The position numbers and the translations under genes were made by a program. 64,000 nucleotides of DNA, from assembly GCA_965223155.1 (NCBI GenBank), contig CBDCVR010000015.1, positions 1,245,892 through 1,309,891 on the forward strand. The letters run 5' to 3'. Origin of the DNA: Candidatus Multivoradales bacterium (GTDB taxonomy: Bacteria > Acidobacteriota > Thermoanaerobaculia > Multivoradales > JAHEKO01). The notes under the pieces were generated by a model that was given only the letters and a program-made list of their open reading frames with translations, searched no databases and was not told where the DNA came from. This document shows positions 1 to 64,000 of the stretch, in pieces. The number at the start of each line of letters is the position of its first letter. Positions within the stretch are counted from its first letter, which is position 1.

Positions 1-9
1 CACGGGCCG

Positions 10-1455
10 CTAGGGCCGCCAGAACGCTCGCGTGAAGAGCGCGGCGATGGCGTAGACCTCGAGCCGGCCCAGCCACATGAGGATCACCATCAGAGCCTTG
101 TCCCAGCCGCTGAAGAACGCGAAGTTCTGGGTGGGTCCGACCGCCGCCAGACCCGGGCCGATGTTGCCGATGGTCGCGGCCGAGGCGGTGGCGGCGGTCA
201 CGATGTCTGGCCCGCCGATACTCAAGAAGACAGCTCCCAGGGCCCAGGTGCTGAGATAGAGGATGAAAAACCCGGCGACGCTCCGGACCACGACCTCAGG
301 CACCCGCTTGCCGCCAACGAAGATCGACAGCACGTGATTGGGGCTGAAGATGAGGCGAACCTCACGCAGGGCGGACTTGAGCCCGATGACCATGCGCATG
401 ATCTTCATCGAGCCCGAGGTGGATCCCGCGCAGCCGCCCACGAACATGAGAGCCACCAGCAGGATCCGGGACAGCACCGGCCAGGTGTCGAAGTCAGCGG
501 TGCCGAAACCGGTCGTGGTGAGAAGCGAGATCACCTGGAAGAGCGTGTCGATCGAAGCATCGCCCAGGTCGGTGTAGATCTGGTGCCGTGCGAGATCCCA
601 GAAGATGACTGCGCTCACGCCCGCGAAGATGCCGATGTAGATCCGGAACTCGGAGTCCTTGAACAGGTTCCAGCCGCGGTTGCGCAGCACCCGATAGTAG
701 AGCGAGAAGTTGGCTCCGGCCAGGAGCATGAAGACGATGATGATGATGTGGACCACCGGTGAATCGAAAGCCGCGACCGACTGGTTCCGGGGCGAAAAAC
801 CGCCGGTCGAAAGTGTCGAAAACGTGTGGGTCAAGGCGTCGTAGAGATTCATGCCGGCGAGGGTGAGGCAGAACGTCTCGAGCCCGGTCAGGGCCAGATA
901 GATCTTCCACAAGATCGCTGCCGTGTCGTGGATCCGCGGCTGCAGGGCCTCGGCCGATGGCCCCGGTACCTCGAGCTTGTAGAGAAACCGTGCGCCCGGC
1001 CCCAGCTCGGGCAAGAGGGCCACGAAGAGGACGATGATGCCCATGCCGCCCAGCCACTGCGAGAAGCTGCGCCAGAAGAGAATGCCCCGGCCGGCATCCT
1101 CGATGACGGTCATCACCGAGGCTCCAGTGGTGGTGAACCCCGAAGCCGACTCGAAGAGGGCGTCGAGCGGACTGGCGAAGGTCTGGGTCAGAAGATAGGG
1201 CAGGGCGCCCAGGAGCGAAGCCAGGATCCAGCCGCCGGCTACGATCAAGATGCCTTCCCGCCGATAGGCGTCGCCGCGCCTGCCGAAGAGGATCATGAGG
1301 CCGCCGGTAGCGGCGGCGATCGCCGCCGAGATCGCGAACGCCCGCACCGCCGGCCACTCGCGGTAGAAGGCCGAACAGGCGAGCGGCAGCAGCTGGGCCA
1401 GGCCGACCAGCACGAGGAGACGGCCGAGAAAGAACGATGCGGCGCGAAAATTCAC
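10..1455 (-). CDS. trkH: TrkH family potassium uptake permease
   Basis: Multi-TM protein with pore-loop motifs FESASGFTTTG, TLSTGGFS, TTTGF and GGCAGSTSG; downstream of trkA. Confidence 0.95.
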   Translation of the reverse strand: MNFRAASFFLGRLLVLVGLAQLLPLACSAFYREWPAVRAFAISAAIAAATGGLMILFGRRGDAYRREGILIVAGGWILASLLGALPYLLTQTFASPLDALFESASGFTTTGASVMTVIEDAGRGILFWRSFSQWLGGMGIIVLFVALLPELGPGARFLYKLEVPGPSAEALQPRIHDTAAILWKIYLALTGLETFCLTLAGMNLYDALTHTFSTLSTGGFSPRNQSVAAFDSPVVHIIIIVFMLLAGANFSLYYRVLRNRGWNLFKDSEFRIYIGIFAGVSAVIFWDLARHQIYTDLGDASIDTLFQVISLLTTTGFGTADFDTWPVLSRILLVALMFVGGCAGSTSGSMKIMRMVIGLKSALREVRLIFSPNHVLSIFVGGKRVPEVVVRSVAGFFILYLSTWALGAVFLSIGGPDIVTAATASAATIGNIGPGLAAVGPTQNFAFFSGWDKALMVILMWLGRLEVYAIAALFTRAFWRP

Positions 1456-1506
1456 TTTGGGCCGAGCTTCACGGTTCTCGCCGCCGTCCGCGCCGCTGCC
1501 GGGCCG

Positions 1507-2883
1507 TCATCGCGTCTCCTTGCCGGGGAAGAGGAGACGCACCGTGCTCAGCTCTTCCTCACGCACGAACAGGATGACGACGTCGCCGGCGTCCAGGCGG
1601 TCCTTGCCGCGCGGGATGAAGACGCGATCGCCGCGAACCACTGCACCCACGATCAGGCCGCGCGGAGGATTGATCTCGGCGAGCGAGACGCCTACGGCCG
1701 GGCTGGCGTCGAAGAGCCGCCGTTCCAGTACCTGCACTTCGCCCCGGTGGAGCGAGACGATGTTGGCGCTGTAGCGGCTTTCGATGTAGTCGTGGATCCG
1801 CTCGGCGGCGAGAACTCGGGGCGAGAAGACATCGTCGAGTCCCAGCCGCTCCCAGAGCCTGGAGCTCTCCGCGCGCTGGACGAGGGCCATGACTTGGGGC
1901 ACGTCCAGCTCTTGAGCCAGCAGGCAGGCCATCAAGTTGTCCTCGTCCTCGCCGGTCAGCGCGCAGAACGTGTGCGCCTCGCCGATGCGTTCGGCGCGCA
2001 GCAGCTGCGGGTCGGTGACGTTGCCGTGCAGCACCTCGCACTCGGGAAAGAGAACCGAGAGCTCCTGAGCGCGCTCGCGGTCACGCTCGATGAACTTGAC
2101 CTTGGCGTTCAAGAGCCTCAGGCGCTCGGCGACGGTCTGCGCGGTGGCCCCGCCGCCGGCGAGGACCACTTGGCCGATCGCTTCGCGCCCGCTCGAGATC
2201 AGGCGCTCGGCCTGCGCGATGGACGCGGGCGTGCCCAGGATCAAGGCGTCGTCGCCGGCCTCGGCCTTGTCCATGCCCGAGGGGATGATGAGCTCTTTGC
2301 CGCGAAAGAACGCCACCACCAGCGTGTCGGCCGGAAACTTGACCTCGCGCAGCGAGCGTTCGGTGAGCGGCGATGTTTCGTCCAGATGAACCTTCCTGAG
2401 CTGCACCTTGCCCTGCGCCAGATACTCGACGGCGACCGTGTTGTGTCCGCGAATGGTGTTCAATACGCGGGTGGTCGTCAGCAGCTGGGTCGATAGCAAG
2501 AGATCCACGCCGAAGAGCTCTTCGTAGAGCCGCCGGTCGGAGATCACTTCCTGGGCGACGCCGACGCGCACGATGCTGCGGTCGATGCCCATGTGCTTGG
2601 CAACCCGCGAGGCGGTGAGATTGGCCTCGTCCGACGACGACACCGCGATGAAGACGTCGGCCTCGCCGACTCGCGCCTGACTCAAGACCGGAGGGTGAGC
2701 GCCGTTGCCGCCGACCGCGAGCACGTCCAGCTCGTCTTCGAGGCGCTCCAGCTTGGCGTGCCGCTTTTCGATGACCGTGATGTCGTGGCCCTCGCCGGAC
2801 AGAGTCCGCGCGAGATGGAAACCGACCTCGCCGGCGCCCATGATGACGAACTTGCGAGGACCGTTGGTTGGGCTCGAGCTCAT
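1507..2883 (-). CDS. trkA: Trk system potassium uptake regulatory subunit (tandem RCK domains)
   Basis: Two Rossmann motifs (IMGAGEVG, LAGGGATA), 458 aa, adjacent to trkH. Confidence 0.95.
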   Translation of the reverse strand: MSSSPTNGPRKFVIMGAGEVGFHLARTLSGEGHDITVIEKRHAKLERLEDELDVLAVGGNGAHPPVLSQARVGEADVFIAVSSSDEANLTASRVAKHMGIDRSIVRVGVAQEVISDRRLYEELFGVDLLLSTQLLTTTRVLNTIRGHNTVAVEYLAQGKVQLRKVHLDETSPLTERSLREVKFPADTLVVAFFRGKELIIPSGMDKAEAGDDALILGTPASIAQAERLISSGREAIGQVVLAGGGATAQTVAERLRLLNAKVKFIERDRERAQELSVLFPECEVLHGNVTDPQLLRAERIGEAHTFCALTGEDEDNLMACLLAQELDVPQVMALVQRAESSRLWERLGLDDVFSPRVLAAERIHDYIESRYSANIVSLHRGEVQVLERRLFDASPAVGVSLAEINPPRGLIVGAVVRGDRVFIPRGKDRLDAGDVVILFVREEELSTVRLLFPGKETR

Positions 2884-2938
2884 GGGGCGATCGAGGCGGC
2901 CGAAGCCGGCGCCGAGACGGCCGATTCTATCTCCTGGC

Positions 2939-2967
2939 TTGCGTTCGGCCGCGTCTACCTCGATAAT
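2939..2967 (+). promoter_or_regulatory. Putative sigma70 promoter of the TonB-dependent receptor
   Basis: TTGCGT-17 nt-GATAAT, about 40 nt before the AGGAGG RBS and ATG at 3009. Confidence 0.45.
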
Positions 2968-3008
2968 TTGGCGTTCGCACCCGTTTTCCTTCCGTAAAGG
3001 AGGTTCGT

Positions 3009-5438
3009 ATGAAGCGTTTCCTGTTGCTAGTTTGCGCGCTTTCCATCGTCTTGCCGGTCACCGCCTGGGCTCAGGGCGGAGGCATCGAAGGCAACGTTCT
3101 CCGAGCGGACGGTTCCGGCGTGGGCGGTGTCGCGGTCGTGGTCAACGAGACCGGCGATGCCGAGCTGACCGGAAGCGACGGCTCGTTCGAATTTCCGGGG
3201 GTGGCCCCCGGCACATATTCTCTGAGCTTCACCCTGGGCGACAACTTCGCCTCCGAGGAAGGAGTCGAGGTAGAAGCCGGCTCGCCGACCACCGTGGAGA
3301 AGACGGTCGACTGGCAGGTGAGCTTTGCCGAGACCATCACCGTGGTCTCAGCTTCACGCCGCGCCGAGCGCATCGTCGAAGCGCCCGCGGCGGTAAGCCT
3401 GGTCACGGATGCCGAGATCGCGCGTGAAGCCGCGCACGCTCAGCTGCCGAAGCTCTTGGAGTTCACGCCCGGCGCGGAGGTGACCCAGAGCGGTCTCTAC
3501 GACTACAACCTGAACACCCGGGGCTTCAACAGCTCGCTCAACCGGCGCGTAGCGACCCTGGTCGATGGCCGCGATCCCTCGGTGCCGTTCCTGGGCGCCC
3601 AGGAATGGGCGGCGCTTTCGTTTCCCCTAGATGACATCGCCAGCCTCGAGATGGTGCGCGGGCCGAGCGCGGCCCTCTACGGCGCCAACGCTTCGAGCGG
3701 CATCGTCAACTTGATCACCAAGCGCCCCAAGGACAGCCAGGGCGGCTCCCTGCGGGTTGCCGCCGGTGAGGTCTCGACAACCAACCTTGATTTTCGCTGG
3801 GCCGGTGGCCTGGGCGGCGATTGGTACGCGAAGCTTCTGGGTGGCGTCCGGCAGAGCGGCGACTTCACCGTTTCGCGGAACGGCCATGCCGAGTACTCCG
3901 TACCCTGTACCGCCAGCGGCCAGACCGACTGTTTGCCGCAGGAAGCGGCGCCGCTCAATCCCGAAGACGACGTCGACATCAACTTCTATGGCCTCAGGCT
4001 CGACAAGCATCTCGCCAACGGTCACCTCCTGACCTTCGAGGGCGGTAACTCCGCGGCCGAGGGCCCGATCTTCCAGACCGGCATCGGCCGCGTCCAGCTG
4101 GTCGACATCGAGCGGCCCTGGTACCGCGCCAACTACAACACCATGCACTGGAACTTCCTGTTCTACGAATCGAGCCGGGATGCCTCCCGGCAGACCGCGC
4201 TCTCGTCCGGCAGCAACGTGGTGCTCGACACCAGCCGGCAGACCTTCGAGGCGCAGACCAACTGGAGCTTCGCCCAGGACAAGGCCCGCGTGGTCGTCGG
4301 CGCCTCGTTTTCCGAGGACGACATCGACACGGCCGGAACCAACGGTCTTCAGACCCTGATCTTCCAGCCGCTCACCAACGACAAATCGGCCTTCTTCGCG
4401 CAGCTCGATTGGAACGCCACCGACAAGCTCAAGGTGGTGCTGGCCGGGCGCACGGACGAGAACGATCTGCACGACACGCAGTTCTCGCCCAAGGCTTCGG
4501 TCGTCTATTCGATCAATCCGAATAGCACCCTGCGCCTGACCTACAACGAGGCGTTCCAGGTGCCGAACTACTCCGAGTTCTTCCTGCAAGCGAACGTGGC
4601 GCCGCCGCTGGCGCTCCAGCCCTTCGAGGCCTTCTGCACTCCGTTCGGCGTCAACTGCGGCTTCGGTGGTGGTCCAACGCGAATCATCGCCTCCGGCAAC
4701 GCCGCCCTCGATCTGGAGGAGACCCAGACCACCGAGATCGGCTACAGCGGCATCCTGGGAGGCAAGGCCTACCTGACGATCGACTTCTACCAGAGCGACA
4801 ACACCAACTTCATCACCGATCTCATCCCGCAGTTCACCGCCCTCGGGCGCACCAATCCGGCCTTCGGTCCGTATGCGCCGCCGGCCAACCTGCCGGCCCC
4901 CGTGGCGGCAGCTTTGGTGGCCGCCCTTCAGGGCGCGCTGGGACCGTCCTACGCGATTCTGACCAACAACTTCGATGGCGACCCGGTGCTCTTGGCGGTC
5001 TCGTACACCAACTTCGGTGACGTCGATACCCAGGGCGTGGACGTCGGGCTCAACTACTACGTCGACGACCGGTGGACGGTGTCGGCCAGCTTGTCGAACT
5101 TCGACTTCGACGTGAACTCGAGCCAGCCGGGCTTCGAGAATCTGCTGCTGCCGAACACTCCCGAGACCAAGGGGTCCTTCGGAGTCGCCTACACGGCGCC
5201 GAAGTGGGATCTCGCGGTCGACGCGCGCTGGGTGGACACGTTCCGCTGGGCCGTGGGTCCATTCGTGGGTGACGTCAAGTCCTACACGACGATGGATCTC
5301 AACACCAACTACATGGTCAATGACAAGGTTCGCCTGGGACTGAGCGTCGCCAACCTGCTGGACGACGAGCACTGGGAGTCCTTCGGTGGCGACATCCTGA
5401 GCCGCCGGGCTCTGGGGAGCGTGGCGTTCAGCTGGTAG
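3009..5438 (+). CDS. TonB-dependent receptor with N-terminal carboxypeptidase-regulatory-like domain
   Basis: Signal peptide, ETITVVSASRR TonB-box-like region, plug motif EMVRGPSAALYGANA, aromatic C-terminus. Confidence 0.9.
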   Translation: MKRFLLLVCALSIVLPVTAWAQGGGIEGNVLRADGSGVGGVAVVVNETGDAELTGSDGSFEFPGVAPGTYSLSFTLGDNFASEEGVEVEAGSPTTVEKTVDWQVSFAETITVVSASRRAERIVEAPAAVSLVTDAEIAREAAHAQLPKLLEFTPGAEVTQSGLYDYNLNTRGFNSSLNRRVATLVDGRDPSVPFLGAQEWAALSFPLDDIASLEMVRGPSAALYGANASSGIVNLITKRPKDSQGGSLRVAAGEVSTTNLDFRWAGGLGGDWYAKLLGGVRQSGDFTVSRNGHAEYSVPCTASGQTDCLPQEAAPLNPEDDVDINFYGLRLDKHLANGHLLTFEGGNSAAEGPIFQTGIGRVQLVDIERPWYRANYNTMHWNFLFYESSRDASRQTALSSGSNVVLDTSRQTFEAQTNWSFAQDKARVVVGASFSEDDIDTAGTNGLQTLIFQPLTNDKSAFFAQLDWNATDKLKVVLAGRTDENDLHDTQFSPKASVVYSINPNSTLRLTYNEAFQVPNYSEFFLQANVAPPLALQPFEAFCTPFGVNCGFGGGPTRIIASGNAALDLEETQTTEIGYSGILGGKAYLTIDFYQSDNTNFITDLIPQFTALGRTNPAFGPYAPPANLPAPVAAALVAALQGALGPSYAILTNNFDGDPVLLAVSYTNFGDVDTQGVDVGLNYYVDDRWTVSASLSNFDFDVNSSQPGFENLLLPNTPETKGSFGVAYTAPKWDLAVDARWVDTFRWAVGPFVGDVKSYTTMDLNTNYMVNDKVRLGLSVANLLDDEHWESFGGDILSRRALGSVAFSW

Positions 5439-5469
5439 GAGCGGCGGCGCCGGCGTCGGCCGGGCGAAA

Positions 5470-5499
5470 TTGACACCGAAAATGGCTGTCCAATACACT
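5470..5499 (+). promoter_or_regulatory. sigma70 promoter of tRNA operon
   Basis: TTGACA-18 nt-TACACT immediately upstream of tRNA-Pro. Confidence 0.7.
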
Positions 5500-5511
5500 G
5501 CCTAGCCCTGA

Positions 5512-5585
5512 CGGGGCGTGGCGCAGCCTGGTAGCGCACCTGCTTTGGGAGCAGGGGGTCCCGAGTTCAAATCTCGGCGCCCCGA
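5512..5585 (+). tRNA. tRNA-Pro(TGG), CCA not encoded
   Basis: Acceptor CGGGGCG/CGCCCCG, anticodon arm CCTGC-TTTGGGA-GCAGG, T-loop TTCAAAT. Confidence 0.95.
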
Positions 5586-5641
5586 TGTGAGGGGACGGCG
5601 GTAGCGCGGCAAGACGTCGCGATACTTGGACTCGGGAATTG

Positions 5642-5718
5642 CTGCCTGTAGCTCAGCTGGATAGAGCAGCGGCCTTCTAAGCCGCGGGTCGGGGGTTCGA
5701 ATCCCTCCAGGCAGGCCA
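5642..5718 (+). tRNA. tRNA-Arg(TCT)
   Basis: Acceptor CTGCCTG/CAGGCAG, anticodon arm GCGGC-CTTCTAA-GCCGC, TTCGAAT, 3' CCA. Confidence 0.95.
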
Positions 5719-5743
5719 GAATTTCGAGCAGCTTTGACAATAT

Positions 5744-5819
5744 GGTGAGCGTAGCTCAATGGTAGAGCGCTGGATTGTGGTTCCAGTGGTTGGGGGTTCG
5801 AATCCCCTCGCTCACCCCA
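5744..5819 (+). tRNA. tRNA-His(GTG)
   Basis: G-1 plus acceptor GTGAGCG/CGCTCAC, anticodon arm CTGGA-TTGTGGT-TCCAG, 3' CCA. Confidence 0.95.
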
Positions 5820-5829
5820 TTCAAAACGG

Positions 5830-5906
5830 GCACCCTTAGCTCAGCTGGATAGAGCGACGGCCTCCGGAGCCGTAGGTCAGAGGTTCGAATCCTCTAGGGT
5901 GCACCA
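5830..5906 (+). tRNA. tRNA-Arg(CCG)
   Basis: Acceptor GCACCCT/AGGGTGC, anticodon arm ACGGC-CTCCGGA-GCCGT, 3' CCA. Confidence 0.95.
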
Positions 5907-6118
5907 TCTTTCTTGTTCTCCTCCCGCCGCGTGCCGCGGCTTGTGGGGCGCAGGGGTTCCCTCTCGCGGCCGTGTTGGATCCGGCCCGTCGGCTAGCTGT
6001 ACGCTTCACCGAGGCTCGACGATTGGCCGGAAGCGTCCGCATCTTGTGCGTGATGCTCCGGCAGGCACTTCGACGTTGCAGCGTCTCCGTTGACTCGAAC
6101 CCTACTCGCAAGTGGAGC

Positions 6119-7183
6119 CTAGAAGAGCTCGAGGAGCCGCGGCGCGATCGCCTCGAGGCCCAGAACCTCCCGGGCGGCGCCGGCCTCGAAGGCCGCCCGG
6201 GGCATGCCGTAGACCACCGAGGACGCCTGGTCCTGGGCGATCGTGTGCGCGCCGAGCCGGTGCATCTCGGCCAGGCCGCGGGCGCCGTCTCGGCCCATTC
6301 CGGTCAAGACCACGCCGACCGCGCGCGCGCCCAGGAGCTCGGCGGCCGAGACGAAGGTGACGTCGGCAGCGGGCCGGTGGGTGGTGTCGGCGGGTTCGAG
6401 GCCGAGGCGAGCGACGAGCCGGTCGTTGGCGCGCTCGACTCGCAGATGGCGGCCGCCCGGCGCGATGTACGTAGTTCCCGCCAGCAAGGCCTCGCCGTCG
6501 GTGGCGTGGCGCACGCTCGAGGCAAGATGGTTGTTGAGTCGTTCGGCGAAGGCCGCCGTGAACTCCGGAGGCATGTGCTGGACGATCACGATCGGAACCG
6601 GCAGACCTTCGCCCAAGGCTTCCAGGAGTTGCTGGACGGCAAGCGGTCCGCCGGTCGAGGCGGCAAGCACCACCAGCTCGTAGTCCGCCTCGGCGGCCGG
6701 ACCGCCTGGAGTTGGGACCGGAGTTGCAGTCGAAGCCGGGGCCGGAGCCATTTTGGGCGGCGGTGCCGGCTCGGCGTCCGCTGGGTCGCCGGTGAACAAG
6801 TGCAGGACCTTGTCGATGAAGACGCGGCTCAGTGCCTGGAAATCGACCAGCGAATAGCGTTGCTTGTCGATGAAGTCGACCGCTCCGCGGTGCAGTGCCT
6901 CGATGGTGAGCGGAGCGTCTTCACGGGCGTGAGTGGACAGGATGATGACCGGCGTAGGGCGCAGCTCCATGACGCCGTCGAGCGTGCGGAGCCCGCCGAT
7001 GCCGGGCATGGAGAGATCCAGGCTGATGACGTCCGGACGCCAGGACTCGAGCTGGTCCAGAAGCTCTTCGCCGCAGGTGGCGGTTCCGACGACCTCGAAG
7101 CGGATGTCGGACTCCAGAATCCTGACGAGCGCCTTGCGAATGAAGGCGGAGTCGTCAACGATGGCTACCTTGATCTTGGCCAC
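6119..7183 (-). CDS. cheB: Chemotaxis response regulator/methylesterase CheB
   Basis: REC domain (VDDS, DLSMPG) plus esterase motifs ASTGG, QHM and TGMGRDG. Confidence 0.95.
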   Translation of the reverse strand: MAKIKVAIVDDSAFIRKALVRILESDIRFEVVGTATCGEELLDQLESWRPDVISLDLSMPGIGGLRTLDGVMELRPTPVIILSTHAREDAPLTIEALHRGAVDFIDKQRYSLVDFQALSRVFIDKVLHLFTGDPADAEPAPPPKMAPAPASTATPVPTPGGPAAEADYELVVLAASTGGPLAVQQLLEALGEGLPVPIVIVQHMPPEFTAAFAERLNNHLASSVRHATDGEALLAGTTYIAPGGRHLRVERANDRLVARLGLEPADTTHRPAADVTFVSAAELLGARAVGVVLTGMGRDGARGLAEMHRLGAHTIAQDQASSVVYGMPRAAFEAGAAREVLGLEAIAPRLLELF

Positions 7184-7187
7184 GCGG

Positions 7188-8030
7188 TCAACGTTTGCGC
7201 CGGTAGGCGATGCAGCGCTCGAAGCGCACCGTCTCGAAGGCGGTCGAGAGACCGATGATGGACTCAGCGTGCCCCACGAATAGCAGGCCTCCAGGCCGCA
7301 AGACCGCGGCGAAGTTCGCGATCGCGCGGTGGATCGCGTCTTCGGAGAAATAGATCAACACATTCCGGCAGAAGACCACGTCGTAGCCGGTGCCGGGGTA
7401 GGTGGCTGGGTCCAGGATATTGCCGTACGAGAATCGGACCGGCGTTCGGTACCGCGAGTTGAGACTGAAAAGGTTGGACCCCGTCCTCTGAAAGTAGCGG
7501 CGGATCTGGTCCTCGTTGGTGGTCCTCAAGGCGCTCTGTCCGTACTCGCCGCCGCGCGCGATCTCGAGCCGTCTTGCGTCGATGTCGAAGGCGTCGATCT
7601 CGAAACCGGAAAGCTCTGCCGGCGGATGGGCCTCGGACGCCATGATCGCGAGCGTGAAGGGCTCTTCCCCGGACGAGCAGCCCGCGCATAGGACCCGCAG
7701 CGGCCGGCGCTCCTGGAGCCCGGCGGCAATGTCGTGCCAAGCGTCCTCGAGCAGGGCCTCGAACTGGGTGGTCTCGCGAAAGAAATAGGTCTCGTTGTTG
7801 GTCAGCAGACGGATGAACTCGGGCGCCTCTTGTTCGAAGGCGTATTGCAGCTGGAGGTAGTAGTCCATGAAGCTGGCGAGCTGCAGGGCCTGGAGGCGAG
7901 GCCGGAGTCGCGACTCCAGGATGGTGCGCCGCTCGTTGCGAAACGAGATGCCGAAGCGGTCCGAGACGAGCTCGTCGAGGAGCCGGTGCTCCTCATCGGT
8001 CATGTTCGGTGCTTGCGGGACGGGGTTCAT
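7188..8030 (-). CDS. cheR: Chemotaxis methyltransferase CheR
   Basis: NETYFFRE, GCSSGEE, FCRNVLIYF and GHAE motifs; ATG at 8030 overlaps the upstream stop (ATGA). Confidence 0.93.
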   Translation of the reverse strand: MNPVPQAPNMTDEEHRLLDELVSDRFGISFRNERRTILESRLRPRLQALQLASFMDYYLQLQYAFEQEAPEFIRLLTNNETYFFRETTQFEALLEDAWHDIAAGLQERRPLRVLCAGCSSGEEPFTLAIMASEAHPPAELSGFEIDAFDIDARRLEIARGGEYGQSALRTTNEDQIRRYFQRTGSNLFSLNSRYRTPVRFSYGNILDPATYPGTGYDVVFCRNVLIYFSEDAIHRAIANFAAVLRPGGLLFVGHAESIIGLSTAFETVRFERCIAYRRKR

Positions 8031-9985
8031 TTCGAGCGCAGGGCTCCCAAGGCGGATTGGGCCACGAGGGCGACGGGGTCGGCGGCAAGCTCGGAGAGGA
8101 CATCCAGGTTCTCCGGGCGTGAGAAGCGCGACAGGGCTTCGACCGCCGCCAGCCGGATACACCAGTCGGCGTTGCTGGCGGCCGCCCGGAAGAGTTCGTC
8201 GTCTTCCTCGGCGGCGCACTGGGCGAGAGCGCGGTAGGCAAGTCGCGCGTCGAGCTCGTTCTCGGAGGCAGCAAACGCGCGCAGAGCCTTCCGTGCCTCG
8301 GGTCCGCCGATCCGGCCCAGGGCTTCGATGAGAAGCGGTTGAATGCCGGGCTGAGGAGTTTCACTAAAGGAGACCAGGAGCGGCACGCTGTCGGCGTCGC
8401 CGAGCTCGCCCAGAGCGCGAATGGCCTCGGGAATCGGGTGCTCCGCGACGGCCTGCCGCAGCTCGGGCAGGAGATGACGCATGCCGTTGCGCGCGGCCGC
8501 GAGCGCCGCCGGCCGCAAGATGCGCTCGGGCTCGTCGCCGAGCCATCGATCCCAGGGCAGGAGCTCCAGGATCTCGCCTTCGTCGAGGAGCTGGTCGAGC
8601 GCGCGCAAGCGCAGGTCCGCTTCCAGGGCGGCGATGCCGGCGGCGGCCTTCTCGGGATCGGTGCCAAGCAGGGTTTCCAGAACGACTCGGTCGAGGTCAT
8701 TCAGGTCGGGCAGGTTCGCCGGTGCCGGATGGCGCGCAAGGTCGAGAACCGCCTGCGCGTTGGCGCGGAGGGCGGAGACCAGTTGACCGCGCTGGCCTTG
8801 ATCCGTCTCCAGATAGAGGCGCAGCAGGGGACGCGCCAGCTCGGGGGCCGTCAGCAGGGATTCCCGGTGCTCGCTGATGAGGCCTAAGGTTGTATCGATG
8901 CCGGCCTGGCCCGCGAGGCTCTCGATACCTTCCGCCACGGCCTCGACGGAGGCGGCTTCGGGATAGTGCGCGCACAACAGGAAGCCCCACTGCGGAAACG
9001 GGGCCTGCATGGTCAGGAGGGCCGGCGCCAGGTCGGGCCGACGCCTGAGACAGCTGGGCAAGATGTCGGGACTCAGATCGGTCGCGACCAGGCCCCTGAG
9101 AGCCTCCGTGTCTTCCGGGCCGGGCCCCAGGGCGAGGAGGCAGCGGGCGCTCGAGAAGCGAACTCCCTTGTAGGGGTCCCGCAGCCGGTCGGCGAGAGAG
9201 GACCGGAGCTCGTCGTTGCCTGCCGGCGGCTCGATGAGTCCCTCCAGGACGTGGGCCAGCAGACTCAGGGCGGCTTCCGGGTCTAGGGTCTCTTCGTACT
9301 CCAACCAGTGCCGGGAGAGAACCGAGTAGGCGTCCATCCCGCCGATCTGGGCGATCGCCTCGGTGGCCGACGGTCCGATCATGAGATCGGTGGTGAGTCG
9401 AGACAGAGGCTCGATGGCGTCGCTCGAGCGCAGGTCTCCCAAAGCCTGGACCGCCGCCATCTGCAGCCAGAGATCGCTCTCCAGGAACGGCAGCAAGTCC
9501 GGGATCACCCGGTGATCGCCCAGGTGGCCGATCGCCACGATGGCCGCCTGGACGATGTTCGAGTTGGGGTTCTTGAGCACGGCCCGCAGAGGTTCGAGGC
9601 CGCGGGGGTCCTTGATGTGGTCCAGGATCAGAACCGCCTGGAGCGCCACATCGGCATCCTGGTCTTTGAGCAGGCGGGAGGCGATCTCGAAGCCGCGGCT
9701 GCCCTTCTGCTTCAAGATCTCGAGGCCGGCGTTCCGGACGACGGCGTCGGCGTCGCTGCGCAGGAACTCGACCAAAGTGTCGTCGGAGAGGACGGCGACC
9801 CCGACCCGGAGCGCGCGCTCGCGGATCCCGGGCCTCGGATTGCGGATGAGCTCTTCGACCACGGCCGCGCGCTCGGTGATCGGCAGCGACGGCAGCGCTT
9901 CGAGCTGGCTCAGGCTATGAGCCCAGGAGTCCTCAGTGGATTCGACGGTGGTTGGGGTTGGGTTCATGGCGGGAACGGTCCTCAA
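8027..9985 (-). CDS. HEAT/PBS-lyase repeat protein in chemosensory operon
   Basis: Repeated 'AA..ALG.LG' HEAT units at both ends; coupled to MCP and cheR by overlapping codons. Confidence 0.85.
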
Positions 9986-11937
9986 ACGGTGAAGGTGTCG
10001 GCGAGGGCCTGAAGCTCTCGAGCCTGTCGGGTCAGGCTCTGGGTGGCCTGGGAGAGTTGTTCGCTGGTGGTCACGTTGCCGCGGGCGATCTGGGCGATGT
10101 GGTCGATGGCCTTGACCACCATGTCGCCGCCCCGCTTCTGCTCGGCCCCAGAGTGGGCGACCTGCTGGGTCATCTCGTTCATGCGTTCGACGGCGTTGAG
10201 GAGATCGCGGGCGCTGTCGGCCTGTTCCTTGGCCGAGGCGGCCACTTGCCGGGTGATCGCCTGCATGTTGCGAGACGTCTCCAGGATCTGGGCGGCACCG
10301 CCGCTCTGTTCCTGGGTGGCGATCGAGACCTCGCCGACCAGGCCGCGAGTCTTGGTCACCGAGTCGACGATCTCGGCCAGGATGTTGTGGATGAGCTCGA
10401 CCGCCTCGCCAGTGTCGTTCTGCATGGTATCGACGAAGCGCGAGATGTCCCGCGTCGAGGCGACCGATTTTTCCGCCAGGCGCTTGACCTCCTCGGCGAC
10501 CACCCCGAAACCGCGCCCGGCGTCGCCCGCGCGCGCGGCTTCGATGGCCGCGTTGAGCGCCAACAGGTTGGTCTGGTCGGCAATCTCTTCGATGATCCGG
10601 ACGATCTTGCTGATGTCGCCGGTCGAGGTCTCGATGCCTTCGATCACGCTGGAGAGGCGGTTGCCGGCGGTTTGCGCCGCCTCCGCTGATTCCTGGGAAA
10701 CCCGATCCACGACGTCGACCTTGCTGGCGATGGATGCGATCGAGGCGGTCATCTCCTCGATCGTGGCCGAGGTTTCCTCGACCGCCGCCATCAAGCTCTC
10801 GGAGTGCGAGGCCATCTCACCCGAGGACATGCTCATGATCTGAATCGAAGAAGCTGTCTGCTCGACGTTGCTGGCCAGGTTCTGCATCGAGTGGGCCACG
10901 GTGTCGATCTGGGCGGCGATCTCGACCATGGTCGAGGAGGTCTCCTCGGTCGCCGAGGACTGGCTCTCGGCTCCTTCGCTGATGGCATCGGCCGAGGACG
11001 AGATCTGGCCGGCCGCCGACTGCACCTGGTCGGACGAGGCCTTGAGCTTGCCCAGCATGCTCTGGAGGTTGCCGGCCATCTTCTGGAAGGCATGGCCGAA
11101 GCTGTCGTCCGCGGACCGCGGATCCACCTGCACCGTCAGGTCGCCATCGGCGATGGAGTCGGCCACGCCGGACATCTCGCGCAGGTAGTCGATCGAGCGC
11201 CTGAGCGAACTCGTGAGCTGACCGACCTCGTCCACGGAAGTGGCGCGAAGCTCGGTGCGCAGGTCGCCGCGGGCGAGCTCTTCGGCGGCGCCGACGGCAC
11301 GGGCCAGCGGCTTCGTCACCGAACGCACCGTCAGGTACGAAAGAGCGAAGAGCAATGCAAGGGCGGTTGCCAGAATGATCGAGAAGCGCAGGATCATCGA
11401 GCGGCTCTGCTCGCGCGCGCTCGAGATAGCCGCGCTCATTTCCCGCGACTGGTTCGTGCGCAGGCGGCTCAACCGGTTCTGGACGCGGCGGTAGGCTTTC
11501 GAGCTTTCCTCGAGGCGCGGCAGCACGTCCTCGCTGGCGCCGTCCTGGATGAGGGAAAGCGCCGCCTCGAGGCTGATCTCGTAGTAGGTCTGAAATTCGC
11601 GCCGGACGTTGGTTAGAAGATCGGTGTCGAGGGTCGGGTTGGCGGCGCCGGCGGCGCTCTTCTTCAGGAACTCGTCGCGGAGGCTTTCGGCTTCGGCCAG
11701 GCTGTCGGTGCTGACCGAGACCGCCGACTCGTCGAAGGCCCGCTGGATCTCGGCCAGGGTGTCGTTCAGGTCATGGCTGAGGCTCAGGGCCGGGAAGTAG
11801 CCCTCTTCGACGCGGCCCATGAGCTCCGAGTTCTCGGTGCCCTCCCGGCTGGCCAGAACCCAAAGGGCGAGGAACGCGATTCCGGCAAGTGCCGGCAGCA
11901 GGATGATGCGACTTCGGATGTTGATTCCGCGGAACAT
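9982..11937 (-). CDS. Methyl-accepting chemotaxis protein (2 TM, tandem HAMP)
   Basis: Signalling hairpin [33 protein letters not shown]; two TM helices flanking a periplasmic domain. Confidence 0.95.
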
Positions 11938-11954
11938 GTCGGGTGCCTCCGGGG

Positions 11955-12491
11955 TTAGTCTTTGGCGGGGGAGTCGGAGTCCTTGAAAAGACGCTCGGCG
12001 TCGAGCAGGACGAGCTCGGTGCCACGGCCGAGGGAGTACCCGCCCAGGCCGTACGGGCCGAGAGCGTGGCCGTCGGCAAGCTCGTGAATCTTCTCGCGCG
12101 GGACCTTCTCGATACCTCGAGCCTGGTCCACCAGGAGGCCGACCGGCGCAGTGCCGGCCAGAAACACCACGATCCGGCTCTCGGGCGTGGATGCCTGGCG
12201 CGCGAGCCCCAGGTGCCGGCGGAAGTCCACCACCGGCAGGGCCCGGCCGCGAAGGTTCATGACGCCATCGACCGAGTCGGGCGTTCCCGGAACCGCGGTG
12301 ACGCGGGCCGGGCGCAGGATCTCGCGGACGTGAGTCACCGGCAGACCGGCTTCGTAGCGGTCCAGGCCGAAGACGACCCAGGTCTCGAAGGTGAGCCGTT
12401 CTTCCGGCTTCTCCTCACCCTCGGCGCGTAGCCGCTCGGCGAAGGCCAGGATCGCATGGGCGCCGTCTTGCGCCGGTCCGGGGGAGCTCAT
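11955..12491 (-). CDS. cheW: CheW coupling protein
   Basis: [23 protein letters not shown] and VGLLVD motifs. Confidence 0.92.
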
Positions 12492-14098
12492 TAGTGAATC
12501 TCGGTGCCGGGAGTGCCGGTGTTGGGAGCGGCCGAGGTCGAGGTCAGCTGTGGCGGGTCCAGGATCAGGACCACTCGGCCGTTGCCCAAGACGGTGGAGC
12601 CCGCGATGCCCTTGGGCCGGCCCAGGACGCCGTCCAGAGGGCGGACCACGATCTCCTGGAGCTCGCCCAGGGCATCGACCAGGACCCGGCGCCGGCGCCC
12701 GTCCGCCTCCACCGTGACGAAATACTCCGGGGCCGAGCGGCCGCCGCTCCGCCTGTCGCTCCGCCCGCCGCCCCGGACAAGGCCCAGATAGCTTCCCAGA
12801 TGGAGGGCGTCGTCGGGCTTGCCCACGTCCGTTGAGCCGGGTGAATCAGGCGAGCCGGCCAGAGCCGGCGCATCGGGACCGGTCTCCCGGATGGCCGCGA
12901 CCGGCACGGCGAAGTGCTCACCGCCGGTCTCCACGAGGAGCGCGTTGGTAATGGCGACCGTGAGCGGTAGGCGCAAGCTGAAGCAGCTGCCCATGCCCGG
13001 CACCGTGGCCACTTCGATGTCGCCGCCGCGGCCGTGGACCGCGGTCAAGACCGCGGCCATGCCCACGCCCCGGCCGGACGAGCGGTCGGCGTCCTCGCGA
13101 GTCGAGAGCCCTTGGTGGAAGAGCAAGGCGTGGACGTCCTGGAGCTGGGCGGTGTCGATGCCGGCGCGCTTTGCGGCCGCGCGCAGCCCGGCCTCGTCGA
13201 TGCCGGCGCCGTCGTCGTAGACGTCGATGACGACACTGCCTTCCTTGAGCGCGGCTTGGATGAGGACGGATCCCGCGTCCGGCTTGCCGGCGGCGCGGCG
13301 GTCGTCGGCGGCCTCGATGCCGTGGACGACGGCGTTGCGAACGATGTGGCCGAGGGTGTCGCTGGCAAGATCCGTAAGCGCGGTGTCGAGCGGCGTTTCA
13401 CCGCCCGAGGTCTTCAGATGCACGGTCTTGCCCTGCTCGGCGGCCTCGTCGTGCACCAGCCGTTGCAGACGGTCGAAGATGGGCTGCAACGGCACCATGC
13501 GGAGAGCCTGGATCTGGTGTTGGAGAGACTCCAGAATCGCGTCGAGCTCGCGCCGGGCGTCGTCCAGCCGGCGCCAGGCGGCGGCGAAGTCTTCCTCGCG
13601 GCGGGCCTCGTCCGGAATTCGCTTGGCGACCCCGTAGAGGCGGTCGGCGAGCGTGTGGCGGGCGACCACCAGCTCGGCGGTCCCGGCGTGAAGCCGATCC
13701 AGGGCCTCGAGCGCCACCCGGGTCGATCGCCGCTCGTCGAGCCCGGCCCCGCCGCCATCGGCGGCGGTTTCTCCTGTCGTCGAGGAGCCGGCGGCCTGGG
13801 CCAGAAGCTCGCGAAACCGGTCCACGTCTTCGAGCAACGGCGCCAGCCGCGGTTCGGCCGGGTCGATCCTCTCGACCCGGTCTTCGAGCGCGTGGGCGAG
13901 CTCTTGGAGATCGGCAAGCCCCATCATCCCGGAATTTCCCTTGAGCGTGTGGAGCTCGCGCCGGACCTCTTCGAGGACCGCCTCGCGCTCCTGTCGGGAG
14001 CCGGCCTCGAGGCCCAGAAAGCCGTCCTCGATGCGGTCGAGACGGTCCTGGGCCTCGAGCACGAAGTCGCCTAGAAGCTCTTGGAGTTCTTCGTTCAT
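12491..14098 (-). CDS. cheA: CheA histidine kinase (compact, no evident P2 domain)
   Basis: Hpt HTLKG, HATPase boxes RNAVVHGIE, DDGAGID and SGRGVGM, C-terminal CheW-like domain. Confidence 0.95.
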   Translation of the reverse strand: MNEELQELLGDFVLEAQDRLDRIEDGFLGLEAGSRQEREAVLEEVRRELHTLKGNSGMMGLADLQELAHALEDRVERIDPAEPRLAPLLEDVDRFRELLAQAAGSSTTGETAADGGGAGLDERRSTRVALEALDRLHAGTAELVVARHTLADRLYGVAKRIPDEARREEDFAAAWRRLDDARRELDAILESLQHQIQALRMVPLQPIFDRLQRLVHDEAAEQGKTVHLKTSGGETPLDTALTDLASDTLGHIVRNAVVHGIEAADDRRAAGKPDAGSVLIQAALKEGSVVIDVYDDGAGIDEAGLRAAAKRAGIDTAQLQDVHALLFHQGLSTREDADRSSGRGVGMAAVLTAVHGRGGDIEVATVPGMGSCFSLRLPLTVAITNALLVETGGEHFAVPVAAIRETGPDAPALAGSPDSPGSTDVGKPDDALHLGSYLGLVRGGGRSDRRSGGRSAPEYFVTVEADGRRRRVLVDALGELQEIVVRPLDGVLGRPKGIAGSTVLGNGRVVLILDPPQLTSTSAAPNTGTPGTEIH

Positions 14099-14330
14099 GA
14101 CCGTGGCTGGGAAACCTCGATGAGGGTGCCGAAGCGCCGGTCTATTTGGCCGGTAGGACCCTGCAACTGTCTATGAACAAGGCCACATTTTCCCCGGGTG
14201 CGCCGAATTACGGATTTTGTGAAATCCTTCGCATACCAAGGACGTTTCCGCTTGTACGATCGAAAGCCGCTGCCCGGCGCGGCCCCCGCCTTGCGCGTCT
14301 AGCCTTCCGCCGCCTGAAGAGGAGTTGGTC

Positions 14331-14714
14331 ATGGACCCCAAGAAGATTCTGATCGTGGACGATTCCAAGCTGATCCACAAGATGTTCGACGTCATGCTGC
14401 GGGCGCACCAACTGGTCCACGCGGAGGACGGACTCGAGGGTCTGCAGAAGCTGGGCGAGCACGCCGACATCGACATCGTCTTGCTCGATATCAACATGCC
14501 GCGGATGAACGGATTGGAGTTTCTCGAAGAGTTGGGCAACAACCCGGCTCTTTCCGGGATCCCAGTGGTCATCGTCAGCACCGAAGGCAAGGACGAGGAC
14601 ACCGAGCGCGCGCTCGCGGCCGGCGCCTCGGCCTACATCACCAAGCCTTTCCAGAGCGACAGCATCCTCGGAATCGTGGATCGTTTGACGGGGAATGCTA
14701 CCGCGGGTGATTGA
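14331..14714 (+). CDS. Single-domain response regulator (CheY-like)
   Basis: VDDS, DINMPRMNG, ST and KPF; GAGGAG RBS before ATG 14331. Confidence 0.92.
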   Translation: MDPKKILIVDDSKLIHKMFDVMLRAHQLVHAEDGLEGLQKLGEHADIDIVLLDINMPRMNGLEFLEELGNNPALSGIPVVIVSTEGKDEDTERALAAGASAYITKPFQSDSILGIVDRLTGNATAGD

Positions 14715-14717
14715 GTC

Positions 14718-15449
14718 GTGGCGGACCAAGAGCTAAAAAGCGTCGTTGCCGAGCTCCAAGTCACCTTGGATCGAGCCGGGAAGCTGCTCGGCGTCTTGCA
14801 GGAACGGGTGCCGCCCGAGCCCGGATCCGAGGCCGGCTCCGATCCGTCGGAGCAGGTCTCGCATCTGCGCGAGAGCCTGGCTTCTGCCGAACAAGACATG
14901 ACCGAGCTCTCGGCCCGGTTGGTGGACACCGAGAATCAGCGCGGCCGGCTCATGAACCTCTATGTCGCCACCTATCAGCTTCACGCCACCCTCGACGTGG
15001 AGGAAGTGACCACGACGATTGCCGAGATCTCGAGAGACCTCGTGGGGGCCGAGAAATTCGTGCTGGTGTTGAAAGACGAAGAGCGTGGCGGCTGCGAGGT
15101 AGCCCTGGCTCAGGGGCTCGACCGGGACGACGTTCTGTTTAACTCCCATCGCTACGACGGCGGAGATCCGATGGTGGATCAAACGCTGGACGACGGCGTG
15201 CTGCGCATGGAACCGAGCGACGACGGCCAGGCGCTGGCGGTCGTGCCGCTCACGGTCCAGGGCGCCATCGTCGGCGCGGTCGTGGTCTTGAAGCTCTTCG
15301 ATCACAAGCCGTACTTCACACCCGACGACCGGGACATCCTGGATCTGCTGGCCGCGCACGCCGCCTCGGCGCTCTTGGCGGCGCGCATGTATTCGGCGAC
15401 CGACCGGAAGCTGAAGACGCTGGAGAACCTGGTCAAGCTGGTCCGCTAG
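14718..15449 (+). CDS. Coiled-coil plus GAF domain protein
   Basis: N-terminal heptads, then GAF-like 'AVVPLTVQGAIVGAVVV...FTPDDRDILDLLAAHAASAL'. Confidence 0.8.
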   Translation: MADQELKSVVAELQVTLDRAGKLLGVLQERVPPEPGSEAGSDPSEQVSHLRESLASAEQDMTELSARLVDTENQRGRLMNLYVATYQLHATLDVEEVTTTIAEISRDLVGAEKFVLVLKDEERGGCEVALAQGLDRDDVLFNSHRYDGGDPMVDQTLDDGVLRMEPSDDGQALAVVPLTVQGAIVGAVVVLKLFDHKPYFTPDDRDILDLLAAHAASALLAARMYSATDRKLKTLENLVKLVR

Positions 15450-15458
15450 CCGAGCCCG

Positions 15459-17147
15459 ATGAGCATTTCCGGCAACCTGCTCGACGTCTCGGTGGCGGAT
15501 GTCATGCAGTTCATCCACCTGGGCGGCCGCACCGGGACCTTGGTGCTGGAGTCGGGAGCCCGGCGCGCCGAGATCGGCTTCCACCGGGGTCGCATCATCA
15601 GCGCCTGGACCCCCGACGCCAAGCGCCTCGGGCAGCTCCTGCTGGACGCGGGCCTGGTCGACGACGCCAGGCTGGAGCGGGCCATCGCCCGGCAGAACGA
15701 AGAGGTGCCGCGGGTCTCCCTGGGCAAGATCCTGGTGGAGATGGACTGCGTCACCCGGGAGGAGCTGCGCGACGCGGTCGCCGAGCAGATCGAGAAGACG
15801 ATCTACGACCTCGTTACCTGGCGGGCGGGCCAGTTCGACTTCGCTCTCGACGAGCTGCGGCCCGTTGACGACATCGCCGTCTATCCGGGCGACATCCTGC
15901 CCGACATCAACCTCAATACCCAGATCGTGGTGCTGGAGGCGCTGAGGATCTTCGACGAGAAGAACCGGGACAGAGCGGTCGAGCCCAGTGCGGCCGAACC
16001 GGGCGCGGACGCAACCGATGAGCTTGAGATCGAAGGCGCCGAGGCCGCAACCCCGGAGGCACCGGACTCCGAGTCGCGCTCTGGCGACGGCTCCGAAGCC
16101 GAGACCAGCGAGATCCAAGTCGTGGACCCCGAGCGGCTCGAAGGCGAGGAGGTTCTGGAGGATCTGGCTAACGAGACTTCCGAGATCCTGTCCGAAGAGA
16201 TCGATCGGTGGACGCAGGACGAGACCGAGCAGATGGTCAGCACCCGCCTTCAGGTCATCAGTGAGGATCGCGAGATGATCGACCGATTGCGCTCGGGCTT
16301 TGCCGGCGATGACGTCGCCATTGCCGAAGTGAAGCTTTGGGACGCCGGACTGACCCTGCCCGGAGAGCTGCCGCCGGTGGTGCTCCTCGACATGCGCCAC
16401 AGCGGCGTCGAGCTTCAGGACATCGAGTCGTTTTGCCGGAGTCGCGCTCACGCGGCGATCTTGGCGATCGCCGACGGACCGGCGGCTCTCAGCAGGCTCT
16501 ACGAGGCGGGCGCGCTGGCCGCGCTTCTACCCGACCCGGAGGCGGTGTTCTCCTGCCTGTCGAGCGTGCTCCGCAGCCGCGGCGGCCGGACCGAGATGCT
16601 CGGAGCACTCCACGGAACCAGCGCCGGCTTCGCCAAGCTCCGGAGGGTCGTGGCCGATCTGCGCTCCGGCCTGCTGTCCGCCACCGTTGCGCTAAACCTC
16701 ATGCAGGTGATCTCGGAATCGGTCGAACGGGCGATCATGTTCGTCGTCCGCCGCGATCGGCTGCAAGCGCTGGGCGCCTTCGGCGCCGATCCCAACGGCC
16801 GGCCGCTTGCCGACGCCACCCACGAGCTGACGGTTCCGTTGGTGGATCGGAACGCCTTGTGCGAGGCGATCAACGACGGCCAGACACGCTCGCTGCGCTT
16901 CGACGAAGCCGGTCTTCCCGAAGAGTTTGTCGAGCGCATCGGCCGGCCGCGAACCGGCCAGATCGTGCTCTTTCCGGTGATGGGAAGCAGCCAGGTGAAT
17001 TCGGTCGTGTACACCGACAACGGTCCGCTCAGCCGGGAGATCGGCGAGATCGAGATCCTGGAACTGGCCGCCGCGCAGGTCGGCGTTGCCTTCGAAAACG
17101 AGATGCTGCGCCGCAAGATGGCGCGCCTGGACCGGAGTGGAGCGTGA
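15459..17147 (+). CDS. DUF4388 (PATAN-like) plus MshEN-like, pseudo-receiver and GAF-like domain protein
   Basis: N-terminal 'ISGNLLDVSVADVMQFIHLGGRTGTL'; RLGQLLLDAGLVDDARLERAIARQ matches the MshEN motif; acidic linker; C-terminal 'VYTDN...LAAAQVGVAFEN'. Confidence 0.75.
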   Translation: MSISGNLLDVSVADVMQFIHLGGRTGTLVLESGARRAEIGFHRGRIISAWTPDAKRLGQLLLDAGLVDDARLERAIARQNEEVPRVSLGKILVEMDCVTREELRDAVAEQIEKTIYDLVTWRAGQFDFALDELRPVDDIAVYPGDILPDINLNTQIVVLEALRIFDEKNRDRAVEPSAAEPGADATDELEIEGAEAATPEAPDSESRSGDGSEAETSEIQVVDPERLEGEEVLEDLANETSEILSEEIDRWTQDETEQMVSTRLQVISEDREMIDRLRSGFAGDDVAIAEVKLWDAGLTLPGELPPVVLLDMRHSGVELQDIESFCRSRAHAAILAIADGPAALSRLYEAGALAALLPDPEAVFSCLSSVLRSRGGRTEMLGALHGTSAGFAKLRRVVADLRSGLLSATVALNLMQVISESVERAIMFVVRRDRLQALGAFGADPNGRPLADATHELTVPLVDRNALCEAINDGQTRSLRFDEAGLPEEFVERIGRPRTGQIVLFPVMGSSQVNSVVYTDNGPLSREIGEIEILELAAAQVGVAFENEMLRRKMARLDRSGA

Positions 17148-17216
17148 GGGTTCGAAGTGGAAAGTGCTATCCTTATCGGAACTTAGCAAGAGTTGCGAGA
17201 CTCGGAGGAATTTGTG

Positions 17217-17729
17217 ATGACTAGAGGCAAGATTCGGATCGCGATGGCCATGGCCCTGTCTTTGGCGGTCGTGTTGCCCGCGCTCGGCGCGGTCTACCAG
17301 GTCGAGCTCACTTCGGGCTCCAAGTTCGAAAGCCGCTATCGGCCCACCCAGAGTGCGTCGGACGATAACAAGATTCTGCTCCTGACCGAGACCGGCAACT
17401 GGATCGCTCTGCCCAAGGACGCGGTCAAGTCGATCACGACCGACACCGAGACGCGCGGTTTCGGCACCGTCCTGGACGATCAGACCATCGCTCTGGGCTT
17501 TACCGCGGGCGGCGCCTCCGTCACCGTGACGGATGGCGAGGGTGAAGCAGCGGCCGAGGATCCCACCACGCGCCTTATCAACTTCCTGCGCGAGCAGAAT
17601 CAGACGCCGGCCCCGGTCGTGTACAACAACGACTTGGTGGTCGAGCCGGAGCAGTCCGGAGGCATTCCGGTCTGGATGTCCAACCAGCAGACGGCCCCGA
17701 TCGGCAACACACAGGGCCGCAACCAGTAG
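17217..17729 (+). CDS. Hypothetical secreted protein
   Basis: GGAGG RBS, signal peptide ending ALG/A, host-like codon usage. Confidence 0.75.
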   Translation: MTRGKIRIAMAMALSLAVVLPALGAVYQVELTSGSKFESRYRPTQSASDDNKILLLTETGNWIALPKDAVKSITTDTETRGFGTVLDDQTIALGFTAGGASVTVTDGEGEAAAEDPTTRLINFLREQNQTPAPVVYNNDLVVEPEQSGGIPVWMSNQQTAPIGNTQGRNQ

Positions 17730-17809
17730 ACTCTGAATCGTCGGCGGCCGGACCGCCGGCTTGGGCTCCGATCATCTCGGAGCGTTGACAACTGACGTCC
17801 CGCGGTGAC

Positions 17810-17990
17810 CCGTTCTCGGGTCGGGGCGCTTTGGCGCTCCAGGGAAGCCGGTGTGATGCCGGCACGGTCCCCGCCACTGTAACCGGGTACGAAACCGGCA
17901 TTAGCCACTGCGCGAGCGCATCGTGAGAGCGTTCTCGTGGGAAGGGCCGGAAGTAGGACGATCCGGGAGTCAGGAGACCTGTCGCGCGGA
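17810..17990 (+). ncRNA. Cobalamin (B12) riboswitch
   Basis: Conserved elements AGGGAA-gccggtg, CCCGCCACTGTAA, AGCCACTG, TGGGAAGG and AGTCAGGAGACCTG upstream of btuB; boundaries approximate. Confidence 0.93.
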
Positions 17991-18095
17991 CAGAACTCGA
18001 TCCTCTCTTGGAGGATCCGAACCCCCGGGGTCTGGGGCGGCTGGGATTCGCCGCGCGAATCGAGCTTGCCCGCAGATGGGGTGAGAGGAGATTCG

Positions 18096-19979
18096 ATGCG
18101 GAAACCATGGATAGCCGCCCTGACGGCGGCTCGGACGACGGCCCTGGCCCTGGCTCTGGGCCTGGCGCTGGGCATAATCGGCCTGGCCGGAAGCCTAGCT
18201 CCGGCCGCGGCTCAGGCGGCTTGGCCCGAGGACGACCCGGCGCTGGTTCATGACCAGCTCGTCGTCACCGGCGTGCTCGAGACCGAAGCAGCAAGCCGCC
18301 TTGCCGGCGCGATCGAGATCGTGGACGGCGAGGAGCTGGAGTTCCGCCAGGCGACGTCGATCGCCGACGGTCTGCGCACGGCTGCCGGGCTGGACGTGGT
18401 TCGGTCCGGCTCGCCCGGCAAGGTGACCTCGGTCTTTTCCCGCGGCACCGAGTCGGACCACGTGCTCGTCCTCTGGAACGGCGTCGAGCTCAACAACCCC
18501 TACTTCGGGGGCTTCGATTGGGCCTTCCTGCCCACCGAGGGCGTGGACCGTATCGAGCTCGCCCGCGGTCCTTACAGCGCGCTCTACGGCGCCGACGCCC
18601 TGGGAGGTGTCGTCAACGTGGTCTCCTCGGCCGGTGACGGCGGCTCCTTACGGTTGGAGCTGGGCGAAGACGGCTACCGGCGGGCGGCGCTCGTCGCCGG
18701 CGGCGGGGGAGACAAGGCTGGCTATCAGCTCTCCGGGCACCTGTTGCGCTCGGACGGTCTCGAGGTCAACGACTTTCTGGACGGCGCCGAGCTGGCCGGC
18801 CGGGGCTTTCGGGACCTTGCCGGCGGTTCCAGCCTGGCGCTTCTGGTGCGCGTCAACGACTCGGACTTGGGCATTCCGCGCTCGGCCGGTCTGCCGTCGC
18901 CGAACCGCACGGTCGCTTGGCGGGAATCCCAGGTCGCGGTGCCGTGGACCTGGACCCGGTCTCGCTGGAGCCTTCGAGGCGAGGCTTCCCGGGTCGAGCT
19001 TGAGTCGAGTTTTCGCGACCCGGACGACGCCTTCGGCTTCACCGCTTCCGATACCCGTTCGCGAGTCCATCGCCTGCGCGCGCAGGCGACGCGCCGGTTC
19101 GGACACCACGGCTGGCTCGCGGCAGGGGTCGAGCGCGAAGACGCGGAGGTCGATGACCGGTCGTCCTTCGGAGTCAATCTGACCGATGCCTCCCGCGAGA
19201 CCCGGTCGGTCTTCGCCCAGGCGCTGGTCGAGCTCTCGGGAGCGAGCCTGGATCTAGGCGTGCGGCATGACGACTTCGACCAGTTCGGGAGCCGCTGGAC
19301 TCCCAAGGTTTCGCTGGCGTGGAGCGCCGCGGGCGGCCGGATCTGGGCTTCCTACGGCGAGGGGTTTCGCGCGCCCTCGGTGGGCGAGCTCTTGTTTCCT
19401 TTCTCCGGCAACCGCGAGCTCCGGCCCGAGGACTCGACCTCCTACGAGCTCGGCTACCGGCGCCGGGCCGGGCGTTGGAACGCTTCGATCGCGACCTACG
19501 AAAACCGTCTCCGGGACCTGATCGATTTCGACCTGGTGGCGTTTCGCAATGTCAACGTCTCCCGCGCGCGCACGCGCGGCGTCGAGGCCGGTGTGGGATT
19601 CGAGTCGGCGCGGACCCGGTTCAAACTGCGCGCGAGCACGCTCGACGCCGAGGACGAGACGACGGGTCTCGAGCTGCTGCGCCGGCCGGAGACGCGGGCT
19701 TCGGTGGTGGCAAGCCGCGTCCTCGACAGATCGACCTGGACGGCTACCGGCTTCTACGTCGGGGAGCGGCCGGACGTCGATCCTGCCCTCTTTACGCGCC
19801 GCCGCAACCCGTCCTATGTCCGCGTGGACCTGGCCTTCGAGTGGCGCGGCCGAAAACGGGTGACGCCCTACGGCCGGATCGAGAACCTGTTCGATGAGAC
19901 CTACCAGGAGGCGCTGGGCTTTCCAGCGCCGGGGCGTTCCGGCAGCGCCGGAGTGCGGATCGGTTGGGGAGGATCGTGA
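18096..19979 (+). CDS. btuB: TonB-dependent cobalamin receptor
   Basis: Plug motifs SVFSRGTESDHVLVL and IELARGPYSALYGADALGGVVN; under B12 riboswitch; GAGGAG RBS before 18096. Confidence 0.88.
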   Translation: MRKPWIAALTAARTTALALALGLALGIIGLAGSLAPAAAQAAWPEDDPALVHDQLVVTGVLETEAASRLAGAIEIVDGEELEFRQATSIADGLRTAAGLDVVRSGSPGKVTSVFSRGTESDHVLVLWNGVELNNPYFGGFDWAFLPTEGVDRIELARGPYSALYGADALGGVVNVVSSAGDGGSLRLELGEDGYRRAALVAGGGGDKAGYQLSGHLLRSDGLEVNDFLDGAELAGRGFRDLAGGSSLALLVRVNDSDLGIPRSAGLPSPNRTVAWRESQVAVPWTWTRSRWSLRGEASRVELESSFRDPDDAFGFTASDTRSRVHRLRAQATRRFGHHGWLAAGVEREDAEVDDRSSFGVNLTDASRETRSVFAQALVELSGASLDLGVRHDDFDQFGSRWTPKVSLAWSAAGGRIWASYGEGFRAPSVGELLFPFSGNRELRPEDSTSYELGYRRRAGRWNASIATYENRLRDLIDFDLVAFRNVNVSRARTRGVEAGVGFESARTRFKLRASTLDAEDETTGLELLRRPETRASVVASRVLDRSTWTATGFYVGERPDVDPALFTRRRNPSYVRVDLAFEWRGRKRVTPYGRIENLFDETYQEALGFPAPGRSGSAGVRIGWGGS

Positions 19980-20887
19980 CCGGCTGGCGGCGCCAGGCGT
20001 CGCGGAGGCTCGGGCTGGCGCCGCTCCTGGCGCTCGTGGCCTGCCTGGGCTGCTCTAGAGAACGCGAGCGGCCGCCCGCTTCGGATGCCCGATCGGAAGC
20101 CGCGCAAGCTACCCCCCAACGAGTCATCGCAATCGCACCGGCGGTGGTCGAGAGCGTCTTTGCCGCCGGCTTCGGCGATCGTCTGGTCGGCGTGGGCGAC
20201 TACGCCGCCTGGCCGGAGGAGGTCGCCGGGCTCCCCAGGATCGGTGGCCTCTACGATCCACGCTTCGAAACCATCGCCGCCCTGGAGCCGGATCTGGCGA
20301 TCCTTCTCCCGAGCGAGTCCGAGCTGGCGGCGTCGCTCGAACGGCTGGGCGTCGAGATCCAGATCGTGCCCCACGAGACGATCGCCGACGTCCGCCAAGC
20401 GCTGGTGGCGATCGCCAGCCGCCTCGGCGATCCGGAGGCCGGCCGCGCGGCGGCCCGCTCGCTCGAGGCTTCGCTGGCTCGGCGTGAGCCTCCGCTCGAG
20501 GCCGAGGTCCTGATGGCGGTGGCTCGGGATGCCGGCCGCGCCGAGGAGATCTACGCCGCCGGCCCCGAGACCTTCCTGGGCGAGCTTCTGAGCCGGCTGG
20601 GCGCGGCCAACGCCGTCCGGGATCTGCCTGGGCTCTATCCGCGCCTGGCTTTCGAGGAGGCGGTGGCTCGCCGGCCGGAAGTGGTGCTCGAGCTGGTGCC
20701 GGAGCCCGTGACCGAGGACCGCGCGAACGCCTGGCGCTCGGACTGGCGACGGCTGGCGGTCGGGGGCGCGGCTCCGTGTGTGCAGATCGTCGACGGCAGT
20801 CACGTGCTGCTGCCCGGGCCGCGGCTGGACCGGCTCTACCGGGACCTCGAGCAAGCGCTCGAAGCTTGCGCGGGCGCGGAGCAATGA
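19976..20887 (+). CDS. btuF: Cobalamin ABC transporter substrate-binding lipoprotein
   Basis: Lipobox LGC; helical-backbone receptor motifs RVIAIAPA, LVGV and ETIAALEPDL; GTGA overlap with btuB stop. Confidence 0.85.
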   Translation: MTGWRRQASRRLGLAPLLALVACLGCSRERERPPASDARSEAAQATPQRVIAIAPAVVESVFAAGFGDRLVGVGDYAAWPEEVAGLPRIGGLYDPRFETIAALEPDLAILLPSESELAASLERLGVEIQIVPHETIADVRQALVAIASRLGDPEAGRAAARSLEASLARREPPLEAEVLMAVARDAGRAEEIYAAGPETFLGELLSRLGAANAVRDLPGLYPRLAFEEAVARRPEVVLELVPEPVTEDRANAWRSDWRRLAVGGAAPCVQIVDGSHVLLPGPRLDRLYRDLEQALEACAGAEQ

Positions 20888-21663
20888 GCCCGCTTCTCGA
20901 AGCCCGGGTGGGCTACGAGGTCTCGGGCCGGGCCCTGGTCGAGGACGTGGCCCTGGAAGTCCCGGCGGGGGAGAGCCTCGCCATCGTGGGACCGAACGGA
21001 GCGGGCAAGACGACCCTGGTGCGGCTTCTGGCGGGACTCCTCGAGCCCACGAGCGGGGCCGTACGTCTCGAGGGCAGGTCTCTTGGCGAGTATCCGCGGC
21101 GGCAGCTGGCCCGCAGGCTCGCCTACGTGCCCCAGCTCGCCGACGGCAGTCCGGGCTTGACCGTGCGCGAGGCGGTGCTCCTGGGCCGCTATCCTCGCCG
21201 CACCGGTTGGGCCGGCGGCTACGGACGGCGCGACTACGAGATCGTGCGCCGGGTCCTGGAGCGGGTCGAGCTGGATCGGGCCGGCGAGCGCCAGGTCGAG
21301 AGGCTCTCCGGTGGCGAGCGCCAGGCGGTGGCGATTGCCGCCGCCCTGGCCCAGGAGCCCGAGGTCCTGCTTCTGGATGAGCCCACGACCTACCTCGACC
21401 CCGGCCATCAACGGCGAGTGGCGAGCCTCCTGGCCGCGCTTGCCGAGGCCGGGACGACGATCGTCTTCGCCAGTCACGATCTGAACCTGGCGCTGGCGCT
21501 TGCCGGGCGCGTGGCAGCGCTTCGGGCGGGGCGGCTCCAGGCGGCGGGGCCGACCACCGAGGTGTTGACGCCCGAGTTTCTGGCCGATCTCTACGGGGCC
21601 CGCTTTTACCCCTTGGCCGGCGGCCCGGTGGCGCGGGTCTACTTCGACCTGGTGGACGCGTGA
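20884..21663 (+). CDS. btuD: Cobalamin/Fe ABC transporter ATPase
   Basis: GPNGAGKT, LSGGERQ, LLLDEPT and SHD motifs. Confidence 0.88.
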   Translation: MSPLLEARVGYEVSGRALVEDVALEVPAGESLAIVGPNGAGKTTLVRLLAGLLEPTSGAVRLEGRSLGEYPRRQLARRLAYVPQLADGSPGLTVREAVLLGRYPRRTGWAGGYGRRDYEIVRRVLERVELDRAGERQVERLSGGERQAVAIAAALAQEPEVLLLDEPTTYLDPGHQRRVASLLAALAEAGTTIVFASHDLNLALALAGRVAALRAGRLQAAGPTTEVLTPEFLADLYGARFYPLAGGPVARVYFDLVDA

Positions 21664-22643
21664 GGCGCGGCCGGGTCTTTCTCGCCGCGGCGCTCGTGGC
21701 CTGGCTGGCGGTTCTGGCCGTGGGGCCGTTCGTGGGCTCGCACGACGTCGGTCTGGCCGAGCTCTCGTCCGGCGACGAGCTGGCCGCAACGATCATCTGG
21801 AAGCTTCGGGTGCCGCGGCTGCTCCTGGCGCTCTTGGCGGGTGGGGCATTGGCGGTCTGCGGGGCGGTCTTCCAAAGCCTGTTTCGCAATCCGCTGGCCG
21901 AGCCCTACACTCTGGGCGTAGCCGGCGGCGCGGCCCTGGGCGCGGTCTCGGCGCAGCTTCTCGCGACGAGTCTGGGCGAGGCGGTGCCGGGCTTGCCGAC
22001 GGCGTGGATCGTGCCCGCGGCAAGCTTCGCCGGCGCCTTGGCCGCGAGCGCCATCGTCATCACGGTCGCCCGCCGGCAGAGCACTTCGACGCTGCTCTTG
22101 GCCGGGGTGGCGGTAGCACTTTCCTCGTCGGCCTTGATCCTCTTTCTCCAGTACCTGGCCGACTATTCGAAGACGTTCCGAATGGTGCGCTGGATGATGG
22201 GCGGGCTCGCCGTTGTCGGCTACGCTCCCGTTCTGTGGCTGGCGGCGTGGGTGCTCGCCGGGGTGGCGGCTCTCTACGGCATGCGCCACGAGCTGGATCA
22301 AGTCCTCGTGGGCGAGGAGCTGGCGGTCAGCCGCGGCGTTCGGCTGGCTTCCTTGCGCATGCGGGTCGTTGCCGTCAGCTCGGTCGTCATCGGAGCGCTG
22401 GTGGCGGTGACCGGGCCGATCGGGTTCGTAGGCTTGATCGTGCCGCACTGGGTACGGCGGGGACTCGGCTGGCGCCATGGCCTCGTCCTGCCGGCGTCGT
22501 TTCTGACCGGCGGCGTGTTCTTGGGATTCTGCGATGTTCTGGCCCGGCGCCTGCTGGCGCCCGCGGATTTGCCGGTCGGGGTGCTGACGGCGATCGTGGG
22601 CGGTCCGTTTTTTCTCTGGCTGCTGCTGCGCCGTCGCCTCTAG
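21660..22643 (+). CDS. btuC: Cobalamin/Fe ABC transporter permease (FecCD family)
   Basis: LRVPR, FRNPLAEP and GPIGFVGLIVPH motifs. Confidence 0.88.
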   Translation: MRRGRVFLAAALVAWLAVLAVGPFVGSHDVGLAELSSGDELAATIIWKLRVPRLLLALLAGGALAVCGAVFQSLFRNPLAEPYTLGVAGGAALGAVSAQLLATSLGEAVPGLPTAWIVPAASFAGALAASAIVITVARRQSTSTLLLAGVAVALSSSALILFLQYLADYSKTFRMVRWMMGGLAVVGYAPVLWLAAWVLAGVAALYGMRHELDQVLVGEELAVSRGVRLASLRMRVVAVSSVVIGALVAVTGPIGFVGLIVPHWVRRGLGWRHGLVLPASFLTGGVFLGFCDVLARRLLAPADLPVGVLTAIVGGPFFLWLLLRRRL

Positions 22644-22751
22644 CTTGGCTTCTTCACCGCATCCCGCGGATGATGAAGGGCCGTATCCTGCGCGAAGACC
22701 AGGCCAGGCCAGGCCAGACGGGGCGATCGTCTTTCGGAGTCCGAGCTCGGC

Positions 22752-23591
22752 ATGTGCGACGATTGTCGCGTCATGACCGGCTGGTTGACCAGACTCGAGC
22801 TCGAGGACGGTGCGGCCTGGGTGCTCGCCGAGTCCGGGTCCGGAGAGCGCCGGATCTCGGTTCTGGAAGGCGAGCCACAGGGTCCGCCTTCAAGGTGGCT
22901 CCGGCGTGGGCCGCCGCCGGCGCTTGCCGTCACCTGGGATGCCACGCCCAGCTTTGCCGGCCGTCACCTGCCGCCGGTTCGTCCCTCGAAGATCGTGGGT
23001 ATCGGCAGGAGCTATCGCGAGCATGCGGTCGAGCTGGGCAACGAGCCGCCGGCCGAACCGCTCGTCTTCCTCAAGGCGCCTTCGAGTCTTCTGCCTTCAG
23101 GCGGCGTCCTGCGCCTGCCCGAAGCGAGCGCACAAGTCGAGTACGAGGGAGAGCTGGCCCTGGTCGTGGGCTCGGTCATGACCGCGGTCGCGCCAGCCGA
23201 GGTGCCGGACCGCCTCTTGGGGGTGACCCTGGCCTGTGACTGCACGGCCCGGGATCTTCAGCGCCGGGACCGGACCTTCGCCCGCGCCAAGTCGTTCGAC
23301 ACCTTCTGTCCGCTGGGCCCGGCGATCCGGCTGGATCCGGACTGGGATTCGCTGACGCTCACCACCCGGGTCAACGGCGACGAGCGCCAGAGCGGCCACG
23401 TCTCCGAGCTGACCTGGACGCTCTTCGAGCTCGCCAGCTACGTCTCCCACGTGATGACCCTCGAGCCCGGCGACGTCCTCCTGACCGGGACCCCGCCCGG
23501 CGTGGGCGCCCTCGAGCCCGGCGCCGAGGTCGAGATCGCAAGCGGCCAGATCGGCTCCTTGCGCTTCACCGCCGGCGAGCGCGAGAGCTGA
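22752..23591 (+). CDS. Fumarylacetoacetate hydrolase family protein
   Basis: KIVGIGRSYREH, EYEGELA, KSFDTFCPLGP and PGDVLLTGTPPGVG; start uncertain. Confidence 0.9.
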   Translation: MCDDCRVMTGWLTRLELEDGAAWVLAESGSGERRISVLEGEPQGPPSRWLRRGPPPALAVTWDATPSFAGRHLPPVRPSKIVGIGRSYREHAVELGNEPPAEPLVFLKAPSSLLPSGGVLRLPEASAQVEYEGELALVVGSVMTAVAPAEVPDRLLGVTLACDCTARDLQRRDRTFARAKSFDTFCPLGPAIRLDPDWDSLTLTTRVNGDERQSGHVSELTWTLFELASYVSHVMTLEPGDVLLTGTPPGVGALEPGAEVEIASGQIGSLRFTAGERES

Positions 23592-23643
23592 AACCCGGTG
23601 CCCGAGCGGACGGGCCTCGGACCGGATACGATCGGCGCGACGT

Positions 23644-23853
23644 ATGAAAGCGCGGATGGTCTATTGCCTGTTGGTCGGCGTGGGGGTGGCGGTGGCGCTC
23701 GCCTGGCTTCGGGGCCATGTCTGGCAGCACGCCATGCTAGTCGGACTCGCGGTCGCCGCTCTCGTCTACAGCATCCTCCGGGCCACCGACAATCTCCGCA
23801 TGGCGGCCCGGCAGCCGGCGCCATGGGACGAGGAGGAGGCCGGCGACGAGTAA
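23644..23853 (+). CDS. Small two-TM membrane protein
   Basis: 69 aa, two hydrophobic segments, acidic tail. Confidence 0.55.
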   Translation: MKARMVYCLLVGVGVAVALAWLRGHVWQHAMLVGLAVAALVYSILRATDNLRMAARQPAPWDEEEAGDE

Positions 23854-23955
23854 GGCGTGCACGAGGCCGCCGAAGTCCCAGCCGGTAAAGAGCAGGACCA
23901 GCCAAATGGCGATCGCGAGAGTGGCGCCGAAGATGCGTCGATCCAAGGCCGACAT
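23737..23955 (-). CDS. Small membrane protein resembling the lmo0937/DUF5670 family
   Basis: 'AIWLVLLFTGWDFGGLVHALLVAG' resembles the recalled family pattern W(L/I)L...GG(F/L)IH(I/L)LLV; overlaps the convergent ORF. Confidence 0.45.
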   Translation of the reverse strand: MSALDRRIFGATLAIAIWLVLLFTGWDFGGLVHALLVAGLLLVPWRRLPGRHAEIVGGPEDAVDESGDRESD

Positions 23956-24079
23956 CGTCACCAGGCTACCAGCGTGGCGGATCGCCGGCCAAGTCGCCTG
24001 CGGCATCGTGGGTGTCTGGGGCCGGGAGGCGGGGACGAAGCGCGCCAGGAACGCGCCTAGACGCTCGGCCGGCGGCAAC

Positions 24080-24562
24080 GTGCCGAGGGTCCCAAAGTTC
24101 CGGTGGCGCCGGTGGGGCTGGACTCTGGTCCTCGCGCTCACGGCTCTGGCGTGCTCGCCGCCGGTAGCCGAGGACGGAGCCCGGACGCTCGAGCCGCTCG
24201 AGACCGAGGAGGTGGGCGCCGCGATCGACGCCGAGCTCTCGATCGCGGACGACGCCGAGGGCCGCCGCGTGGCGGACCGGTCGGCCGGGGTCTTGCCCAG
24301 CGGCCTGCCCCCGGGCTTGCCGCTGCCGGACGCCTACTCGGTGATTGGATTCTCCGAGCCCGGAGAGCGCCCCCGCTACGTCGAGCTGGTCGTTCCAAGG
24401 ACGGTCGAGAGGCTCCGCCGGGATTGGCTGGCGGCTCTCAGGGGCGCGGGATGGGCTGTTTCCGGGAGCGGCGCCGACGTTACCGCCAAGAAGGCAGGGC
24501 ACCGCTTGGCGATCCGGATGCACCCGGCCGAGTCCGCGAGCCGCCTTCGCATCGAGTACTGA
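24080..24562 (+). CDS. Hypothetical lipoprotein
   Basis: Basic N-terminus, hydrophobic stretch and lipobox ALAC; GTG start inferred. Confidence 0.65.
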   Translation: MPRVPKFRWRRWGWTLVLALTALACSPPVAEDGARTLEPLETEEVGAAIDAELSIADDAEGRRVADRSAGVLPSGLPPGLPLPDAYSVIGFSEPGERPRYVELVVPRTVERLRRDWLAALRGAGWAVSGSGADVTAKKAGHRLAIRMHPAESASRLRIEY

Positions 24563-24581
24563 CGGAGTTGGGGAGGTCGAG

Positions 24582-24839
24582 ATGTTGCCACGACGTAGGA
24601 ACGCTCCGGTCGGGCTCTCAGGCCTGGGGATGGAGCTCGCGGCGGCGGTCGTGGGCTTCTCCCTCCTGGGGTACTGGATCGACCGGCGCTTCGAGACCGA
24701 GCCCTGGGGAATTCTCATCTGCGCCTTCATCGGAATCGTGGGGGGGCTCTACAACTTTGTGCTTGCCGCCCGCCAGGCCATGGAGCGGACGGCCGAGGGC
24801 GGGGGCATGGACTCGCCTGGGGACTCAGACGCAGCGTGA
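24582..24839 (+). CDS. AtpZ/AtpI family ATP synthase accessory protein
   Basis: GMELAAAVVGFSLLGYWIDRRFETEPW motif; first gene of atp operon; GGAGG RBS. Confidence 0.85.
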   Translation: MLPRRRNAPVGLSGLGMELAAAVVGFSLLGYWIDRRFETEPWGILICAFIGIVGGLYNFVLAARQAMERTAEGGGMDSPGDSDAA

Positions 24840-24863
24840 GCAAGCGGCAAGGTGCGAGACCTC

Positions 24864-25256
24864 ATGAGTGAGGCTCCGGCTCGATTCCGGTTCGGCCGGT
24901 TTCTCGGCGTGGCGGCGTTGACCACCGCTCTTCTGACCGCAGCCGGCTTCGTCTGGGCGCGCTCCGCGGGGACCGGGGCCCGCGCCGCCATGCTCCTGGG
25001 CTGCTGGATTCCCTTCGTGGCCTCGATCCTGGCGGCGGTGCCGCTCTTGTGGCCCGCCGCCAAGCCCGCCGGGGCGGCCTCGCAGTTTCTGGCCTCGATG
25101 GGTGTGCGCCTGATGGCGGTGGGGCTCTTGGCGTTTGCCGCCGGCCGTGTTTTCGAGCCGCCCACGGGCCCGTTCGTGGGCTGGCTCCTGGTCGCCTACC
25201 TGGCCTTGCTGGCGGTGGATACGGCCTTTGTCGTCAAGCTCTTTCGGAGCTTGTGA
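24864..25256 (+). CDS. ATP synthase protein I-like four-TM protein
   Basis: Four hydrophobic helices, position between atpZ and atpB. Confidence 0.7.
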   Translation: MSEAPARFRFGRFLGVAALTTALLTAAGFVWARSAGTGARAAMLLGCWIPFVASILAAVPLLWPAAKPAGAASQFLASMGVRLMAVGLLAFAAGRVFEPPTGPFVGWLLVAYLALLAVDTAFVVKLFRSL

Positions 25257-25279
25257 AAACCGTCACAAGCCGCTATACT
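25249..25279 (+). promoter_or_regulatory. Internal atpB promoter overlapped by a Rex/CRP-type palindrome
   Basis: TTGTGA-17 nt-TATACT; palindrome GCTTGTGA-aaaccg-TCACAAGC covers the -35. Confidence 0.65.
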
Positions 25280-25369
25280 CCACGCCTCAGGACGACAGTC
25301 CAGACTTCCCGACAGATCCGTACTCGCAACGGTCCTCCCAGACAGTACGCCCAACGACTCTCGATCGTT

Positions 25370-26230
25370 ATGAGCAGCAGCCCGCTCGATCACATCGTTC
25401 AGCACCCGATCGTCCAGCGCGAATTTGACGCCGGCATGTTGACCCCGGAAGGGGTCATCACGGTGATGAGCGATCACATCTTCATGACCATCCTGTCAGG
25501 TGCGGTGTTGTGCCTGGTCTTTCCCTGGGCGATCCGGCGCTCGCGCCGGCAGGGTGAAGGCGAGGAGAAGCTGGTCGCGGGAGGCTTGGCCAACTTGCTC
25601 GAAGTGGTTTGCCAGTACTTGCGCAAGGAAGTGGCCGAGCCCGCCTTGGGCGAGCACACCGACCGCTTCATCAAGTACATCTGGTCGTTGTTCTTTTTCG
25701 TTCTGACCATCAACATGCTCGGCCTGGTGCCGCTGGGCTCGGTAACGCCGTTGTTCGGGCTTCACCTGGGCGGCACGGCCACAGCCAACATCTGGGTGAC
25801 GGCGACCCTGTCGCTCATCACCATGGGCATGATGGTGATCAACGGCCTGCGCCTCGGCGGCATCGAGTACCTCAAGCACTTCAACCCCGGCCCGTGGTGG
25901 ATGGGTTGGCTTCTGGTGCCGATCGAGATCGCCGGCGTGTTCGCCAAGATCTTCGCGCTGACCGTGCGGCTTTTCGCCAACATGGTCGCCGGACACATGG
26001 TGCTGGCGGTTCTGGTCGGCTTTATCGCGGCAGCCGGAGCCGTGTCGAGCACGATGGGCTTCGCCATCGCCGTGCCCGTCGTGCTGGGAAGCGTTGCCCT
26101 GACCATGCTCGAGATTTTCGTGGCACTACTCCAGGCGTTTATCTTTACCTTCTTGACGACGCTTTTCATCGGCATGTCCGTGGTCTTTCATCACGACGAC
26201 GAGCACGCCGTGGAAGGAGCCGCTCACTAA
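25370..26230 (+). CDS. atpB: F0 subunit a
   Basis: ALTVRLFANMVAGH and LEIFVALLQAFIFTFL motifs. Confidence 0.95.
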   Translation: MSSSPLDHIVQHPIVQREFDAGMLTPEGVITVMSDHIFMTILSGAVLCLVFPWAIRRSRRQGEGEEKLVAGGLANLLEVVCQYLRKEVAEPALGEHTDRFIKYIWSLFFFVLTINMLGLVPLGSVTPLFGLHLGGTATANIWVTATLSLITMGMMVINGLRLGGIEYLKHFNPGPWWMGWLLVPIEIAGVFAKIFALTVRLFANMVAGHMVLAVLVGFIAAAGAVSSTMGFAIAVPVVLGSVALTMLEIFVALLQAFIFTFLTTLFIGMSVVFHHDDEHAVEGAAH

Positions 26231-26356
26231 CCGACGGATTTTTCTATCGCCATGCCCCGAGCAGCGGGTCAAAGGGGCCGCGAGGCGTGACTGCGATGGC
26301 GATTCGGAACGGCTGCCCGGCCCGCGGGCGGCAAGAGACCTGAAAGGACAGGACAC

Positions 26357-26701
26357 ATGACCAAGAACTTTTCGAAACTGACTCTCGGTCTGATTCTCGC
26401 CGGGCTGGCCATGCTGCTGGTGCCGGGTGCTCCGGCCCTCGCGGCCGAGGGCGCGGGTGTTAGCGACGGGGGCAGCCTGCTCACCACGCTCGGCGCCACC
26501 AAGCTGGGCAACGCCATCGGCGCCGGCCTGGTGATCATGGGCGCGGCGGCCGGCATCGGCCGGATCGGCGGCAGCGCGGTCGAGTCGATGGCTCGGCAGC
26601 CCGAGGTCGCCGGCCAGATCTTCACCCCGATGATCATCACCGCGGCGCTGATCGAAGGCGCGACCTTCTTCGCGCTCATCGTTATCTGGTTCGCCAAGTA
26701 G
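26357..26701 (+). CDS. atpE: F0 subunit c with N-terminal signal-peptide-like extension
   Basis: Gly-rich inner helix, ARQPE loop, ion-binding Glu in ALIEG. Confidence 0.95.
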   Translation: MTKNFSKLTLGLILAGLAMLLVPGAPALAAEGAGVSDGGSLLTTLGATKLGNAIGAGLVIMGAAAGIGRIGGSAVESMARQPEVAGQIFTPMIITAALIEGATFFALIVIWFAK

Positions 26702-26713
26702 CGACCCGAACCG

Positions 26714-27298
26714 ATGCGCACGATGCAACTTGCGGTCGCGTCGCTCGGCGCGGCTTGGCTCGCCGCCTCTCCCGCCCTCGCGGCGGAGGGCGGCGACGCC
26801 AACATCTTTGCCGGCGATCTCGGCAACGCGATCTGGACCGTCGTCATCTTTGTGGTGGTCCTGCTCGTCCTGGGCAAGTACGCCTGGGGGCCGATGCTCG
26901 ACACGCTCCAGAAGCGGGAAGAGTTCATCCGCGACTCCCTGGCGACCGCCAAGAAGGAGCGGGACGAAGCCGAGACGCGCATCGCCGAGTACACCAAGAA
27001 GCTCGACGATGCGCGGGCCGAGGCCTCGGAGATCGTCGAGGAAGGCCGGCGCGACGCGGAGGAAGTCCGGCGCCGCATCGAGGAAGAGGCTCGGCACGAG
27101 TCGGACAAGATCCTCGACCGCGCCAAGCGTGAGATCGACCTGGCCAAGCAGACCGCGGTCAAGGAGCTCTACGCGACCAGCGCCACGCTGGCCACGGACA
27201 TGGCTTCGAAGATCCTCCAGCGTGAAGTGTCGGCGGCGGATCAGGAGCGCCTGATCGAGCAGTCGCTGGCCGAGCTGGACGGCCTCGAGTCGAACTGA
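26714..27298 (+). CDS. atpF: F0 subunit b
   Basis: TM helix then KYAWGPMLDTLQKREEFI and long coiled coil. Confidence 0.93.
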   Translation: MRTMQLAVASLGAAWLAASPALAAEGGDANIFAGDLGNAIWTVVIFVVVLLVLGKYAWGPMLDTLQKREEFIRDSLATAKKERDEAETRIAEYTKKLDDARAEASEIVEEGRRDAEEVRRRIEEEARHESDKILDRAKREIDLAKQTAVKELYATSATLATDMASKILQREVSAADQERLIEQSLAELDGLESN

Positions 27299-27318
27299 GG
27301 CCGGCCGAGGAACGGATT

Positions 27319-27918
27319 TTGAGCAGCCGCACCCGATTCGACGAGCGAGAGCTGGCCGTGGCGCGTCTCTACGCGGGATCGGCCCTGGGTCTCGCCAGCG
27401 ATCCGGAGGCCTTGCTCGAAGAGCTGGCCGGGATTGGTGAGCTTTTGGACCGGAATCCCGACGTCGAAGCGGCTCTGGCTTCGCCCCTGGTCGATGCCGC
27501 GGCCCGCCGCTCGCTTGTCGAAACGGCCTTTCGGGGGCGCCTGGACGACGTCCTGGTCAACACCTTTCAGGTCATGAACCGGAAGGGTCGATTGGGCCTC
27601 CTGCGCGCCTTCATCGAGGGGTTCCGGCTGGAGCTCGAGGCGGCCCAGGGGCTGACCGAGGTCGAGGTGGTCACCGCCACCGGACTCTCGGACGCCCAGC
27701 GCCGGCGTACCGAAGAGGTCGCGGCGAGTTGGGTGGGCGGCAAGGTCCGCCTCCTCGAAGAAGTCGATGAAACCGTCCTCGGCGGCATGATGCTCAAGGC
27801 CGGGGATCGCAAGCTCGACCGCACCGTGGCGCGGGAGCTCGAGACCGTCGGAGAGAGACTCTTCGAACGGGCCTCGCAGAAAGTACAGGAGCTCGCCGCG
27901 CGGGCAGCAGACGCCTGA
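27319..27918 (+). CDS. atpH: F1 subunit delta
   Basis: VARLYAGSA and VDETVLGGMML motifs; operon position. Confidence 0.9.
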   Translation: MSSRTRFDERELAVARLYAGSALGLASDPEALLEELAGIGELLDRNPDVEAALASPLVDAAARRSLVETAFRGRLDDVLVNTFQVMNRKGRLGLLRAFIEGFRLELEAAQGLTEVEVVTATGLSDAQRRRTEEVAASWVGGKVRLLEEVDETVLGGMMLKAGDRKLDRTVARELETVGERLFERASQKVQELAARAADA

Positions 27919-27944
27919 ACCCAGGCGATTGGAGAACGTAGGCA

Positions 27945-29675
<1,731 letters not shown>

Positions 29676-29737
29676 TCCCGAGTCGGACCTTCCCAGGTTC
29701 CTCGAACCCACCCGAGTTGTATTTCCAGAGCTGACCC

Positions 29738-32162
<2,425 letters not shown>

Positions 32163-32171
32163 CGGCTGGCG

Positions 32172-32591
32172 ATGGCGACCGGCTCCAAGACGCTTCCCAA
32201 GACGTTCCACTGCTCGGTGGTAACGCCCGAGCGGGTGGTGCTCGACTGCGACGCTCGCTTCGTGGCGCTGCCTGCACACGATGGCGAAATCGGTCTGCTG
32301 CGCGGGCGCGCGCCTATCGTCTGCAAGCTCGCCATCGGCCGCTTGCGGGTCGAAACCGCCGAGGGCGAGCAGGCGTTCTACATTGACGGTGGCTTTGCCG
32401 AGATGGCCGAGAACGACCTCACTGTCCTGACCGAGGACGCCAAGAGCGCCGAGGAACTGGACCGTGCCGCCGCGGAAGAGGCCCTGGCGGTGGCGAAGGC
32501 GCTCGACACGGGCGACGAGCACGCCCAGCGCGAGAAGGAAAAGGCGATCGCCCGAGCCCGCGTCCAGCTCCGCATGCTGGCCCGCGCCTAG
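32172..32591 (+). CDS. atpC: F1 subunit epsilon
   Basis: VVTPER, GEIGLL, GGFAE and C-terminal helical hairpin. Confidence 0.93.
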   Translation: MATGSKTLPKTFHCSVVTPERVVLDCDARFVALPAHDGEIGLLRGRAPIVCKLAIGRLRVETAEGEQAFYIDGGFAEMAENDLTVLTEDAKSAEELDRAAAEEALAVAKALDTGDEHAQREKEKAIARARVQLRMLARA

Positions 32592-32734
32592 CCTGGATTT
32601 CCCGCCCCGACATTCGGCCCCCTGGCGCATGCCGGCGTGAGAAGCCCAGGCTGGCCGATCAAGTGCCGGGAGGCGCTTCGGCGGCGCCGGGCTCCGCCTC
32701 GAGCTCGAAGCGCGGGCGTCGGGTAGCCTTGGTC

Positions 32735-33355
32735 ATGGCTTCGGAATACGATCCGCTCCGGCTGCGCCCGCCGCTTTCGGGTGACCCGAGCGATCTGGCG
32801 CGGGTCGAAGAGCTCTTTCAGGGAGCGAGCTCGCGCTATCTGCATTCGCCCTGGCCCTGGTTCTCCTGGGCAGTGATCCTGCCCATGGCCGCGTGGCTGA
32901 CCGCTCGGGTGGCGACCGGCGCGGGTCCGCTGGCCGTGCTCTTTCTCTGGTCGGCGGCGATTCTTCTCGGCGGCGCGGTCGAGGGCGTGGTACTGGCCCG
33001 CGCTCGCCGGCGGGCGGAAGCGGCGGGCGTCGGCAAGCCCAGCGAGCTCGCGCGCTGGGTCTTTCGCAGTCAAGGTAATGTCTCGGTTCTGGCGGTTGTT
33101 CTGACCGCGGCCTTGGCGCTTCGCGGCGTCTATCAGTTCCTGCCCGGCGTCTGGCTCCTCTTGATCGGTCACTCGCTCTTCTCGATCGGTGGACTGGCAT
33201 CGCCGGCGCTGCGCCGGGCGGGACTCCTATACCAGGTCGGCGGAGCGCTATCGCTTCTGCCCTTCTGGAACGGCCTCATCGTCTTCGCCGTCACCACGGC
33301 CCTGGCCAACGCCAGCGTGGGCTGGGCGCTGGTGCGAAGCGGGCGGGCGGAGTAG
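32735..33355 (+). CDS. Hypothetical multi-pass membrane protein
   Basis: About six hydrophobic segments; start inferred. Confidence 0.7.
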   Translation: MASEYDPLRLRPPLSGDPSDLARVEELFQGASSRYLHSPWPWFSWAVILPMAAWLTARVATGAGPLAVLFLWSAAILLGGAVEGVVLARARRRAEAAGVGKPSELARWVFRSQGNVSVLAVVLTAALALRGVYQFLPGVWLLLIGHSLFSIGGLASPALRRAGLLYQVGGALSLLPFWNGLIVFAVTTALANASVGWALVRSGRAE

Positions 33356-33386
33356 CGGAGCAGTGGAGCGGTGGAGCAGCGGAGCA
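33347..33386. repeat. Five imperfect 8-bp tandem repeats (gcggagca)
   Basis: gcggagta gcggagca gtggagcg gtggagca gcggagca between convergent genes. Confidence 0.7.
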
Positions 33387-33401
33387 GGGCCGCGGCGGGC
33401 T

Positions 33402-35405
33402 CTACGGGCTCTGTCTTGGGCGCGTGTTGGCGATCAGAAACTGGCCGAGGCGGGAGTAGTACTCGATGCGTCTCGCCTCGTCGCGAAACGAGTGCGCCTC
33501 GTGCGGAATTAGCATGAGCTCGACCGGTGTTCCTTGCTTCTTGAGCGCTTTGGCGAGCTTGGTGGCGTGCGCCACGTGGACTCGCTCATCGTCCTCTCCA
33601 TGGGCGAGGAAGACCGGCGAGCGGATGAGACCAGCTCGCAACAGCGGAGAGGTTTGGTGAAGGCGCGCGCGATCCTTCGAGGTCTTACCGACGAGGGGCG
33701 CGTTCTGGTCCGAAAACATGTAGCCACGATCGTGCTTCAGCATCATCACGAGATCTGTCGGAGCGGCGTAGGCTCCAGCGCATCGAAACCGCTTGGGCGT
33801 CTTGACCAGACCCATGAGCGCCGCATAGCCACCGTAGCTCGCGCCGTAGATGCAGACGCGATCGGGATCGACGAGCCCGGCCTCCACCAGCCACTCCACG
33901 CTGTCGGTGAGATCGTCTTGCATGGCTAGGCCCCACTCCTGAAAGCCGGCCGCTAGGAACTCGGAGCCGTAACCGGTCGAACCTCGGAAATTGGGTTGGA
34001 GGACCACGAACCCCAGCGACGCGAAGTACTGGACGACGAGATCAAAGCTGCGGTAATCGCGCGCGCTGGGCCCGCCGTGCGGGTAGATGATGGCGGGTGG
34101 CTTCTGGTCGGCGGCTTCACCCTTCCCCCTGATCGGCTCCGTGAGATAGGCGGGAATCGTCAAGCCGTCGCGGCTTTCGATCACGACATGGCGCATCGGG
34201 GCGAGCTTCTTTGCGCGCAAGGTCGGGTACCTCGCGAACAGGAGCTCCATCTTCTTGGTCGTTCGGTTCAAGAGGAGGTACTCGGGAGCGCGGACGTCGC
34301 TATCGGATAGGACGATTGCGAGATCCCGGGCGGGCGTCTCGCTGACTACGCGGTTGAAGCGGCCGGGCAAAGCGTTGTCTAGGAGCTTCTGACGCCGTGC
34401 AGCTGCGGGATCCACGAAGTGCCGCTCCGGGCCGTCCGCGAGGAAACCGACGGCTTCGAGCACTCCCGTTTCGGACAGCTCGAGCCACGAAGGAACGTCC
34501 ACTCTCTCGTGAGCGAAGATCTCCCTGCCCAGACGCAGGTTCTCGAGATCGAATTCGTAGAGACGGCTGCGGTCGCCGTCACCCTCGGCCGACACCAAGA
34601 GAATCTCGGGCTTGGGACTGAAGCCCTCGAACGAGATGCCGCTCTCCCCCAGAGATTGGCTAGAGAGCTGCACGAACTGACCTTTGGGGTCCTTGCGGGC
34701 GAACGTCTTGAAGGCGCCGTGCTCGTACCCGTACCCCGCGCGGACGCGGCCCAAGTGATCTGAATACCAGCGGCTGACGCCGTCCATCGGTACCACGACT
34801 CGCTCGAGACCGCCGGTCGTGACGTTCAACTTGTAGACGCCCGGGTAGTACTCGGTGGGCTTTCGAATGGAGATCAGGATGTGACCTGGATCGTCGTCGA
34901 GAAAGTCCACGACGTCATCTTCATGCTGGAAATCACCGTGGCCGACCAGGATCAACTGCGCCCAGTTGCGAGCGAGATGCACATGGTTCGATCCGTCGGC
35001 GTCGATGCCGTAGAGGCGAGTCCGGCGCGGGCGGGGAGGCCGGACACCGGCCATGGGCTCCTCGACCCCAAAGAGCAGGCGATGCTCGCTAGCCCAGTGA
35101 ATCCAACTCAACCGGGCTTCCGGATCGGGAAGCTGCACAACGGGCCGGGGCTGGCCGTCGGGCAGCTCCCGCACCACGATCATCTCGCGACCCGCTTCGC
35201 GGAAGTAGACGGCGAGGCGCTTGCCGTCGGGAGAGAGCTCCGGCAGCGAGAACCGTGGGCTCCGGAAGAACGTCTGGGCCAAACGCTCGACTTCAGCGGG
35301 GTCGGGCGCGGCCACCGCGGGAGTTACGACCGCAAAGATTGGAGCGCCGAGAAGCCAACAGGTCAAGGCTGCCAGCCGGCGGCGCTTGTATCGTCCCCCG
35401 CCCAT
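33402..35405 (-). CDS. S9 family (prolyl oligopeptidase-like) serine peptidase
   Basis: PHGGP, NFRGSTGYG, nucleophile GASYGG, HGEDDERV and EAH; signal peptide; start inferred. Confidence 0.92.
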   Translation of the reverse strand: MGGGRYKRRRLAALTCWLLGAPIFAVVTPAVAAPDPAEVERLAQTFFRSPRFSLPELSPDGKRLAVYFREAGREMIVVRELPDGQPRPVVQLPDPEARLSWIHWASEHRLLFGVEEPMAGVRPPRPRRTRLYGIDADGSNHVHLARNWAQLILVGHGDFQHEDDVVDFLDDDPGHILISIRKPTEYYPGVYKLNVTTGGLERVVVPMDGVSRWYSDHLGRVRAGYGYEHGAFKTFARKDPKGQFVQLSSQSLGESGISFEGFSPKPEILLVSAEGDGDRSRLYEFDLENLRLGREIFAHERVDVPSWLELSETGVLEAVGFLADGPERHFVDPAAARRQKLLDNALPGRFNRVVSETPARDLAIVLSDSDVRAPEYLLLNRTTKKMELLFARYPTLRAKKLAPMRHVVIESRDGLTIPAYLTEPIRGKGEAADQKPPAIIYPHGGPSARDYRSFDLVVQYFASLGFVVLQPNFRGSTGYGSEFLAAGFQEWGLAMQDDLTDSVEWLVEAGLVDPDRVCIYGASYGGYAALMGLVKTPKRFRCAGAYAAPTDLVMMLKHDRGYMFSDQNAPLVGKTSKDRARLHQTSPLLRAGLIRSPVFLAHGEDDERVHVAHATKLAKALKKQGTPVELMLIPHEAHSFRDEARRIEYYSRLGQFLIANTRPRQSP

Positions 35406-35603
35406 CAAGCTCGAAGCGGAGGGTACCAGAGACGCCGTCTGACGGAATCGGAACGTGCGTACCCGTCGATCGGGGCCCGCCGGCGATTGCTCTAGTGCGG
35501 CGATCGCGCCTGAGAAGTGCCGCCTCGATCGAAGTTGGACAGCCCCTCCGGGACCCAACGGCGCCGGCAAGGCGACGGCGGTGCGGGCTCGTCCGGCACG
35601 CGG

Positions 35604-36221
35604 TCAGCTGCCGATCGAGGTGGCGCTCAGCCGGTCGGCCAGAGAGCGACCGTTCGTGGCCAGAAGGGCCAAGGGCAGGCCCAGCCCGAGGACCGTCAAT
35701 GCCGCGCCCAACCAGCGGCGCACGGCTTGGCCGATGGTCAAGCGCACTCCGCCGGCCGCTCGGGCGGTGAGCGCGAAGCGGGCCATGCCGGGGGTTCGTC
35801 CCCAGAAGGTGAGCGGCAGCACGAAGTAGACGAACGAGAACGCCGCCGCCAAGAGCGCGAAAGGCGCGAGGGCGCCGGCATCGAGGCGGGCGCCCAGAGC
35901 CAAAGTACCGAGGACCGCGGCGACAAGAACCCCCAGGTGAACGCCGGCGTCGAGAGCGCCGGCGCGGACTCGCCGGGCGCCGAGGCTGAGCGCTGCGGCC
36001 GCTTTGTCGTCCGGGGCCCCGAACGACTCCTCTCGGGCGGCCGAGTCGAGCGGCAGCCGAGTCTGGTCGGGCGTCGCGTCGAGTGCGGTTTCAGGCTCGG
36101 TTCCGGCAGCGGTTTCGGTGGGCGGGGAGGCCGCCGCCGGTTCGGCCGGCACGGAGCGATCCGGCCGCTCGAGCGGCAGATCGAACAATATCTCCGAGGG
36201 CTCGGAGGCTGGGCGTCTCAT
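35604..36221 (-). CDS. RDD family membrane protein
   Basis: RRVRAGALD, WGRTPGM and SLADRLSAT; TAATG coupling with the upstream gene. Confidence 0.8.
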   Translation of the reverse strand: MRRPASEPSEILFDLPLERPDRSVPAEPAAASPPTETAAGTEPETALDATPDQTRLPLDSAAREESFGAPDDKAAAALSLGARRVRAGALDAGVHLGVLVAAVLGTLALGARLDAGALAPFALLAAAFSFVYFVLPLTFWGRTPGMARFALTARAAGGVRLTIGQAVRRWLGAALTVLGLGLPLALLATNGRSLADRLSATSIGS

Positions 36222-38110
36222 TAGCGGAACGGAAGGTACTTGACGAAGATCCGGTAGAGCAGATCTTGCGGCCTCGCGCCGTAGATCGTGGCGAAGCGGA
36301 TGAGGCGCTGAAGCTCCGGATCCGCTCCCGCCAGCTCGGCCGCTTCGTTGAGGTTCGCAAGCGCCGATTCGATGTCGCCCCGCTGGAGGTCGCGCACCGC
36401 CAGGTTGTAGTAGGAGTCGATCATCAGGCGCTGGACGTCGGGCGTGCGGTTGCCGTCCTCCCACATGCGCCACAGACTCCGCAGAGCCACCTGCCATTCG
36501 GATTGTTCGAACATCTCGAGCTCGGTGCGAATCGGGTCGAGCTGCTCGCGAACGGCTTCGGCCAGCGCGTCGGCGTCGGCGTCCAGGGGAGCTTTCTCGG
36601 CGGCTTGGTGGAGGCGATTGCGGCTGAGTAGGTACTCGCCGTTCTCAAAGGCCGACTGGGCTTCGGCGACGAGATCATCACGGGCGGCCAGAAGCTCCGG
36701 GTCGGGCCCTTCCTCCTCGGTGCTGGGAGTGTCGAGAGCGGCTTCCCACTGAGCCAGCAACGCCTGCGCCTCGGCGTACTGCGGATGGCTCGAGGGCATC
36801 CGGCGGAGCTGCGCGATAGCAATCGCCGCTCCGGCTTCGGCGTAGGTCTTCTTGGCTCGCTCGATGGGATCCAGCACTGCCGTCGGCGTTGCCGCGTCGG
36901 TGGCGTTGGGGAAGAAGTTGTTCCAATTCTGGAAGAGGTACCAACCGGCGAGAGCCAGAACCAAGAGACCGACGATGCCGAGGGTCAGGAACTTCCGATT
37001 CGGCGGCGGCTTGGTGTCCGCCTTGCCCACGCCTCCCATCGCCCGCGGGCGCGGCGCGCGCGGCTCCACCGCGGGCATCTCGCCCGGGGCGCCCTCGAAG
37101 TCGTCCACTGGGAAGAAGTCGCCCTCTCCCGGCGCTTCGCCGGGAGAAGCGATTTCCTCAGGCGGTGGCGGCGCCTCGGCCTCGCCGGCCGCTTCCGCTT
37201 CCGAAAGCGCGGGTGCCGCCTCGGCGGCTTCTTCCGGCCTGAAGTCGGGAGCGTTCAGCCGGTCGAGGTACTCCTGGGCGGCCATGTGCCCCGGCAGCAT
37301 CTGGAGGACCTTCTGGAATCCGGCTCGGGCTTCGTCCAGCTCTCCTGTCTCGACGTTGCGGACCGCGGCGTGGAAGGCCTCGTCCACCTTGCGCTCGACC
37401 TCGGCCTTGAGTTTCCGGGCGAGCTCGATTCGCCGGTTGGCCTCGGCGTGATCGATGTCGATCAAGAAGATTCGGGACCAGGAATCGATCGCGGTCTGGA
37501 ATTCGGACCGGTCGAACGCCTGCTGGCCTTCGTCCAGAAGTTCGGCGATGCGAGACTCGTTCTCGGAGTCGAGGGCGGCTACCGGCTCGCCGTCGGCCCC
37601 GATCGAGTCGGTCGCCGGCTCGTCGCCGATCGGGGCCAGCGACTCCGTGCCGCCGTCGTCCTCCAGGGTGTCGAGGGCGCTCAGGTCGAGAGCGTCGGCC
37701 AGCGCGTCGTCCTCTTCAGGCTGACCGACCGGCTGAGCGAAAGAACCGGGCTCCTCGTCGGCTTCGGCCGCCTGGGCCGGTGCGGCGAACGGCTCGCCGG
37801 AGGCCGTCTCCGGAGCGCTCTCACCCGCTTCCTTTGGGGAGTCCGCGGTGCTCGGGGCTTCGGCTGGCGCCGGAGCGCCTCCGACCAGCTCCAGGAGGTC
37901 TGAGACGTCGGCCGTCTCCGCACCGCCCGCCAGCCGTTGCTGGAGAATGCGGGCGGGCTCGAACTGCGGATCGAGGCGCAGGACGAACTCGCACCCCAGC
38001 TCAGCCTCGCGCGGGTTACCCTGAGCGACCAGATCGAGGGTCTGGCGGAAGGTATTGAGGATGCGTTCCCGAATCTCTTCGGAGAGCGCTTCGTTGCCGG
38101 GATAGGACAT
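36221..38110 (-). CDS. TPR-containing membrane-anchored protein
   Basis: Several TPR-like helical pairs, acidic linkers, one TM segment. Confidence 0.8.
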   Translation of the reverse strand: MSYPGNEALSEEIRERILNTFRQTLDLVAQGNPREAELGCEFVLRLDPQFEPARILQQRLAGGAETADVSDLLELVGGAPAPAEAPSTADSPKEAGESAPETASGEPFAAPAQAAEADEEPGSFAQPVGQPEEDDALADALDLSALDTLEDDGGTESLAPIGDEPATDSIGADGEPVAALDSENESRIAELLDEGQQAFDRSEFQTAIDSWSRIFLIDIDHAEANRRIELARKLKAEVERKVDEAFHAAVRNVETGELDEARAGFQKVLQMLPGHMAAQEYLDRLNAPDFRPEEAAEAAPALSEAEAAGEAEAPPPPEEIASPGEAPGEGDFFPVDDFEGAPGEMPAVEPRAPRPRAMGGVGKADTKPPPNRKFLTLGIVGLLVLALAGWYLFQNWNNFFPNATDAATPTAVLDPIERAKKTYAEAGAAIAIAQLRRMPSSHPQYAEAQALLAQWEAALDTPSTEEEGPDPELLAARDDLVAEAQSAFENGEYLLSRNRLHQAAEKAPLDADADALAEAVREQLDPIRTELEMFEQSEWQVALRSLWRMWEDGNRTPDVQRLMIDSYYNLAVRDLQRGDIESALANLNEAAELAGADPELQRLIRFATIYGARPQDLLYRIFVKYLPFR

Positions 38111-38413
38111 TGTGGGGGAGGGCCCAGAGACGGCGTCGGAAGCCGGCACAGAGCCGGCCGAAGGCCAGAAAGAGCCCGGCGAATACTAGCAAACCGCCCG
38201 GAAATCCTGAAACCGGAGGCGGTTACCGGGATCGTGAGCGGCTAACGGCGGCTCCAAGGAGGACTCGGCCGGGAACGGCAAGAATTTGACAGCGGTGGTC
38301 GATCCCTCGGGCTCTGTCCGGTCGGGCCCGGCCGGAGCCCGGGGGCCGGCGTCGAAGCCAACGTGCGGGTGGGCCTCTGGCCGTGCGCGGGCCGGCCGGG
38401 CCAGAATACGGCC

Positions 38414-39409
38414 ATGGCTGTCTTGGAATGCGTCGTCAACGTCAGCGAGGGCCGGGATCCCGGCCTTCTCGACGAGCTGGCCCAGGCGGCCGCTTCCGGA
38501 GCCGGCGCCGTGCTTCTGGACCGTTCGTCCGACCCCGACCACCACCGTTCGGTCTTCACGTTGGCGGGCGCCGCCTCGGGCCTCGAGGACTCAGTCCTTC
38601 GCCTGGCGGAGCTAGCGCTCGGCCGGATCGACCTTGTCGGGCACCGGGGCATCCATCCTCGCGTCGGCGCCCTCGACGTCGTTCCGTACGTGCCGCTCGC
38701 GGGCGCCACCATGGCTGATGCCGCCGTCGCCGCCGAGCGCACCGGAGCGAGGCTTTGGCGCGAGCTCGGGATTCCGGTCTTCCTGTACGAGGCCGCGGCC
38801 GGCGCCGGCCGGGTGCGCGCGCTGCCCGAGATTCGCCGGGGCGGGCTCTCCGGGCTGACCGAGCGCATGGAGGCCGGTGACGCCCGCTGGCAGCCGGACT
38901 TCGGCGGCAGCCGTCCCCACGAGCGCGCCGGTGTCTCGGTGGTCGGCGCCCGGCCCATCCTGATCGCCTTCAATGTGGTGCTCGACTCGGACGATCTGCG
39001 CCTCGCCCGTTCGATCGCCCGCCGGATCCGCGAAGCCAACGGCGGACTCGACCGCGTGCGGGCATTGGGCGTGCCGCTCGCCGGGCGGGGCAGGGTCCAA
39101 GTCAGCATGAATCTCCTGGACTACCGGCGAACCTCGCCCGCCCAGGCTTTCGGGGCGGTGGCCAAGCTGGCCGCGCTCGGCGCCGCCGAGGTCCTGGAGA
39201 GCGAGATCGTGGGGCTCTTGCCAGAGGCGGCGCTGTCTGGGGTGGAACCGGCCACGATCGGCCTCGAAGCCTTCGATCGTGGCTCGATCCTGGAGGTCGC
39301 GCTGGCCGCGGCCGGTCTGCCTGCCGAGATCGAGGACGAAACCGAGGACGAAACCGAGGACGAAACCGAGGACGAAACGGGGTCGCCGGGCTCCAGCACG
39401 GGTCCCTAG
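38414..39409 (+). CDS. ftcD: Glutamate formimidoyltransferase
   Basis: ECVVNVSEGRD, DPDHHRSV, HPRVGALDVVP, GARPILIAFN and QVSMNL. Confidence 0.9.
   Translation: MAVLECVVNVSEGRDPGLLDELAQAAASGAGAVLLDRSSDPDHHRSVFTLAGAASGLEDSVLRLAELALGRIDLVGHRGIHPRVGALDVVPYVPLAGATMADAAVAAERTGARLWRELGIPVFLYEAAAGAGRVRALPEIRRGGLSGLTERMEAGDARWQPDFGGSRPHERAGVSVVGARPILIAFNVVLDSDDLRLARSIARRIREANGGLDRVRALGVPLAGRGRVQVSMNLLDYRRTSPAQAFGAVAKLAALGAAEVLESEIVGLLPEAALSGVEPATIGLEAFDRGSILEVALAAAGLPAEIEDETEDETEDETEDETGSPGSSTGP
39331..39378 (+). repeat. 4 x 12-bp in-frame repeat (cgaggacgaaac; EDET)
   Basis: Exact tandem copies at the ftcD 3' end. Confidence 0.9.
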
Positions 39410-39443
39410 CCGAACCCTGGTGACCTATGCAGGCTAGCCGCCG

Positions 39444-40886
39444 CTAGCTGCCGAGGGTGCCGGCCCCGGCCTCCGCCAGCGCTTCGGCTACCCGCTGAGC
39501 CAGACCGTCGAAACTGCCTGAAGACATGGTCACGAAGACATCGCCGGGGTCGAGCGAACCGACCGCGTCGGCGCCGAGGGCGGCGATCGTTTCGTAGGCG
39601 CCGGTCTCCGTGCCTCGGGCCGTGAGTCGCTCGGCAAGTCGCTCGGTGTCCAGCCGGTCCGACGGCTCCAGGCGGTCGGCGTGGAAGACCGGCGCCAGAA
39701 AGACGCGGTCGGCCCGGCCGAGAGCGTCTAAGTAGTCGTCGAAGAACTCCGCCCGAGCCGCGGTGAGCGAGCGCGGCTCGAGAGCGACGCACAGACGGCG
39801 GCCCGGATAGGCCGCCGCCAGGGCGTCGAGGGTCGCGGCCACCGCGGTCGGGTGGTGCGCGAAGTCGTCGATCACGGTCACGCCGCCGGGCTCGGCCACG
39901 ACCTCCTGGCGGCGCTTGACTCCGGCGAACCGCCCGAGTGCCCGGGCGATGTCCTCGGCCGGGATGCCGTCGTTGTGGGCGGCGGCGATGACCGCCAGGG
40001 CGTTGGTCAGATTGTGCCGCCCCGGCGCCGGCAGCTCGAATCGCGTCGGCTGCCCGGACCCGAGCGCCACCGAGAGGACCGAGCCCGCGGGACCGACCGA
40101 CCAGCCCGGCTCGGGCGCGACGTCGTTGGCCGGGTCGAGCCCGTAGAAGAGGGTTCGGGCTCGAGCCCCTCGGGTCGCCGCCCGGACCTCGGCGTGGTCG
40201 CCACAGGCGAGCACCAGGCCGTCCGCTGGCACCCGTTCCACCAGCTCGCGGTAGACCGCGTCAAGCTTCTCAGCCGATGGATAGAGATCGGCGTGATCGT
40301 ATTCGACGCTCGTCAAGATCAAAGTCTCGGCGCCGTAGTGGAAGAACTTGGGGCCGCGGTCGAAATAGGCCGCGTTGTACTCGTCGCCTTCCAGGATGAA
40401 GCGCTCGCCCGTGCCCAGGGCGAAGCTCTGGGTCAAGTTCTTGGGAATCCCGCCGACCAGAAAGCCCGGATCCCGGCCGCAGTCGGTGTAGACCCAGGCC
40501 GCGAGCGAAGTGGTCGTGGTCTTGCCGTGGGTGCCGGCGATGACCAGCGGGCGCCGGTCGGCGAGAAAGAAACGCGCCAGGGCCTGGGGCATCGAGATGC
40601 GCTCGATGTCCGAGGCCTCGAGTGCCTCGGCCTCCGGATTGGTGCGCGGCACGGCGTTGCCGACGATGACGAGATCCGGAGGCGGCTCCAGATGGGCCGG
40701 ATCGAAGCCCACCAGCGGCTGGATGCCGGCGGCCTCGAGCAGCGTGCTCATGGGCGGGTAGAGAGGACCGTCCGAGCCCCGCACCCGGTAGCCGAGCTGC
40801 TGGAGCAGGCACGCCAGCGGGGCCATGCCCGTGCCCCCGATCGCGATCATGTAGAGGTCGCGCGGCGGCTTGGGATCGTAGTCCAA
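39444..40886 (-). CDS. mpl: Murein peptide ligase Mpl (MurC-like)
   Basis: IGGTGM, YPPMST, GTHGKTTT, EGDEY, DHAD, DDFAHHPT and EPRS. Confidence 0.88.
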   Translation of the reverse strand: MDYDPKPPRDLYMIAIGGTGMAPLACLLQQLGYRVRGSDGPLYPPMSTLLEAAGIQPLVGFDPAHLEPPPDLVIVGNAVPRTNPEAEALEASDIERISMPQALARFFLADRRPLVIAGTHGKTTTTSLAAWVYTDCGRDPGFLVGGIPKNLTQSFALGTGERFILEGDEYNAAYFDRGPKFFHYGAETLILTSVEYDHADLYPSAEKLDAVYRELVERVPADGLVLACGDHAEVRAATRGARARTLFYGLDPANDVAPEPGWSVGPAGSVLSVALGSGQPTRFELPAPGRHNLTNALAVIAAAHNDGIPAEDIARALGRFAGVKRRQEVVAEPGGVTVIDDFAHHPTAVAATLDALAAAYPGRRLCVALEPRSLTAARAEFFDDYLDALGRADRVFLAPVFHADRLEPSDRLDTERLAERLTARGTETGAYETIAALGADAVGSLDPGDVFVTMSSGSFDGLAQRVAEALAEAGAGTLGS

Positions 40887-40968
40887 AGAGGTCTCGTCGT
40901 CTGCGGTTGCGCGGGCGGGTGGACGAAACGAGGCGGCAATATATCATTGGCCGCCGGAGGAATATCCC

Positions 40969-41969
40969 GTGTACCGTACGTCCCAGATCGTTTCCGCCAC
41001 CCGGTTGATCGTGCTTTCCACCGCCTTGGCCTTGAGCGCGGTCCCGGCTCTCATCGCTGCTCCGCAAGCGGTCGTCCCCGAGACCGTCGTGGACGTCGGC
41101 AAGGTCGCCAAGGGCGAGGCCATCCGCCGGACCTTCACCGTCGAAAACCAGGCGACGCGGTCCTGACCGTGCGCGACGTCAAGTCCTCTTGCGGCTGCGC
41201 GGTCGCCAAGTTCGACAAGACCATCGCCCCCGGCGAGCGCGGCACCATCGAAGCCGTGGTCTCGACCGAGAACTTCACCGGGCCGATCGCCAAGGCGGTC
41301 ACGGTCTACACCAGCGACGCTTCGAATCCCCAGTTCAACCTGGTGATCAAGGCCCACGTGCAGCCTCTGATCGAGATCACCCCCGGCTACGCCCGCTTCG
41401 TGGTGGTCGAGGGATCGGGCCGTGAGTCGAGCAAGCAGACGCTCTGGACCCCCGAAGGCCCGGCGCTCGACGTCCGCTCGGTGCGCTCGCCCTATCCCTT
41501 CCTGCGCGTCGAGTCGAAGCGTGCCGGCGAGGCGGGCCGTTGGGAGATCGAGCTGGTTCTGGACAAGGACGCCGCCGCCGTCGGACCGATGGCTGACTTC
41601 GTCGAGGTCGAAACCAACCATCCCAAGCAGCGGGTGCTGAAGATCCCGGTCTCGGGCTACGTCCGCCCCGAGGTCTCGGTGATCCCGCCCATCGCCGACC
41701 TTGGCGGCCACAAGCTGGACGAACCCTTCGTCGCGACCTTCGAAGTGCGCAACCACACCGCGGGCTCGATCACCGTCGACTCGGCTTCGACCAACGTCGC
41801 CGGCGCGAGCACCAGCGTCGAGGAGTTGCAGTCGGGCAAGGCCTACAAGGTCACCCTGGTCCTCGAGCCCGGCATGCCGGCGGGCGCCTTCGACGGCACC
41901 ATCCGCATCTCGACCTCCAGCCGGCGCAGGCCGGTGGTCGAGGTCCCGATTCGCGGCACCGTTCTCTAG
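40969..41969 (+). pseudogene. DUF1573-type secreted Ig-like protein split by a single-base frameshift
   Basis: Signal peptide and FTVENQ in one frame; GDAVLTVRDVKSSCGC continues in another; adding one G at 41151-41152 restores ENQGDAVL. Confidence 0.75.
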
Positions 41970-42003
41970 GGCCGGCTGCGGTCGGCTGAGCTGGCGGAGT
42001 CGA

Positions 42004-42046
42004 TCAGAGCCAGGTCAGAGCCAGGTCAGAGCCAGTCAGAGCCAGG
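42004..42046. repeat. Four 10-11 bp tandem repeats (tcagagccagg)
   Basis: Direct reading, in the convergent intergenic gap after rph. Confidence 0.85.
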
Positions 42047-42051
42047 CGGCG

Positions 42052-42876
42052 CTACGGCCGGCCCCAGAGCTCTTTTTCGTCCTTGGGCGGCGCCGGTTTG
42101 CGCGAGCCCTTGGCGGCCAGCGCTTCGATCGGCGCCAGCACCGGTGCCAGCGCCGCGCGCTGGTGCTCGAAGAGCTGGCCGATGCCGGCGAAGGCCAGAT
42201 CCAGCAGACGATCCAGCTCGGCCCGCGAGAAGGTCTCGCCCTCGGCCGTTCCCTGAATCTCGACCAGGCGCTCGCCCCCCAGGCACACGACGTTGCAATC
42301 AACGTCGGCTTGCTGATCCTCGGAGGCGTCGAGATCCAGAAGCGGCGCGCCGTCCACGATGCCGACCGAAGTGGCCGCGAGCTCGTCCCGGACCGGCCAG
42401 CGCTTGAGGTCGCCCTGAAGGTGGGCCTTTGCCAGAGCATCGACCGCCGCCACGTAGGCGCCGGTGATCGAAGCCGTGCGGGTGCCGCCGTCGGCCTGGA
42501 TGACGTCGCAGTCCACGATCAAGGTGTGGCCCGCCATCGCCTCGAGATCGAAGGCCGCGCGCAGGCTGCGGCCGATCAGGCGCTGGATCTCGGCGCTTCT
42601 GCCTCCCTGACGTCCGCGTTTGACCTCCCGCACCGTGCGGGACGACGTCGCCCGCGGCAGCATGGCGTACTCGGCGGTCAGCCAACCCTTGCCCGAGCCT
42701 TCGAGCCAGGGCGGAACGCGCGACTCGACCGTCGCCGCCACCAGCACCTTGGTCTCGCCGGTGGCGACCAGGGCCGAGCCGTCGGCGAACTTCATCGCGC
42801 CCAGCTCGATTGACACCGGCCGCAACTCATCGGCGGCTCGGCCATCGGCGCGGGCGATGGCTCGTGTCTCGGTCAT
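42052..42876 (-). CDS. rph: Ribonuclease PH
   Basis: GWLTAEYAMLPRAT, EIQRLIGRSLRA, QADGGTRTASITGA and EIQGTAEG. Confidence 0.96.
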   Translation of the reverse strand: MTETRAIARADGRAADELRPVSIELGAMKFADGSALVATGETKVLVAATVESRVPPWLEGSGKGWLTAEYAMLPRATSSRTVREVKRGRQGGRSAEIQRLIGRSLRAAFDLEAMAGHTLIVDCDVIQADGGTRTASITGAYVAAVDALAKAHLQGDLKRWPVRDELAATSVGIVDGAPLLDLDASEDQQADVDCNVVCLGGERLVEIQGTAEGETFSRAELDRLLDLAFAGIGQLFEHQRAALAPVLAPIEALAAKGSRKPAPPKDEKELWGRP

Positions 42877-42915
42877 CGGCGCATTCTACTGGGCGAGGCT
42901 CGGAGCAAACAGGTC

Positions 42916-43131
42916 TTGCTGGGAACCTACGCTAGACTAGCCTTTGTGCCTTGTTTGATCGGTCTGTTCCTTGTAGTTTTGATCTTCGCGGCGATATGGC
43001 TTATCGCCCAAGGTGTTGCGGACAGGAGCCCAGGCAAGATTGCGACGGGAGCGGCAATTGGCGCTGGTTCAGCCTATGGGCTCAAGAAGCTCTCCGATCA
43101 GAAGAAGCAGAAGAAGCGTTTGAAGGAGTGA
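42916..43131 (+). CDS. Small hypothetical membrane protein
   Basis: Hydrophobic N-half, glycine-zipper-like GAAIGAG, Lys-rich tail; visibly more A/T-rich than neighbours. Confidence 0.45.
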   Translation: MLGTYARLAFVPCLIGLFLVVLIFAAIWLIAQGVADRSPGKIATGAAIGAGSAYGLKKLSDQKKQKKRLKE

Positions 43132-43165
43132 CTCGGTGGCAGGCTGGACGTTGCCAGCTTTTGCC

Positions 43166-44050
43166 TCAGAGATCGACGTGCTCGAGCCGCACCGCGCCCG
43201 GTCCCAGAATGCGCTCGGCCAGGACGCCGAAGCGGGCGGCCGAGTCGGTGACGCAGAACCGATCGGACGAACGCTCGCCAGCCGGTGGCGCCTCGGCCGT
43301 CTTGGCCCCCAGGGCCCGCGCCACGGTCTCGGCGGTAACCTCGGCCGAATCGACCAGAGCGATGCCATCGCCCAGGATGCCGGTCAGGATCGGAGCCAGG
43401 AGTGGATAGTGCGTGCAGCCCAGGACCACCGTGTCGACCCCCGCTTCGAGCAAGGGCTCGAGATAGCGCCGGGCGACGGTCTCGGTGACCGGGTCGTCCA
43501 GCCATCCCTCCTCGACCAGGGGCACGAAGAGAGGACAGGCTCGGCTCGTGACCTCGAGCTCGGGCCGCAGCCGTTCGAGCGCTAGGCGGTACGCGTCCGA
43601 AAGGATCGTCGCCTCGGTACCCAGGATGCCGACTTTGGCTCGGGCCACCTCGGCGGCCCGCCGGGCGCCGGGCTCGACCACACCCCAGAGCGGGAGGGCG
43701 GACTCTACGTGGGGCAGGGCCAGCGCCGAGGCGGTGTTACAAGCGACCACGACGGCGCTGACTCCCTGCCGTTCCAGAAAGTCTACATTACGGAGCGAGT
43801 AGCGCCTCACCGTGTCGGCCGACTTGGTGCCGTACGGCAACCGCGCGGTGTCGCCCAGAAAAACGATCGGCGTTGCCGGCAGCCTGCGGCGGAGCGCCGC
43901 GACCACGGTCAGACCGCCAACGCCCGAGTCGAAGACCCCGATCGGTCGCTCCGGGTCGAGGTTGGAAGCGGCGCCCGGGCCGGTCGCAGAATCGACCGCC
44001 GAATCGATCTCCGAATCGGCAGGTCGGTCGCTGGCTCTGGACTCAGACAC
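43166..44050 (-). CDS. murI: Glutamate racemase
   Basis: FDSGVGGLTV, PYGTKS, ACNTA and LGCTHYP; start inferred. Confidence 0.95.
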   Translation of the reverse strand: MSESRASDRPADSEIDSAVDSATGPGAASNLDPERPIGVFDSGVGGLTVVAALRRRLPATPIVFLGDTARLPYGTKSADTVRRYSLRNVDFLERQGVSAVVVACNTASALALPHVESALPLWGVVEPGARRAAEVARAKVGILGTEATILSDAYRLALERLRPELEVTSRACPLFVPLVEEGWLDDPVTETVARRYLEPLLEAGVDTVVLGCTHYPLLAPILTGILGDGIALVDSAEVTAETVARALGAKTAEAPPAGERSSDRFCVTDSAARFGVLAERILGPGAVRLEHVDL

Positions 44051-44069
44051 CCCGGTCTCCGCGGCCGGC

Positions 44070-44750
44070 CTACTGGGCGGCGTCCGCCGGCACGAGATCC
44101 CGGCGCGCCGCCAGCGGCCGTGACACGTCGACATGGCCGGCCAGCGAAGCGCGCTGGCGCCCGTTGAAGAGCAGCACGACCTCGCTCGTCCGCGGCTCGT
44201 CCAGGAGGATGGTGTTGACCAGGCTGTAGATCGCCAGAAGTTCTTCGGTCGAGCCCATGCCCGGCGCGTTGCCGTCGGGAAGCGTGAGATCGACGTAGAT
44301 CCGCCCCTCGGGCGAAGCGTAGAGATTGGCGATGCTCGTGCCCTCGGCCCAGGGCCAGGTGGCGGCCAGGCGTTCGCCCCGGGGGCCAGCCAGAAGCTCC
44401 TCGACCAGCCAGCGCCGGCGGGCTTCGGCTCCGAGAGCCTCGTCGGGGTCCCGCCGCTCGCTTGCGAGCTGGCCATCGGGCGCGGGAAAGTAAAGGGTCG
44501 CCGAGCGCGCCGCGTCGGCGTCCGAGCCGTCGCCGCCGGCGCCTCCGGACGAAGAATCCGAATCCCGGCCGCAGCCCACCACCAAGACGGCAACGAGGAC
44601 GGCGGCGAAGACGGCCGGGCCAGCGGGGAGGATTGGCCCCAGCTTCGAAGAGGCTTCCGGCGGAAGTGCTCCGGGGAAGGCCGGTCCGGCCGGCCTCCGG
44701 GGCGCCGCCCGGACCTTCCGGGAGGGTTCGCGAAGCGCTTCCATCGTCAT
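44070..44750 (-). CDS. GerMN domain lipoprotein
   Basis: Lipobox VGC, TLYF, EELLAGP, YVDL and AIYSLVNT. Confidence 0.85.
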   Translation of the reverse strand: MTMEALREPSRKVRAAPRRPAGPAFPGALPPEASSKLGPILPAGPAVFAAVLVAVLVVGCGRDSDSSSGGAGGDGSDADAARSATLYFPAPDGQLASERRDPDEALGAEARRRWLVEELLAGPRGERLAATWPWAEGTSIANLYASPEGRIYVDLTLPDGNAPGMGSTEELLAIYSLVNTILLDEPRTSEVVLLFNGRQRASLAGHVDVSRPLAARRDLVPADAAQ

Positions 44751-46384
44751 TGGGGCGAGACCGCGGTGGTGGCGGGCTCGTCCGGCGTCGCTGGTCTCGG
44801 CACGCCCTCGATCTTGGCCTTGTAGCGCGACACCGCCCGCACCAGGGCATCCGCGAGCTCGGCCCGGTACCGGGCCTGTCCGAGCTTCGCTTCTTCGCTC
44901 GGGTTGCTCAGAAAGCCCAGCTCGACCAAGACCGCGGGCATGGCCGCCCCCACCAGCACTCGGAAAGGCGCCTGCTTGACGCCGCGGTTGCGCAAGTCGA
45001 GCGCGGCGTTGAGCTCACTCTGGACCAGCCGCGCGAAGTTCTGGCTGTGGGCCAGATAGCGGCTCTGGGCCAGATCCCAGAGGATCAACTGGAGGTCGTA
45101 GAGCGGATCGTCCGTGCCCGCGTTGGCCGCCGCGGCCGCCATCTCGGCCGACTCGTCCGTCGCCTCCAGGCTCAAGAAATAGGTCTCGGCGCCGTGGGCG
45201 CCGGCGTTGGGCGAAGCGTTGATGTGGAGCGAGACGAAGAGATCGCCCTTGTACTGATTGGCGAGCGCCGAACGGGTGTCGAGCGGCACCTCGCTGTCGT
45301 CCGACCGGGTCAGCACCACGCGCACACCGAGGCGGCTTTCGAGCCGTGCCTTGACCTCGCGCGCCACCGCCAGGGTCAGGGTCTTCTCGAGCATGCCGCC
45401 GCTGCCCAGGGCGCCGGTGTCACGGCCGCCGTGACCGGGATCCAGAACCACCGTGCGCACTCCGGAGCGGCGCCGGCGAGTCGGCCGCGGCGGCACGATG
45501 CCGCCGCTCGGCAAGCGCGGCCGGATCCGATCGGTTTCGCCCGGCTCGACCGAGTCCTCGGCGCCGTAGCTTTCGGCCGCGGCCCGGCCGAACTCGCCGG
45601 TCGGGTCGCTCAAGACGTCGAAGACGATCCGGAAGGGATCCTCCAGCACGTAGTCCTGGGCGGCGGTGTCGGGTGCCAGCTCGATCATGATCGATTGGGG
45701 CGTGAAGCGCACGTCGCGCACGAACTCGTCGGGCGCGAACGCCCGTGGCGCGGTGAGCTCGACCTGGTCGCCCAAGAGCTCGATCGTCACCCGCCGGCGC
45801 GTGCGCAGGATCCGGTAGCGCGGCCGCGCGGCGAACTCGAAGACCAGAGTCGTCACGCCCTGGAGATTGACGACGTCGAGCGTTGCCGGCAGGACCTGGA
45901 GCGCCCGCTTGGCGATCGCCAGCCGCCGCTCGCCCGGCGACCACACGAACTCGTACCCATAGAGCTCGCCGTAGAGCTTCTCGAGAAAGTCGAGCGGTAC
46001 CTGAAGCCCGCCCACGCCCGCGACCGGGGCCTGCGACAGCTTGATCCGCTCGATGCCCTCGGTCACGATCGGGCTGCCGGGGCCGAGCAGGAAGGAGGAG
46101 TCCCCCAGGGCGAGCTCGTGCCGCTGCCGGAGCGGCCCGACGGAGAGCTCGCCGCCCAGAAGCGGCACAAGATGTTGCAGGGCAAAGAGCGGGCCGACCC
46201 AGGTGCGGGAGTACGGGATCGAGCCCTGGCGGTCGTGGACCGAAAAGCTCGCCGTGCCGCTTTCCAGCACCTCGAACGAGCGATCCTCGGCGGCCGGATT
46301 GGCTGCCGCCGCGCTCTCCCATCCCGCGCTGCCGAGGGAGAGTAAGATTAGGGAACCGGCGAGAGCCGAGGGGCGGATCCGCAC
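44747..46384 (-). CDS. N-acetylmuramoyl-L-alanine amidase (Amidase_3, AMIN-like region)
   Basis: LDPGHGG, EK, SLHINA and LVELGFLSN; signal peptide from GTG 46384. Confidence 0.92.
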   Translation of the reverse strand: MRIRPSALAGSLILLSLGSAGWESAAAANPAAEDRSFEVLESGTASFSVHDRQGSIPYSRTWVGPLFALQHLVPLLGGELSVGPLRQRHELALGDSSFLLGPGSPIVTEGIERIKLSQAPVAGVGGLQVPLDFLEKLYGELYGYEFVWSPGERRLAIAKRALQVLPATLDVVNLQGVTTLVFEFAARPRYRILRTRRRVTIELLGDQVELTAPRAFAPDEFVRDVRFTPQSIMIELAPDTAAQDYVLEDPFRIVFDVLSDPTGEFGRAAAESYGAEDSVEPGETDRIRPRLPSGGIVPPRPTRRRRSGVRTVVLDPGHGGRDTGALGSGGMLEKTLTLAVAREVKARLESRLGVRVVLTRSDDSEVPLDTRSALANQYKGDLFVSLHINASPNAGAHGAETYFLSLEATDESAEMAAAAANAGTDDPLYDLQLILWDLAQSRYLAHSQNFARLVQSELNAALDLRNRGVKQAPFRVLVGAAMPAVLVELGFLSNPSEEAKLGQARYRAELADALVRAVSRYKAKIEGVPRPATPDEPATTAVSPQ

Positions 46385-46440
46385 CCCCGGACAATACCAT
46401 CGCGACCGTCTCGCCGCGGCGTGCAAGGAGGCATGAGGAA

Positions 46441-46824
46441 ATGGAAATTCGGGAATTTCGCGTCTGTCTGAAGGCCAAGGACTTCGACCGGACCTGCCGC
46501 TTCTACGGCGACGTTCTGGGTTTCGCGCGCCAGCGCTCGAGCGACGATGCCTCGGGCCGCATCGCCGTCTACCAGGCCGGCGCCGGCCAGATCGAGATCC
46601 TCGGGAGCGCCCGCGAGGCCGGCAAAGACGCCAGCGCCAAGTACCATTTGCCCGATGCGCCAATGACCCTCGTCCTCGAAGTCTCCTCGGCCGAGAAAGC
46701 CTACGAAGAGCTCATCTTCCGCGACAGGAACATTCCCGGGGGCCTGCGCGAAGACGGCGCCGGGGGCCTCATCTTCGAGACCCGCGACCCCGACGGCGTC
46801 AAGATCCTCCTGGTCGAGGCCTAG
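46441..46824 (+). CDS. VOC/glyoxalase family protein
   Basis: RFYGDVLGF and RDPDGVKI motifs. Confidence 0.85.
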   Translation: MEIREFRVCLKAKDFDRTCRFYGDVLGFARQRSSDDASGRIAVYQAGAGQIEILGSAREAGKDASAKYHLPDAPMTLVLEVSSAEKAYEELIFRDRNIPGGLREDGAGGLIFETRDPDGVKILLVEA

Positions 46825-46956
46825 CACCCGGCGCAGCGCTGCGCGGCCGGTCGCCATCCTGAGCGCTCATTGCGACTATTCGTCTGGAGTGCTTGTCCTG
46901 AGCGCTCATCTTGAGTGCTGGGGCCGCATTTGCTAGCCTCTCCCTCCCACAAACGG

Positions 46957-47032
46957 GGCGCGTTCGTCTAGGGGTCTAGGACGCCGGCCTCTCACGCCGG
47001 TAACACGGGTTCGAATCCCGTACGCGCTACCA
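46957..47032 (+). tRNA. tRNA-Glu(CTC), island attachment site
   Basis: Acceptor GGCGCGT/ACGCGCT, anticodon arm CCGGC-CTCTCAC-GCCGG, TTCGAAT, CCA. Confidence 0.95.
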
Positions 47033-48506
47033 CCTTTTCCAGCTCGATCTCCGGCCGGTCCAAGTCACTGAAGAACAGGCAGGTTACCGGGGTTCGAAAC
47101 GCCTCGTTGGACCAAACGAGGCCCTCGGGGAACAGGACCTTCTGCATCCGCCGGCGAAGCTCGAGCGGGAACTCCTCCCACAGGCGGCGGGCGTTCAAGA
47201 CGACGTACTCGGCGAACTCGAGGACGGCCTCAACGTCGAGCGAATCAAGAGCGTTGTCGTGGTGCTCGACGCGGACCAGGGTCAGGTCCTGGCCGATCCG
47301 CGCGAGCTCGCTGCGGTAAGTGTCCTGGTCGATCGCCTGCTCGTAGACGTAGGCCTCGACCAGGCGCTTCTTCTGCTCCTCGAGCCGCGCCAGCTCCTTC
47401 TCTAGCAGCGGGCGCATCTCGTCGAGCTCCTCTTTCCGCCGACGCCAGACCAGGAGCACGGTCTCCTTGAGCGCCTGCAGGTTCTTCTTCGAGGGCTTGA
47501 GCCGGTCGAGCAGCTCGAGGAAGCGCTCCTCGAGGGCCTCCTTCCGGAGGCTCGTGGTGCGGCAGCGGTGGCAGTGGTAGTAGGCGTACCGTTTGCCCGT
47601 CTTGGAGCGGGCCCAGGAGCCGGTCAGCGGGTTGTCGCAGGACCCGCAGCGGACGAAGCGCCGCAGGGGGAAGTCGGGGTTGTTGCGGAAGCGCTGCTCG
47701 CCAGTCCTCGCTGCCTTCCTCATCGCCAGCTGCGCCCGGTGGAAGGTGTGCTCGTCGACGATCGGCTCGAAGTCGCCCTGGACGTCGATGCCCCACTTGT
47801 CGTTCCGGATCCGACCGGCGTAGAGCGGGTGCTTGAGCATCTGCCCGAAGCTCTGCGGGCTCATCTTGTTGCCGAGCTTCGTCCGCAGTCCCAGGATCGT
47901 CACCTGCTCGAGGACCTCACGCTTCGAGTGAACGCCTTTGGCGTAGAGCTCGAAAGCGCGACGGACCAGGGGCGCGACCTCAGGATCGGGCTCGATGGTC
48001 TTCGAGCCGTCCGGCCGGTGGACGTTCCGATAGCCGAGCGGCGCCGGGAAGGTCCAGCGACCCCGCTTCAGGGCTTCCTTCATGCCCAGGGTCGTCTTCT
48101 CGGCGCGCTGGTCGTTGTCGAACTGTGCGATGGCGGCCAGGACGCCTTCCATGAGCTTCCCCGTGGGCGTCTCGTCGATCGCCTGGGTCACGGCCCGGAG
48201 CGTCATGCCGAGCCTGCCGAGCTGCGCCCGCACCGCGTGGTGGTCGTAGCTGTTCCGGGCGAAGCGGTCGAGCGAGTAGACGACCATCACGTCGACCCGC
48301 CCTAGATTCTCTCGGCAGTAGCTCAGGAGCCGCGTCAGCTCCGTCCGGTCCGCCGACTTCGCAGACTCACCCCGCTCGACGAAGACCCGATCCACCGTCC
48401 ACCCCTGCGCCTTGCAGAAGCGCACGCACTCCTTGCGCTGCGCCGGCAGACTCAGGTTCTTCGCCTGCTGCTGCGTGCTGACTCGGCAGTAGATGACGGC
48501 GCGCAT
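46992..48506 (-). CDS. Large serine recombinase (integrase)
   Basis: Catalytic YCRVST, LDRFARN, recombinase domain PLGY, Zn ribbon CGSC...CHRC, coiled coil. Confidence 0.95.
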   Translation of the reverse strand: MRAVIYCRVSTQQQAKNLSLPAQRKECVRFCKAQGWTVDRVFVERGESAKSADRTELTRLLSYCRENLGRVDVMVVYSLDRFARNSYDHHAVRAQLGRLGMTLRAVTQAIDETPTGKLMEGVLAAIAQFDNDQRAEKTTLGMKEALKRGRWTFPAPLGYRNVHRPDGSKTIEPDPEVAPLVRRAFELYAKGVHSKREVLEQVTILGLRTKLGNKMSPQSFGQMLKHPLYAGRIRNDKWGIDVQGDFEPIVDEHTFHRAQLAMRKAARTGEQRFRNNPDFPLRRFVRCGSCDNPLTGSWARSKTGKRYAYYHCHRCRTTSLRKEALEERFLELLDRLKPSKKNLQALKETVLLVWRRRKEELDEMRPLLEKELARLEEQKKRLVEAYVYEQAIDQDTYRSELARIGQDLTLVRVEHHDNALDSLDVEAVLEFAEYVVLNARRLWEEFPLELRRRMQKVLFPEGLVWSNEAFRTPVTCLFFSDLDRPEIELEKVVARTGFEPVLPA

Positions 48507-48706
48507 CAGTCGGCCTCGACGTCCTCCTCGCTCAAGCTTGGCTCGGCGATTTCAGAAGCGCCGCCGAGTCTAACCGAGGCTGCCTCGACGATGATCTCCG
48601 CCAACTCGTGCATCTCCCGTCGCAGCGTCTCGAGCTCCGCCTCGCTCAGCCCGCAGTCGGGCCCGAAGATTTCCCGGAGGCGTTCCATCGGCAGCATGTT
48701 TCCCAC
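48506..48706 (-). CDS. Small protein translationally coupled to the recombinase
   Basis: 66 aa, TGATG overlap with the integrase start, GGAG SD upstream. Confidence 0.65.
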   Translation of the reverse strand: MGNMLPMERLREIFGPDCGLSEAELETLRREMHELAEIIVEAASVRLGGASEIAEPSLSEEDVEAD

Positions 48707-48806
48707 GCGTGTAATACTCCTACACGCATAGGAGACAAGTCAAGTGGTCCGGCGACGCTGGCTTCTAACTGGGTGAAGTCCTACAATCGTCGGAACAGGC
48801 TGAAAC

Positions 48807-49160
48807 ATGGCGAGTCGATTGCGCAAGACCGTACCGAAGGAACGTCTCTCCCCCTCCGAGTGGGAGATCATGCGGATCTGCTGGCGGCTGGGCCGTTGCA
48901 CGGTGCGCGATGTACTGGCCGAGGACCAGAGGACTCGCAAACGGGACTACCGAACGATTCTCACCTTCATGACCCGCATGGCAAGGAAGGGCTGGCTCCG
49001 AGGCCACAAGGTGGGCAACACGAACCACTACTCACCAGCAGTGGCGCAGGACAAGGCAGTTCTTCGAGAGATCGAGCTCTTCCTTGACGCGGTGATCGGG
49101 CGTCAGCCGGAGAACTTCGAGCTCCTCCGGAGAGCCATAGGCGCCTCGCGGCGGTCCTAG
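48807..49160 (+). CDS. BlaI/MecI/CopY family transcriptional regulator
   Basis: LSPSEWEIMRICW, TVRDV, YRTILTFMTRMARKGWL and YSPAV. Confidence 0.88.
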   Translation: MASRLRKTVPKERLSPSEWEIMRICWRLGRCTVRDVLAEDQRTRKRDYRTILTFMTRMARKGWLRGHKVGNTNHYSPAVAQDKAVLREIELFLDAVIGRQPENFELLRRAIGASRRS

Positions 49161-49213
49161 ATCTCAGCGAGCACGGCGGTGCTGGCCTGGCCATGCACCA
49201 TTCAGTCCGCAGC

Positions 49214-49242
49214 TTGACATCGAATGTTCGATTTACTAACAT
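49214..49242 (+). promoter_or_regulatory. sigma70 promoter of defence operon with palindromic operator
   Basis: TTGACA-17 nt-TAACAT; ATCGAA-tg-TTCGAT at 49219-49232 in the spacer. Confidence 0.7.
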
Positions 49243-49300
49243 AGTCATGTGCCGGGCGGATTGTCCGTCCGACAGCAGACCCAATGAGGAGGTGCTGAGA

Positions 49301-50557
49301 ATGCCGGTCACGCCCAAAGAGCTCAGTCGACGGATTCGAACCGCGCGGGAAGCATGTGGGCTGACGCAGGAGCAGGTGGCTCAGGATCTCGGGGTGTCAA
49401 GGTCGGCTGTAGCCCAGATCGAAAGAGGAAAGCGCTCGGTCTCCAGCCTTGAGCTCGACCGGTTTGCTCACCTGTTTGGCCGCGACATTCGTGATTTCGT
49501 AGCGGACTCATTCGACGAGACCGACTCTCTCGCAGCTCTGTTCCGCGCACAGCCGGCGGTTCTTGAGGAGCCATCCGTGGCGGATGCACTTCGAGACTGC
49601 GTAGCGATAGGAAGAGAGATCAGCAACCTAGAGGAGCTGCTCGGAATCGAACGATCAGCTGGAGTGGTCGCCAGTTACCAGCTGCGAGCCCCGAGCACTC
49701 GCTGGGAGGCGATTCGACAAGGTGAGGTACTGGCCAAGGAGGAGCGTCGGCGTCTAGGCCTAGGCGCTACTGCTCTGCCGGACCTTGCCGAGCTCCTCGA
49801 AACGGAAGGCGTACGCACCGGGGTCGTCGATCTTCCGGACGACGTGTCGGGCTTGACGCTCAACGACAAAGAACATGGCCTCTTCGTGATTGCGAACCGC
49901 TCGCATCACGTTCTTCGCCGGCGTTTCTCCTTTGCACATGAGTACGCGCATGTGCTCGCCGATCGAGACCGTTTCGGACTCATCAGCCGCTCCTCGGAGC
50001 GCAGCAACCTGATTGAAGTGCGCGCCAACGCTTTCGGCGCTTGCTTTCTCATGCCTGAAGAGGGCGTGAAGGAGTTTCTGATCAGCCTCGGGAAGGGGAA
50101 GCCGAGTCGCCCATCGTCGGAGGTCTTTGACGAAGCGGATAGCGTCAAGGTTGAAGGGCGAATGGCGCCTGGTAGCCAAGCAGTGCAGCTCTACGATGTT
50201 GTCCAGCTCGCCGCCCACTTCGGTGTGAGTCGCATCGCGGCGCTATACAGGCTTCGAAACCTGAACCTAATCAACGAAGCCGAGTTCGATGATCTGCGGA
50301 CCTTAGATGACGCTGGCCGAGGGCGACAGCTCTCCCAGGCACTTGGTCTGCGAGAACCCGATCACGAGGAGGCACGGAATTGGTTCCGGCATCGTTTCCT
50401 GGGCCTTGCACTCGAGGCTTTCCGCCGTGAGGAGATATCGCGCGGGAAGCTGGAGGAGCTCGTCTTGGTGCTTGGTGTATCAAGAGAAAAGCTCGAGGAA
50501 CTCCTCGAAGAAGCTGGCCTTGTCGAGCGGAGCGCCGAGGGAGTTCCGGAGCGATGA
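49301..50557 (+). CDS. XRE HTH fused to ImmA/IrrE metallo-endopeptidase
   Basis: HTH GLTQEQVAQDLGVSRSAVAQIERG; RRRFSFAHEYAH and EVRANAF; GAGGAGG RBS. Confidence 0.93.
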   Translation: MPVTPKELSRRIRTAREACGLTQEQVAQDLGVSRSAVAQIERGKRSVSSLELDRFAHLFGRDIRDFVADSFDETDSLAALFRAQPAVLEEPSVADALRDCVAIGREISNLEELLGIERSAGVVASYQLRAPSTRWEAIRQGEVLAKEERRRLGLGATALPDLAELLETEGVRTGVVDLPDDVSGLTLNDKEHGLFVIANRSHHVLRRRFSFAHEYAHVLADRDRFGLISRSSERSNLIEVRANAFGACFLMPEEGVKEFLISLGKGKPSRPSSEVFDEADSVKVEGRMAPGSQAVQLYDVVQLAAHFGVSRIAALYRLRNLNLINEAEFDDLRTLDDAGRGRQLSQALGLREPDHEEARNWFRHRFLGLALEAFRREEISRGKLEELVLVLGVSREKLEELLEEAGLVERSAEGVPER

Positions 50558-51087
50558 CCAAGCAGCGAGCCAGGGTCGTCGTGACCGATGCCAATGTGCT
50601 GATAAACCTCGCACACGTTCATCGGCTAGACCTTTGCGCTCGCCTTGCAGGCCTTGAGTTCGTAATTCCAGATCATGTCCGTGACGAGATAACTCGCCGC
50701 GAGCATCGAGATGCCCTGGAAGAGTCAATCGAGGCAGGCGTCTTTAGGGTCGTCAGCATCACCGAGGCGGACGACATTGCGGCGTTCGCAGCGCTCACGA
50801 CCTTTCTGGGCCGCGGCGAAGCGTCGTGCTTGGTCCTTGCTTCGCGAAACGGCTGGCTGGTCGCAAGCGACGAAAGGGGCAGGTTTCGTCGCGAAGCGGG
50901 CGCCCGTATTGGGCAAGACAGGATCCTCGGGACGGTCGAGATCTACGTCCGCGCCCTGCAAGCGGGCCTGCTCTCGCTGGAGGAGGCGGATGTCGACAAG
51001 GCGGTGTTGGAAACACGACGGTTCCGAATGCCATTCGAATCGTTCCACGATATTCCTGTAGACGTTGTGCCAAAGGCTTCGCGATGA
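50554..51087 (+). CDS. PIN domain nuclease (DUF3368-like)
   Basis: VVTDANVLI, LGRGEASCLVLA and VASDE acidic triad; ATGA overlap. Confidence 0.85.
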   Translation: MTKQRARVVVTDANVLINLAHVHRLDLCARLAGLEFVIPDHVRDEITRREHRDALEESIEAGVFRVVSITEADDIAAFAALTTFLGRGEASCLVLASRNGWLVASDERGRFRREAGARIGQDRILGTVEIYVRALQAGLLSLEEADVDKAVLETRRFRMPFESFHDIPVDVVPKASR

Positions 51088-52253
51088 AGACGGGGGATCG
51101 AGTGTCGCTCTACAAGCCTAGGGGAAGGCAAGTGCCTGCGAAGACGAGGTTGTTCCTCTTTACGCAGGCCGGAGGCCGCTGCGAGTTCGACGGCTGCAAC
51201 CGCTACCTTCTCGAACATCCTCTTACGAGGACCGTCGGCGTCTTTGCACAAATGGCGCATATCTTCGCTTTCAGCGACCGCGGCCCTCGTGCTGTGCCGT
51301 CGGGGTCAACGGCAGAAAAGCACGCCCTTGCGAACCTCATTCTTCTCTGCCCAGAGTGCCACAAGCTCGTAGACGATGACCCTGAAACCTACAGTGCCTC
51401 GGTACTTCGAAAACATAAGAAGGCGCACGAAGATCGAATCTTCATACTCACGGATACCAAGCCAGACCGCCAGACGGTCGCCTTCGTTCTACGGGCGAGA
51501 ATTGCAGACCAGAGTGTTGCTATCTCTCGTGCTGACATGGAGGCAGCTGTCGCACCGCGCTACCTTGGCAGAGACGTAGTCGAGTGCAACTTGACGGCGC
51601 TGCGTGATCAAGTTGGATGCGACTACTGGCAGGTTTCGCAAGACGCAATTCAGAGAGCCGCTGCGGGGCTGTACACAGGCACATTCGACGGAGGGCCGGC
51701 GCGCCACGTATCTGTATTTGCACTCGCGCCGATACCGCTCCTGGTGTTTCTTGGAACTCAGCTTAGCAGCAAGGTTCCCACCTCGATGTTCCAACGGCAC
51801 CGCGATTCGGAGGATTGGAAATGGAAAACGCGTGGGGAGGCCGTTTCATTTCAGATGCGACAGCTGAGAAAGGGGACACAGACCGACCGACTTGCACTTC
51901 TACTCTCATTAAGTGGTCCAATCGAGGCGACTGATCTCCCCGCGGAGATTGACGCCCGGTACACCATCACAGAGATCGCACCGGCGAGTCAGCGGCCAAG
52001 CCCAAATGTGCTTCGCTTGGAAGCTACGTTTCACGCGTTTCGTACTGAGTTCATGGCTACCGTTCGGCAGCTTGTCGCGCGGCATCAGGGGCTCAGAGCG
52101 ATCGACCTGTTTCCGGCTGTTCCTGCGCCTGTTGCTACCGCAGTAGGGCGAGACCTGCTCCCCAAGCGCGACCCTTCTCTTCGGGTCTACGACTACAACA
52201 AGCGAGCTGGCGGCTTCTCGCTGGCCCTGGAGGTGAATCAGAATGAAACCTGA
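51084..52253 (+). CDS. cap5: CBASS HNH-SAVED effector (Cap5-like)
   Basis: AGGRCEFDGC, AHIFAFSDRGPR and NLILLCPECHKLVD (HNH); SAVED motifs VFALAPIPLLVFLG and LFPAVPAPVATAVG. Confidence 0.9.
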   Translation: MKTGDRVSLYKPRGRQVPAKTRLFLFTQAGGRCEFDGCNRYLLEHPLTRTVGVFAQMAHIFAFSDRGPRAVPSGSTAEKHALANLILLCPECHKLVDDDPETYSASVLRKHKKAHEDRIFILTDTKPDRQTVAFVLRARIADQSVAISRADMEAAVAPRYLGRDVVECNLTALRDQVGCDYWQVSQDAIQRAAAGLYTGTFDGGPARHVSVFALAPIPLLVFLGTQLSSKVPTSMFQRHRDSEDWKWKTRGEAVSFQMRQLRKGTQTDRLALLLSLSGPIEATDLPAEIDARYTITEIAPASQRPSPNVLRLEATFHAFRTEFMATVRQLVARHQGLRAIDLFPAVPAPVATAVGRDLLPKRDPSLRVYDYNKRAGGFSLALEVNQNET

Positions 52254-53142
52254 AGACTACATACGCAGAATCCTGGTAGGCCAGACCTTTGCAAGCGATG
52301 ATGCAGAGCTAGAGGAGATCCGCGAGGGGCGGAAACGCATTGAATCGATCTTGCGCAGCCACTTCTCTTCATCAAGCCCTTCAATTCGGTGGGCCGGGTC
52401 AATGGCTAAGGGGACGATGATTCGCGAGTCGTATGACGGCGACATGACGTGCTACTTCGATCATGATGATGTTTCCGCCGGTAGCACCCTGGCGGAGATC
52501 TACAGTAATACTCTGGAGGCCCTGTCGGGCGACTACCTGCTTGAGCAGAAGCCCTCTGCGATCCGCGTGAGAGATAAGGAGTTTCACACGGATCTCCACA
52601 TCGACGTAGTTCCAGGCCGGTACACCAACGACGAGAGGAAGGACGTGTTCCTGCACCGGACTACCGGTGATAAGGAACGGCTGAAGACCAACCTCCAAGT
52701 CCACGTCGACCACATCAAGGGGAGTGGAGTTGTTGACGCCATCCGCCTGATGAAGTTGTGGAACGTGCGAAATGGTGTCGACACCAAGACGTTTGTTCTT
52801 GAGCTCCTGGTCGTCGAACTCCTAAGAGAACAGAAGAGAACTTCACTCTCGAGCCAGCTCCTAAGTGTCTGGAGAGAATTCAGCGATGACCCAGACGGCC
52901 TCGCTGTCGAAGACCCTGCGAACGCAAACAACGACCTTAAGCCCGTTCTTGACCGCTTTCGCCCGATGCTGGAGCAAGCCGCCCGGGATACTCTGTGGCA
53001 GATCGACAACAGCGGCTGGGAAGCCGTCTTCGGGAGCATTGAAGATGACGACGGCGGGAACGGAGGGAAGAAGAGGGAGGCCCTTCGGGCCACGGCTGCT
53101 GCCGTCGCGAACCCAACCAAGCCCTGGCTGATTGGATTCTGA
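52243..53142 (+). CDS. CD-NTase (cGAS/DncV-like cyclic oligonucleotide synthase)
   Basis: GSMAKGT, YDGD, DVVP, IRLMKLW, FVLELL and EDPAN; adjacent to SAVED effector. Confidence 0.9.
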   Translation: MKPEDYIRRILVGQTFASDDAELEEIREGRKRIESILRSHFSSSSPSIRWAGSMAKGTMIRESYDGDMTCYFDHDDVSAGSTLAEIYSNTLEALSGDYLLEQKPSAIRVRDKEFHTDLHIDVVPGRYTNDERKDVFLHRTTGDKERLKTNLQVHVDHIKGSGVVDAIRLMKLWNVRNGVDTKTFVLELLVVELLREQKRTSLSSQLLSVWREFSDDPDGLAVEDPANANNDLKPVLDRFRPMLEQAARDTLWQIDNSGWEAVFGSIEDDDGGNGGKKREALRATAAAVANPTKPWLIGF

Positions 53143-53147
53143 GTCGC

Positions 53148-53873
53148 GTGGGAACGCCCTGGTTCGAACGGGAGCCTTATCTGGCCGAAGAGATTCGGGC
53201 GGACTTGCGCGAGCGCCAGCCGGAGCTGCATCTTGTACTCGGTCCCGACGGAATTGGCCTAATCCGTGGGACGTTTGTAGTGAGATCCCCGGCTGGGACG
53301 GTGCTTGAGCGCTTTCGGATCACAATCGAGTTACCTGCCCGCTACCCAAGAGATCTGCCAATTGTCCGGGAGGTGGGCGGCCGTATTCCGTGGCGCCAGG
53401 AGTTTCATGTTGAGAGCGATGGGATCGCTTGCGTTCTCCTTCCAGATGAGCGGTGGAGATGCTTCCCCGAAGACGCTCCCATTCGACACTTCTTGGACGG
53501 GCCGTTGCACGACTTCTTTCTTGGCCAGAGCTTGATAGCTCTCGGCGAGGACTGGCCATTCGGCGAGTGGGCTCATGGCGCCCAGGGCATTATCGACTAC
53601 TACAAGGAACTGCTTGAAACAGACGATCCCGTTGAGATCGCCCGTTTTCTTCGAGTTGCTGCGAAGTTGAACCCGAAGTTTCACCTTCCATGCCCTTGTG
53701 GAAGTAGGAAGAAGATCAGGAAGTGCTGCAGATTAAAGGCGATGAGGCTCCGGAAGCTTGTTCCGCCGGCGATCGCCCGCAGATCGCTTGAGCGACTCGG
53801 CCTTCGCGGAGTCCCACAAACCAATGTCGACAGTAGCCAACTGGGTGCCAATCAAACGCAGTCGCGGCGCTAA
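53148..53873 (+). CDS. Prokaryotic E2 ubiquitin-conjugating-like protein with SEC-C motif
   Basis: IELPARYPRDLPIVRE and FHVESDGIAC (E2 His/Cys); C-terminal PCPCGSRKKIRKCC. Confidence 0.82.
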   Translation: MGTPWFEREPYLAEEIRADLRERQPELHLVLGPDGIGLIRGTFVVRSPAGTVLERFRITIELPARYPRDLPIVREVGGRIPWRQEFHVESDGIACVLLPDERWRCFPEDAPIRHFLDGPLHDFFLGQSLIALGEDWPFGEWAHGAQGIIDYYKELLETDDPVEIARFLRVAAKLNPKFHLPCPCGSRKKIRKCCRLKAMRLRKLVPPAIARRSLERLGLRGVPQTNVDSSQLGANQTQSRR

Positions 53874-53915
53874 GCGTTGCGATACGATCGCGGGCACCAA
53901 CACCGAATAAGAACG

Positions 53916-54656
53916 ATGATGCAGCGTCTTCTCGTAAGTGTCCGCGGCCCGAACGAAGCAATTGCGGCTGCCGAAGGCGCCGCACACATTGCGGACGTCG
54001 AGTTTCCGGCATCTGCTTTGGGCACGCCGTACCCTTTGAACATCCGAGCCGTACGCTCGGCTCTGGATGAAAACGGCCTCAAGCACGTCCGTATCTCGAC
54101 GAACATCGGCGAAGAGCAACCGGTACGGAGTACGGCTTGCCAGGCTGCCCTTGGCGTGGCGGTCGCAGGGGCCGATTACGTCAAGTGCGGCCTGGCTGGG
54201 CTCCCTCTCTCGTCTGCTGTGTATCTCGGCCGGAATCTTGTGCGCACCGTTAGAGAGTGGTTCCCTGAGAAGAAGGTCTACCCCGCGGTATTCGCCGACG
54301 ATGATCTGACGAAGCTCTTCGACCCGTTGGTAGATGGTCCCAAACTTTGCCGGGAGATCAATTCCGACGGGCTCCTGATCGACACCTTCAACAAGGACCT
54401 GGGCAAGGGACTGTCCGGCTGCTACACATCTGATCAACTTCATGAGTTCGTCGAGAAGATTCACAGGCTTGGCAAGGAGGCGTGGCTCGCAGGCAGTATT
54501 CGAGAGAAGCAGCTTCCAGGTCTGTGGCAAACGGGGGTTGACGTGATTTGTGTTCGTGGCGCCGCATGCACGGTTGATCCCGACCAGCCACGCTTTGGGG
54601 ACGTCTCTACTGAGATCGTGACCGCGCTCGTTGGCACCCTGCCCGGAAGCACCTGA
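53916..54656 (+). CDS. MfnB-like ((5-formylfuran-3-yl)methyl phosphate synthase / DUF556) TIM-barrel protein
   Basis: LLVSVRGPNEA, GADYVKCGL, LIDTFNKD, LAGSI and DVICVRGAAC match the family pattern; DVKNP appears as DVEFP. Confidence 0.8.
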   Translation: MMQRLLVSVRGPNEAIAAAEGAAHIADVEFPASALGTPYPLNIRAVRSALDENGLKHVRISTNIGEEQPVRSTACQAALGVAVAGADYVKCGLAGLPLSSAVYLGRNLVRTVREWFPEKKVYPAVFADDDLTKLFDPLVDGPKLCREINSDGLLIDTFNKDLGKGLSGCYTSDQLHEFVEKIHRLGKEAWLAGSIREKQLPGLWQTGVDVICVRGAACTVDPDQPRFGDVSTEIVTALVGTLPGST

Positions 54657-54667
54657 TTGCCCAAGAG

Positions 54668-56230
54668 ATGGGTTGGAGCGGAAAGAAGGAATACAGAAAC
54701 ATCCGCGGGGAGCTGCGGGCCGTTGACCACGAAGACTTCCAGCAAAAGCTCCTTCCTCTGCTCAGGATTCTGAATCCACATGTAGTGTCGTCACCGGCTT
54801 CGCGACGATGGGATCGCGCAGGTGTAGACCTCTATGCAGAAGGGGAAGATGGTCGGCTCGCACTGGTCGTCCAAGCGAAAGGCTACCAGCCGCGTACTGC
54901 CTACCCGGCGTCACGCCAGGTTGAGAGTGCGCTGCACTCCATACGCTCGTTCGCCGAGTCTGGCCTCCGCGCCGCTCAGTACATCTTTGTACACAATCGA
55001 GATAATCGAGACAACGGATTTAGGACTGCGGTCACTGCCGCCCTAGGGGAACTGAACGCGACAGGTGTTGCTAGAGAGGCCGAGCTCTGGGGTGTCAATG
55101 AGTTGCTCACTGCCTGCTTTGACGCCATGCTGTTGCAGCTTCGCTCCGCCGTGATTGAGGAGAGCCAGAGGATTGCACGCTCTGCGGATTGGGTGCCCGC
55201 TGAAGGCCTCGAACCGTTGAATGTGGTTCCAGTGCGACGCGGCTCTATTGAAGCAGACCAACACCGGGTCTTGTCCTCCGAATCGGAGGACACGCGCATG
55301 CTAGACGCGGCCGAGCAGATACTAGCCGCATCCGAAGAAGGCCTGACGCTGGTTCTCGGAGAGTTCGGCTCTGGCAAGACAACTGCGGTGAGCAGGTCAC
55401 TAGGGCTCACCGAACGCGGTGTAATGCTAGTTCCTGCGGCCCGCTTTTCGTCGAACGTGACCGGGACGAAGCACTTCTTTCTTCTGTGTCTAGATGAAGA
55501 ACGGTTTTTTGATGTCAGCGACGAAGACGACGCTCGCTATCGTCGCCTGGTCGCAAGACCTGCAATTGAGAGAATCCTGCGTGACCCTGAAACCGATCTA
55601 GTCCTGATCCTCGACGGACTTGACGAATCCGGCTTTCTAAGCCGGGAGGGTTCACTTCAGCACCTCTTCAATATCCTGGAGGTAGCTTCTGTCCCTGTCA
55701 TCCTGGCGATGCGGACGGAATTCTGGTACCGACGACGGAGGGAGTTCGACGTTGCCTACGGGAAGATCGGGCACCCTGACTCCACAAGGCGGAGGCGGAT
55801 CTCGACACTCGAGTTGATGCCTTGGACCGACTTTGAAGTTCAGGCTCTAGTCCAGTCTGCCATCAATGCAAGCCCTACAGCGGAGAAGGCACATCTGAAA
55901 GAGCTAGCCTCTCTATTGGGCTCGGCTGAGTTCGAGCGACTGTACGGAGACATCCCGCGACGACCTCTTTTCCTTCGCTTTATTATCGACTCAGTTCGTG
56001 AGCAAGGCTTGCCTGGCGAGAAAGTAGGCGTAGCAAGTTTGATGATGGACTGGATCTCGTCGAAGCTCTGGAGAGACGCACTTGCGCCAGTCGCGGCAGG
56101 AGGCAGAGGCCGTGTATCCCTAGCGAAACGGAGGACCGCTGCCGAAGAACAGGTGGCAATCGCAATCCGGGCAATGACCCAAGCAGCTGCGTGTGAGCTA
56201 TGGTCGAAAGTTGTGTATGAGATGAGATGA
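54668..56230 (+). pseudogene. Restriction-endonuclease-like plus NACHT/STAND NTPase, C-terminally truncated by IS256
   Basis: N-terminal DRAGVD...VQAKG (PD-(D/E)xK/Mrr-like); Walker A GEFGSGKT, Walker B LILDGLDE, RPLFL; last codons derive from the IS end at 56195. Confidence 0.78.
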
Positions 56231-56680
56231 AGGCGGCGTATCCTGAATCGTTCGATTTCCAAGCGTTCGATTCAAACCCTTCAGAGAAGGAGGATACGCC
56301 GTGAGCAAGAGTAACGTAGTTTCGATTGATCGATCAGAGAGCCGCGAGGACGCCTTGACCGAAGTGCTTCGCCGAGGCTCTCGGCGCCTGCTTCGCGAAG
56401 CGATCGAAGCCGAGGTCGAGAGTTTCCTGGCCGAGTACCGCGGCGAGGTCACCGAGGACGGTCGTCGGCGTATGGTGCGCAATGGCTATCTGCGAGAGCG
56501 CGAGATCCAGACGGGGATCGGCGGTGTGGCTGTGAAGGTGCCTCGAGTCCGCGATCGTTCGGGCTCGCTTCAGTTTCGCTCGAAGATAGCGCCGCCGTAT
56601 CTCAGGCGAGCCAAGAGCGTCGAGGAGCTGCTGCCGTGGCTCTATCTGCGCGGCATCTCCACCGGAGATTTCTCCGATGC
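56195..56680 (+). mobile_element. Truncated IS256-family element (left end and 5' part of transposase from 56301)
   Basis: End GAGCTATGGTCGAAAGTTGTGT; ORF motifs AIEAEV, RNGY, VPRVRDR and LYLRGISTGDF, then an abrupt break. Confidence 0.88.
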
Positions 56681-56986
56681 CCCCCGGGGGAGGTGCCCCC
56701 GGGGGAGGTGCCGCACGATTCCGGGGCGGGTACATCACCTGCTGGGCGGAGGGGCGCAGGCCCGGTTAGCCTGGGTCTAGGTACTCAATCCGGCGCTTGT
56801 TTCTCGAGGGCCTTCTCGATTCGTCGACACCAGTCTTCCGAGTTACGGCTCGGAAGGTCGGCCTGATCTCGGATCCCGAGCTTGAATTCGACGACAGACT
56901 TCCATTCTTCCGAGCCGAGATCAGGTCCGTGGCCCATGCCATCTCCGGCCGCCGCAAGGGTGGCCGCAAGGGTGCCACTCGATTGC
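56681..56986 (+). repeat. Two direct copies of motif GGTGCC(A/G)C(A/T)CGATT, each preceded by a tandem duplication
   Basis: cccccgggggaggtg x2 then ccgcacgatt; gccgcaagggtg x2 then ccactcgatt. Confidence 0.75.
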
Positions 56987-57196
56987 AGGCGTAGCTCCGA
57001 CTTGAGTGAAGGCCTTGGGTTGTAGGCCGGTCGCGCCCTTGGAGTGAGGACTCGAAGGGGAGTTGTCTCGTCTCTCCCTCCCCATCCGCCGGCTTCCGGT
57101 ACAGTCACGCGGTGCGGTTGGAGGAGTTCCGTTGCGTGTTTCGGCGCGGGCGAGGGTGGCCTCAGGAGTCGCTTGCGCTCGAGCTGGGTCCCGCCA

Positions 57197-58234
57197 ATGG
57201 CTGAGCCGACGATGGCTGAACCGACGGTCGGCGCCGGAATTGCCAGGGCGCTGGTCGAGATGGCGGTGGCACGCGGCGCGGAGCGCAAGAGGCTCTTAGC
57301 ACACGCCGGGGTCGCGGCCTCGGATCTGGAGGATCAGGACGCCCGGCTGCCGCTGGTGCGGTACCTGGCCTTGCTCGAGACAGCGCGGGACCTATGCGCC
57401 GAGCCTGCCCTGGCCCTCGAGTTTGGAGCGACCGTGAGTCTGGCCGAGATGTCGATTGTGGCTCTGGTTTGTGAGACCTGCGCCAACGCAGGCCAGGCGC
57501 TCGATGAGCTCAACCGTTACTCGCGGCTGATGATCGATGACGGGGGCCGCGGGCCGGTGAACCGGCTCGAGATGCGCCGAGGCGACGACGGTACCTGGAT
57601 CGAGCTCACCTGCCACCCCTCGGTGGATCATCCTCTCCTGACCGAGACCAGCTTCGCCCGGATGGCGGGAGGGTTCGCCCGGGTCGTGGGCCGCCCGCTT
57701 GCCCGTGAGGTGCGAGTGACCCACGGCGATCCGGGATACGGGGACGCCTACGAGCGGATCTTTCAGGCCGCGGTTGTCTTTGGGAGCGACCGCAACGCAA
57801 TGCGGGTGGACGAGGATTTCTTGGCCTTCGATCTGCCTGGTTCGAACCGGTACGTTTTCGGCATCCTGAGCGATCGGGCGCAGGCACTGCTCGAAGAGCT
57901 CGAGAGCTTGCGCACGGTGCGCGGCCGGGTCGAGCGTTCGCTGATGCCAATTCTCCATACCGGCGAGTTGGGCATCGAAAGGATCGCCGAGCGCTTGGGC
58001 ATGAGCCGGCAGACGCTCTACCGTCGGCTGCGGGCCGAAGGTTTAACCTACAAGTCGGTGCTGGACGAACTCCGGCGGGAGATGGCGCTCCACTATCTCG
58101 ACGGTGGGAAGGTATCGGTCAACGAGGTCGCCTATCTCGTGGGCTACTCCGAGCCCAGTGCCTTCTCGCGCGCTTTCAGGCGGTGGACCGGGAGGGCCCC
58201 AAGCCGCGCGCCAGAAGCCAGAGACCGAAGGTGA
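57197..58234 (+). CDS. AraC family transcriptional regulator
   Basis: MSRQTLYRRL and EVAYLVGYSEPSAFSRAFRRWTG; 15-bp duplication at the start (MAEPT x2). Confidence 0.92.
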   Translation: MAEPTMAEPTVGAGIARALVEMAVARGAERKRLLAHAGVAASDLEDQDARLPLVRYLALLETARDLCAEPALALEFGATVSLAEMSIVALVCETCANAGQALDELNRYSRLMIDDGGRGPVNRLEMRRGDDGTWIELTCHPSVDHPLLTETSFARMAGGFARVVGRPLAREVRVTHGDPGYGDAYERIFQAAVVFGSDRNAMRVDEDFLAFDLPGSNRYVFGILSDRAQALLEELESLRTVRGRVERSLMPILHTGELGIERIAERLGMSRQTLYRRLRAEGLTYKSVLDELRREMALHYLDGGKVSVNEVAYLVGYSEPSAFSRAFRRWTGRAPSRAPEARDRR

Positions 58235-58973
58235 TTTCGGCGAGTCCCGAAATCGACATGAAGCCTAGATTCCAGTGCGTTGCGTCGGGCAGAAGCAGGA
58301 CCAGGATCATCGGCGCGAGGTAGCCGAAGCAGCCAACGATGAGGACCACTCCCAAGAACTTCGGAATCCGGTTCGAGGTGATAACGGCAAGGCCCAAGGG
58401 TACGAGCCACAAGCCGGTCCAGAGCGAGGCAACGGTCCAACCGCGAATGATGAAAGTTTGGAGAAGCGCCGCTATCGTTTCTCGGGCCGGTGACTCGAGA
58501 GCGGCGAGAACATTGTGCTCGCGCGCCAGAGCGAGGAGGGCGGCCTGAAAGACTGCGTTGGCGCAGATGACCGCAACCCCGGCCGCGGCGAAAAGCAGGA
58601 GTAGAGAGGCGGCGTGCCGGCTAGTCGGCCGGAAGACGCGGAAAAGCAGGTAGGCGACGACGAGCCACGCTGCGGCCAGGGTCAGCTCGGCGACGACGCC
58701 CAGTCCGAAGAGCGTCTTGGCCTCGGCTATGCGGGCGAGGCTCAAGGCGGCGTCGGTCCGGTCGATGAGCGAGCCCCGGACGAACAGGGTGAACGAGCCG
58801 CTGACGAAGAGAACTAGATATCCGAAGCCGGCCAGGCGGGCCAGAGTGGTGAGCCTGGGTGATCGGGCCAAGAGGGCCGTCTGATCGGTTGGGTCCAATT
58901 GGGTGGGCTTTGGTTGCTTGTCCGACTCAGCAGATTGGGCCTGTCCGAGGGATCGGGTCGGGTCGCTCCTCAT
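58176..58973 (-). CDS. DUF4386-type membrane protein
   Basis: ARLAGFGYL, WTGLWLVPLG, RIPKFLG and EITFGLWLL; start uncertain. Confidence 0.75.
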   Translation of the reverse strand: MRSDPTRSLGQAQSAESDKQPKPTQLDPTDQTALLARSPRLTTLARLAGFGYLVLFVSGSFTLFVRGSLIDRTDAALSLARIAEAKTLFGLGVVAELTLAAAWLVVAYLLFRVFRPTSRHAASLLLLFAAAGVAVICANAVFQAALLALAREHNVLAALESPARETIAALLQTFIIRGWTVASLWTGLWLVPLGLAVITSNRIPKFLGVVLIVGCFGYLAPMILVLLLPDATHWNLGFMSISGLAEITFGLWLLARGLGPSRSTA

Positions 58974-59383
58974 CGTGCGGTCTTGCCGAGCACGCAGCCG
59001 ACAACGGCGCCGGCGCTGCCGACCAGGAGCGCGGTTACGAAGGGGTCGAGAAGCGTCGATGTCAGGGTCCAGAGGTGGGTCGTTCCATACTGCGAGAGGT
59101 TGTACGAAGACGCCATCAGGAAGCCGAGGATCGCGCCGCCGGTCGCCCCCTCACTTGGAGTCGTCGCGCCGCGCCAGGCGAGAACCGTGGTCAGCAGCAT
59201 GCCGAAGGGCAAGTGCGCCAGGGCGACCCAGAGAAGCTCAGGCGGATCCTTCATCACTCCGGTTGCCGATCCCATGTGAGCGGCAAAGAACCCCCGCAAG
59301 AGGACGCCGTAGAGAAGCGCGCCGACGGCTGCAAGGGTTCCCATTCCAGCCAGTGTTGCGAGGGCGAATCGGAATCGCATCAT
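58970..59383 (-). CDS. Four-TM membrane protein (DUF1761-like)
   Basis: Four hydrophobic helices; ATGA overlap with the downstream gene. Confidence 0.65.
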   Translation of the reverse strand: MMRFRFALATLAGMGTLAAVGALLYGVLLRGFFAAHMGSATGVMKDPPELLWVALAHLPFGMLLTTVLAWRGATTPSEGATGGAILGFLMASSYNLSQYGTTHLWTLTSTLLDPFVTALLVGSAGAVVGCVLGKTAR

Positions 59384-59515
59384 CGTTTCCCCGGGCGGCC
59401 GTGCGAACCGGTCCGGTGCGTTGGCCGCGAGTCGTCAGCGTAGAGGGGAGCGGCGCCGCCACGAAGGACACTTGGCCCCAATCGCTTGACTTCGTGATCC
59501 AGAATGGAGCGGAGC

Positions 59516-59710
59516 CGATCAAGGAAGTGCGCTCAAGGAAGTGCCGATCAAGGAAGTGCAGCAAGGAAGTGCGATCAAGAAAGTGCCACCCAATTGCTCT
59601 AGAAAAGTGCAATCGCTGGACGGCCAGCATGTGAGCTTGTCGTGTGGCACCTCAGTGAGCAGAATCGTGTGGCACCTCAGTGAGGTGAGAGGTGAGGGCA
59701 CCTCAGTGAG
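59516..59710. repeat. Composite repeat: 5x caag(g/a)aagtgc, motif copy, inverted motif copies with 3x ggcacctcagtgag
   Basis: agtgccacccaattgc at 59582 (+) faces agaatcgtgtggcacc at 59661 (-). Confidence 0.85.
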
Positions 59711-59727
59711 GGGGCCCGTCCGCCCGA

Positions 59728-60702
59728 TCAGGCGCGCGGATCGGGACCGGGCTCGCGCAGGCTCGCGGCCAGGAAGGCCTTGAGGGTCTTGGCGTCCAAG
59801 TCGCGTACTACGCTCGGCGGCACGCCGAAGGTCCGCCGGAAGTCGTAGGTAAAGTGACTGTGGCTCGAATAGCCGAGGTCTAGAGCCAGGCTCAGGAAAT
59901 CGGGCTTCGACTCCAGAAGCGTCAGGAGCGCGTTGCGGAGCCTCAGGTGCCGGCGGGCATCCGACATCCGGTGGCCGGTCACGGCCCGAAACTCTCGGCA
60001 GAGGTGGTAGGCGGAGCAGCCGACCTCCTCAGCGAGTTGGGCAAGCGTCAGGTTTTTCCGGTAGGTCGAGGCGAGGAGCTCCTTGGCCTTCTCGGCCAGC
60101 TCGCGCGAGCGTTCGCCCACCGGCGGCCGCCGCTTGGCTTGGCGCTGGCGGTGGGCCAGGGCGCGGGCGATCGAGTTGCGGGCTAGCTGGATCGAGATCT
60201 CCTCGACCACGATCTCGTCGATCAAGACCTCTTCGCTGCTGGTAAGCGCCTCGACCAGGAGCCGATGCACCAGGTAGTCGCGGCTCGAACATGGCGCCCA
60301 GTGAAACGGGAACGGAGCATCACGGGTCACCGAGTGATCGCTCTCGGCAGTGCGGCTTTCGTGACTGACGATCTCGGCCAGGACCTCGCCCGGCAGGCTG
60401 AACCAGACCGAGTGATCGCCTTCGCCGTTGACGTCGGTTCGGAAGTAAATCTGGTCCGCGTTATAGAAGGTTACGACGTTCGGTCCGGCGACGAACGACG
60501 GCTGGCCCTCGAAGGTGATGGCGACCGTCGCCCGCGGAAAGACGAAGCACGGAACCCCGGGAAGGCCCGAGAAACGGAACCAGGCATCGTCCTTGTCCGC
60601 GCGAAAGCGGCCGATTCGAGCCAGCTTGGACTCGAAGATGAGCTGGCTTTTCCAGTCGCTGACGATGGACACGGGTCGGGGCTGCGAAGCTGTAAGAGTC
60701 AT
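59728..60702 (-). CDS. AraC family transcriptional regulator
   Basis: LAEEVGCSAYHLCREFRAVTG and ALDLGYSSHSHFTYDFRRTFG; start uncertain. Confidence 0.9.
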   Translation of the reverse strand: MTLTASQPRPVSIVSDWKSQLIFESKLARIGRFRADKDDAWFRFSGLPGVPCFVFPRATVAITFEGQPSFVAGPNVVTFYNADQIYFRTDVNGEGDHSVWFSLPGEVLAEIVSHESRTAESDHSVTRDAPFPFHWAPCSSRDYLVHRLLVEALTSSEEVLIDEIVVEEISIQLARNSIARALAHRQRQAKRRPPVGERSRELAEKAKELLASTYRKNLTLAQLAEEVGCSAYHLCREFRAVTGHRMSDARRHLRLRNALLTLLESKPDFLSLALDLGYSSHSHFTYDFRRTFGVPPSVVRDLDAKTLKAFLAASLREPGPDPRA

Positions 60703-60932
60703 GCCGTCACCAGTAGGGTCGTCGCCCGAAGGCGCCCTCAACAGGACTAACGGCGGAAGACGGTCGGAGGTTTCTGTCTCCGCACAAGTCATCATCGAAC
60801 TGGCGTCTCGCAGCAACTCCGTGACAGGAGGTTCAAGGGCCCGCGTCGGAGCCCTTCAATGCAATGAAAGTGGCTCGGAGGCGAGATCCTGCGACCGCCG
60901 CTTCTTCCGGTACCAGTTGGCTCTTTTCGAAC

Positions 60933-60948
60933 TGGCAGCCGGCTTGCT
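60933..60948 (+). promoter_or_regulatory. Possible sigma54 (-24/-12) promoter
   Basis: TGGCAGCCGGCTTGCT with exact GG-N10-GC spacing, about 90 nt upstream of the receptor ATG. Confidence 0.45.
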
Positions 60949-61036
60949 CCCTCTGCGGGTCCGAATGAACGGGACCGCCGTTCGCGCCTAGAAAGAGCTC
61001 GATGCGGAGTCCCAAGGACCACACCAAGGAGGTGCT

Positions 61037-64000
61037 ATGAGAAACAGCGTCTTACGCAAGCTTGTCGCCTTGGGTGTCGTCGCCGTCCTGGGCGCCGTGG
61101 GTTTCGCGGTTGCTCAGGAGGAGACCGGCAACGTCTACGTCGTTGCCACCGACACCGAGGGAGGCAGGCTACCGGGCGTGACGACGACTCTGGACTGCGG
61201 CGCAGGCGCCCAAGTCCAGATCACTGACGGTCAGGGGCAAGCTCGCTTCCTGGCGATCGACCCGGGCAATTGTCAGCTGACGCTCCAACTGGATGGCTTC
61301 GGTACCGTCGAGTACCCGGCCGTCAACGTTCGTGTTGCGCGCAACACCAACGTCGAGGCGACGCTCTCCGCCGCCGTGACGGAGACCATCACGGTCACGT
61401 CCGAGAGTCCTCTTCTCGATGAGAAGAAGATCGGCGCGGGTACGACGATCTCGCAGGTCGAGCTGGAGAAGATCCCGACCGCCCGCGATCCGTGGTCGGT
61501 GCTTTCCCAGACCCCGGGCGTCATGGTCGATCGCATCAACGTCGGCGGCAACGAAAGTGGCCAGCAGTCGAGCTTCACCGGCCCGGGCGTGTCGGATGAC
61601 GAGAACGCCTTCCTCGTGGATGGCGTCGAGATCACCGACATGGCGGCCGTTGGCTCGTCCGCTACCTACTACGACTTCGACCAGTTCACCGAGATGCAGT
61701 TCTCGACGGGTGGCACCGACGTCACCAAGTCGGGAGCCGGCGTTTCGGTCAACCTGGTGACGAAGCGTGGCACCAACGAGTTCCGCGGTTCGGCCCGCAT
61801 CCTGCGCACCGACTCGAACGCGTTCGACGTCTTCACCCAGACGATCAACGTGCTGCATTCCGGCAACGCGGACCTGGCCCACAACCAGTCGGGCTTCGTC
61901 GGCAACAGCATTCGCCAGATCACGGAATACGGCCTCGAGGCCGGTGGTCCGGTGATGCGCGACAAGCTCTGGTTCTGGGGCTCGTTTGGCAACAACGACA
62001 TCCGCAACCGCACCGGCGGCACGACGCTGGCCGACGTCCAGAGCGATGACACCGTGCTCGAGAACACCGCGTTCAAGTTCAACGCGTCGCTTTCGGGCTC
62101 GAACTCGGCTCAGGGTTCGTGGAACAACGGTGACAAGCAGAAGTTCGGCCGGAACGCCAGCCCGACCCGCCCCCAGGCCACGGCCTGGAACCAGCGTGGT
62201 CCCTCGGCGGTCATCAAGTTTGAGGACACCCACGTCTTCAACTCGAACTTCTTCCTCGGTGGCACCTGGGCGAAGGTGGACGGCGGCTTCGGCCTGACCT
62301 GCATCGCCTGCGCCGGCGCCGGCAGCCTCGAGGCCACGCCCGAGACTTCCTGGACCGCCGATGGTGTCTGGCAGAACAGCTTCCTTTCGGGGAACTCGAG
62401 CCGTCCGTCGGAAGAGATCAAGGTTGACGGTAACTACTTCTTCAACACCGGTTCGACCAACCACGAGATCAAGTTCGGCGCTCGCGAGCGCAACTTCGAG
62501 ACCGTGAGTAACTTCAACTGGGCCGGCCGCGACATCTTCACGGTCGACTTGGGCCTGTTCGGCGTTCCGGGTAACACCGAGTACGTGGTCGCCCACCGTG
62601 GCGCGACGCCTCTGATCTCGCAGGACTACACGTCCTTCTGGGCTCAGGACACGATCAGCGCCGGTGACTGGACGGTCAACGTCGGTTTCCGTTGGGATCA
62701 GCAGGAGGGCTTCAACGAGACCTTCTCGATTCCGGCGAACCCCGCGTTCCCGGATTTGCTTCCGGCTCTGTCGATCAACGGCATCGATCCCGGTTTCGAC
62801 TGGGACAACATCTCACCGCGTATCGGCGTGACCTACGCTCTGGGTGAGGAGAACAAGACTCTCCTCCGGGCGAGCTTCGCTCAGTTCCCCGAGCAGCTCC
62901 AGACCGACGACATCCAGCAGGTCAACCCGCTGGGCGACGCCTACGCCTACCTGATCTATGAGGATGCCAATGGCGACCTCGGTTACCAGGAGGGTGAAAC
63001 CATCCTCGGTCTCGACGGTGCCACCAACTTCGATCCGTCGAACCCTGGTTCCACGGTTAGCCCGAACCGGGTTGATCCGAACCTGGAGGCTCCGCTGACG
63101 GACGAGATCCTGTTGTCGGTCGAACACGCGTTCCTGCCCGAGTTCGTGGCCGGGTTCAGCTTCACGATGCGCAACACCAGCGATCTGCTGCCGGACGTGG
63201 ATACGGAGGCCTTGCGCGAGATCATCGTCGACCCGGTGACCGGTCAGACCCGCGTCACCACGGCGGCCGATTTCGTGTCGGATGGCTCGGTAAGCGGCAC
63301 GCTGCCCGACGGTTCGACCTACAACCAGCCGGTCTTTGCGATCTTCTGTGGCAGCGCCTGCCGAACGGGCGGGACGTTGCTCGAGAACACCGATCGTGAG
63401 ATCGAGTACCAGGGGTATGGCGTCAACTTCATCAAGCGCCTGTCCAACCGTTGGATGCTTCGTGGCTACTTCAACTACGGCGACGCCGAGTACAATCTGG
63501 GCAGCTCCTACATCGCGAACTACGACCCGAACAACGAAGAGGGTGCGTTCGACGATGCCAACGGTTTGTTTGCGGTCCAGGCTGCCGGTTCCGGTGCCAA
63601 GCAGGACGTGTTCCTCCAGAGCACGTACCAGTGGAACCTGAACGGCATGTACCAGGTCGCTCCCGACCGTCCGTGGGGCTTCAACGTTGCGGCCAATCTC
63701 TTTGGTCGTGAAGGTACCCCGCTGCCGTACTACCACCGGGCTCGCCAGTCCGATGGCATCCGGCGCGACATTCAGGTCACGAGCGAGATCGACTCGTTCC
63801 GTTCGGACGACGTCAACACCGTCGATCTGCGGCTCGAGAAGGAGTTCGCAGCGACCGGGAACGTCGGGTTCACGGTCAGTCTCGACGCGTTCAACCTGCT
63901 CGACGAGAGCTTTGTGTTGCAGCGCCGTCGTCAGACGAATACCGGCAACTTCGACTGGGTCACCGAGACTCTGTCGCCACGGATTTTCCGTCTGGGCGTC
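61037..64000 (+). CDS. Large TonB-dependent receptor (Oar-like, carboxypeptidase-regulatory-like N-domain); runs off the window
   Basis: AAGGAGG RBS, MRNSVLRK signal peptide, ETITVTSESPLLD, IPTARDPW, ending PRIFRLGV; absent from the ORF track because no stop lies in the window. Confidence 0.92.
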   Translation, partial: MRNSVLRKLVALGVVAVLGAVGFAVAQEETGNVYVVATDTEGGRLPGVTTTLDCGAGAQVQITDGQGQARFLAIDPGNCQLTLQLDGFGTVEYPAVNVRVARNTNVEATLSAAVTETITVTSESPLLDEKKIGAGTTISQVELEKIPTARDPWSVLSQTPGVMVDRINVGGNESGQQSSFTGPGVSDDENAFLVDGVEITDMAAVGSSATYYDFDQFTEMQFSTGGTDVTKSGAGVSVNLVTKRGTNEFRGSARILRTDSNAFDVFTQTINVLHSGNADLAHNQSGFVGNSIRQITEYGLEAGGPVMRDKLWFWGSFGNNDIRNRTGGTTLADVQSDDTVLENTAFKFNASLSGSNSAQGSWNNGDKQKFGRNASPTRPQATAWNQRGPSAVIKFEDTHVFNSNFFLGGTWAKVDGGFGLTCIACAGAGSLEATPETSWTADGVWQNSFLSGNSSRPSEEIKVDGNYFFNTGSTNHEIKFGARERNFETVSNFNWAGRDIFTVDLGLFGVPGNTEYVVAHRGATPLISQDYTSFWAQDTISAGDWTVNVGFRWDQQEGFNETFSIPANPAFPDLLPALSINGIDPGFDWDNISPRIGVTYALGEENKTLLRASFAQFPEQLQTDDIQQVNPLGDAYAYLIYEDANGDLGYQEGETILGLDGATNFDPSNPGSTVSPNRVDPNLEAPLTDEILLSVEHAFLPEFVAGFSFTMRNTSDLLPDVDTEALREIIVDPVTGQTRVTTAADFVSDGSVSGTLPDGSTYNQPVFAIFCGSACRTGGTLLENTDREIEYQGYGVNFIKRLSNRWMLRGYFNYGDAEYNLGSSYIANYDPNNEEGAFDDANGLFAVQAAGSGAKQDVFLQSTYQWNLNGMYQVAPDRPWGFNVAANLFGREGTPLPYYHRARQSDGIRRDIQVTSEIDSFRSDDVNTVDLRLEKEFAATGNVGFTVSLDAFNLLDESFVLQRRRQTNTGNFDWVTETLSPRIFRLGV

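What the first reader, a model, noticed from the sequence alone, without database searches (positions are those of the whole stretch)
49301..56230. Candidate new composite anti-phage system: XRE-IrrE/PIN + E2-type CBASS + MfnB-like enzyme + REase-NACHT in one operon
Seen: seven co-oriented genes joined by ATGA, ATGA and 11-nt overlaps and by gaps of 5, 42 and 11 nt, on a tRNA-integrated island. Known: HNH-SAVED + CD-NTase + lone E2 is short type II CBASS; HTH-peptidase + toxin pairs (RosmerTA-like) and nuclease-STAND proteins (Avs/bNACHT) are separate defence classes. I know of no described system combining these with an MfnB-like gene. Inference: a layered, co-regulated module in which the TA pair and NACHT may guard CBASS against phage inhibitors.
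Basis: partly seen in the sequence, partly recalled or inferred. Interest (0 to 1): 0.85.

Follow-up and report, generated by a model that had tools for sequence, protein, structure and literature searches.

The report
Mosaic defence island with MfnB-like gene
Seven tightly packed genes beside a tRNA gene form a patchwork of separate anti-phage modules rather than one fixed system, but one of them, an aldolase-like enzyme, belongs to a little-known family that keeps turning up inside defence operons in many bacterial phyla.

Summary
Seven co-oriented genes lie at 49301-56230, joined by ATGA, ATGA and 11-nt overlaps and by gaps of 5, 42 and 11 nt. They sit next to a serine recombinase that overlaps tRNA-Glu.

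The parts are:
- an XRE-M78 protein plus a PIN-fold protein, predicted to bind each other;
- an E2-only CBASS with an HNH-SAVED effector;
- a PF04476 MfnB-like enzyme;
- an Avs4-like nuclease-STAND protein.

The single seven-gene system is not supported.
- The STAND gene lacks about 100 C-terminal residues and abuts a transposase fragment. None of its relatives was found next to any other part.
- The XRE-M78/PIN pair recurs on its own. Once it recurs with the same ATGA coupling to HNH-SAVED.
- None of the 8 related E2-CBASS loci carries the extra genes.

The new lead is the MfnB-like subfamily, which is 50-73% identical across many phyla and has Glu in place of one MfnB lysine. Of 62 loci, 14 carry CBASS genes, 15 carry Septu PtuA/PtuB and 16 carry polyamine-type enzymes; other neighbours are DUF6119 and NDT-like genes. 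My searches found no paper describing this.

The parts
46957..47032 (+). tRNA-Glu (CTC), the integration site at the left end of the island
   Evidence: ARAGORN. The left flank including this tRNA is conserved in 3 of 3 related genomes.
46992..48506 (-). Large serine recombinase; its last codons overlap the 3' end of the tRNA
   Evidence: Pfam Resolvase, Recombinase and Zn_ribbon_recom. A 93% identical copy flanks a second MfnB-like island in the same genome.
49214..49242 (+). Promoter-like site TTGACA-17-TAACAT, with a 14-bp palindrome ATCGAATGTTCGAT (49219-49232) in its spacer; a candidate operator for g1
   Evidence: Consensus scan: 2 promoter-like sites found against 1.4 expected, so weak on its own. 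The palindrome was read directly from the sequence.
49301..50557 (+). g1: XRE HTH plus M78/IrrE-type metallopeptidase (HEYAH), like RmrA or a CapH-CapP fusion
   Evidence: Pfam HTH_3 3e-15 and Peptidase_M78 1.2e-14. PADLOC RmrA 8.6e-27, capP 4.5e-16, capH 1e-7. Predicted to bind g2.
50554..51087 (+). g2: PIN-fold protein, a candidate toxin
   Evidence: PADLOC PDC-S70 5.7e-13. Model pLDDT 95. Best PDB matches are PIN domains: 1o4w, Nob1, PAE2754, VapC. E45, G88, E89 and D106 are invariant in 19 sequences.
51084..52253 (+). g3: HNH-SAVED effector (Cap5-like)
   Evidence: Pfam SAVED 6.3e-36 and HNH_2 1.2e-4. PADLOC endonuclease effector 3.7e-132.
52243..53142 (+). g4: CD-NTase (CBASS cyclase)
   Evidence: PADLOC cyclase PDLC00803 1.3e-64. 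Pfam SMODS and DncV-like are below their cut-offs. NCBIfam CBASS_cyclase_a scores 60 bits against a cut-off of 200.
53148..53873 (+). g5: stand-alone E2-like protein with a SEC-C-type CPCGS motif
   Evidence: PADLOC E2 9.6e-61. A His and a Cys are conserved with six E2 relatives. No ThiF or JAB domain was found in any of the seven proteins.
53916..54656 (+). g6: MfnB-like TIM-barrel enzyme of a distinct PF04476 subfamily
   Evidence: Pfam 4HFCP_synth 2.5e-38. NCBIfam scores 132 bits against a cut-off of 341. PDB MJ1099 7.7e-30, with D-V-K replaced by D-V-E. 62 related loci.
54668..56230 (+). g7: Mrr-like nuclease plus STAND NTPase (Avs4-like), lacking about 100 C-terminal residues
   Evidence: Relatives are mostly 600-620 aa. 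Homology ends near residue 507, at window ~56190. Best fold matches are Avs4, NOD2 and NLRC4.
56301..56780 (+). Fragment of a Mutator/IS256-type transposase gene (N-terminal ~125 of 379 profile positions)
   Evidence: Pfam Transposase_mut 1e-12, profile positions 18-122 of 379. A 15-nt tandem duplication lies at 56681-56710.

Best explanation
The region is a mosaic defence island, brought in by a large serine recombinase at tRNA-Glu. Four modules that recur separately elsewhere are packed head to tail behind one promoter-like site.

(1) g1-g2 is a toxin-antitoxin-like pair.
- g1 (XRE HTH plus M78 peptidase) is predicted to bind g2 (a PIN-fold nuclease) over its conserved acidic pocket.
- g1 probably also represses the promoter through the palindrome in its spacer.
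- By analogy with CapH/CapP and IrrE, a phage or DNA-damage cue would switch on the peptidase, remove the repressor/antitoxin, raise transcription of the genes downstream and free the PIN protein.

(2) g3-g5 is an E2-only (short type II) CBASS.
- The E2 primes the cyclase.
- The cyclase makes a cyclic oligonucleotide on infection.
- The SAVED domain binds the oligonucleotide and turns on the HNH DNase, which aborts the infection.

(3) g6 is a solitary member of a strongly conserved, horizontally mobile MfnB-like subfamily.
- I take it to be a class I aldolase-type enzyme acting on a sugar phosphate or a nucleotide-derived substrate.
- It is a defence-associated enzyme that travels with different systems, not a methanofuran enzyme.
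- In this window it has lost the Septu and polyamine-type partners usual for its lineage.

(4) g7 is an Avs4-like nuclease-STAND sensor, cut short by an IS-linked deletion and probably dead.

Shown here: gene identities, junctions, the truncation, the recurrence counts and the predicted g1-g2 interface. Inferred: every regulatory and enzymatic step.
For: Anatomy and families.

g1-g2
- g2 has a PIN fold.
- Predicted g1-g2 complex: ipSAE 0.82 in three runs, best of 3 controls 0.00. That mark was reached by 58 of 80 solved complexes and 2 of 110 mismatched pairs. The runs agree in at least 70% of contacts, and the partner's pLDDT is at least 87. My own alignments were used, so the calibration holds only roughly.
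- The interface covers g2 residues 82-89 and 107-111, next to invariant E89 and D106.
- All four closest g2 relatives in the phylum sample have a g1 relative directly upstream: L090, L091, L092 and L073.
- L091 has no defence neighbour that I could recognise. L090 has an E2-E1-JAB fusion behind a transposase.
- L073 repeats the ATGA coupling into a 72% identical HNH-SAVED start.
- A promoter-like site with a palindrome lies upstream of g1. No convincing + strand terminator lies inside the array.

g6
- 1176 relatives among the 3568 candidates scored; the best 120 are 65-73% identical.
- 62 loci from many phyla.
- Within 5 kb: CBASS genes in 14 of 62, PtuA/PtuB in 15, SAM-decarboxylase, PLP-decarboxylase or DUF3326 in 16, DUF6119 in 11, NDT-like in 11, and any of these in 38.
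- Cluster representatives were annotated.
- CBASS adjacency needs at least 11 changes on a 59-row tree.
- The window's g6 lies in an 11-row clade (support 99/80) in which 9 rows have Septu or polyamine-type neighbours. One of these is the second copy in the same genome.

g7
- Truncated.

Published background
- CapH-CapP fusions, and a vapC-like gene beside one of them, are reported next to defence systems (passages of the Lau et al. 2022 preprint).
Against: - Translational coupling throughout (ATGA twice, an 11-nt overlap, short gaps) and a single promoter-like site fit a co-expressed unit. Functional cross-talk is therefore not excluded.
- MfnB-like genes lie on the same strand as, and in line with, CBASS genes in 11-12 of the 14 CBASS-bearing loci. 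They do so with three cyclase clusters and two effector types. That looks more like an accessory gene than a chance neighbour.
- The g1-g2-CBASS order recurs once with the same coupling.
- The predicted complex may partly reflect likeness to solved HTH-antitoxin/PIN complexes.
- My gene calls in the foreign loci are longest-ORF calls, and my HMMs were built from those same loci. The counts are therefore lower bounds with some risk of mislabelling.
- 24 of 62 MfnB-like loci show none of the five neighbour classes. In the six of these that I sampled the neighbours are ordinary genes, so the family is not always in a defence setting.
Confidence: 0.62

Rival explanations
1. One reading: all seven genes form one layered, co-regulated anti-phage system, in which the TA pair and the NACHT protein guard CBASS against phage inhibitors.
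For: Tight coupling and a single promoter-like site. The g1-g2-HNH-SAVED coupling recurs in L073. MfnB-like genes recur with CBASS.
Against: - The full set was found nowhere else.
- 0 of 8 related E2-CBASS loci carry MfnB-like, g2 or g7 relatives.
- g7 is truncated, and its family was absent from the 400 other genomes of the phylum sample.
- g7 relatives were not seen beside MfnB-like genes.
- g1-g2 also stands alone.
Confidence: 0.1
2. g6 is a true ancillary gene of the CBASS in this window. It would make, modify or remove a nucleotide-derived small molecule that tunes cyclase signalling or adds a second effector arm, much as nucleotide-modifying genes accompany type IV CBASS (recalled).
For: - CBASS genes lie in 14 of 62 MfnB-like loci, in line on the same strand in 11-12 of them.
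- Six of these are E2-type: L022, L024, L030, L031, L034 and L043.
- By comparison, E2-type CBASS occurs in only 8 of 400 other genomes of the phylum sample.
- The association arose many times, with at least 11 changes on the tree.
- In L015, L031 and L059 the gene abuts CBASS genes with gaps of 5-102 nt.
Against: - The same family sits just as often with Septu and polyamine-type genes, with DUF6119 alone, or among ordinary genes.
- The window's copy belongs to the Septu-context clade.
- 0 of 8 E2-CBASS loci in the phylum sample have it.
- Defence genes cluster in islands in any case.
Confidence: 0.25
3. g6 and g7 were a two-gene module of their own, an enzyme plus an ATPase-nuclease. This would parallel MfnB-like plus PtuA (ATPase) plus PtuB (HNH) in the sister lineage. 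The module is now disabled by the loss of g7's C-terminus.
For: - The gap between g6 and g7 is 11 nt.
- In the clade that holds g6, the gene directly downstream is PtuA in 7 loci that have both PtuA and PtuB on the same strand.
- g7 combines a nuclease with a P-loop NTPase.
Against: - No g7 relative was found in 62 MfnB-like loci.
- No MfnB-like gene lies beside the g7 relatives in L067 and L069.
- The g7 profile is unrelated to the other recurrent MfnB-like neighbours c3, c16, c8 and c21 (hhalign probabilities below 1%).
Confidence: 0.12
4. g6 is an ordinary metabolic MfnB (methanofuran or related cofactor synthesis) that happens to lie on the island.
For: PF04476 at 132 bits. 7.7e-30 to MJ1099, with K85, D151 and K155 equivalents kept.
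Against: - It is far below the NCBIfam MfnB cut-offs: 132 against 341.
- The Lys of MJ1099's D-V-K is an invariant Glu in 21 of 21 sequences.
- No close relative was found in the 400 other genomes of the phylum sample, while the host genome has two copies, both on recombinase-borne islands.
- The neighbours are defence genes in most annotated loci.
Confidence: 0.05
5. g1 is mainly a CapH-CapP-type fused transcriptional switch for the whole operon, and g2 is a passenger rather than its toxin. This does not exclude the best explanation.
For: - PADLOC capP 4.5e-16 and capH 1e-7 on g1.
- The Lau et al. 2022 preprint reports 15 CBASS systems with capH-capP fusions, and a DISARM locus with a vapC-like gene beside such a fusion (passages).
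- Palindrome inside the promoter-like site.
- Weak XRE-M78 relatives lie divergently upstream of two E2-CBASS loci, L124 and L127.
Against: - CapH/CapP are described as upstream and on the opposite strand. Here g1 is co-oriented and coupled.
- g1's best PADLOC matches are RmrA models.
- The predicted g1-g2 interface is confident.
- The pair occurs with no defence operon that I could recognise in L091.
Confidence: 0.35

Closest known systems
Short type II (E2-only) CBASS with a Cap5-type HNH-SAVED effector
   Same: It has an HNH-SAVED effector, a CD-NTase and a lone E2 in that order, with no E1 or JAB. The E2 His and Cys are conserved.
   Different: The cyclase ends ...TKPWLIGF, not in a terminal glycine. 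E2-linked cyclases in five loci (the window, L024, L031, L034 and L043) share a [KRQ]P[WY] motif 2-5 residues from the end. Here the system is translationally coupled to an upstream TA-like pair.
CapH/CapP regulators, including CapH-CapP fusions (Lau et al. 2022 preprint; passages read)
   Same: An HTH plus an IrrE-type M78 peptidase sits next to CBASS. Fusions, and a neighbouring vapC-like gene, are on record.
   Different: CapH/CapP are described as divergent from the operon they control. g1 is co-oriented, overlaps g2 by ATGA, and is predicted to bind g2.
RosmerTA (RmrT/RmrA)
   Same: g1 matches 14 RmrA models, the best at 8.6e-27. It is an HTH-peptidase beside a small candidate toxin.
   Different: g2 matches no RmrT model. 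It matches only the untested candidate PDC-S70 and has a PIN fold.
Avs4 and bacterial NACHT nuclease-STAND sensors
   Same: N-terminal Mrr-like nuclease plus a STAND NTPase. Avs4 is the best fold match: E 6.6e-9 over 486 columns.
   Different: The family is only about 610 aa and lacks the long repeat sensor. TM-scores are low (0.29-0.36 on the query). PADLOC gives no hit. This copy is truncated.
MfnB (4-HFC-P synthase, MJ1099; PDB 4RC1/4U9P)
   Same: PF04476 TIM barrel. The equivalents of K85, D151 and K155 are invariant. Lys155 is called catalytic in PMC11365854 (passage).
   Different: The D-V-K lysine is an invariant Glu. The score is below the NCBIfam MfnB cut-offs. Neighbours are defence-type, and the distribution is patchy.
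Septu (PtuA/PtuB) and 'embedded' defence systems (Payne et al. 2024 preprint; passages)
   Same: In the sister loci, PtuA and PtuB sit between the MfnB-like gene and the decarboxylase/DUF3326 genes. This is the embedded layout that the preprint describes for Septu inside Hma.
   Different: The host genes here are enzymes (MfnB-like, SAM or PLP decarboxylase, DUF3326), not Hma. None of these partners is present in the window.

Membership tests
CBASS, short type II (E2-only) | CD-NTase cyclase | tested here: met
   PADLOC cyclase PDLC00803 1.3e-64 over the whole profile. GS...DGD is seen in the translation (the motif definition is recalled). The Pfam and NCBIfam models are below their cut-offs.
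CBASS, short type II (E2-only) | Effector with a cyclic-oligonucleotide sensor domain | tested here: met
   SAVED 6.3e-36 plus HNH_2. PADLOC endonuclease effector 3.7e-132.
CBASS, short type II (E2-only) | E2-like protein without E1 or JAB partners | tested here: met
   PADLOC E2 9.6e-61. No ThiF or JAB hit in any of the seven proteins. The Cys is conserved.
CBASS, short type II (E2-only) | Cyclase C-terminus suited to conjugation (terminal Gly/Ala, recalled) | tested here: inconclusive
   The cyclase ends ...KPWLIGF. A shared [KRQ]P[WY] motif near the end of E2-linked cyclases suggests processing or another acceptor.
CapH/CapP regulator module | HTH repressor plus M78 peptidase | tested here: met
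   Pfam HTH_3 and Peptidase_M78. PADLOC capP and capH partial matches.
CapH/CapP regulator module | Upstream of the controlled operon and on the opposite strand | tested here: not met
   g1 is co-oriented and translationally coupled. The defining layout is as described.
RosmerTA | RmrA-type HTH-peptidase | tested here: met
   14 RmrA models matched, the best at 8.6e-27.
RosmerTA | RmrT toxin partner | tested here: not met
   g2 matched only PDC-S70 models at E <= 0.01.
PIN/VapC-type toxin | PIN fold with conserved acidic residues | tested here: met
   Foldseek top hits are PIN domains, with TM on the target 0.52-0.63. E45, E89 and D106 are invariant, and the first-strand Asp is kept in most rows. 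There is no Pfam PIN hit.
Avs / bNACHT nuclease-STAND | STAND NTPase with an N-terminal nuclease | tested here: met
   Walker A GSGKT and DGLDE. Best folds are Avs4, NOD2 and NLRC4. NACHT and Mrr_cat are below the Pfam cut-offs.
Avs / bNACHT nuclease-STAND | Intact C-terminal sensor region | tested here: not met
   About 100 residues are missing, including the conserved FAHRxFQEFFLA block. Even full-length relatives have only ~100 aa there.
MfnB (4-HFC-P synthase) | PF04476 fold | tested here: met
   132.6 bits against a cut-off of 22.4. MJ1099 7.7e-30.
MfnB (4-HFC-P synthase) | Equivalog-level similarity | tested here: not met
   NCBIfam 131.9 bits against a cut-off of 341, and 124.3 against 304.
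MfnB (4-HFC-P synthase) | Full set of catalytic residues (Asp25, Lys27, Lys85, Asp151, Lys155; list recalled) | tested here: not met
   The Lys27 position is Glu in g6 and in 21 of 21 aligned relatives. The other four are kept.
MfnB (4-HFC-P synthase) | 4-HFC-P synthesis from glyceraldehyde-3-phosphate | not testable with these tools
   Needs an enzyme assay.

The most novel reading that the evidence does not exclude
The MfnB-like subfamily with Glu in place of the D-V-K lysine is a new class of defence-associated small-molecule enzyme.
- It would be a portable module that makes or destroys a sugar-phosphate or nucleotide-derived metabolite.
- It would do so alone, with an overlapping NDT-like N-glycosidase, or with polyamine-type enzymes (SAM or PLP decarboxylase plus DUF3326).
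- It would be recruited again and again as an ancillary arm of CBASS and Septu.

In this window it would be a fourth working gene of the E2-type CBASS.
Probability: 0.3. Interest if true: 0.85.

Novelty: new variant of a known kind. Interest (0 to 1): 0.6.

Why it matters
The CBASS, the TA-like pair and the nuclease-STAND gene are each of known kinds. Their packing here is best read as island mosaicism, which guards against naming a new 'composite system' from a single locus.

What deserves follow-up is the MfnB-like family.
- An enzyme 50-73% identical across more than ten phyla, with an altered active site, sits inside CBASS operons of different types.
- In other loci it sits in a conserved five-gene set with Septu and polyamine-type enzymes.
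- If it takes part in defence, it would add new sugar-phosphate or polyamine chemistry to bacterial immunity, and a new ancillary gene class to CBASS and Septu.

The g1-g2 pair also gives a concrete, testable case of an HTH-peptidase 'antitoxin' that may both neutralise a PIN toxin and gate a downstream immune operon.

Tried and rejected
- A repeat of the tRNA 3' end as a right-hand att site. None was found in the window, and no convincing long direct repeat spans the island. Serine recombinases need none, so the right boundary stays open.
- Fixing the boundary from relatives. The left flank is conserved in 3 of 3 genomes. The right flank (56.8-61 kb) gave only one 42-nt match.
- Context of g7 relatives.
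  - 0 of 400 other genomes in the phylum sample.
  - The viral scan found none.
- A link between g7 and the other recurrent MfnB-like neighbours (DUF6119, c16, c8, c21). hhalign probabilities were below 1%, so this was rejected.
- g6 in mobile-element collections. There was no match in 50,697 phage records. In plasmids there were only 28-35% identical genes, from Streptomyces, Streptantibioticus and Sinorhizobium.
- Literature.
  - 'mfnb'+'phage'+'defense': 0 papers.
  - 'DUF6119': 1 unrelated paper.
  - '4-HFC-P synthase', 'DUF556', 'UPF0264' or 'PF04476': 9 papers, none on defence by title or abstract. Two that I read in passages were irrelevant.
  - 'CBASS'+'deoxyribosyltransferase': 6 papers hold both terms and 4 were listed; none names MfnB in its title.
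  - '5-formylfuran-3-yl'+'phage': 1 unrelated paper.
  - 'Septu'+'PtuA'+'decarboxylase': 3 papers, none on this gene set.
  - Supplementary tables were not opened. Table S1 of the Lau preprint (the capH-capP fusions) and the candidate tables of the Payne preprint may bear on g1, g2 and PDC-S70.
- I did not determine the CD-NTase clade or the nucleotide product.

Full report
OBSERVATION

The + strand between 49301 and 56230 carries seven genes:
- g1 49301-50557;
- g2 50554-51087;
- g3 51084-52253;
- g4 52243-53142;
- g5 53148-53873;
- g6 53916-54656;
- g7 54668-56230.

A large serine recombinase (46992-48506, - strand) overlaps the 3' end of tRNA-Glu at 46957-47032. G+C drops to 0.56-0.61 over 49-57 kb, against 0.65-0.72 upstream.

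One promoter-like site, TTGACA-17-TAACAT, lies at 49214-49242. This is a weak consensus match: 2 sites were found against 1.4 expected. Its spacer holds a 14-bp palindrome, ATCGAATGTTCGAT. No convincing + strand terminator lies inside the array.

WHAT THE GENES ARE

- g1 has an XRE HTH and an M78/IrrE peptidase with the motif HEYAH. Its best PADLOC matches are RmrA models (8.6e-27), with partial capP and capH matches.
- g2 has no Pfam hit. It matches the untested candidate PDC-S70 (5.7e-13). Its model (pLDDT 95) is most like PIN domains: AF0591, Nob1, PAE2754 and VapC.
- g3 is HNH-SAVED, g4 a CD-NTase (PADLOC 1.3e-64) and g5 a lone E2 (9.6e-61). Together they make an E2-only CBASS.
- g6 is PF04476 at 132 bits, far below the NCBIfam MfnB cut-offs (132 against 341).
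  - Aligned to MJ1099 (7.7e-30), the D-V-K of the archaeal enzyme reads D-V-E.
  - This Glu is invariant in 21 of 21 relatives.
  - The K85, D151 and K155 equivalents are kept.
  - That Lys27 matters for catalysis is recalled. Only Lys155 was confirmed as 'catalytic', in a passage of PMC11365854.
- g7 has a Walker A motif. Its NACHT and Mrr_cat hits are below threshold. Its model (pLDDT 81) matches Avs4 best (E 6.6e-9, 486 columns), then NOD2 and NLRC4.

g7 IS BROKEN

Of 93 relatives, most are 600-620 aa, while g7 is 520 aa. In alignment A2 the homology ends near residue 507, and the conserved FAHRxFQEFFLA block is missing. tblastn with seven full-length relatives stops at window ~56190 and finds no remnant elsewhere in the window. 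A fragment of a Mutator/IS256-type transposase gene follows at 56301-56780.

The family is rare:
- 0 of 400 other genomes in the phylum sample;
- 3 metagenome loci;
- no viral contig.

Neither of the two g7 loci with upstream flank (L067, L069) has an MfnB-like gene. One of them lies beside a serine recombinase.

THE g1-g2 PAIR

g2 relatives occur in 17 of 400 other genomes of the phylum sample (this tally includes the unpublished G049). All four closest relatives have a g1 relative directly upstream.
- L091 sits between a TonB-dependent receptor gene and an Ig-domain gene, with no defence neighbour that I could recognise.
- L090 has a transposase and then an E2-E1-JAB fusion downstream.
- L092 has unannotated genes downstream.
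- L073, a 2.2-kb contig of G372, repeats the window's layout. The g2 stop overlaps by ATGA the start of an HNH-SAVED gene that is 72% identical over its first 58 residues, and there the contig ends. No MfnB-like gene was found in the assembled part of G372, which is 90% complete.

A complex prediction supports g1-g2 binding.
- Score 0.82 in three runs; best of 3 controls 0.00.
- That mark was reached by 58 of 80 solved complexes and 2 of 110 mismatched pairs.
- The runs agree in at least 70% of contacts, and the partner's pLDDT is at least 87.
- My own alignments were used, so the calibration holds only roughly. Likeness to solved antitoxin-PIN complexes may also contribute.
- The interface joins g1's HTH region and its residues 373-399 to g2 residues 82-89 and 107-111, which flank the invariant E89 and D106.

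The Lau et al. 2022 preprint (passages) reports 15 CBASS systems with capH-capP fusions, and a DISARM locus with a vapC-like gene next to such a fusion. It describes these regulators as divergent from the operon, which g1 is not.

THE CBASS FROM ITS OWN SIDE

E2 relatives occur in 8 of 400 other genomes of the phylum sample. In the 8 loci fetched (one ends right after the E2), my HMMs and phmmer gave these results:
- no MfnB-like, g2 or g7 relative in any of them;
- a DUF6119 gene downstream in one;
- weak, divergently placed XRE-M78 genes in two.

THE MfnB-LIKE FAMILY FROM ITS OWN SIDE

The protein search gave 1176 relatives among the 3568 candidates scored. The best 120 are 65-73% identical.

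A scan of one genome per species confirmed 62 loci at 50-68% identity. They come from Planctomycetota, Ignavibacteriota, Bacteroidota, Omnitrophota, Elusimicrobia, Nitrospirota, Gemmatimonadota, Verrucomicrobia, Chloroflexi-type, Desulfobacterota-type and other MAGs.

I called ORFs, clustered them and annotated cluster representatives. I then built HMMs from the clusters and searched all ORFs of the loci. Of the 62 loci, 60 had a recognisable MfnB-like ORF and 40 had at least 4 kb on both sides.

Neighbours within 5 kb, out of 62 loci:
- CBASS genes: 14. All CBASS genes are on the same strand in 11, or in 12 if a distant extra cyclase in L043 is ignored.
- PtuA/PtuB: 15.
- SAM-decarboxylase-like, PLP-decarboxylase or DUF3326: 16.
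- DUF6119: 11.
- Nucleoside-2-deoxyribosyltransferase-like (NDT-like): 11. The small form overlaps the MfnB-like start by 18-19 nt in five loci.
- Any of these five classes: 38.

Six loci are E2-type CBASS: L022, L024, L030, L031, L034 and L043. The cyclases fall in three clusters, and the effectors are HNH-SAVED or NucC.

The other 24 loci show none of these classes. In six of them that I sampled, the neighbours are ordinary genes such as a subtilase, a secretin, histidine kinases and PAS proteins.

DUF3326 is PavB, which acts with a decarboxylase domain in polyamine synthesis (bioRxiv 10.64898/2026.06.12.731819, passages).

WHERE THE WINDOW'S COPY BELONGS

The host genome has a second copy, 70% identical. 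It lies in the order PtuA-PtuB-PLP decarboxylase-DUF3326-MfnB-like-PtuA-PtuB, next to a serine recombinase 93% identical to the window's.

None of the 400 other genomes of the phylum sample has a close member. Four have distant hits of 80-98 bits.

On a careful tree of 59 rows, g6 sits in an 11-row clade with support 99/80. Nine of those rows have Septu or polyamine-type neighbours. On the same tree, CBASS adjacency needs at least 11 changes and Septu adjacency at least 8. Kin share labels, so these numbers describe the pattern and are not a test.

READING

The region is a mosaic of four modules that recur separately.
- Two links are real but partial. The TA-like pair recurs once coupled to the same kind of CBASS, and MfnB-like genes recur with CBASS in many lineages.
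- The window's own g6 comes from the Septu-context lineage and has lost those partners.
- g7 is truncated and never recurs with the rest.

I therefore rate the single seven-gene system as unlikely (0.1) and the mosaic reading as most likely (0.62). I give 0.25-0.3 to the bolder idea that the MfnB-like enzyme is a working ancillary gene of CBASS and Septu.

For its chemistry I commit to a class I aldolase-type reaction on a sugar phosphate or a nucleotide-derived substrate. This is inferred from three things: the retained Lys/Asp set, the overlapping NDT-like partner in 11 loci, and the polyamine-type partners in 16. No step of it is shown.

NOVELTY

Eight searches turned up no paper linking PF04476/MfnB-like genes to phage defence, CBASS or Septu (passages in 30, 31, 47, 89). 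Supplements were not seen.

Noticed in passing
G000 contig C13, locus L065 7818-17567: A second island in the same genome. A serine recombinase 93% identical to the window's is followed by PtuA-PtuB-PLP decarboxylase-DUF3326-MfnB-like-PtuA-PtuB, that is, two Septu pairs around three enzyme genes.
   Followed up: partly
L001, L002, L006, L010, L014, L026 and nine more loci: A conserved set, MfnB-like + PtuA + PtuB + SAM- or PLP-decarboxylase + DUF3326, recurs across phyla. It is either co-directional or divergent from the MfnB-like gene. It looks like Septu embedded in a small-molecule (polyamine-type) gene set.
   Followed up: partly
L007, L022, L030, L034, L054 (about 9490-10004 in most of these loci; 4859-5347 in L030): A 162-174 aa nucleoside-2-deoxyribosyltransferase-like gene overlaps the MfnB-like start by 18-19 nt. 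A 275-aa form overlaps its stop in L033 and L040.
   Followed up: partly
C-termini of cyclases in the window (53100-53142), L024, L031, L034, L043: E2-linked cyclases share a [KRQ]P[WY] motif 2-5 residues before the end (TKPW, SRPW, SKPY, SKPW, PQPW) rather than a terminal glycine.
   Followed up: no
window 49219-49232: A 14-bp palindrome, ATCGAATGTTCGAT, lies in the spacer of the promoter-like site upstream of g1. It is a candidate operator.
   Followed up: no
window 59514-59711: Two short tandem arrays lie in an intergenic stretch: about 14-27 nt spacing of GCCGATCAAGGAAGTGC-like units, and 25-nt units containing GGCACCTCAGTGAGG.
   Followed up: no
window 56681-56710: An exact 15-nt tandem duplication (CCCCCGGGGGAGGTG x2) lies inside the decayed transposase remnant.
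   Followed up: no
G119 contig C201, 10356-10431 and 28397-28445 (L108, L111): A related genome has the same tRNA-Glu plus a 49-nt, 90% identical repeat of its 3' part about 18 kb away. This suggests another island at the same site.
   Followed up: no
L125 6546-8195; L008, L011, L029, L039: DUF6119 (~550 aa, no PADLOC hit) recurs directly upstream of MfnB-like genes. It also occurs downstream of an E2-CBASS that has no MfnB-like gene, so it may be a defence gene in its own right.
   Followed up: partly
window 5512-5906: A cluster of four tRNA genes (Pro, Arg, His, Arg), far from the finding.
   Followed up: no

Follow-up and report, generated by a model that had tools for sequence, protein, structure and literature searches.

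A horizontally mobile MfnB-like gene with glutamate at the Schiff-base lysine position as a candidate defence-island enzyme

Why should a homologue of MfnB, the methanofuran-pathway enzyme, be found among anti-phage genes and with its Schiff-base lysine replaced? The question is raised by a gene in a 64,000-nt stretch of Candidatus Multivoradales DNA (the window), which a first-pass annotation had described as an MfnB/DUF556-type gene inside a CBASS operon.

The reading frame of this gene is open over its whole length. The longest ORF covering it starts with TTG at 53877, and ATG at 53916 or 53919 is favoured as the likely start because homologues of the protein begin with MQRLLVS. The 246-aa product matched Pfam family PF04476 (4HFCP_synth) with an E-value of 2.1e-38 and 132.8 bits against a gathering cut-off of 22.4, and phmmer aligned it with MJ1099 (4rc1/4u9p) at E 7.7e-30, so the family assignment made in the first-pass annotation was borne out. 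The same annotation had read the conserved DVKNP as DVEFP, with YVK, D-T-x-x-K and LAGS kept, and all four motifs are present in the translation: DVEFP (D27, E29), which pairs with DVKNP of MJ1099, YVK (K90), D-T-F-N-K (D156, T157, K160) and LAGS (192-194). The protein scored far below the cut-offs of the NCBIfam MfnB equivalog NF002573 (131.9 bits versus 341) and of NF002575 (124.3 bits versus 304). The AlphaFold2 model (pLDDT 92) superposes on MJ1099 with TM 0.87-0.90, and in Foldseek the top PDB matches were the MJ1099 structures (TM 0.84-0.90, E 6.5e-20, 35 % identity), followed by FBA, OMPDC and HPS barrels at E ~1e-8 and TM 0.6-0.67. The 45 long matches are distant (32-46 % identity), and none of the longer proteins joins an E-clade barrel (the D-x-E subfamily described below) to an effector or sensor domain. 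The protein thus shares with MJ1099 the Pfam family, the TIM-barrel fold, the equivalents of Asp25, Lys85, Asp151 and Lys155 and the phosphate-binding loops.

PMC6604932 gives Lys27 of MfnB as the Schiff-base residue and two lysines and two aspartates as essential. In the alignment the position of Lys27 is occupied by Glu29. D-x-E was found in 118 of the 119 homologues listed; in the remaining one, P0010, an N-terminal extension pushed the motif beyond the 70 residues scanned. The phylogeny proposed in the first-pass annotation places such sequences together: in a 93-row tree 13 E rows and one Ile row lie beyond a single branch of length 0.93 (SH-aLRT 99), and the Schiff-base position is Glu in 13/13 rows of this E-clade and Lys in 77/77 rows of the K-clade. 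The E-clade is, on these alignments, a separate deep subfamily of PF04476, apart from the canonical D-x-K copies. A private inactivating mutation, the lesion that the annotation had considered, is ruled out by the branch support and by the D-x-E listing. Both clades have D27, K90, D156, T157, K160, G193, S194 and R214 in common, and D27, K90, D156 and K160, which correspond to Asp25, Lys85, Asp151 and Lys155 of MJ1099, are invariant or almost so. K29E, A63N, L188E, A190W and G212C are specific to the E-clade.

A methanofuran role was rejected. The annotation had noted that no C1 or methanofuran genes lie nearby, and the absence extends to the whole host assembly (98.66 % complete), in which neither FTR (PF01913) nor MCH (PF02289) was found; the synthesis of methanofuran by the gene is therefore unlikely. 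Of 301 genomes from the phylum, 11 contain PF04476, a single one of them E-type as judged by score; the sampled genomes of the host's genus, family and order have none. As a control, 39 neighbours of 7 canonical D-x-K copies from the same phylum were inspected; they include Fae, FTR, ATP-grasp_3, AA_kinase, Mpt_N, GCHY-1 and HPPK, with no defence family among them. The ordinary metabolic surroundings that the annotation had set against its own reading are thus those of the D-x-K relatives, which sit in H4MPT/methanofuran neighbourhoods, unlike the E-clade with its defence neighbours. In our search of the published literature no link between the MfnB/PF04476 family and defence was found; the matches for 'DUF556' were DUF5565 and all-alpha Imm49.

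In the window the gene is cargo of a ~10-kb serine-recombinase island located beside tRNA-Glu (Table 1). To the right of the tRNA the GC content drops from 0.68-0.72 to 0.57-0.61, and positions 47026-49042 match the left end of a second island in the same genome with 88.7 % identity across 2021 nt. The recombinase module shared by the two paralogous islands, the tRNA-Glu at the edge, the drop in GC and the transposase fragment are all signs of mobility. The search for an att repeat gave merely an uninformative 11-nt match near 56941-56951; serine integrases require no att repeat. The promoter and terminator scan of the window returned counts equal to those in shuffled sequence. The MfnB-like gene follows a CBASS set of HNH-SAVED effector, cyclase and E2-like protein. 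The PADLOC alignment of the effector ORF begins at residue 98, and the real start is probably near 51117; the E2-like protein carries a C-terminal Cys-rich SEC-C-like motif (TIGR04102 at residues 175-194, E 0.0017).

Table 1. The serine-recombinase island and its genes, in window coordinates
Feature	Coordinates	Strand	Evidence and remarks
tRNA-Glu (CTC)	46957..47032	+	ARAGORN; left edge of low-GC island
Large serine recombinase, 504 aa	46992..48506	-	Island mobility gene; Pfam Resolvase 4e-35, Recombinase, Zn_ribbon_recom
66-aa ORF	48506..48706	-	Conserved with second island; cluster c110 in both islands; inside 88.7 % block
BlaI/Penicillinase_R-type repressor, 117 aa	48807..49160	+	Conserved with second island; Pfam PF03965 1.9e-20; cluster c106
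HTH + M78 peptidase regulator, 454 aa	49193..50557	+	Resembles fused CapH/CapP; Pfam HTH_3, Peptidase_M78; PADLOC RmrA 1e-26, capP 6e-16, capH 1e-7
PDC-S70-like protein, 177 aa	50554..51087	+	PADLOC PDC-S70 5.7e-13
HNH-SAVED effector (Cap5-like)	50826..52253	+	Pfam SAVED 6e-36, HNH_2; PADLOC endonuclease effector 3.7e-132
CD-NTase (CBASS cyclase), 299 aa	52243..53142	+	PADLOC Cyclase 1.3e-64; NCBIfam CBASS_cyclase_a 2e-16
E2-like CBASS ancillary protein, 241 aa	53148..53873	+	PADLOC E2 9.6e-61
MfnB-like gene, 246 aa	53916..54656	+	E-clade PF04476/MfnB-like TIM-barrel enzyme; Glu29 replacing Schiff-base lysine
520-aa protein	54668..56230	+	Weak Mrr_cat-like N-terminus and P-loop (AAA_22/STAND-like) NTPase; 11 nt 3' of MfnB-like gene
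Mutator-family transposase fragment, 159 aa	56301..56780	+	Pfam Transposase_mut 1e-12, profile positions 18-122 of 379; near right end of low-GC island

Homologues of the protein number 1176 in all. E-clade genes were collected at 57 genome loci, which represent more than 12 phyla and show 51-68 % identity. Neighbouring genes were called crudely, by taking the longest ORFs, and the numbers below may therefore be off by a few. Within 8 kb, a CBASS cyclase was present at 14 of the 52 genome loci analysed, Septu PtuA/PtuB at 14, DUF6119 at 11 and an NDT-like gene (clusters c17 and c22) at 10; at 17 loci none of these four partner classes was seen. The 96 immediate neighbours include AAA_15/21 (10 cases), DUF6119 (9) and Nuc_deoxyrib_tr (6), and further NucC, HamA, GmrSD, SduA (Shedu), SLFN, SMODS, resolvase and integrase; ordinary redox or metabolic neighbours (peroxidase, AhpC, NmrA) are few. 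Six of ten additional upstream neighbours matched PADLOC models, among them PDC-S71 (5e-132), LmuB of Lamassu (2e-132) and ThsB-TIR (2e-64), and four had no PADLOC match. At L016, L022, L039, L047 and L058 the gene is monocistronic, with flanking genes on the opposite strand. Of at least 288 metagenome loci, the 80 most similar to the query alignment were kept, a sample biased toward the Septu-linked subclade; 29 non-redundant ones showed the same pattern again, with Septu (12), DUF3326 (11), NDT-like (7), CBASS (5) and DUF6119 (4) genes. E-clade relatives were absent from the IMG/VR pattern matches and from INPHARED phages, and the PLSDB plasmids gave solely distant Streptomyces and Sinorhizobium homologues (28-35 % identity). 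DUF6119 had no sequence relative in the PDB, and the ESM Atlas search for c11 gave no usable match. The E-clade gene is thus small, horizontally mobile and resident in defence islands of many phyla.

A second MfnB-like copy in the same genome, on contig C13, lies on the sister island in a Septu/decarboxylase/DUF3326 cassette. Like its nearest relatives, this paralogue stands at the head or on the flank of a PtuA/PtuB operon (PADLOC PtuB 2e-45, PtuA/GajA-type ATPase). The cassette of PtuA/PtuB, decarboxylase and DUF3326 is present at the C13 paralogue and at 8 genome loci and is absent downstream in the window, where an unrelated NTPase is located. In the metagenomes PtuA is directly downstream of the MfnB-like gene at 13 of the 29 loci, 11 of them with DUF3326, and at the approximately 14 genome loci with Septu (DUF3326 in 13), as at 11 of the 29 metagenome loci, the decarboxylase that shares the cassette is of the AdoMetDC-fold or the PLP Orn/DAP type. 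We know of no described Septu system with MfnB-like, decarboxylase or DUF3326 genes, and all three are missing from the PADLOC models.

The 520-aa NTPase of the window barely passed the Pfam cut-off for AAA_22 (E 3.3e-6, 27.9 bits versus 27) and stayed below those for NACHT (20.8 versus 26.7 bits), AAA_16 (26.9 versus 32.6 bits) and, at its N-terminus, Mrr_cat (E 0.008). It had no PADLOC match and no sequence relative in the PDB. Of the first-pass placement of the MfnB-like gene between E2 and NACHT, the E2 part holds and the NACHT part is only approximate. This nuclease-like NTPase fusion holds the same downstream place as PtuA/PtuB in the Septu-linked cassettes but is not a PtuA homologue (no common cluster). 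Since the closest relatives of the MfnB-like gene lead Septu ATPase-nuclease cassettes, the partner of the gene in the window may be the nuclease-NTPase downstream of it and not CBASS.

The membership of the CBASS operon claimed in the first-pass annotation would make the protein an accessory that produces, modifies or degrades a CBASS-related ligand or supplies a ligand to the NTPase, and that requires the cyclase, E2 and Cap5. The gene is indeed co-directional, 45 nt past E2 and 11 nt ahead of the NTPase, the order HNH-SAVED/cyclase/E2/MfnB-like recurs at L018, L031, L032 and L152 and, with one or two intervening genes, at L023, L025 and L044, and the cyclase frequency in the genome loci is well over random expectation. 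Type IV CBASS, with metabolic-type ancillary genes (QueC/TGT/OGG-like), shows that enzymes modifying small molecules or nucleotides can form part of a CBASS operon; the MfnB-like gene differs from these in the non-specificity of its CBASS association. However, the cyclase is out of reach at 38 of the 52 genome and 24 of the 29 metagenome loci, CBASS is missing beside the paralogue on the sister island, the effectors of the CBASS neighbours vary (Cap5-like, NucC), and the CBASS label requires 11 changes on the gene tree, a number equally low in 91 of 500 shuffles, i.e. the label is not clustered. Because a cyclase is nearby at only this minority of loci and other defence genes are neighbours as well, the gene is not CBASS-specific, and an accessory role is very unlikely. 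From the first-pass annotation the lysine-to-glutamate clade, the defence context and the absence of methanofuran enzymes were retained, and the CBASS component was abandoned. The protein could also be an ordinary enzyme of small-molecule biosynthesis unconnected with defence, travelling on defence islands and catalysing, for example, an aldehyde-forming polyamine-like step together with the decarboxylase and DUF3326. The fully conserved active site, the recurrent decarboxylase-DUF3326 cassette and NmrA-like reductase neighbours at 3 loci are in line with such an enzyme, and according to bioRxiv 10.64898/2026.06.12.731819 the DUF3326 protein PavB and the decarboxylase-containing PavA are both required for a polyamine intermediate. 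PtuA/PtuB, however, always stand between the MfnB-like gene and the decarboxylase and DUF3326, the latter two are missing from most loci, and the sporadic spread, down to the single E-type genome of the phylum, together with the identity kept across phyla is more typical of accessory conflict genes than of a pathway. We regard a purely biosynthetic role as unlikely.

Two further explanations concern the active site itself. The loss of Lys27, essential in MfnB according to PMC6604932, could have abolished catalysis and left the barrel as a sensor or scaffold that binds sugar phosphates; the phosphate-binding motifs (AGS, VRG) are kept, and the title of 4rc1, which reports MJ1099 crystallised with PRPP, implies a pocket able to accommodate a pentose phosphate. 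Such a pseudoenzyme is improbable in view of the invariant D27, K90, D156 and K160, of the constant Glu with the co-varying second-shell changes A63N, L188E and A190W, which point to altered chemistry and not to decay, and of the lack of effector or sensor fusions among the longer proteins. In the other explanation the enzyme, lacking the Schiff base, would perform only the phosphate-elimination or isomerisation half-reactions on triose phosphates and might yield toxic, methylglyoxal-like electrophiles, the protein being an abortive-infection effector gated by the neighbouring NTPase or sensors. In the MfnB site, according to PMC6604932, phosphate elimination and isomerisation of GA-3-P precede the aldol step; a carboxylate base at the Lys27 position would be chemically apt, and the change of upstream partners (DUF6119, PDC-S71, TIR, LmuB) around a constant 3' enzyme resembles sensor-effector modularity. 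The protein has no regulatory domain, though, it is encoded alone at the monocistronic loci listed above, and a constitutive source of methylglyoxal would be costly for the cell, so we give a toxic product little chance.

We therefore favour, with a probability of roughly 0.6, an anti-phage function of the MfnB-like gene as a module of its own or as the lead of an ATPase-nuclease module, CBASS being a co-resident and not a partner; the evidence is that of the neighbourhoods, because the closest relatives head MfnB-like/PtuA/PtuB/decarboxylase/DUF3326 cassettes and the Mrr-like NTPase of the window stands in the place of PtuA/PtuB. With its key lysine replaced, and as a member of a widely transferred subfamily that is found nearly always in the company of anti-phage genes, the protein is a strong candidate for a defence enzyme of a new type. 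From the conserved residues the protein is read as a putative catalytically competent, repurposed MfnB-family sugar-phosphate enzyme of defence islands. Its mode of action would most likely resemble that of the single-enzyme metabolic defences, such as nucleotide depletion by dCTP deaminase and dGTPase, or the prokaryotic viperins; these too are small, stand-alone enzymes of defence islands acting on nucleotide-related small molecules, with fold and chemistry unrelated to the E-clade.

Nucleotide-sugar partners offer a hint of the substrate. Cluster c17 is DNPH1/Rcl-like (E 3.6e-11), and its stop overlaps the start of the MfnB-like gene by 4 nt at 4 of the 5 c17 loci scored. Cluster c25 combines adenylate-kinase-like and NDT-like domains (Foldseek 2.5e-8 and 2.7e-4); hhalign on shallow alignments detected no relation of c25 to c17 or c22, which is seen by fold only. 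The DNPH1-like partner enzymes release deoxyribose-5-phosphate, which is the substrate of DERA. According to the review PMC6604932, the active site of DERA has the two lysines and two aspartates of MfnB as well. The MfnB-like protein has no detectable sequence membership of the DERA, HPS or OMPDC families. At other loci dNMP N-glycosidase-like genes recur as translationally coupled partners, and for this reason it is proposed, tentatively, that the protein is a phosphosugar enzyme dispensing with covalent Lys27 catalysis, with (deoxy)ribose-5-phosphate as a possible substrate, and that a nucleotide-derived sugar phosphate would be destroyed or irreversibly diverted. Glu29 could act as a general base or a metal ligand in this phosphosugar chemistry; from the glutamate itself we infer a Mg-dependent, HPS-like option. 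The host genome contains no NDT-like or DUF6119 gene, and the deoxyribose-phosphate link therefore fails here unless ordinary metabolism supplies the substrate.

That the E-clade is a new family of anti-phage enzymes acting on nucleotide-derived sugar phosphates is a speculative and rather unlikely extension of this proposal, which may take either of two forms. With DNPH1-like or kinase-NDT partners, or alone on cellular deoxyribose-5-phosphate, the enzyme would convert pentose phosphate from (possibly phage-modified) dNMPs irreversibly into a furan-type product that leads nowhere, by way of the cyclisation and dehydration steps that make up one half of the MfnB reaction; the Schiff-base lysine would be dispensable because the aldol step is dropped. 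Alternatively, the three enzymes of the five-gene cassette (MfnB-like, decarboxylase and DUF3326) might build a polyamine-like small molecule that arms or regulates Septu.

If true, the defence reading would make a methanogen-type cofactor enzyme one of the few metabolic enzymes co-opted against phages. The E-clade has been transferred horizontally over more than 12 phyla and yet is absent from PADLOC 2023; most of its carriers belong to uncultured lineages, and this may explain why it was overlooked. Its neighbourhoods indicate two more uncharacterised modules, a Septu variant with decarboxylase and DUF3326 and a highly conserved kinase-NDT fusion family. The clade is also a natural experiment in enzyme evolution, in which one catalytic lysine was changed to glutamate and the remaining site was frozen.

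The gene from which the analysis started has an uninterrupted reading frame of 246 codons in the translated window, and its product matched Pfam PF04476 (4-HFC-P synthase, MfnB) over the full length (E 2.1e-38, 132.8 bits, cut-off 22.4). MJ1099 (4rc1/4u9p), the MfnB of known structure from Methanocaldococcus jannaschii, matched it at E 7.7e-30, and in the sequence alignment IADVEFP was paired with IIDVKNP of MJ1099, so that the lysine is replaced by Glu29. According to a review, Lys27 makes the Schiff base, and two Lys and two Asp residues of MfnB are essential (PMC6604932). YVK (K90), D-T-x-x-K (D156, T157, K160) and LAGS are kept in the translation, and the first-pass annotation, which had described these motifs as retained in an MfnB/DUF556 pattern with DVKNP changed to DVEFP, was right in every detail. 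The structural comparison that it proposed agreed: the AlphaFold2 model (alignment of 28 relatives, mean pLDDT 92) had MJ1099 chains as its top PDB matches (TM 0.84-0.90).

A word-index search gave 1176 relatives, and among the 119 matches listed besides the query (identity 65-73 %) 118 carry D-[VAI]-E-[YFHD]-P; in the sole exception, P0010, an N-terminal extension pushed the motif beyond the scanned stretch. Among 50%-identity representatives, searched exhaustively, there were 1378 matches, and residues were scored in 89 near-full-length representatives (215-300 aa) together with 8 clade members. At D27, residue 29, K90 and D156, the first four positions scored, 76 rows have D-K-K-D, 14 have D-E-K-D and 7 have other combinations. 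In a quick IQ-TREE phylogeny of 93 rows (truncated or aberrant P0170, P0171, P0179 and P0289 left out), a branch of length 0.93 (SH-aLRT 99) separated all 13 E rows and one Ile row from the rest, which sets the D-x-E proteins (E-clade) apart as the clade that had been looked for. This branch and the 118 relatives rule out Glu29 as a private inactivating mutation. The E-clade retains nearly all residues conserved in canonical D-x-K copies (S8, E14, D27, K90, D156, T157, K160, G193, S194, R214, C218) and has fixed changes of its own (K29E, E33S, A62T, A63N, P68Q, A123P, L188E, A190W, G212C); judged from sequence, this pattern points to an enzyme with altered chemistry rather than a decaying one.

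Methanofuran biosynthesis was considered and rejected as the role of the gene, since formylmethanofuran:H4MPT formyltransferase (FTR, PF01913) and methenyl-H4MPT cyclohydrolase (MCH, PF02289) were both not found in the source assembly (4.0 Mb, 98.66 % complete) and the higher-scoring PF04476 copies of the phylum have different neighbours. The source genome has two PF04476 genes, both DVEFP. Of 301 genomes sampled from the phylum, 11 carry the family, and it was not found in any sampled from the source genome's own genus, family or order; most other carriers score 200-250 bits, compared with about 133 here. Seven higher-scoring loci were examined and six have D-x-K, the ORF called in the seventh (L064) not covering the motif. 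Their 39 flanking proteins include Fae (3), FTR (2), FTR_C (2), ATP-grasp_3 (4), AA_kinase (3) and Hydantoinase_A (3), as well as Mpt_N, GCHY-1 and HPPK, and none belongs to a defence family.

Scanning one genome per species with a sequence pattern yielded 57 E-clade loci (identity 51-68 %) in Planctomycetota, Ignavibacteriota, Bacteroidota, Omnitrophota, Nitrospirota, Elusimicrobiota, Gemmatimonadota, Actinomycetota, Verrucomicrobiota, Armatimonadota and other phyla. Neighbouring ORFs were called crudely, clustered, and named from searches of Pfam, PADLOC and PDB and from fold comparisons. At 52 usable loci, two of them in the source genome, a CBASS cyclase was present within 8 kb of the MfnB-like gene in 14, Septu PtuA and PtuB in 14, DUF6119 in 11, nucleoside 2'-deoxyribosyltransferase (NDT)-like proteins (clusters c17 and c22) in 10 and none of these in 17. 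The upstream gene was co-directional at 43 of the 52 loci and the downstream gene at 34. Ten upstream neighbours were sampled from loci lacking the four partner classes; six had PADLOC matches (PDC-S71, 5e-132; LmuB, 2e-132; ThsB-type TIR, 2e-64; HEC-06/GmrSD, 9e-40; weaker SIR2 and helicase) and four had none. The 96 immediate neighbours at 53 public loci comprised AAA_15/AAA_21 ATPases (10), DUF6119 (9), Nuc_deoxyrib_tr (6), NucC (2), ResIII (2), single copies of HamA, GmrSD_N, SduA_C, SLFN_AlbA_2, SMODS, DUF3732, Resolvase and Phage_integrase, and a few ordinary genes (peroxidase, AhpC, NmrA). A separate scan of metagenome contigs found at least 288 relatives. The best 80 were kept, 42 of them at least 6 kb long, and removal of loci at 95 % identity or more left 29; in this sample, skewed toward the subclade of the query, Septu occurred in 12, DUF3326 in 11, NDT-like proteins in 7, CBASS cyclase in 5, DUF6119 in 4 and no modelled family in 4. 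The partner counts from the 52 genome and 29 metagenome loci bear out the expectation that D-x-E homologues lie near defence genes. DUF6119 (about 550 aa) was the commonest direct upstream neighbour, in the three loci tabulated and eight more; in L025 and L028 there is a 4-nt overlap between its stop and the start of the MfnB-like gene, and searches found for DUF6119 neither a PADLOC model, nor a PDB relative, nor relevant literature.

Coordinates of features in the window and in related loci
Feature	Position	Strand	Remark
tRNA-Glu	46957-47032		followed by large serine recombinase
Recombinase, 66-aa ORF, BlaI-like repressor	47026-49042		
PDC-S70-like and HNH-SAVED ORFs	50554-52253		overlapping
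CBASS E2	53148-53873		
MfnB-like gene	53916-54656	+	DVEFP
Mutator-transposase fragment	56301-56780		
AraC-family regulator (QhpR-like, 3e-48) and TonB-dependent receptor-like outer-membrane protein	61037-64000, 57044-58234		right of island
Second island, source genome contig C13	L003:7818-15305	-	MfnB-like copy DVEFP, 70 % identical
Serine-recombinase module, same-family genome	L072 (G119:C201:9000-28999)		
DUF6119	L010:6406-8055		upstream of MfnB-like gene
DUF6119	L025:8292-10004		upstream of MfnB-like gene
DUF6119	L028:8301-10004		upstream of MfnB-like gene
c25	L055:8805-9989		directly upstream of MfnB-like gene
c25	L015:5036-6220		directly upstream of MfnB-like gene
c25	L019:8768-9949		directly upstream of MfnB-like gene

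The gene had been placed inside a CBASS operon, between E2 and a NACHT gene. The CBASS module, short and type II-like, comprises an HTH-M78 regulator, a protein resembling PDC-S70, a Cap5-like HNH-SAVED effector, a CD-NTase and E2. The neighbouring E2 was confirmed; the NACHT assignment was not, as the P-loop NTPase domain downstream stays under the cut-off of that model. It belongs to a 520-aa protein, encoded 11 nt 3' of the MfnB-like gene, with a weakly Mrr-like nuclease N-terminus. The CBASS label required 11 changes on a FastTree built from the 52 proteins (shuffled mean 12.5; as low in 91 of 500 shuffles) and the Septu label 6 (as low in none of 500). The proteins nearest to that of the window are the C13 paralogue (70 % identity) and Septu-linked ones, and the pairing of the gene with the 520-aa NTPase is, by analogy, of the kind seen in Septu cassettes, an ATPase plus a nuclease. 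On these grounds the window is read as two adjacent modules, one of them CBASS and the other formed by the MfnB-like gene and the NTPase; the earlier idea of an MfnB-family enzyme repurposed within a defence setting is upheld, but the tie of the gene to CBASS is not. Within the CBASS module, the 475-aa effector ORF overlaps the PDC-S70-like ORF; translation of the effector probably begins near 51117, which would make it about 378 aa long as at other loci, because the PADLOC alignments begin at residue 98. The C-terminus of E2 is Cys-rich (CPCGSRKKIRKCC) and matches the SEC-C/SWIM metal-binding model TIGR04102 (E 0.0017).

The paralogue on C13 lies in the order PtuA, PtuB, PLP Orn/DAP-type decarboxylase, DUF3326, MfnB-like gene, PtuA, PtuB. 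A co-directional cassette of MfnB-like gene, PtuA, PtuB, an AdoMetDC-fold or PLP decarboxylase and DUF3326, often with tiny intergenic gaps, was found at 8 genome and about 10 metagenome loci; it occurs in L004, L005, L009, L013, L017, L027, L074, L076, L081-L083, L099, L107 and others, representing five phyla or more. The cassette is a variant of Septu that carries polyamine-type enzymes, undescribed as far as the literature searches show. The only relevant paper found for DUF3326 states that the DUF3326 protein PavB and a decarboxylase-containing protein are needed for a polyamine intermediate (bioRxiv 10.64898/2026.06.12.731819).

The island in the window has a GC content of 0.57-0.61 at 49-57 kb, against 0.68-0.72 to the left and 0.62-0.67 to the right. 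Across its recombinase, 66-aa ORF and BlaI-like repressor, a stretch of 2021 nt shares 88.7 % identity with the left end of the C13 island. In a same-genus genome the flanks (42.0-47.0 kb and 61.0-62.0 kb) are matched and the island is not, but that contig ends at the junction, which leaves absence unproven; in a genome of the same family a related serine-recombinase module occupies the same flank of the chromosome, with RHS-repeat proteins of 458 and 1698 aa adjoining it. The AraC-family regulator and TonB-dependent receptor-like genes to the right are ordinary chromosomal genes.

Clues to the chemistry come from the NDT-like partners, although PF05014 and DUF6119 genes were both not found in the source genome. 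Cluster c17 (162 aa) resembles DNPH1/Rcl (2'-deoxynucleoside 5'-phosphate N-hydrolase; E 3.6e-11), and lies directly upstream of the MfnB-like gene in six loci; in four of the five scored, the c17 stop and the MfnB-like start overlap by 4 nt. DNPH1-type enzymes release deoxyribose-5-phosphate. Cluster c22 is a third family, weakly NDT-like. Cluster c25 (about 392 aa), for which no Pfam family was found, shows 58-91 % identity across bacteria and some archaea (Thorarchaeota), is likewise directly upstream in four metagenome loci and present as fragments in L012 and L050, and is predicted from modelling to fuse an archaeal-type adenylate kinase domain to an NDT-like domain. Lys and Asp residues are common to the MfnB and DERA active sites, according to the review cited above (PMC6604932), and PRPP was co-crystallised with MJ1099 (PDB entry title, 4rc1). 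Together with the DNPH1-type product, these make it plausible that the substrate is a pentose phosphate, and conceivable that a cyclisation or dehydration proceeds without a Schiff base.

No PADLOC 2023 model matches the MfnB-like protein, and the literature searches found nothing connecting PF04476 with defence. The E-clade is a distinct, highly conserved and horizontally mobile subfamily, and its gene is a strong candidate for a defence gene.
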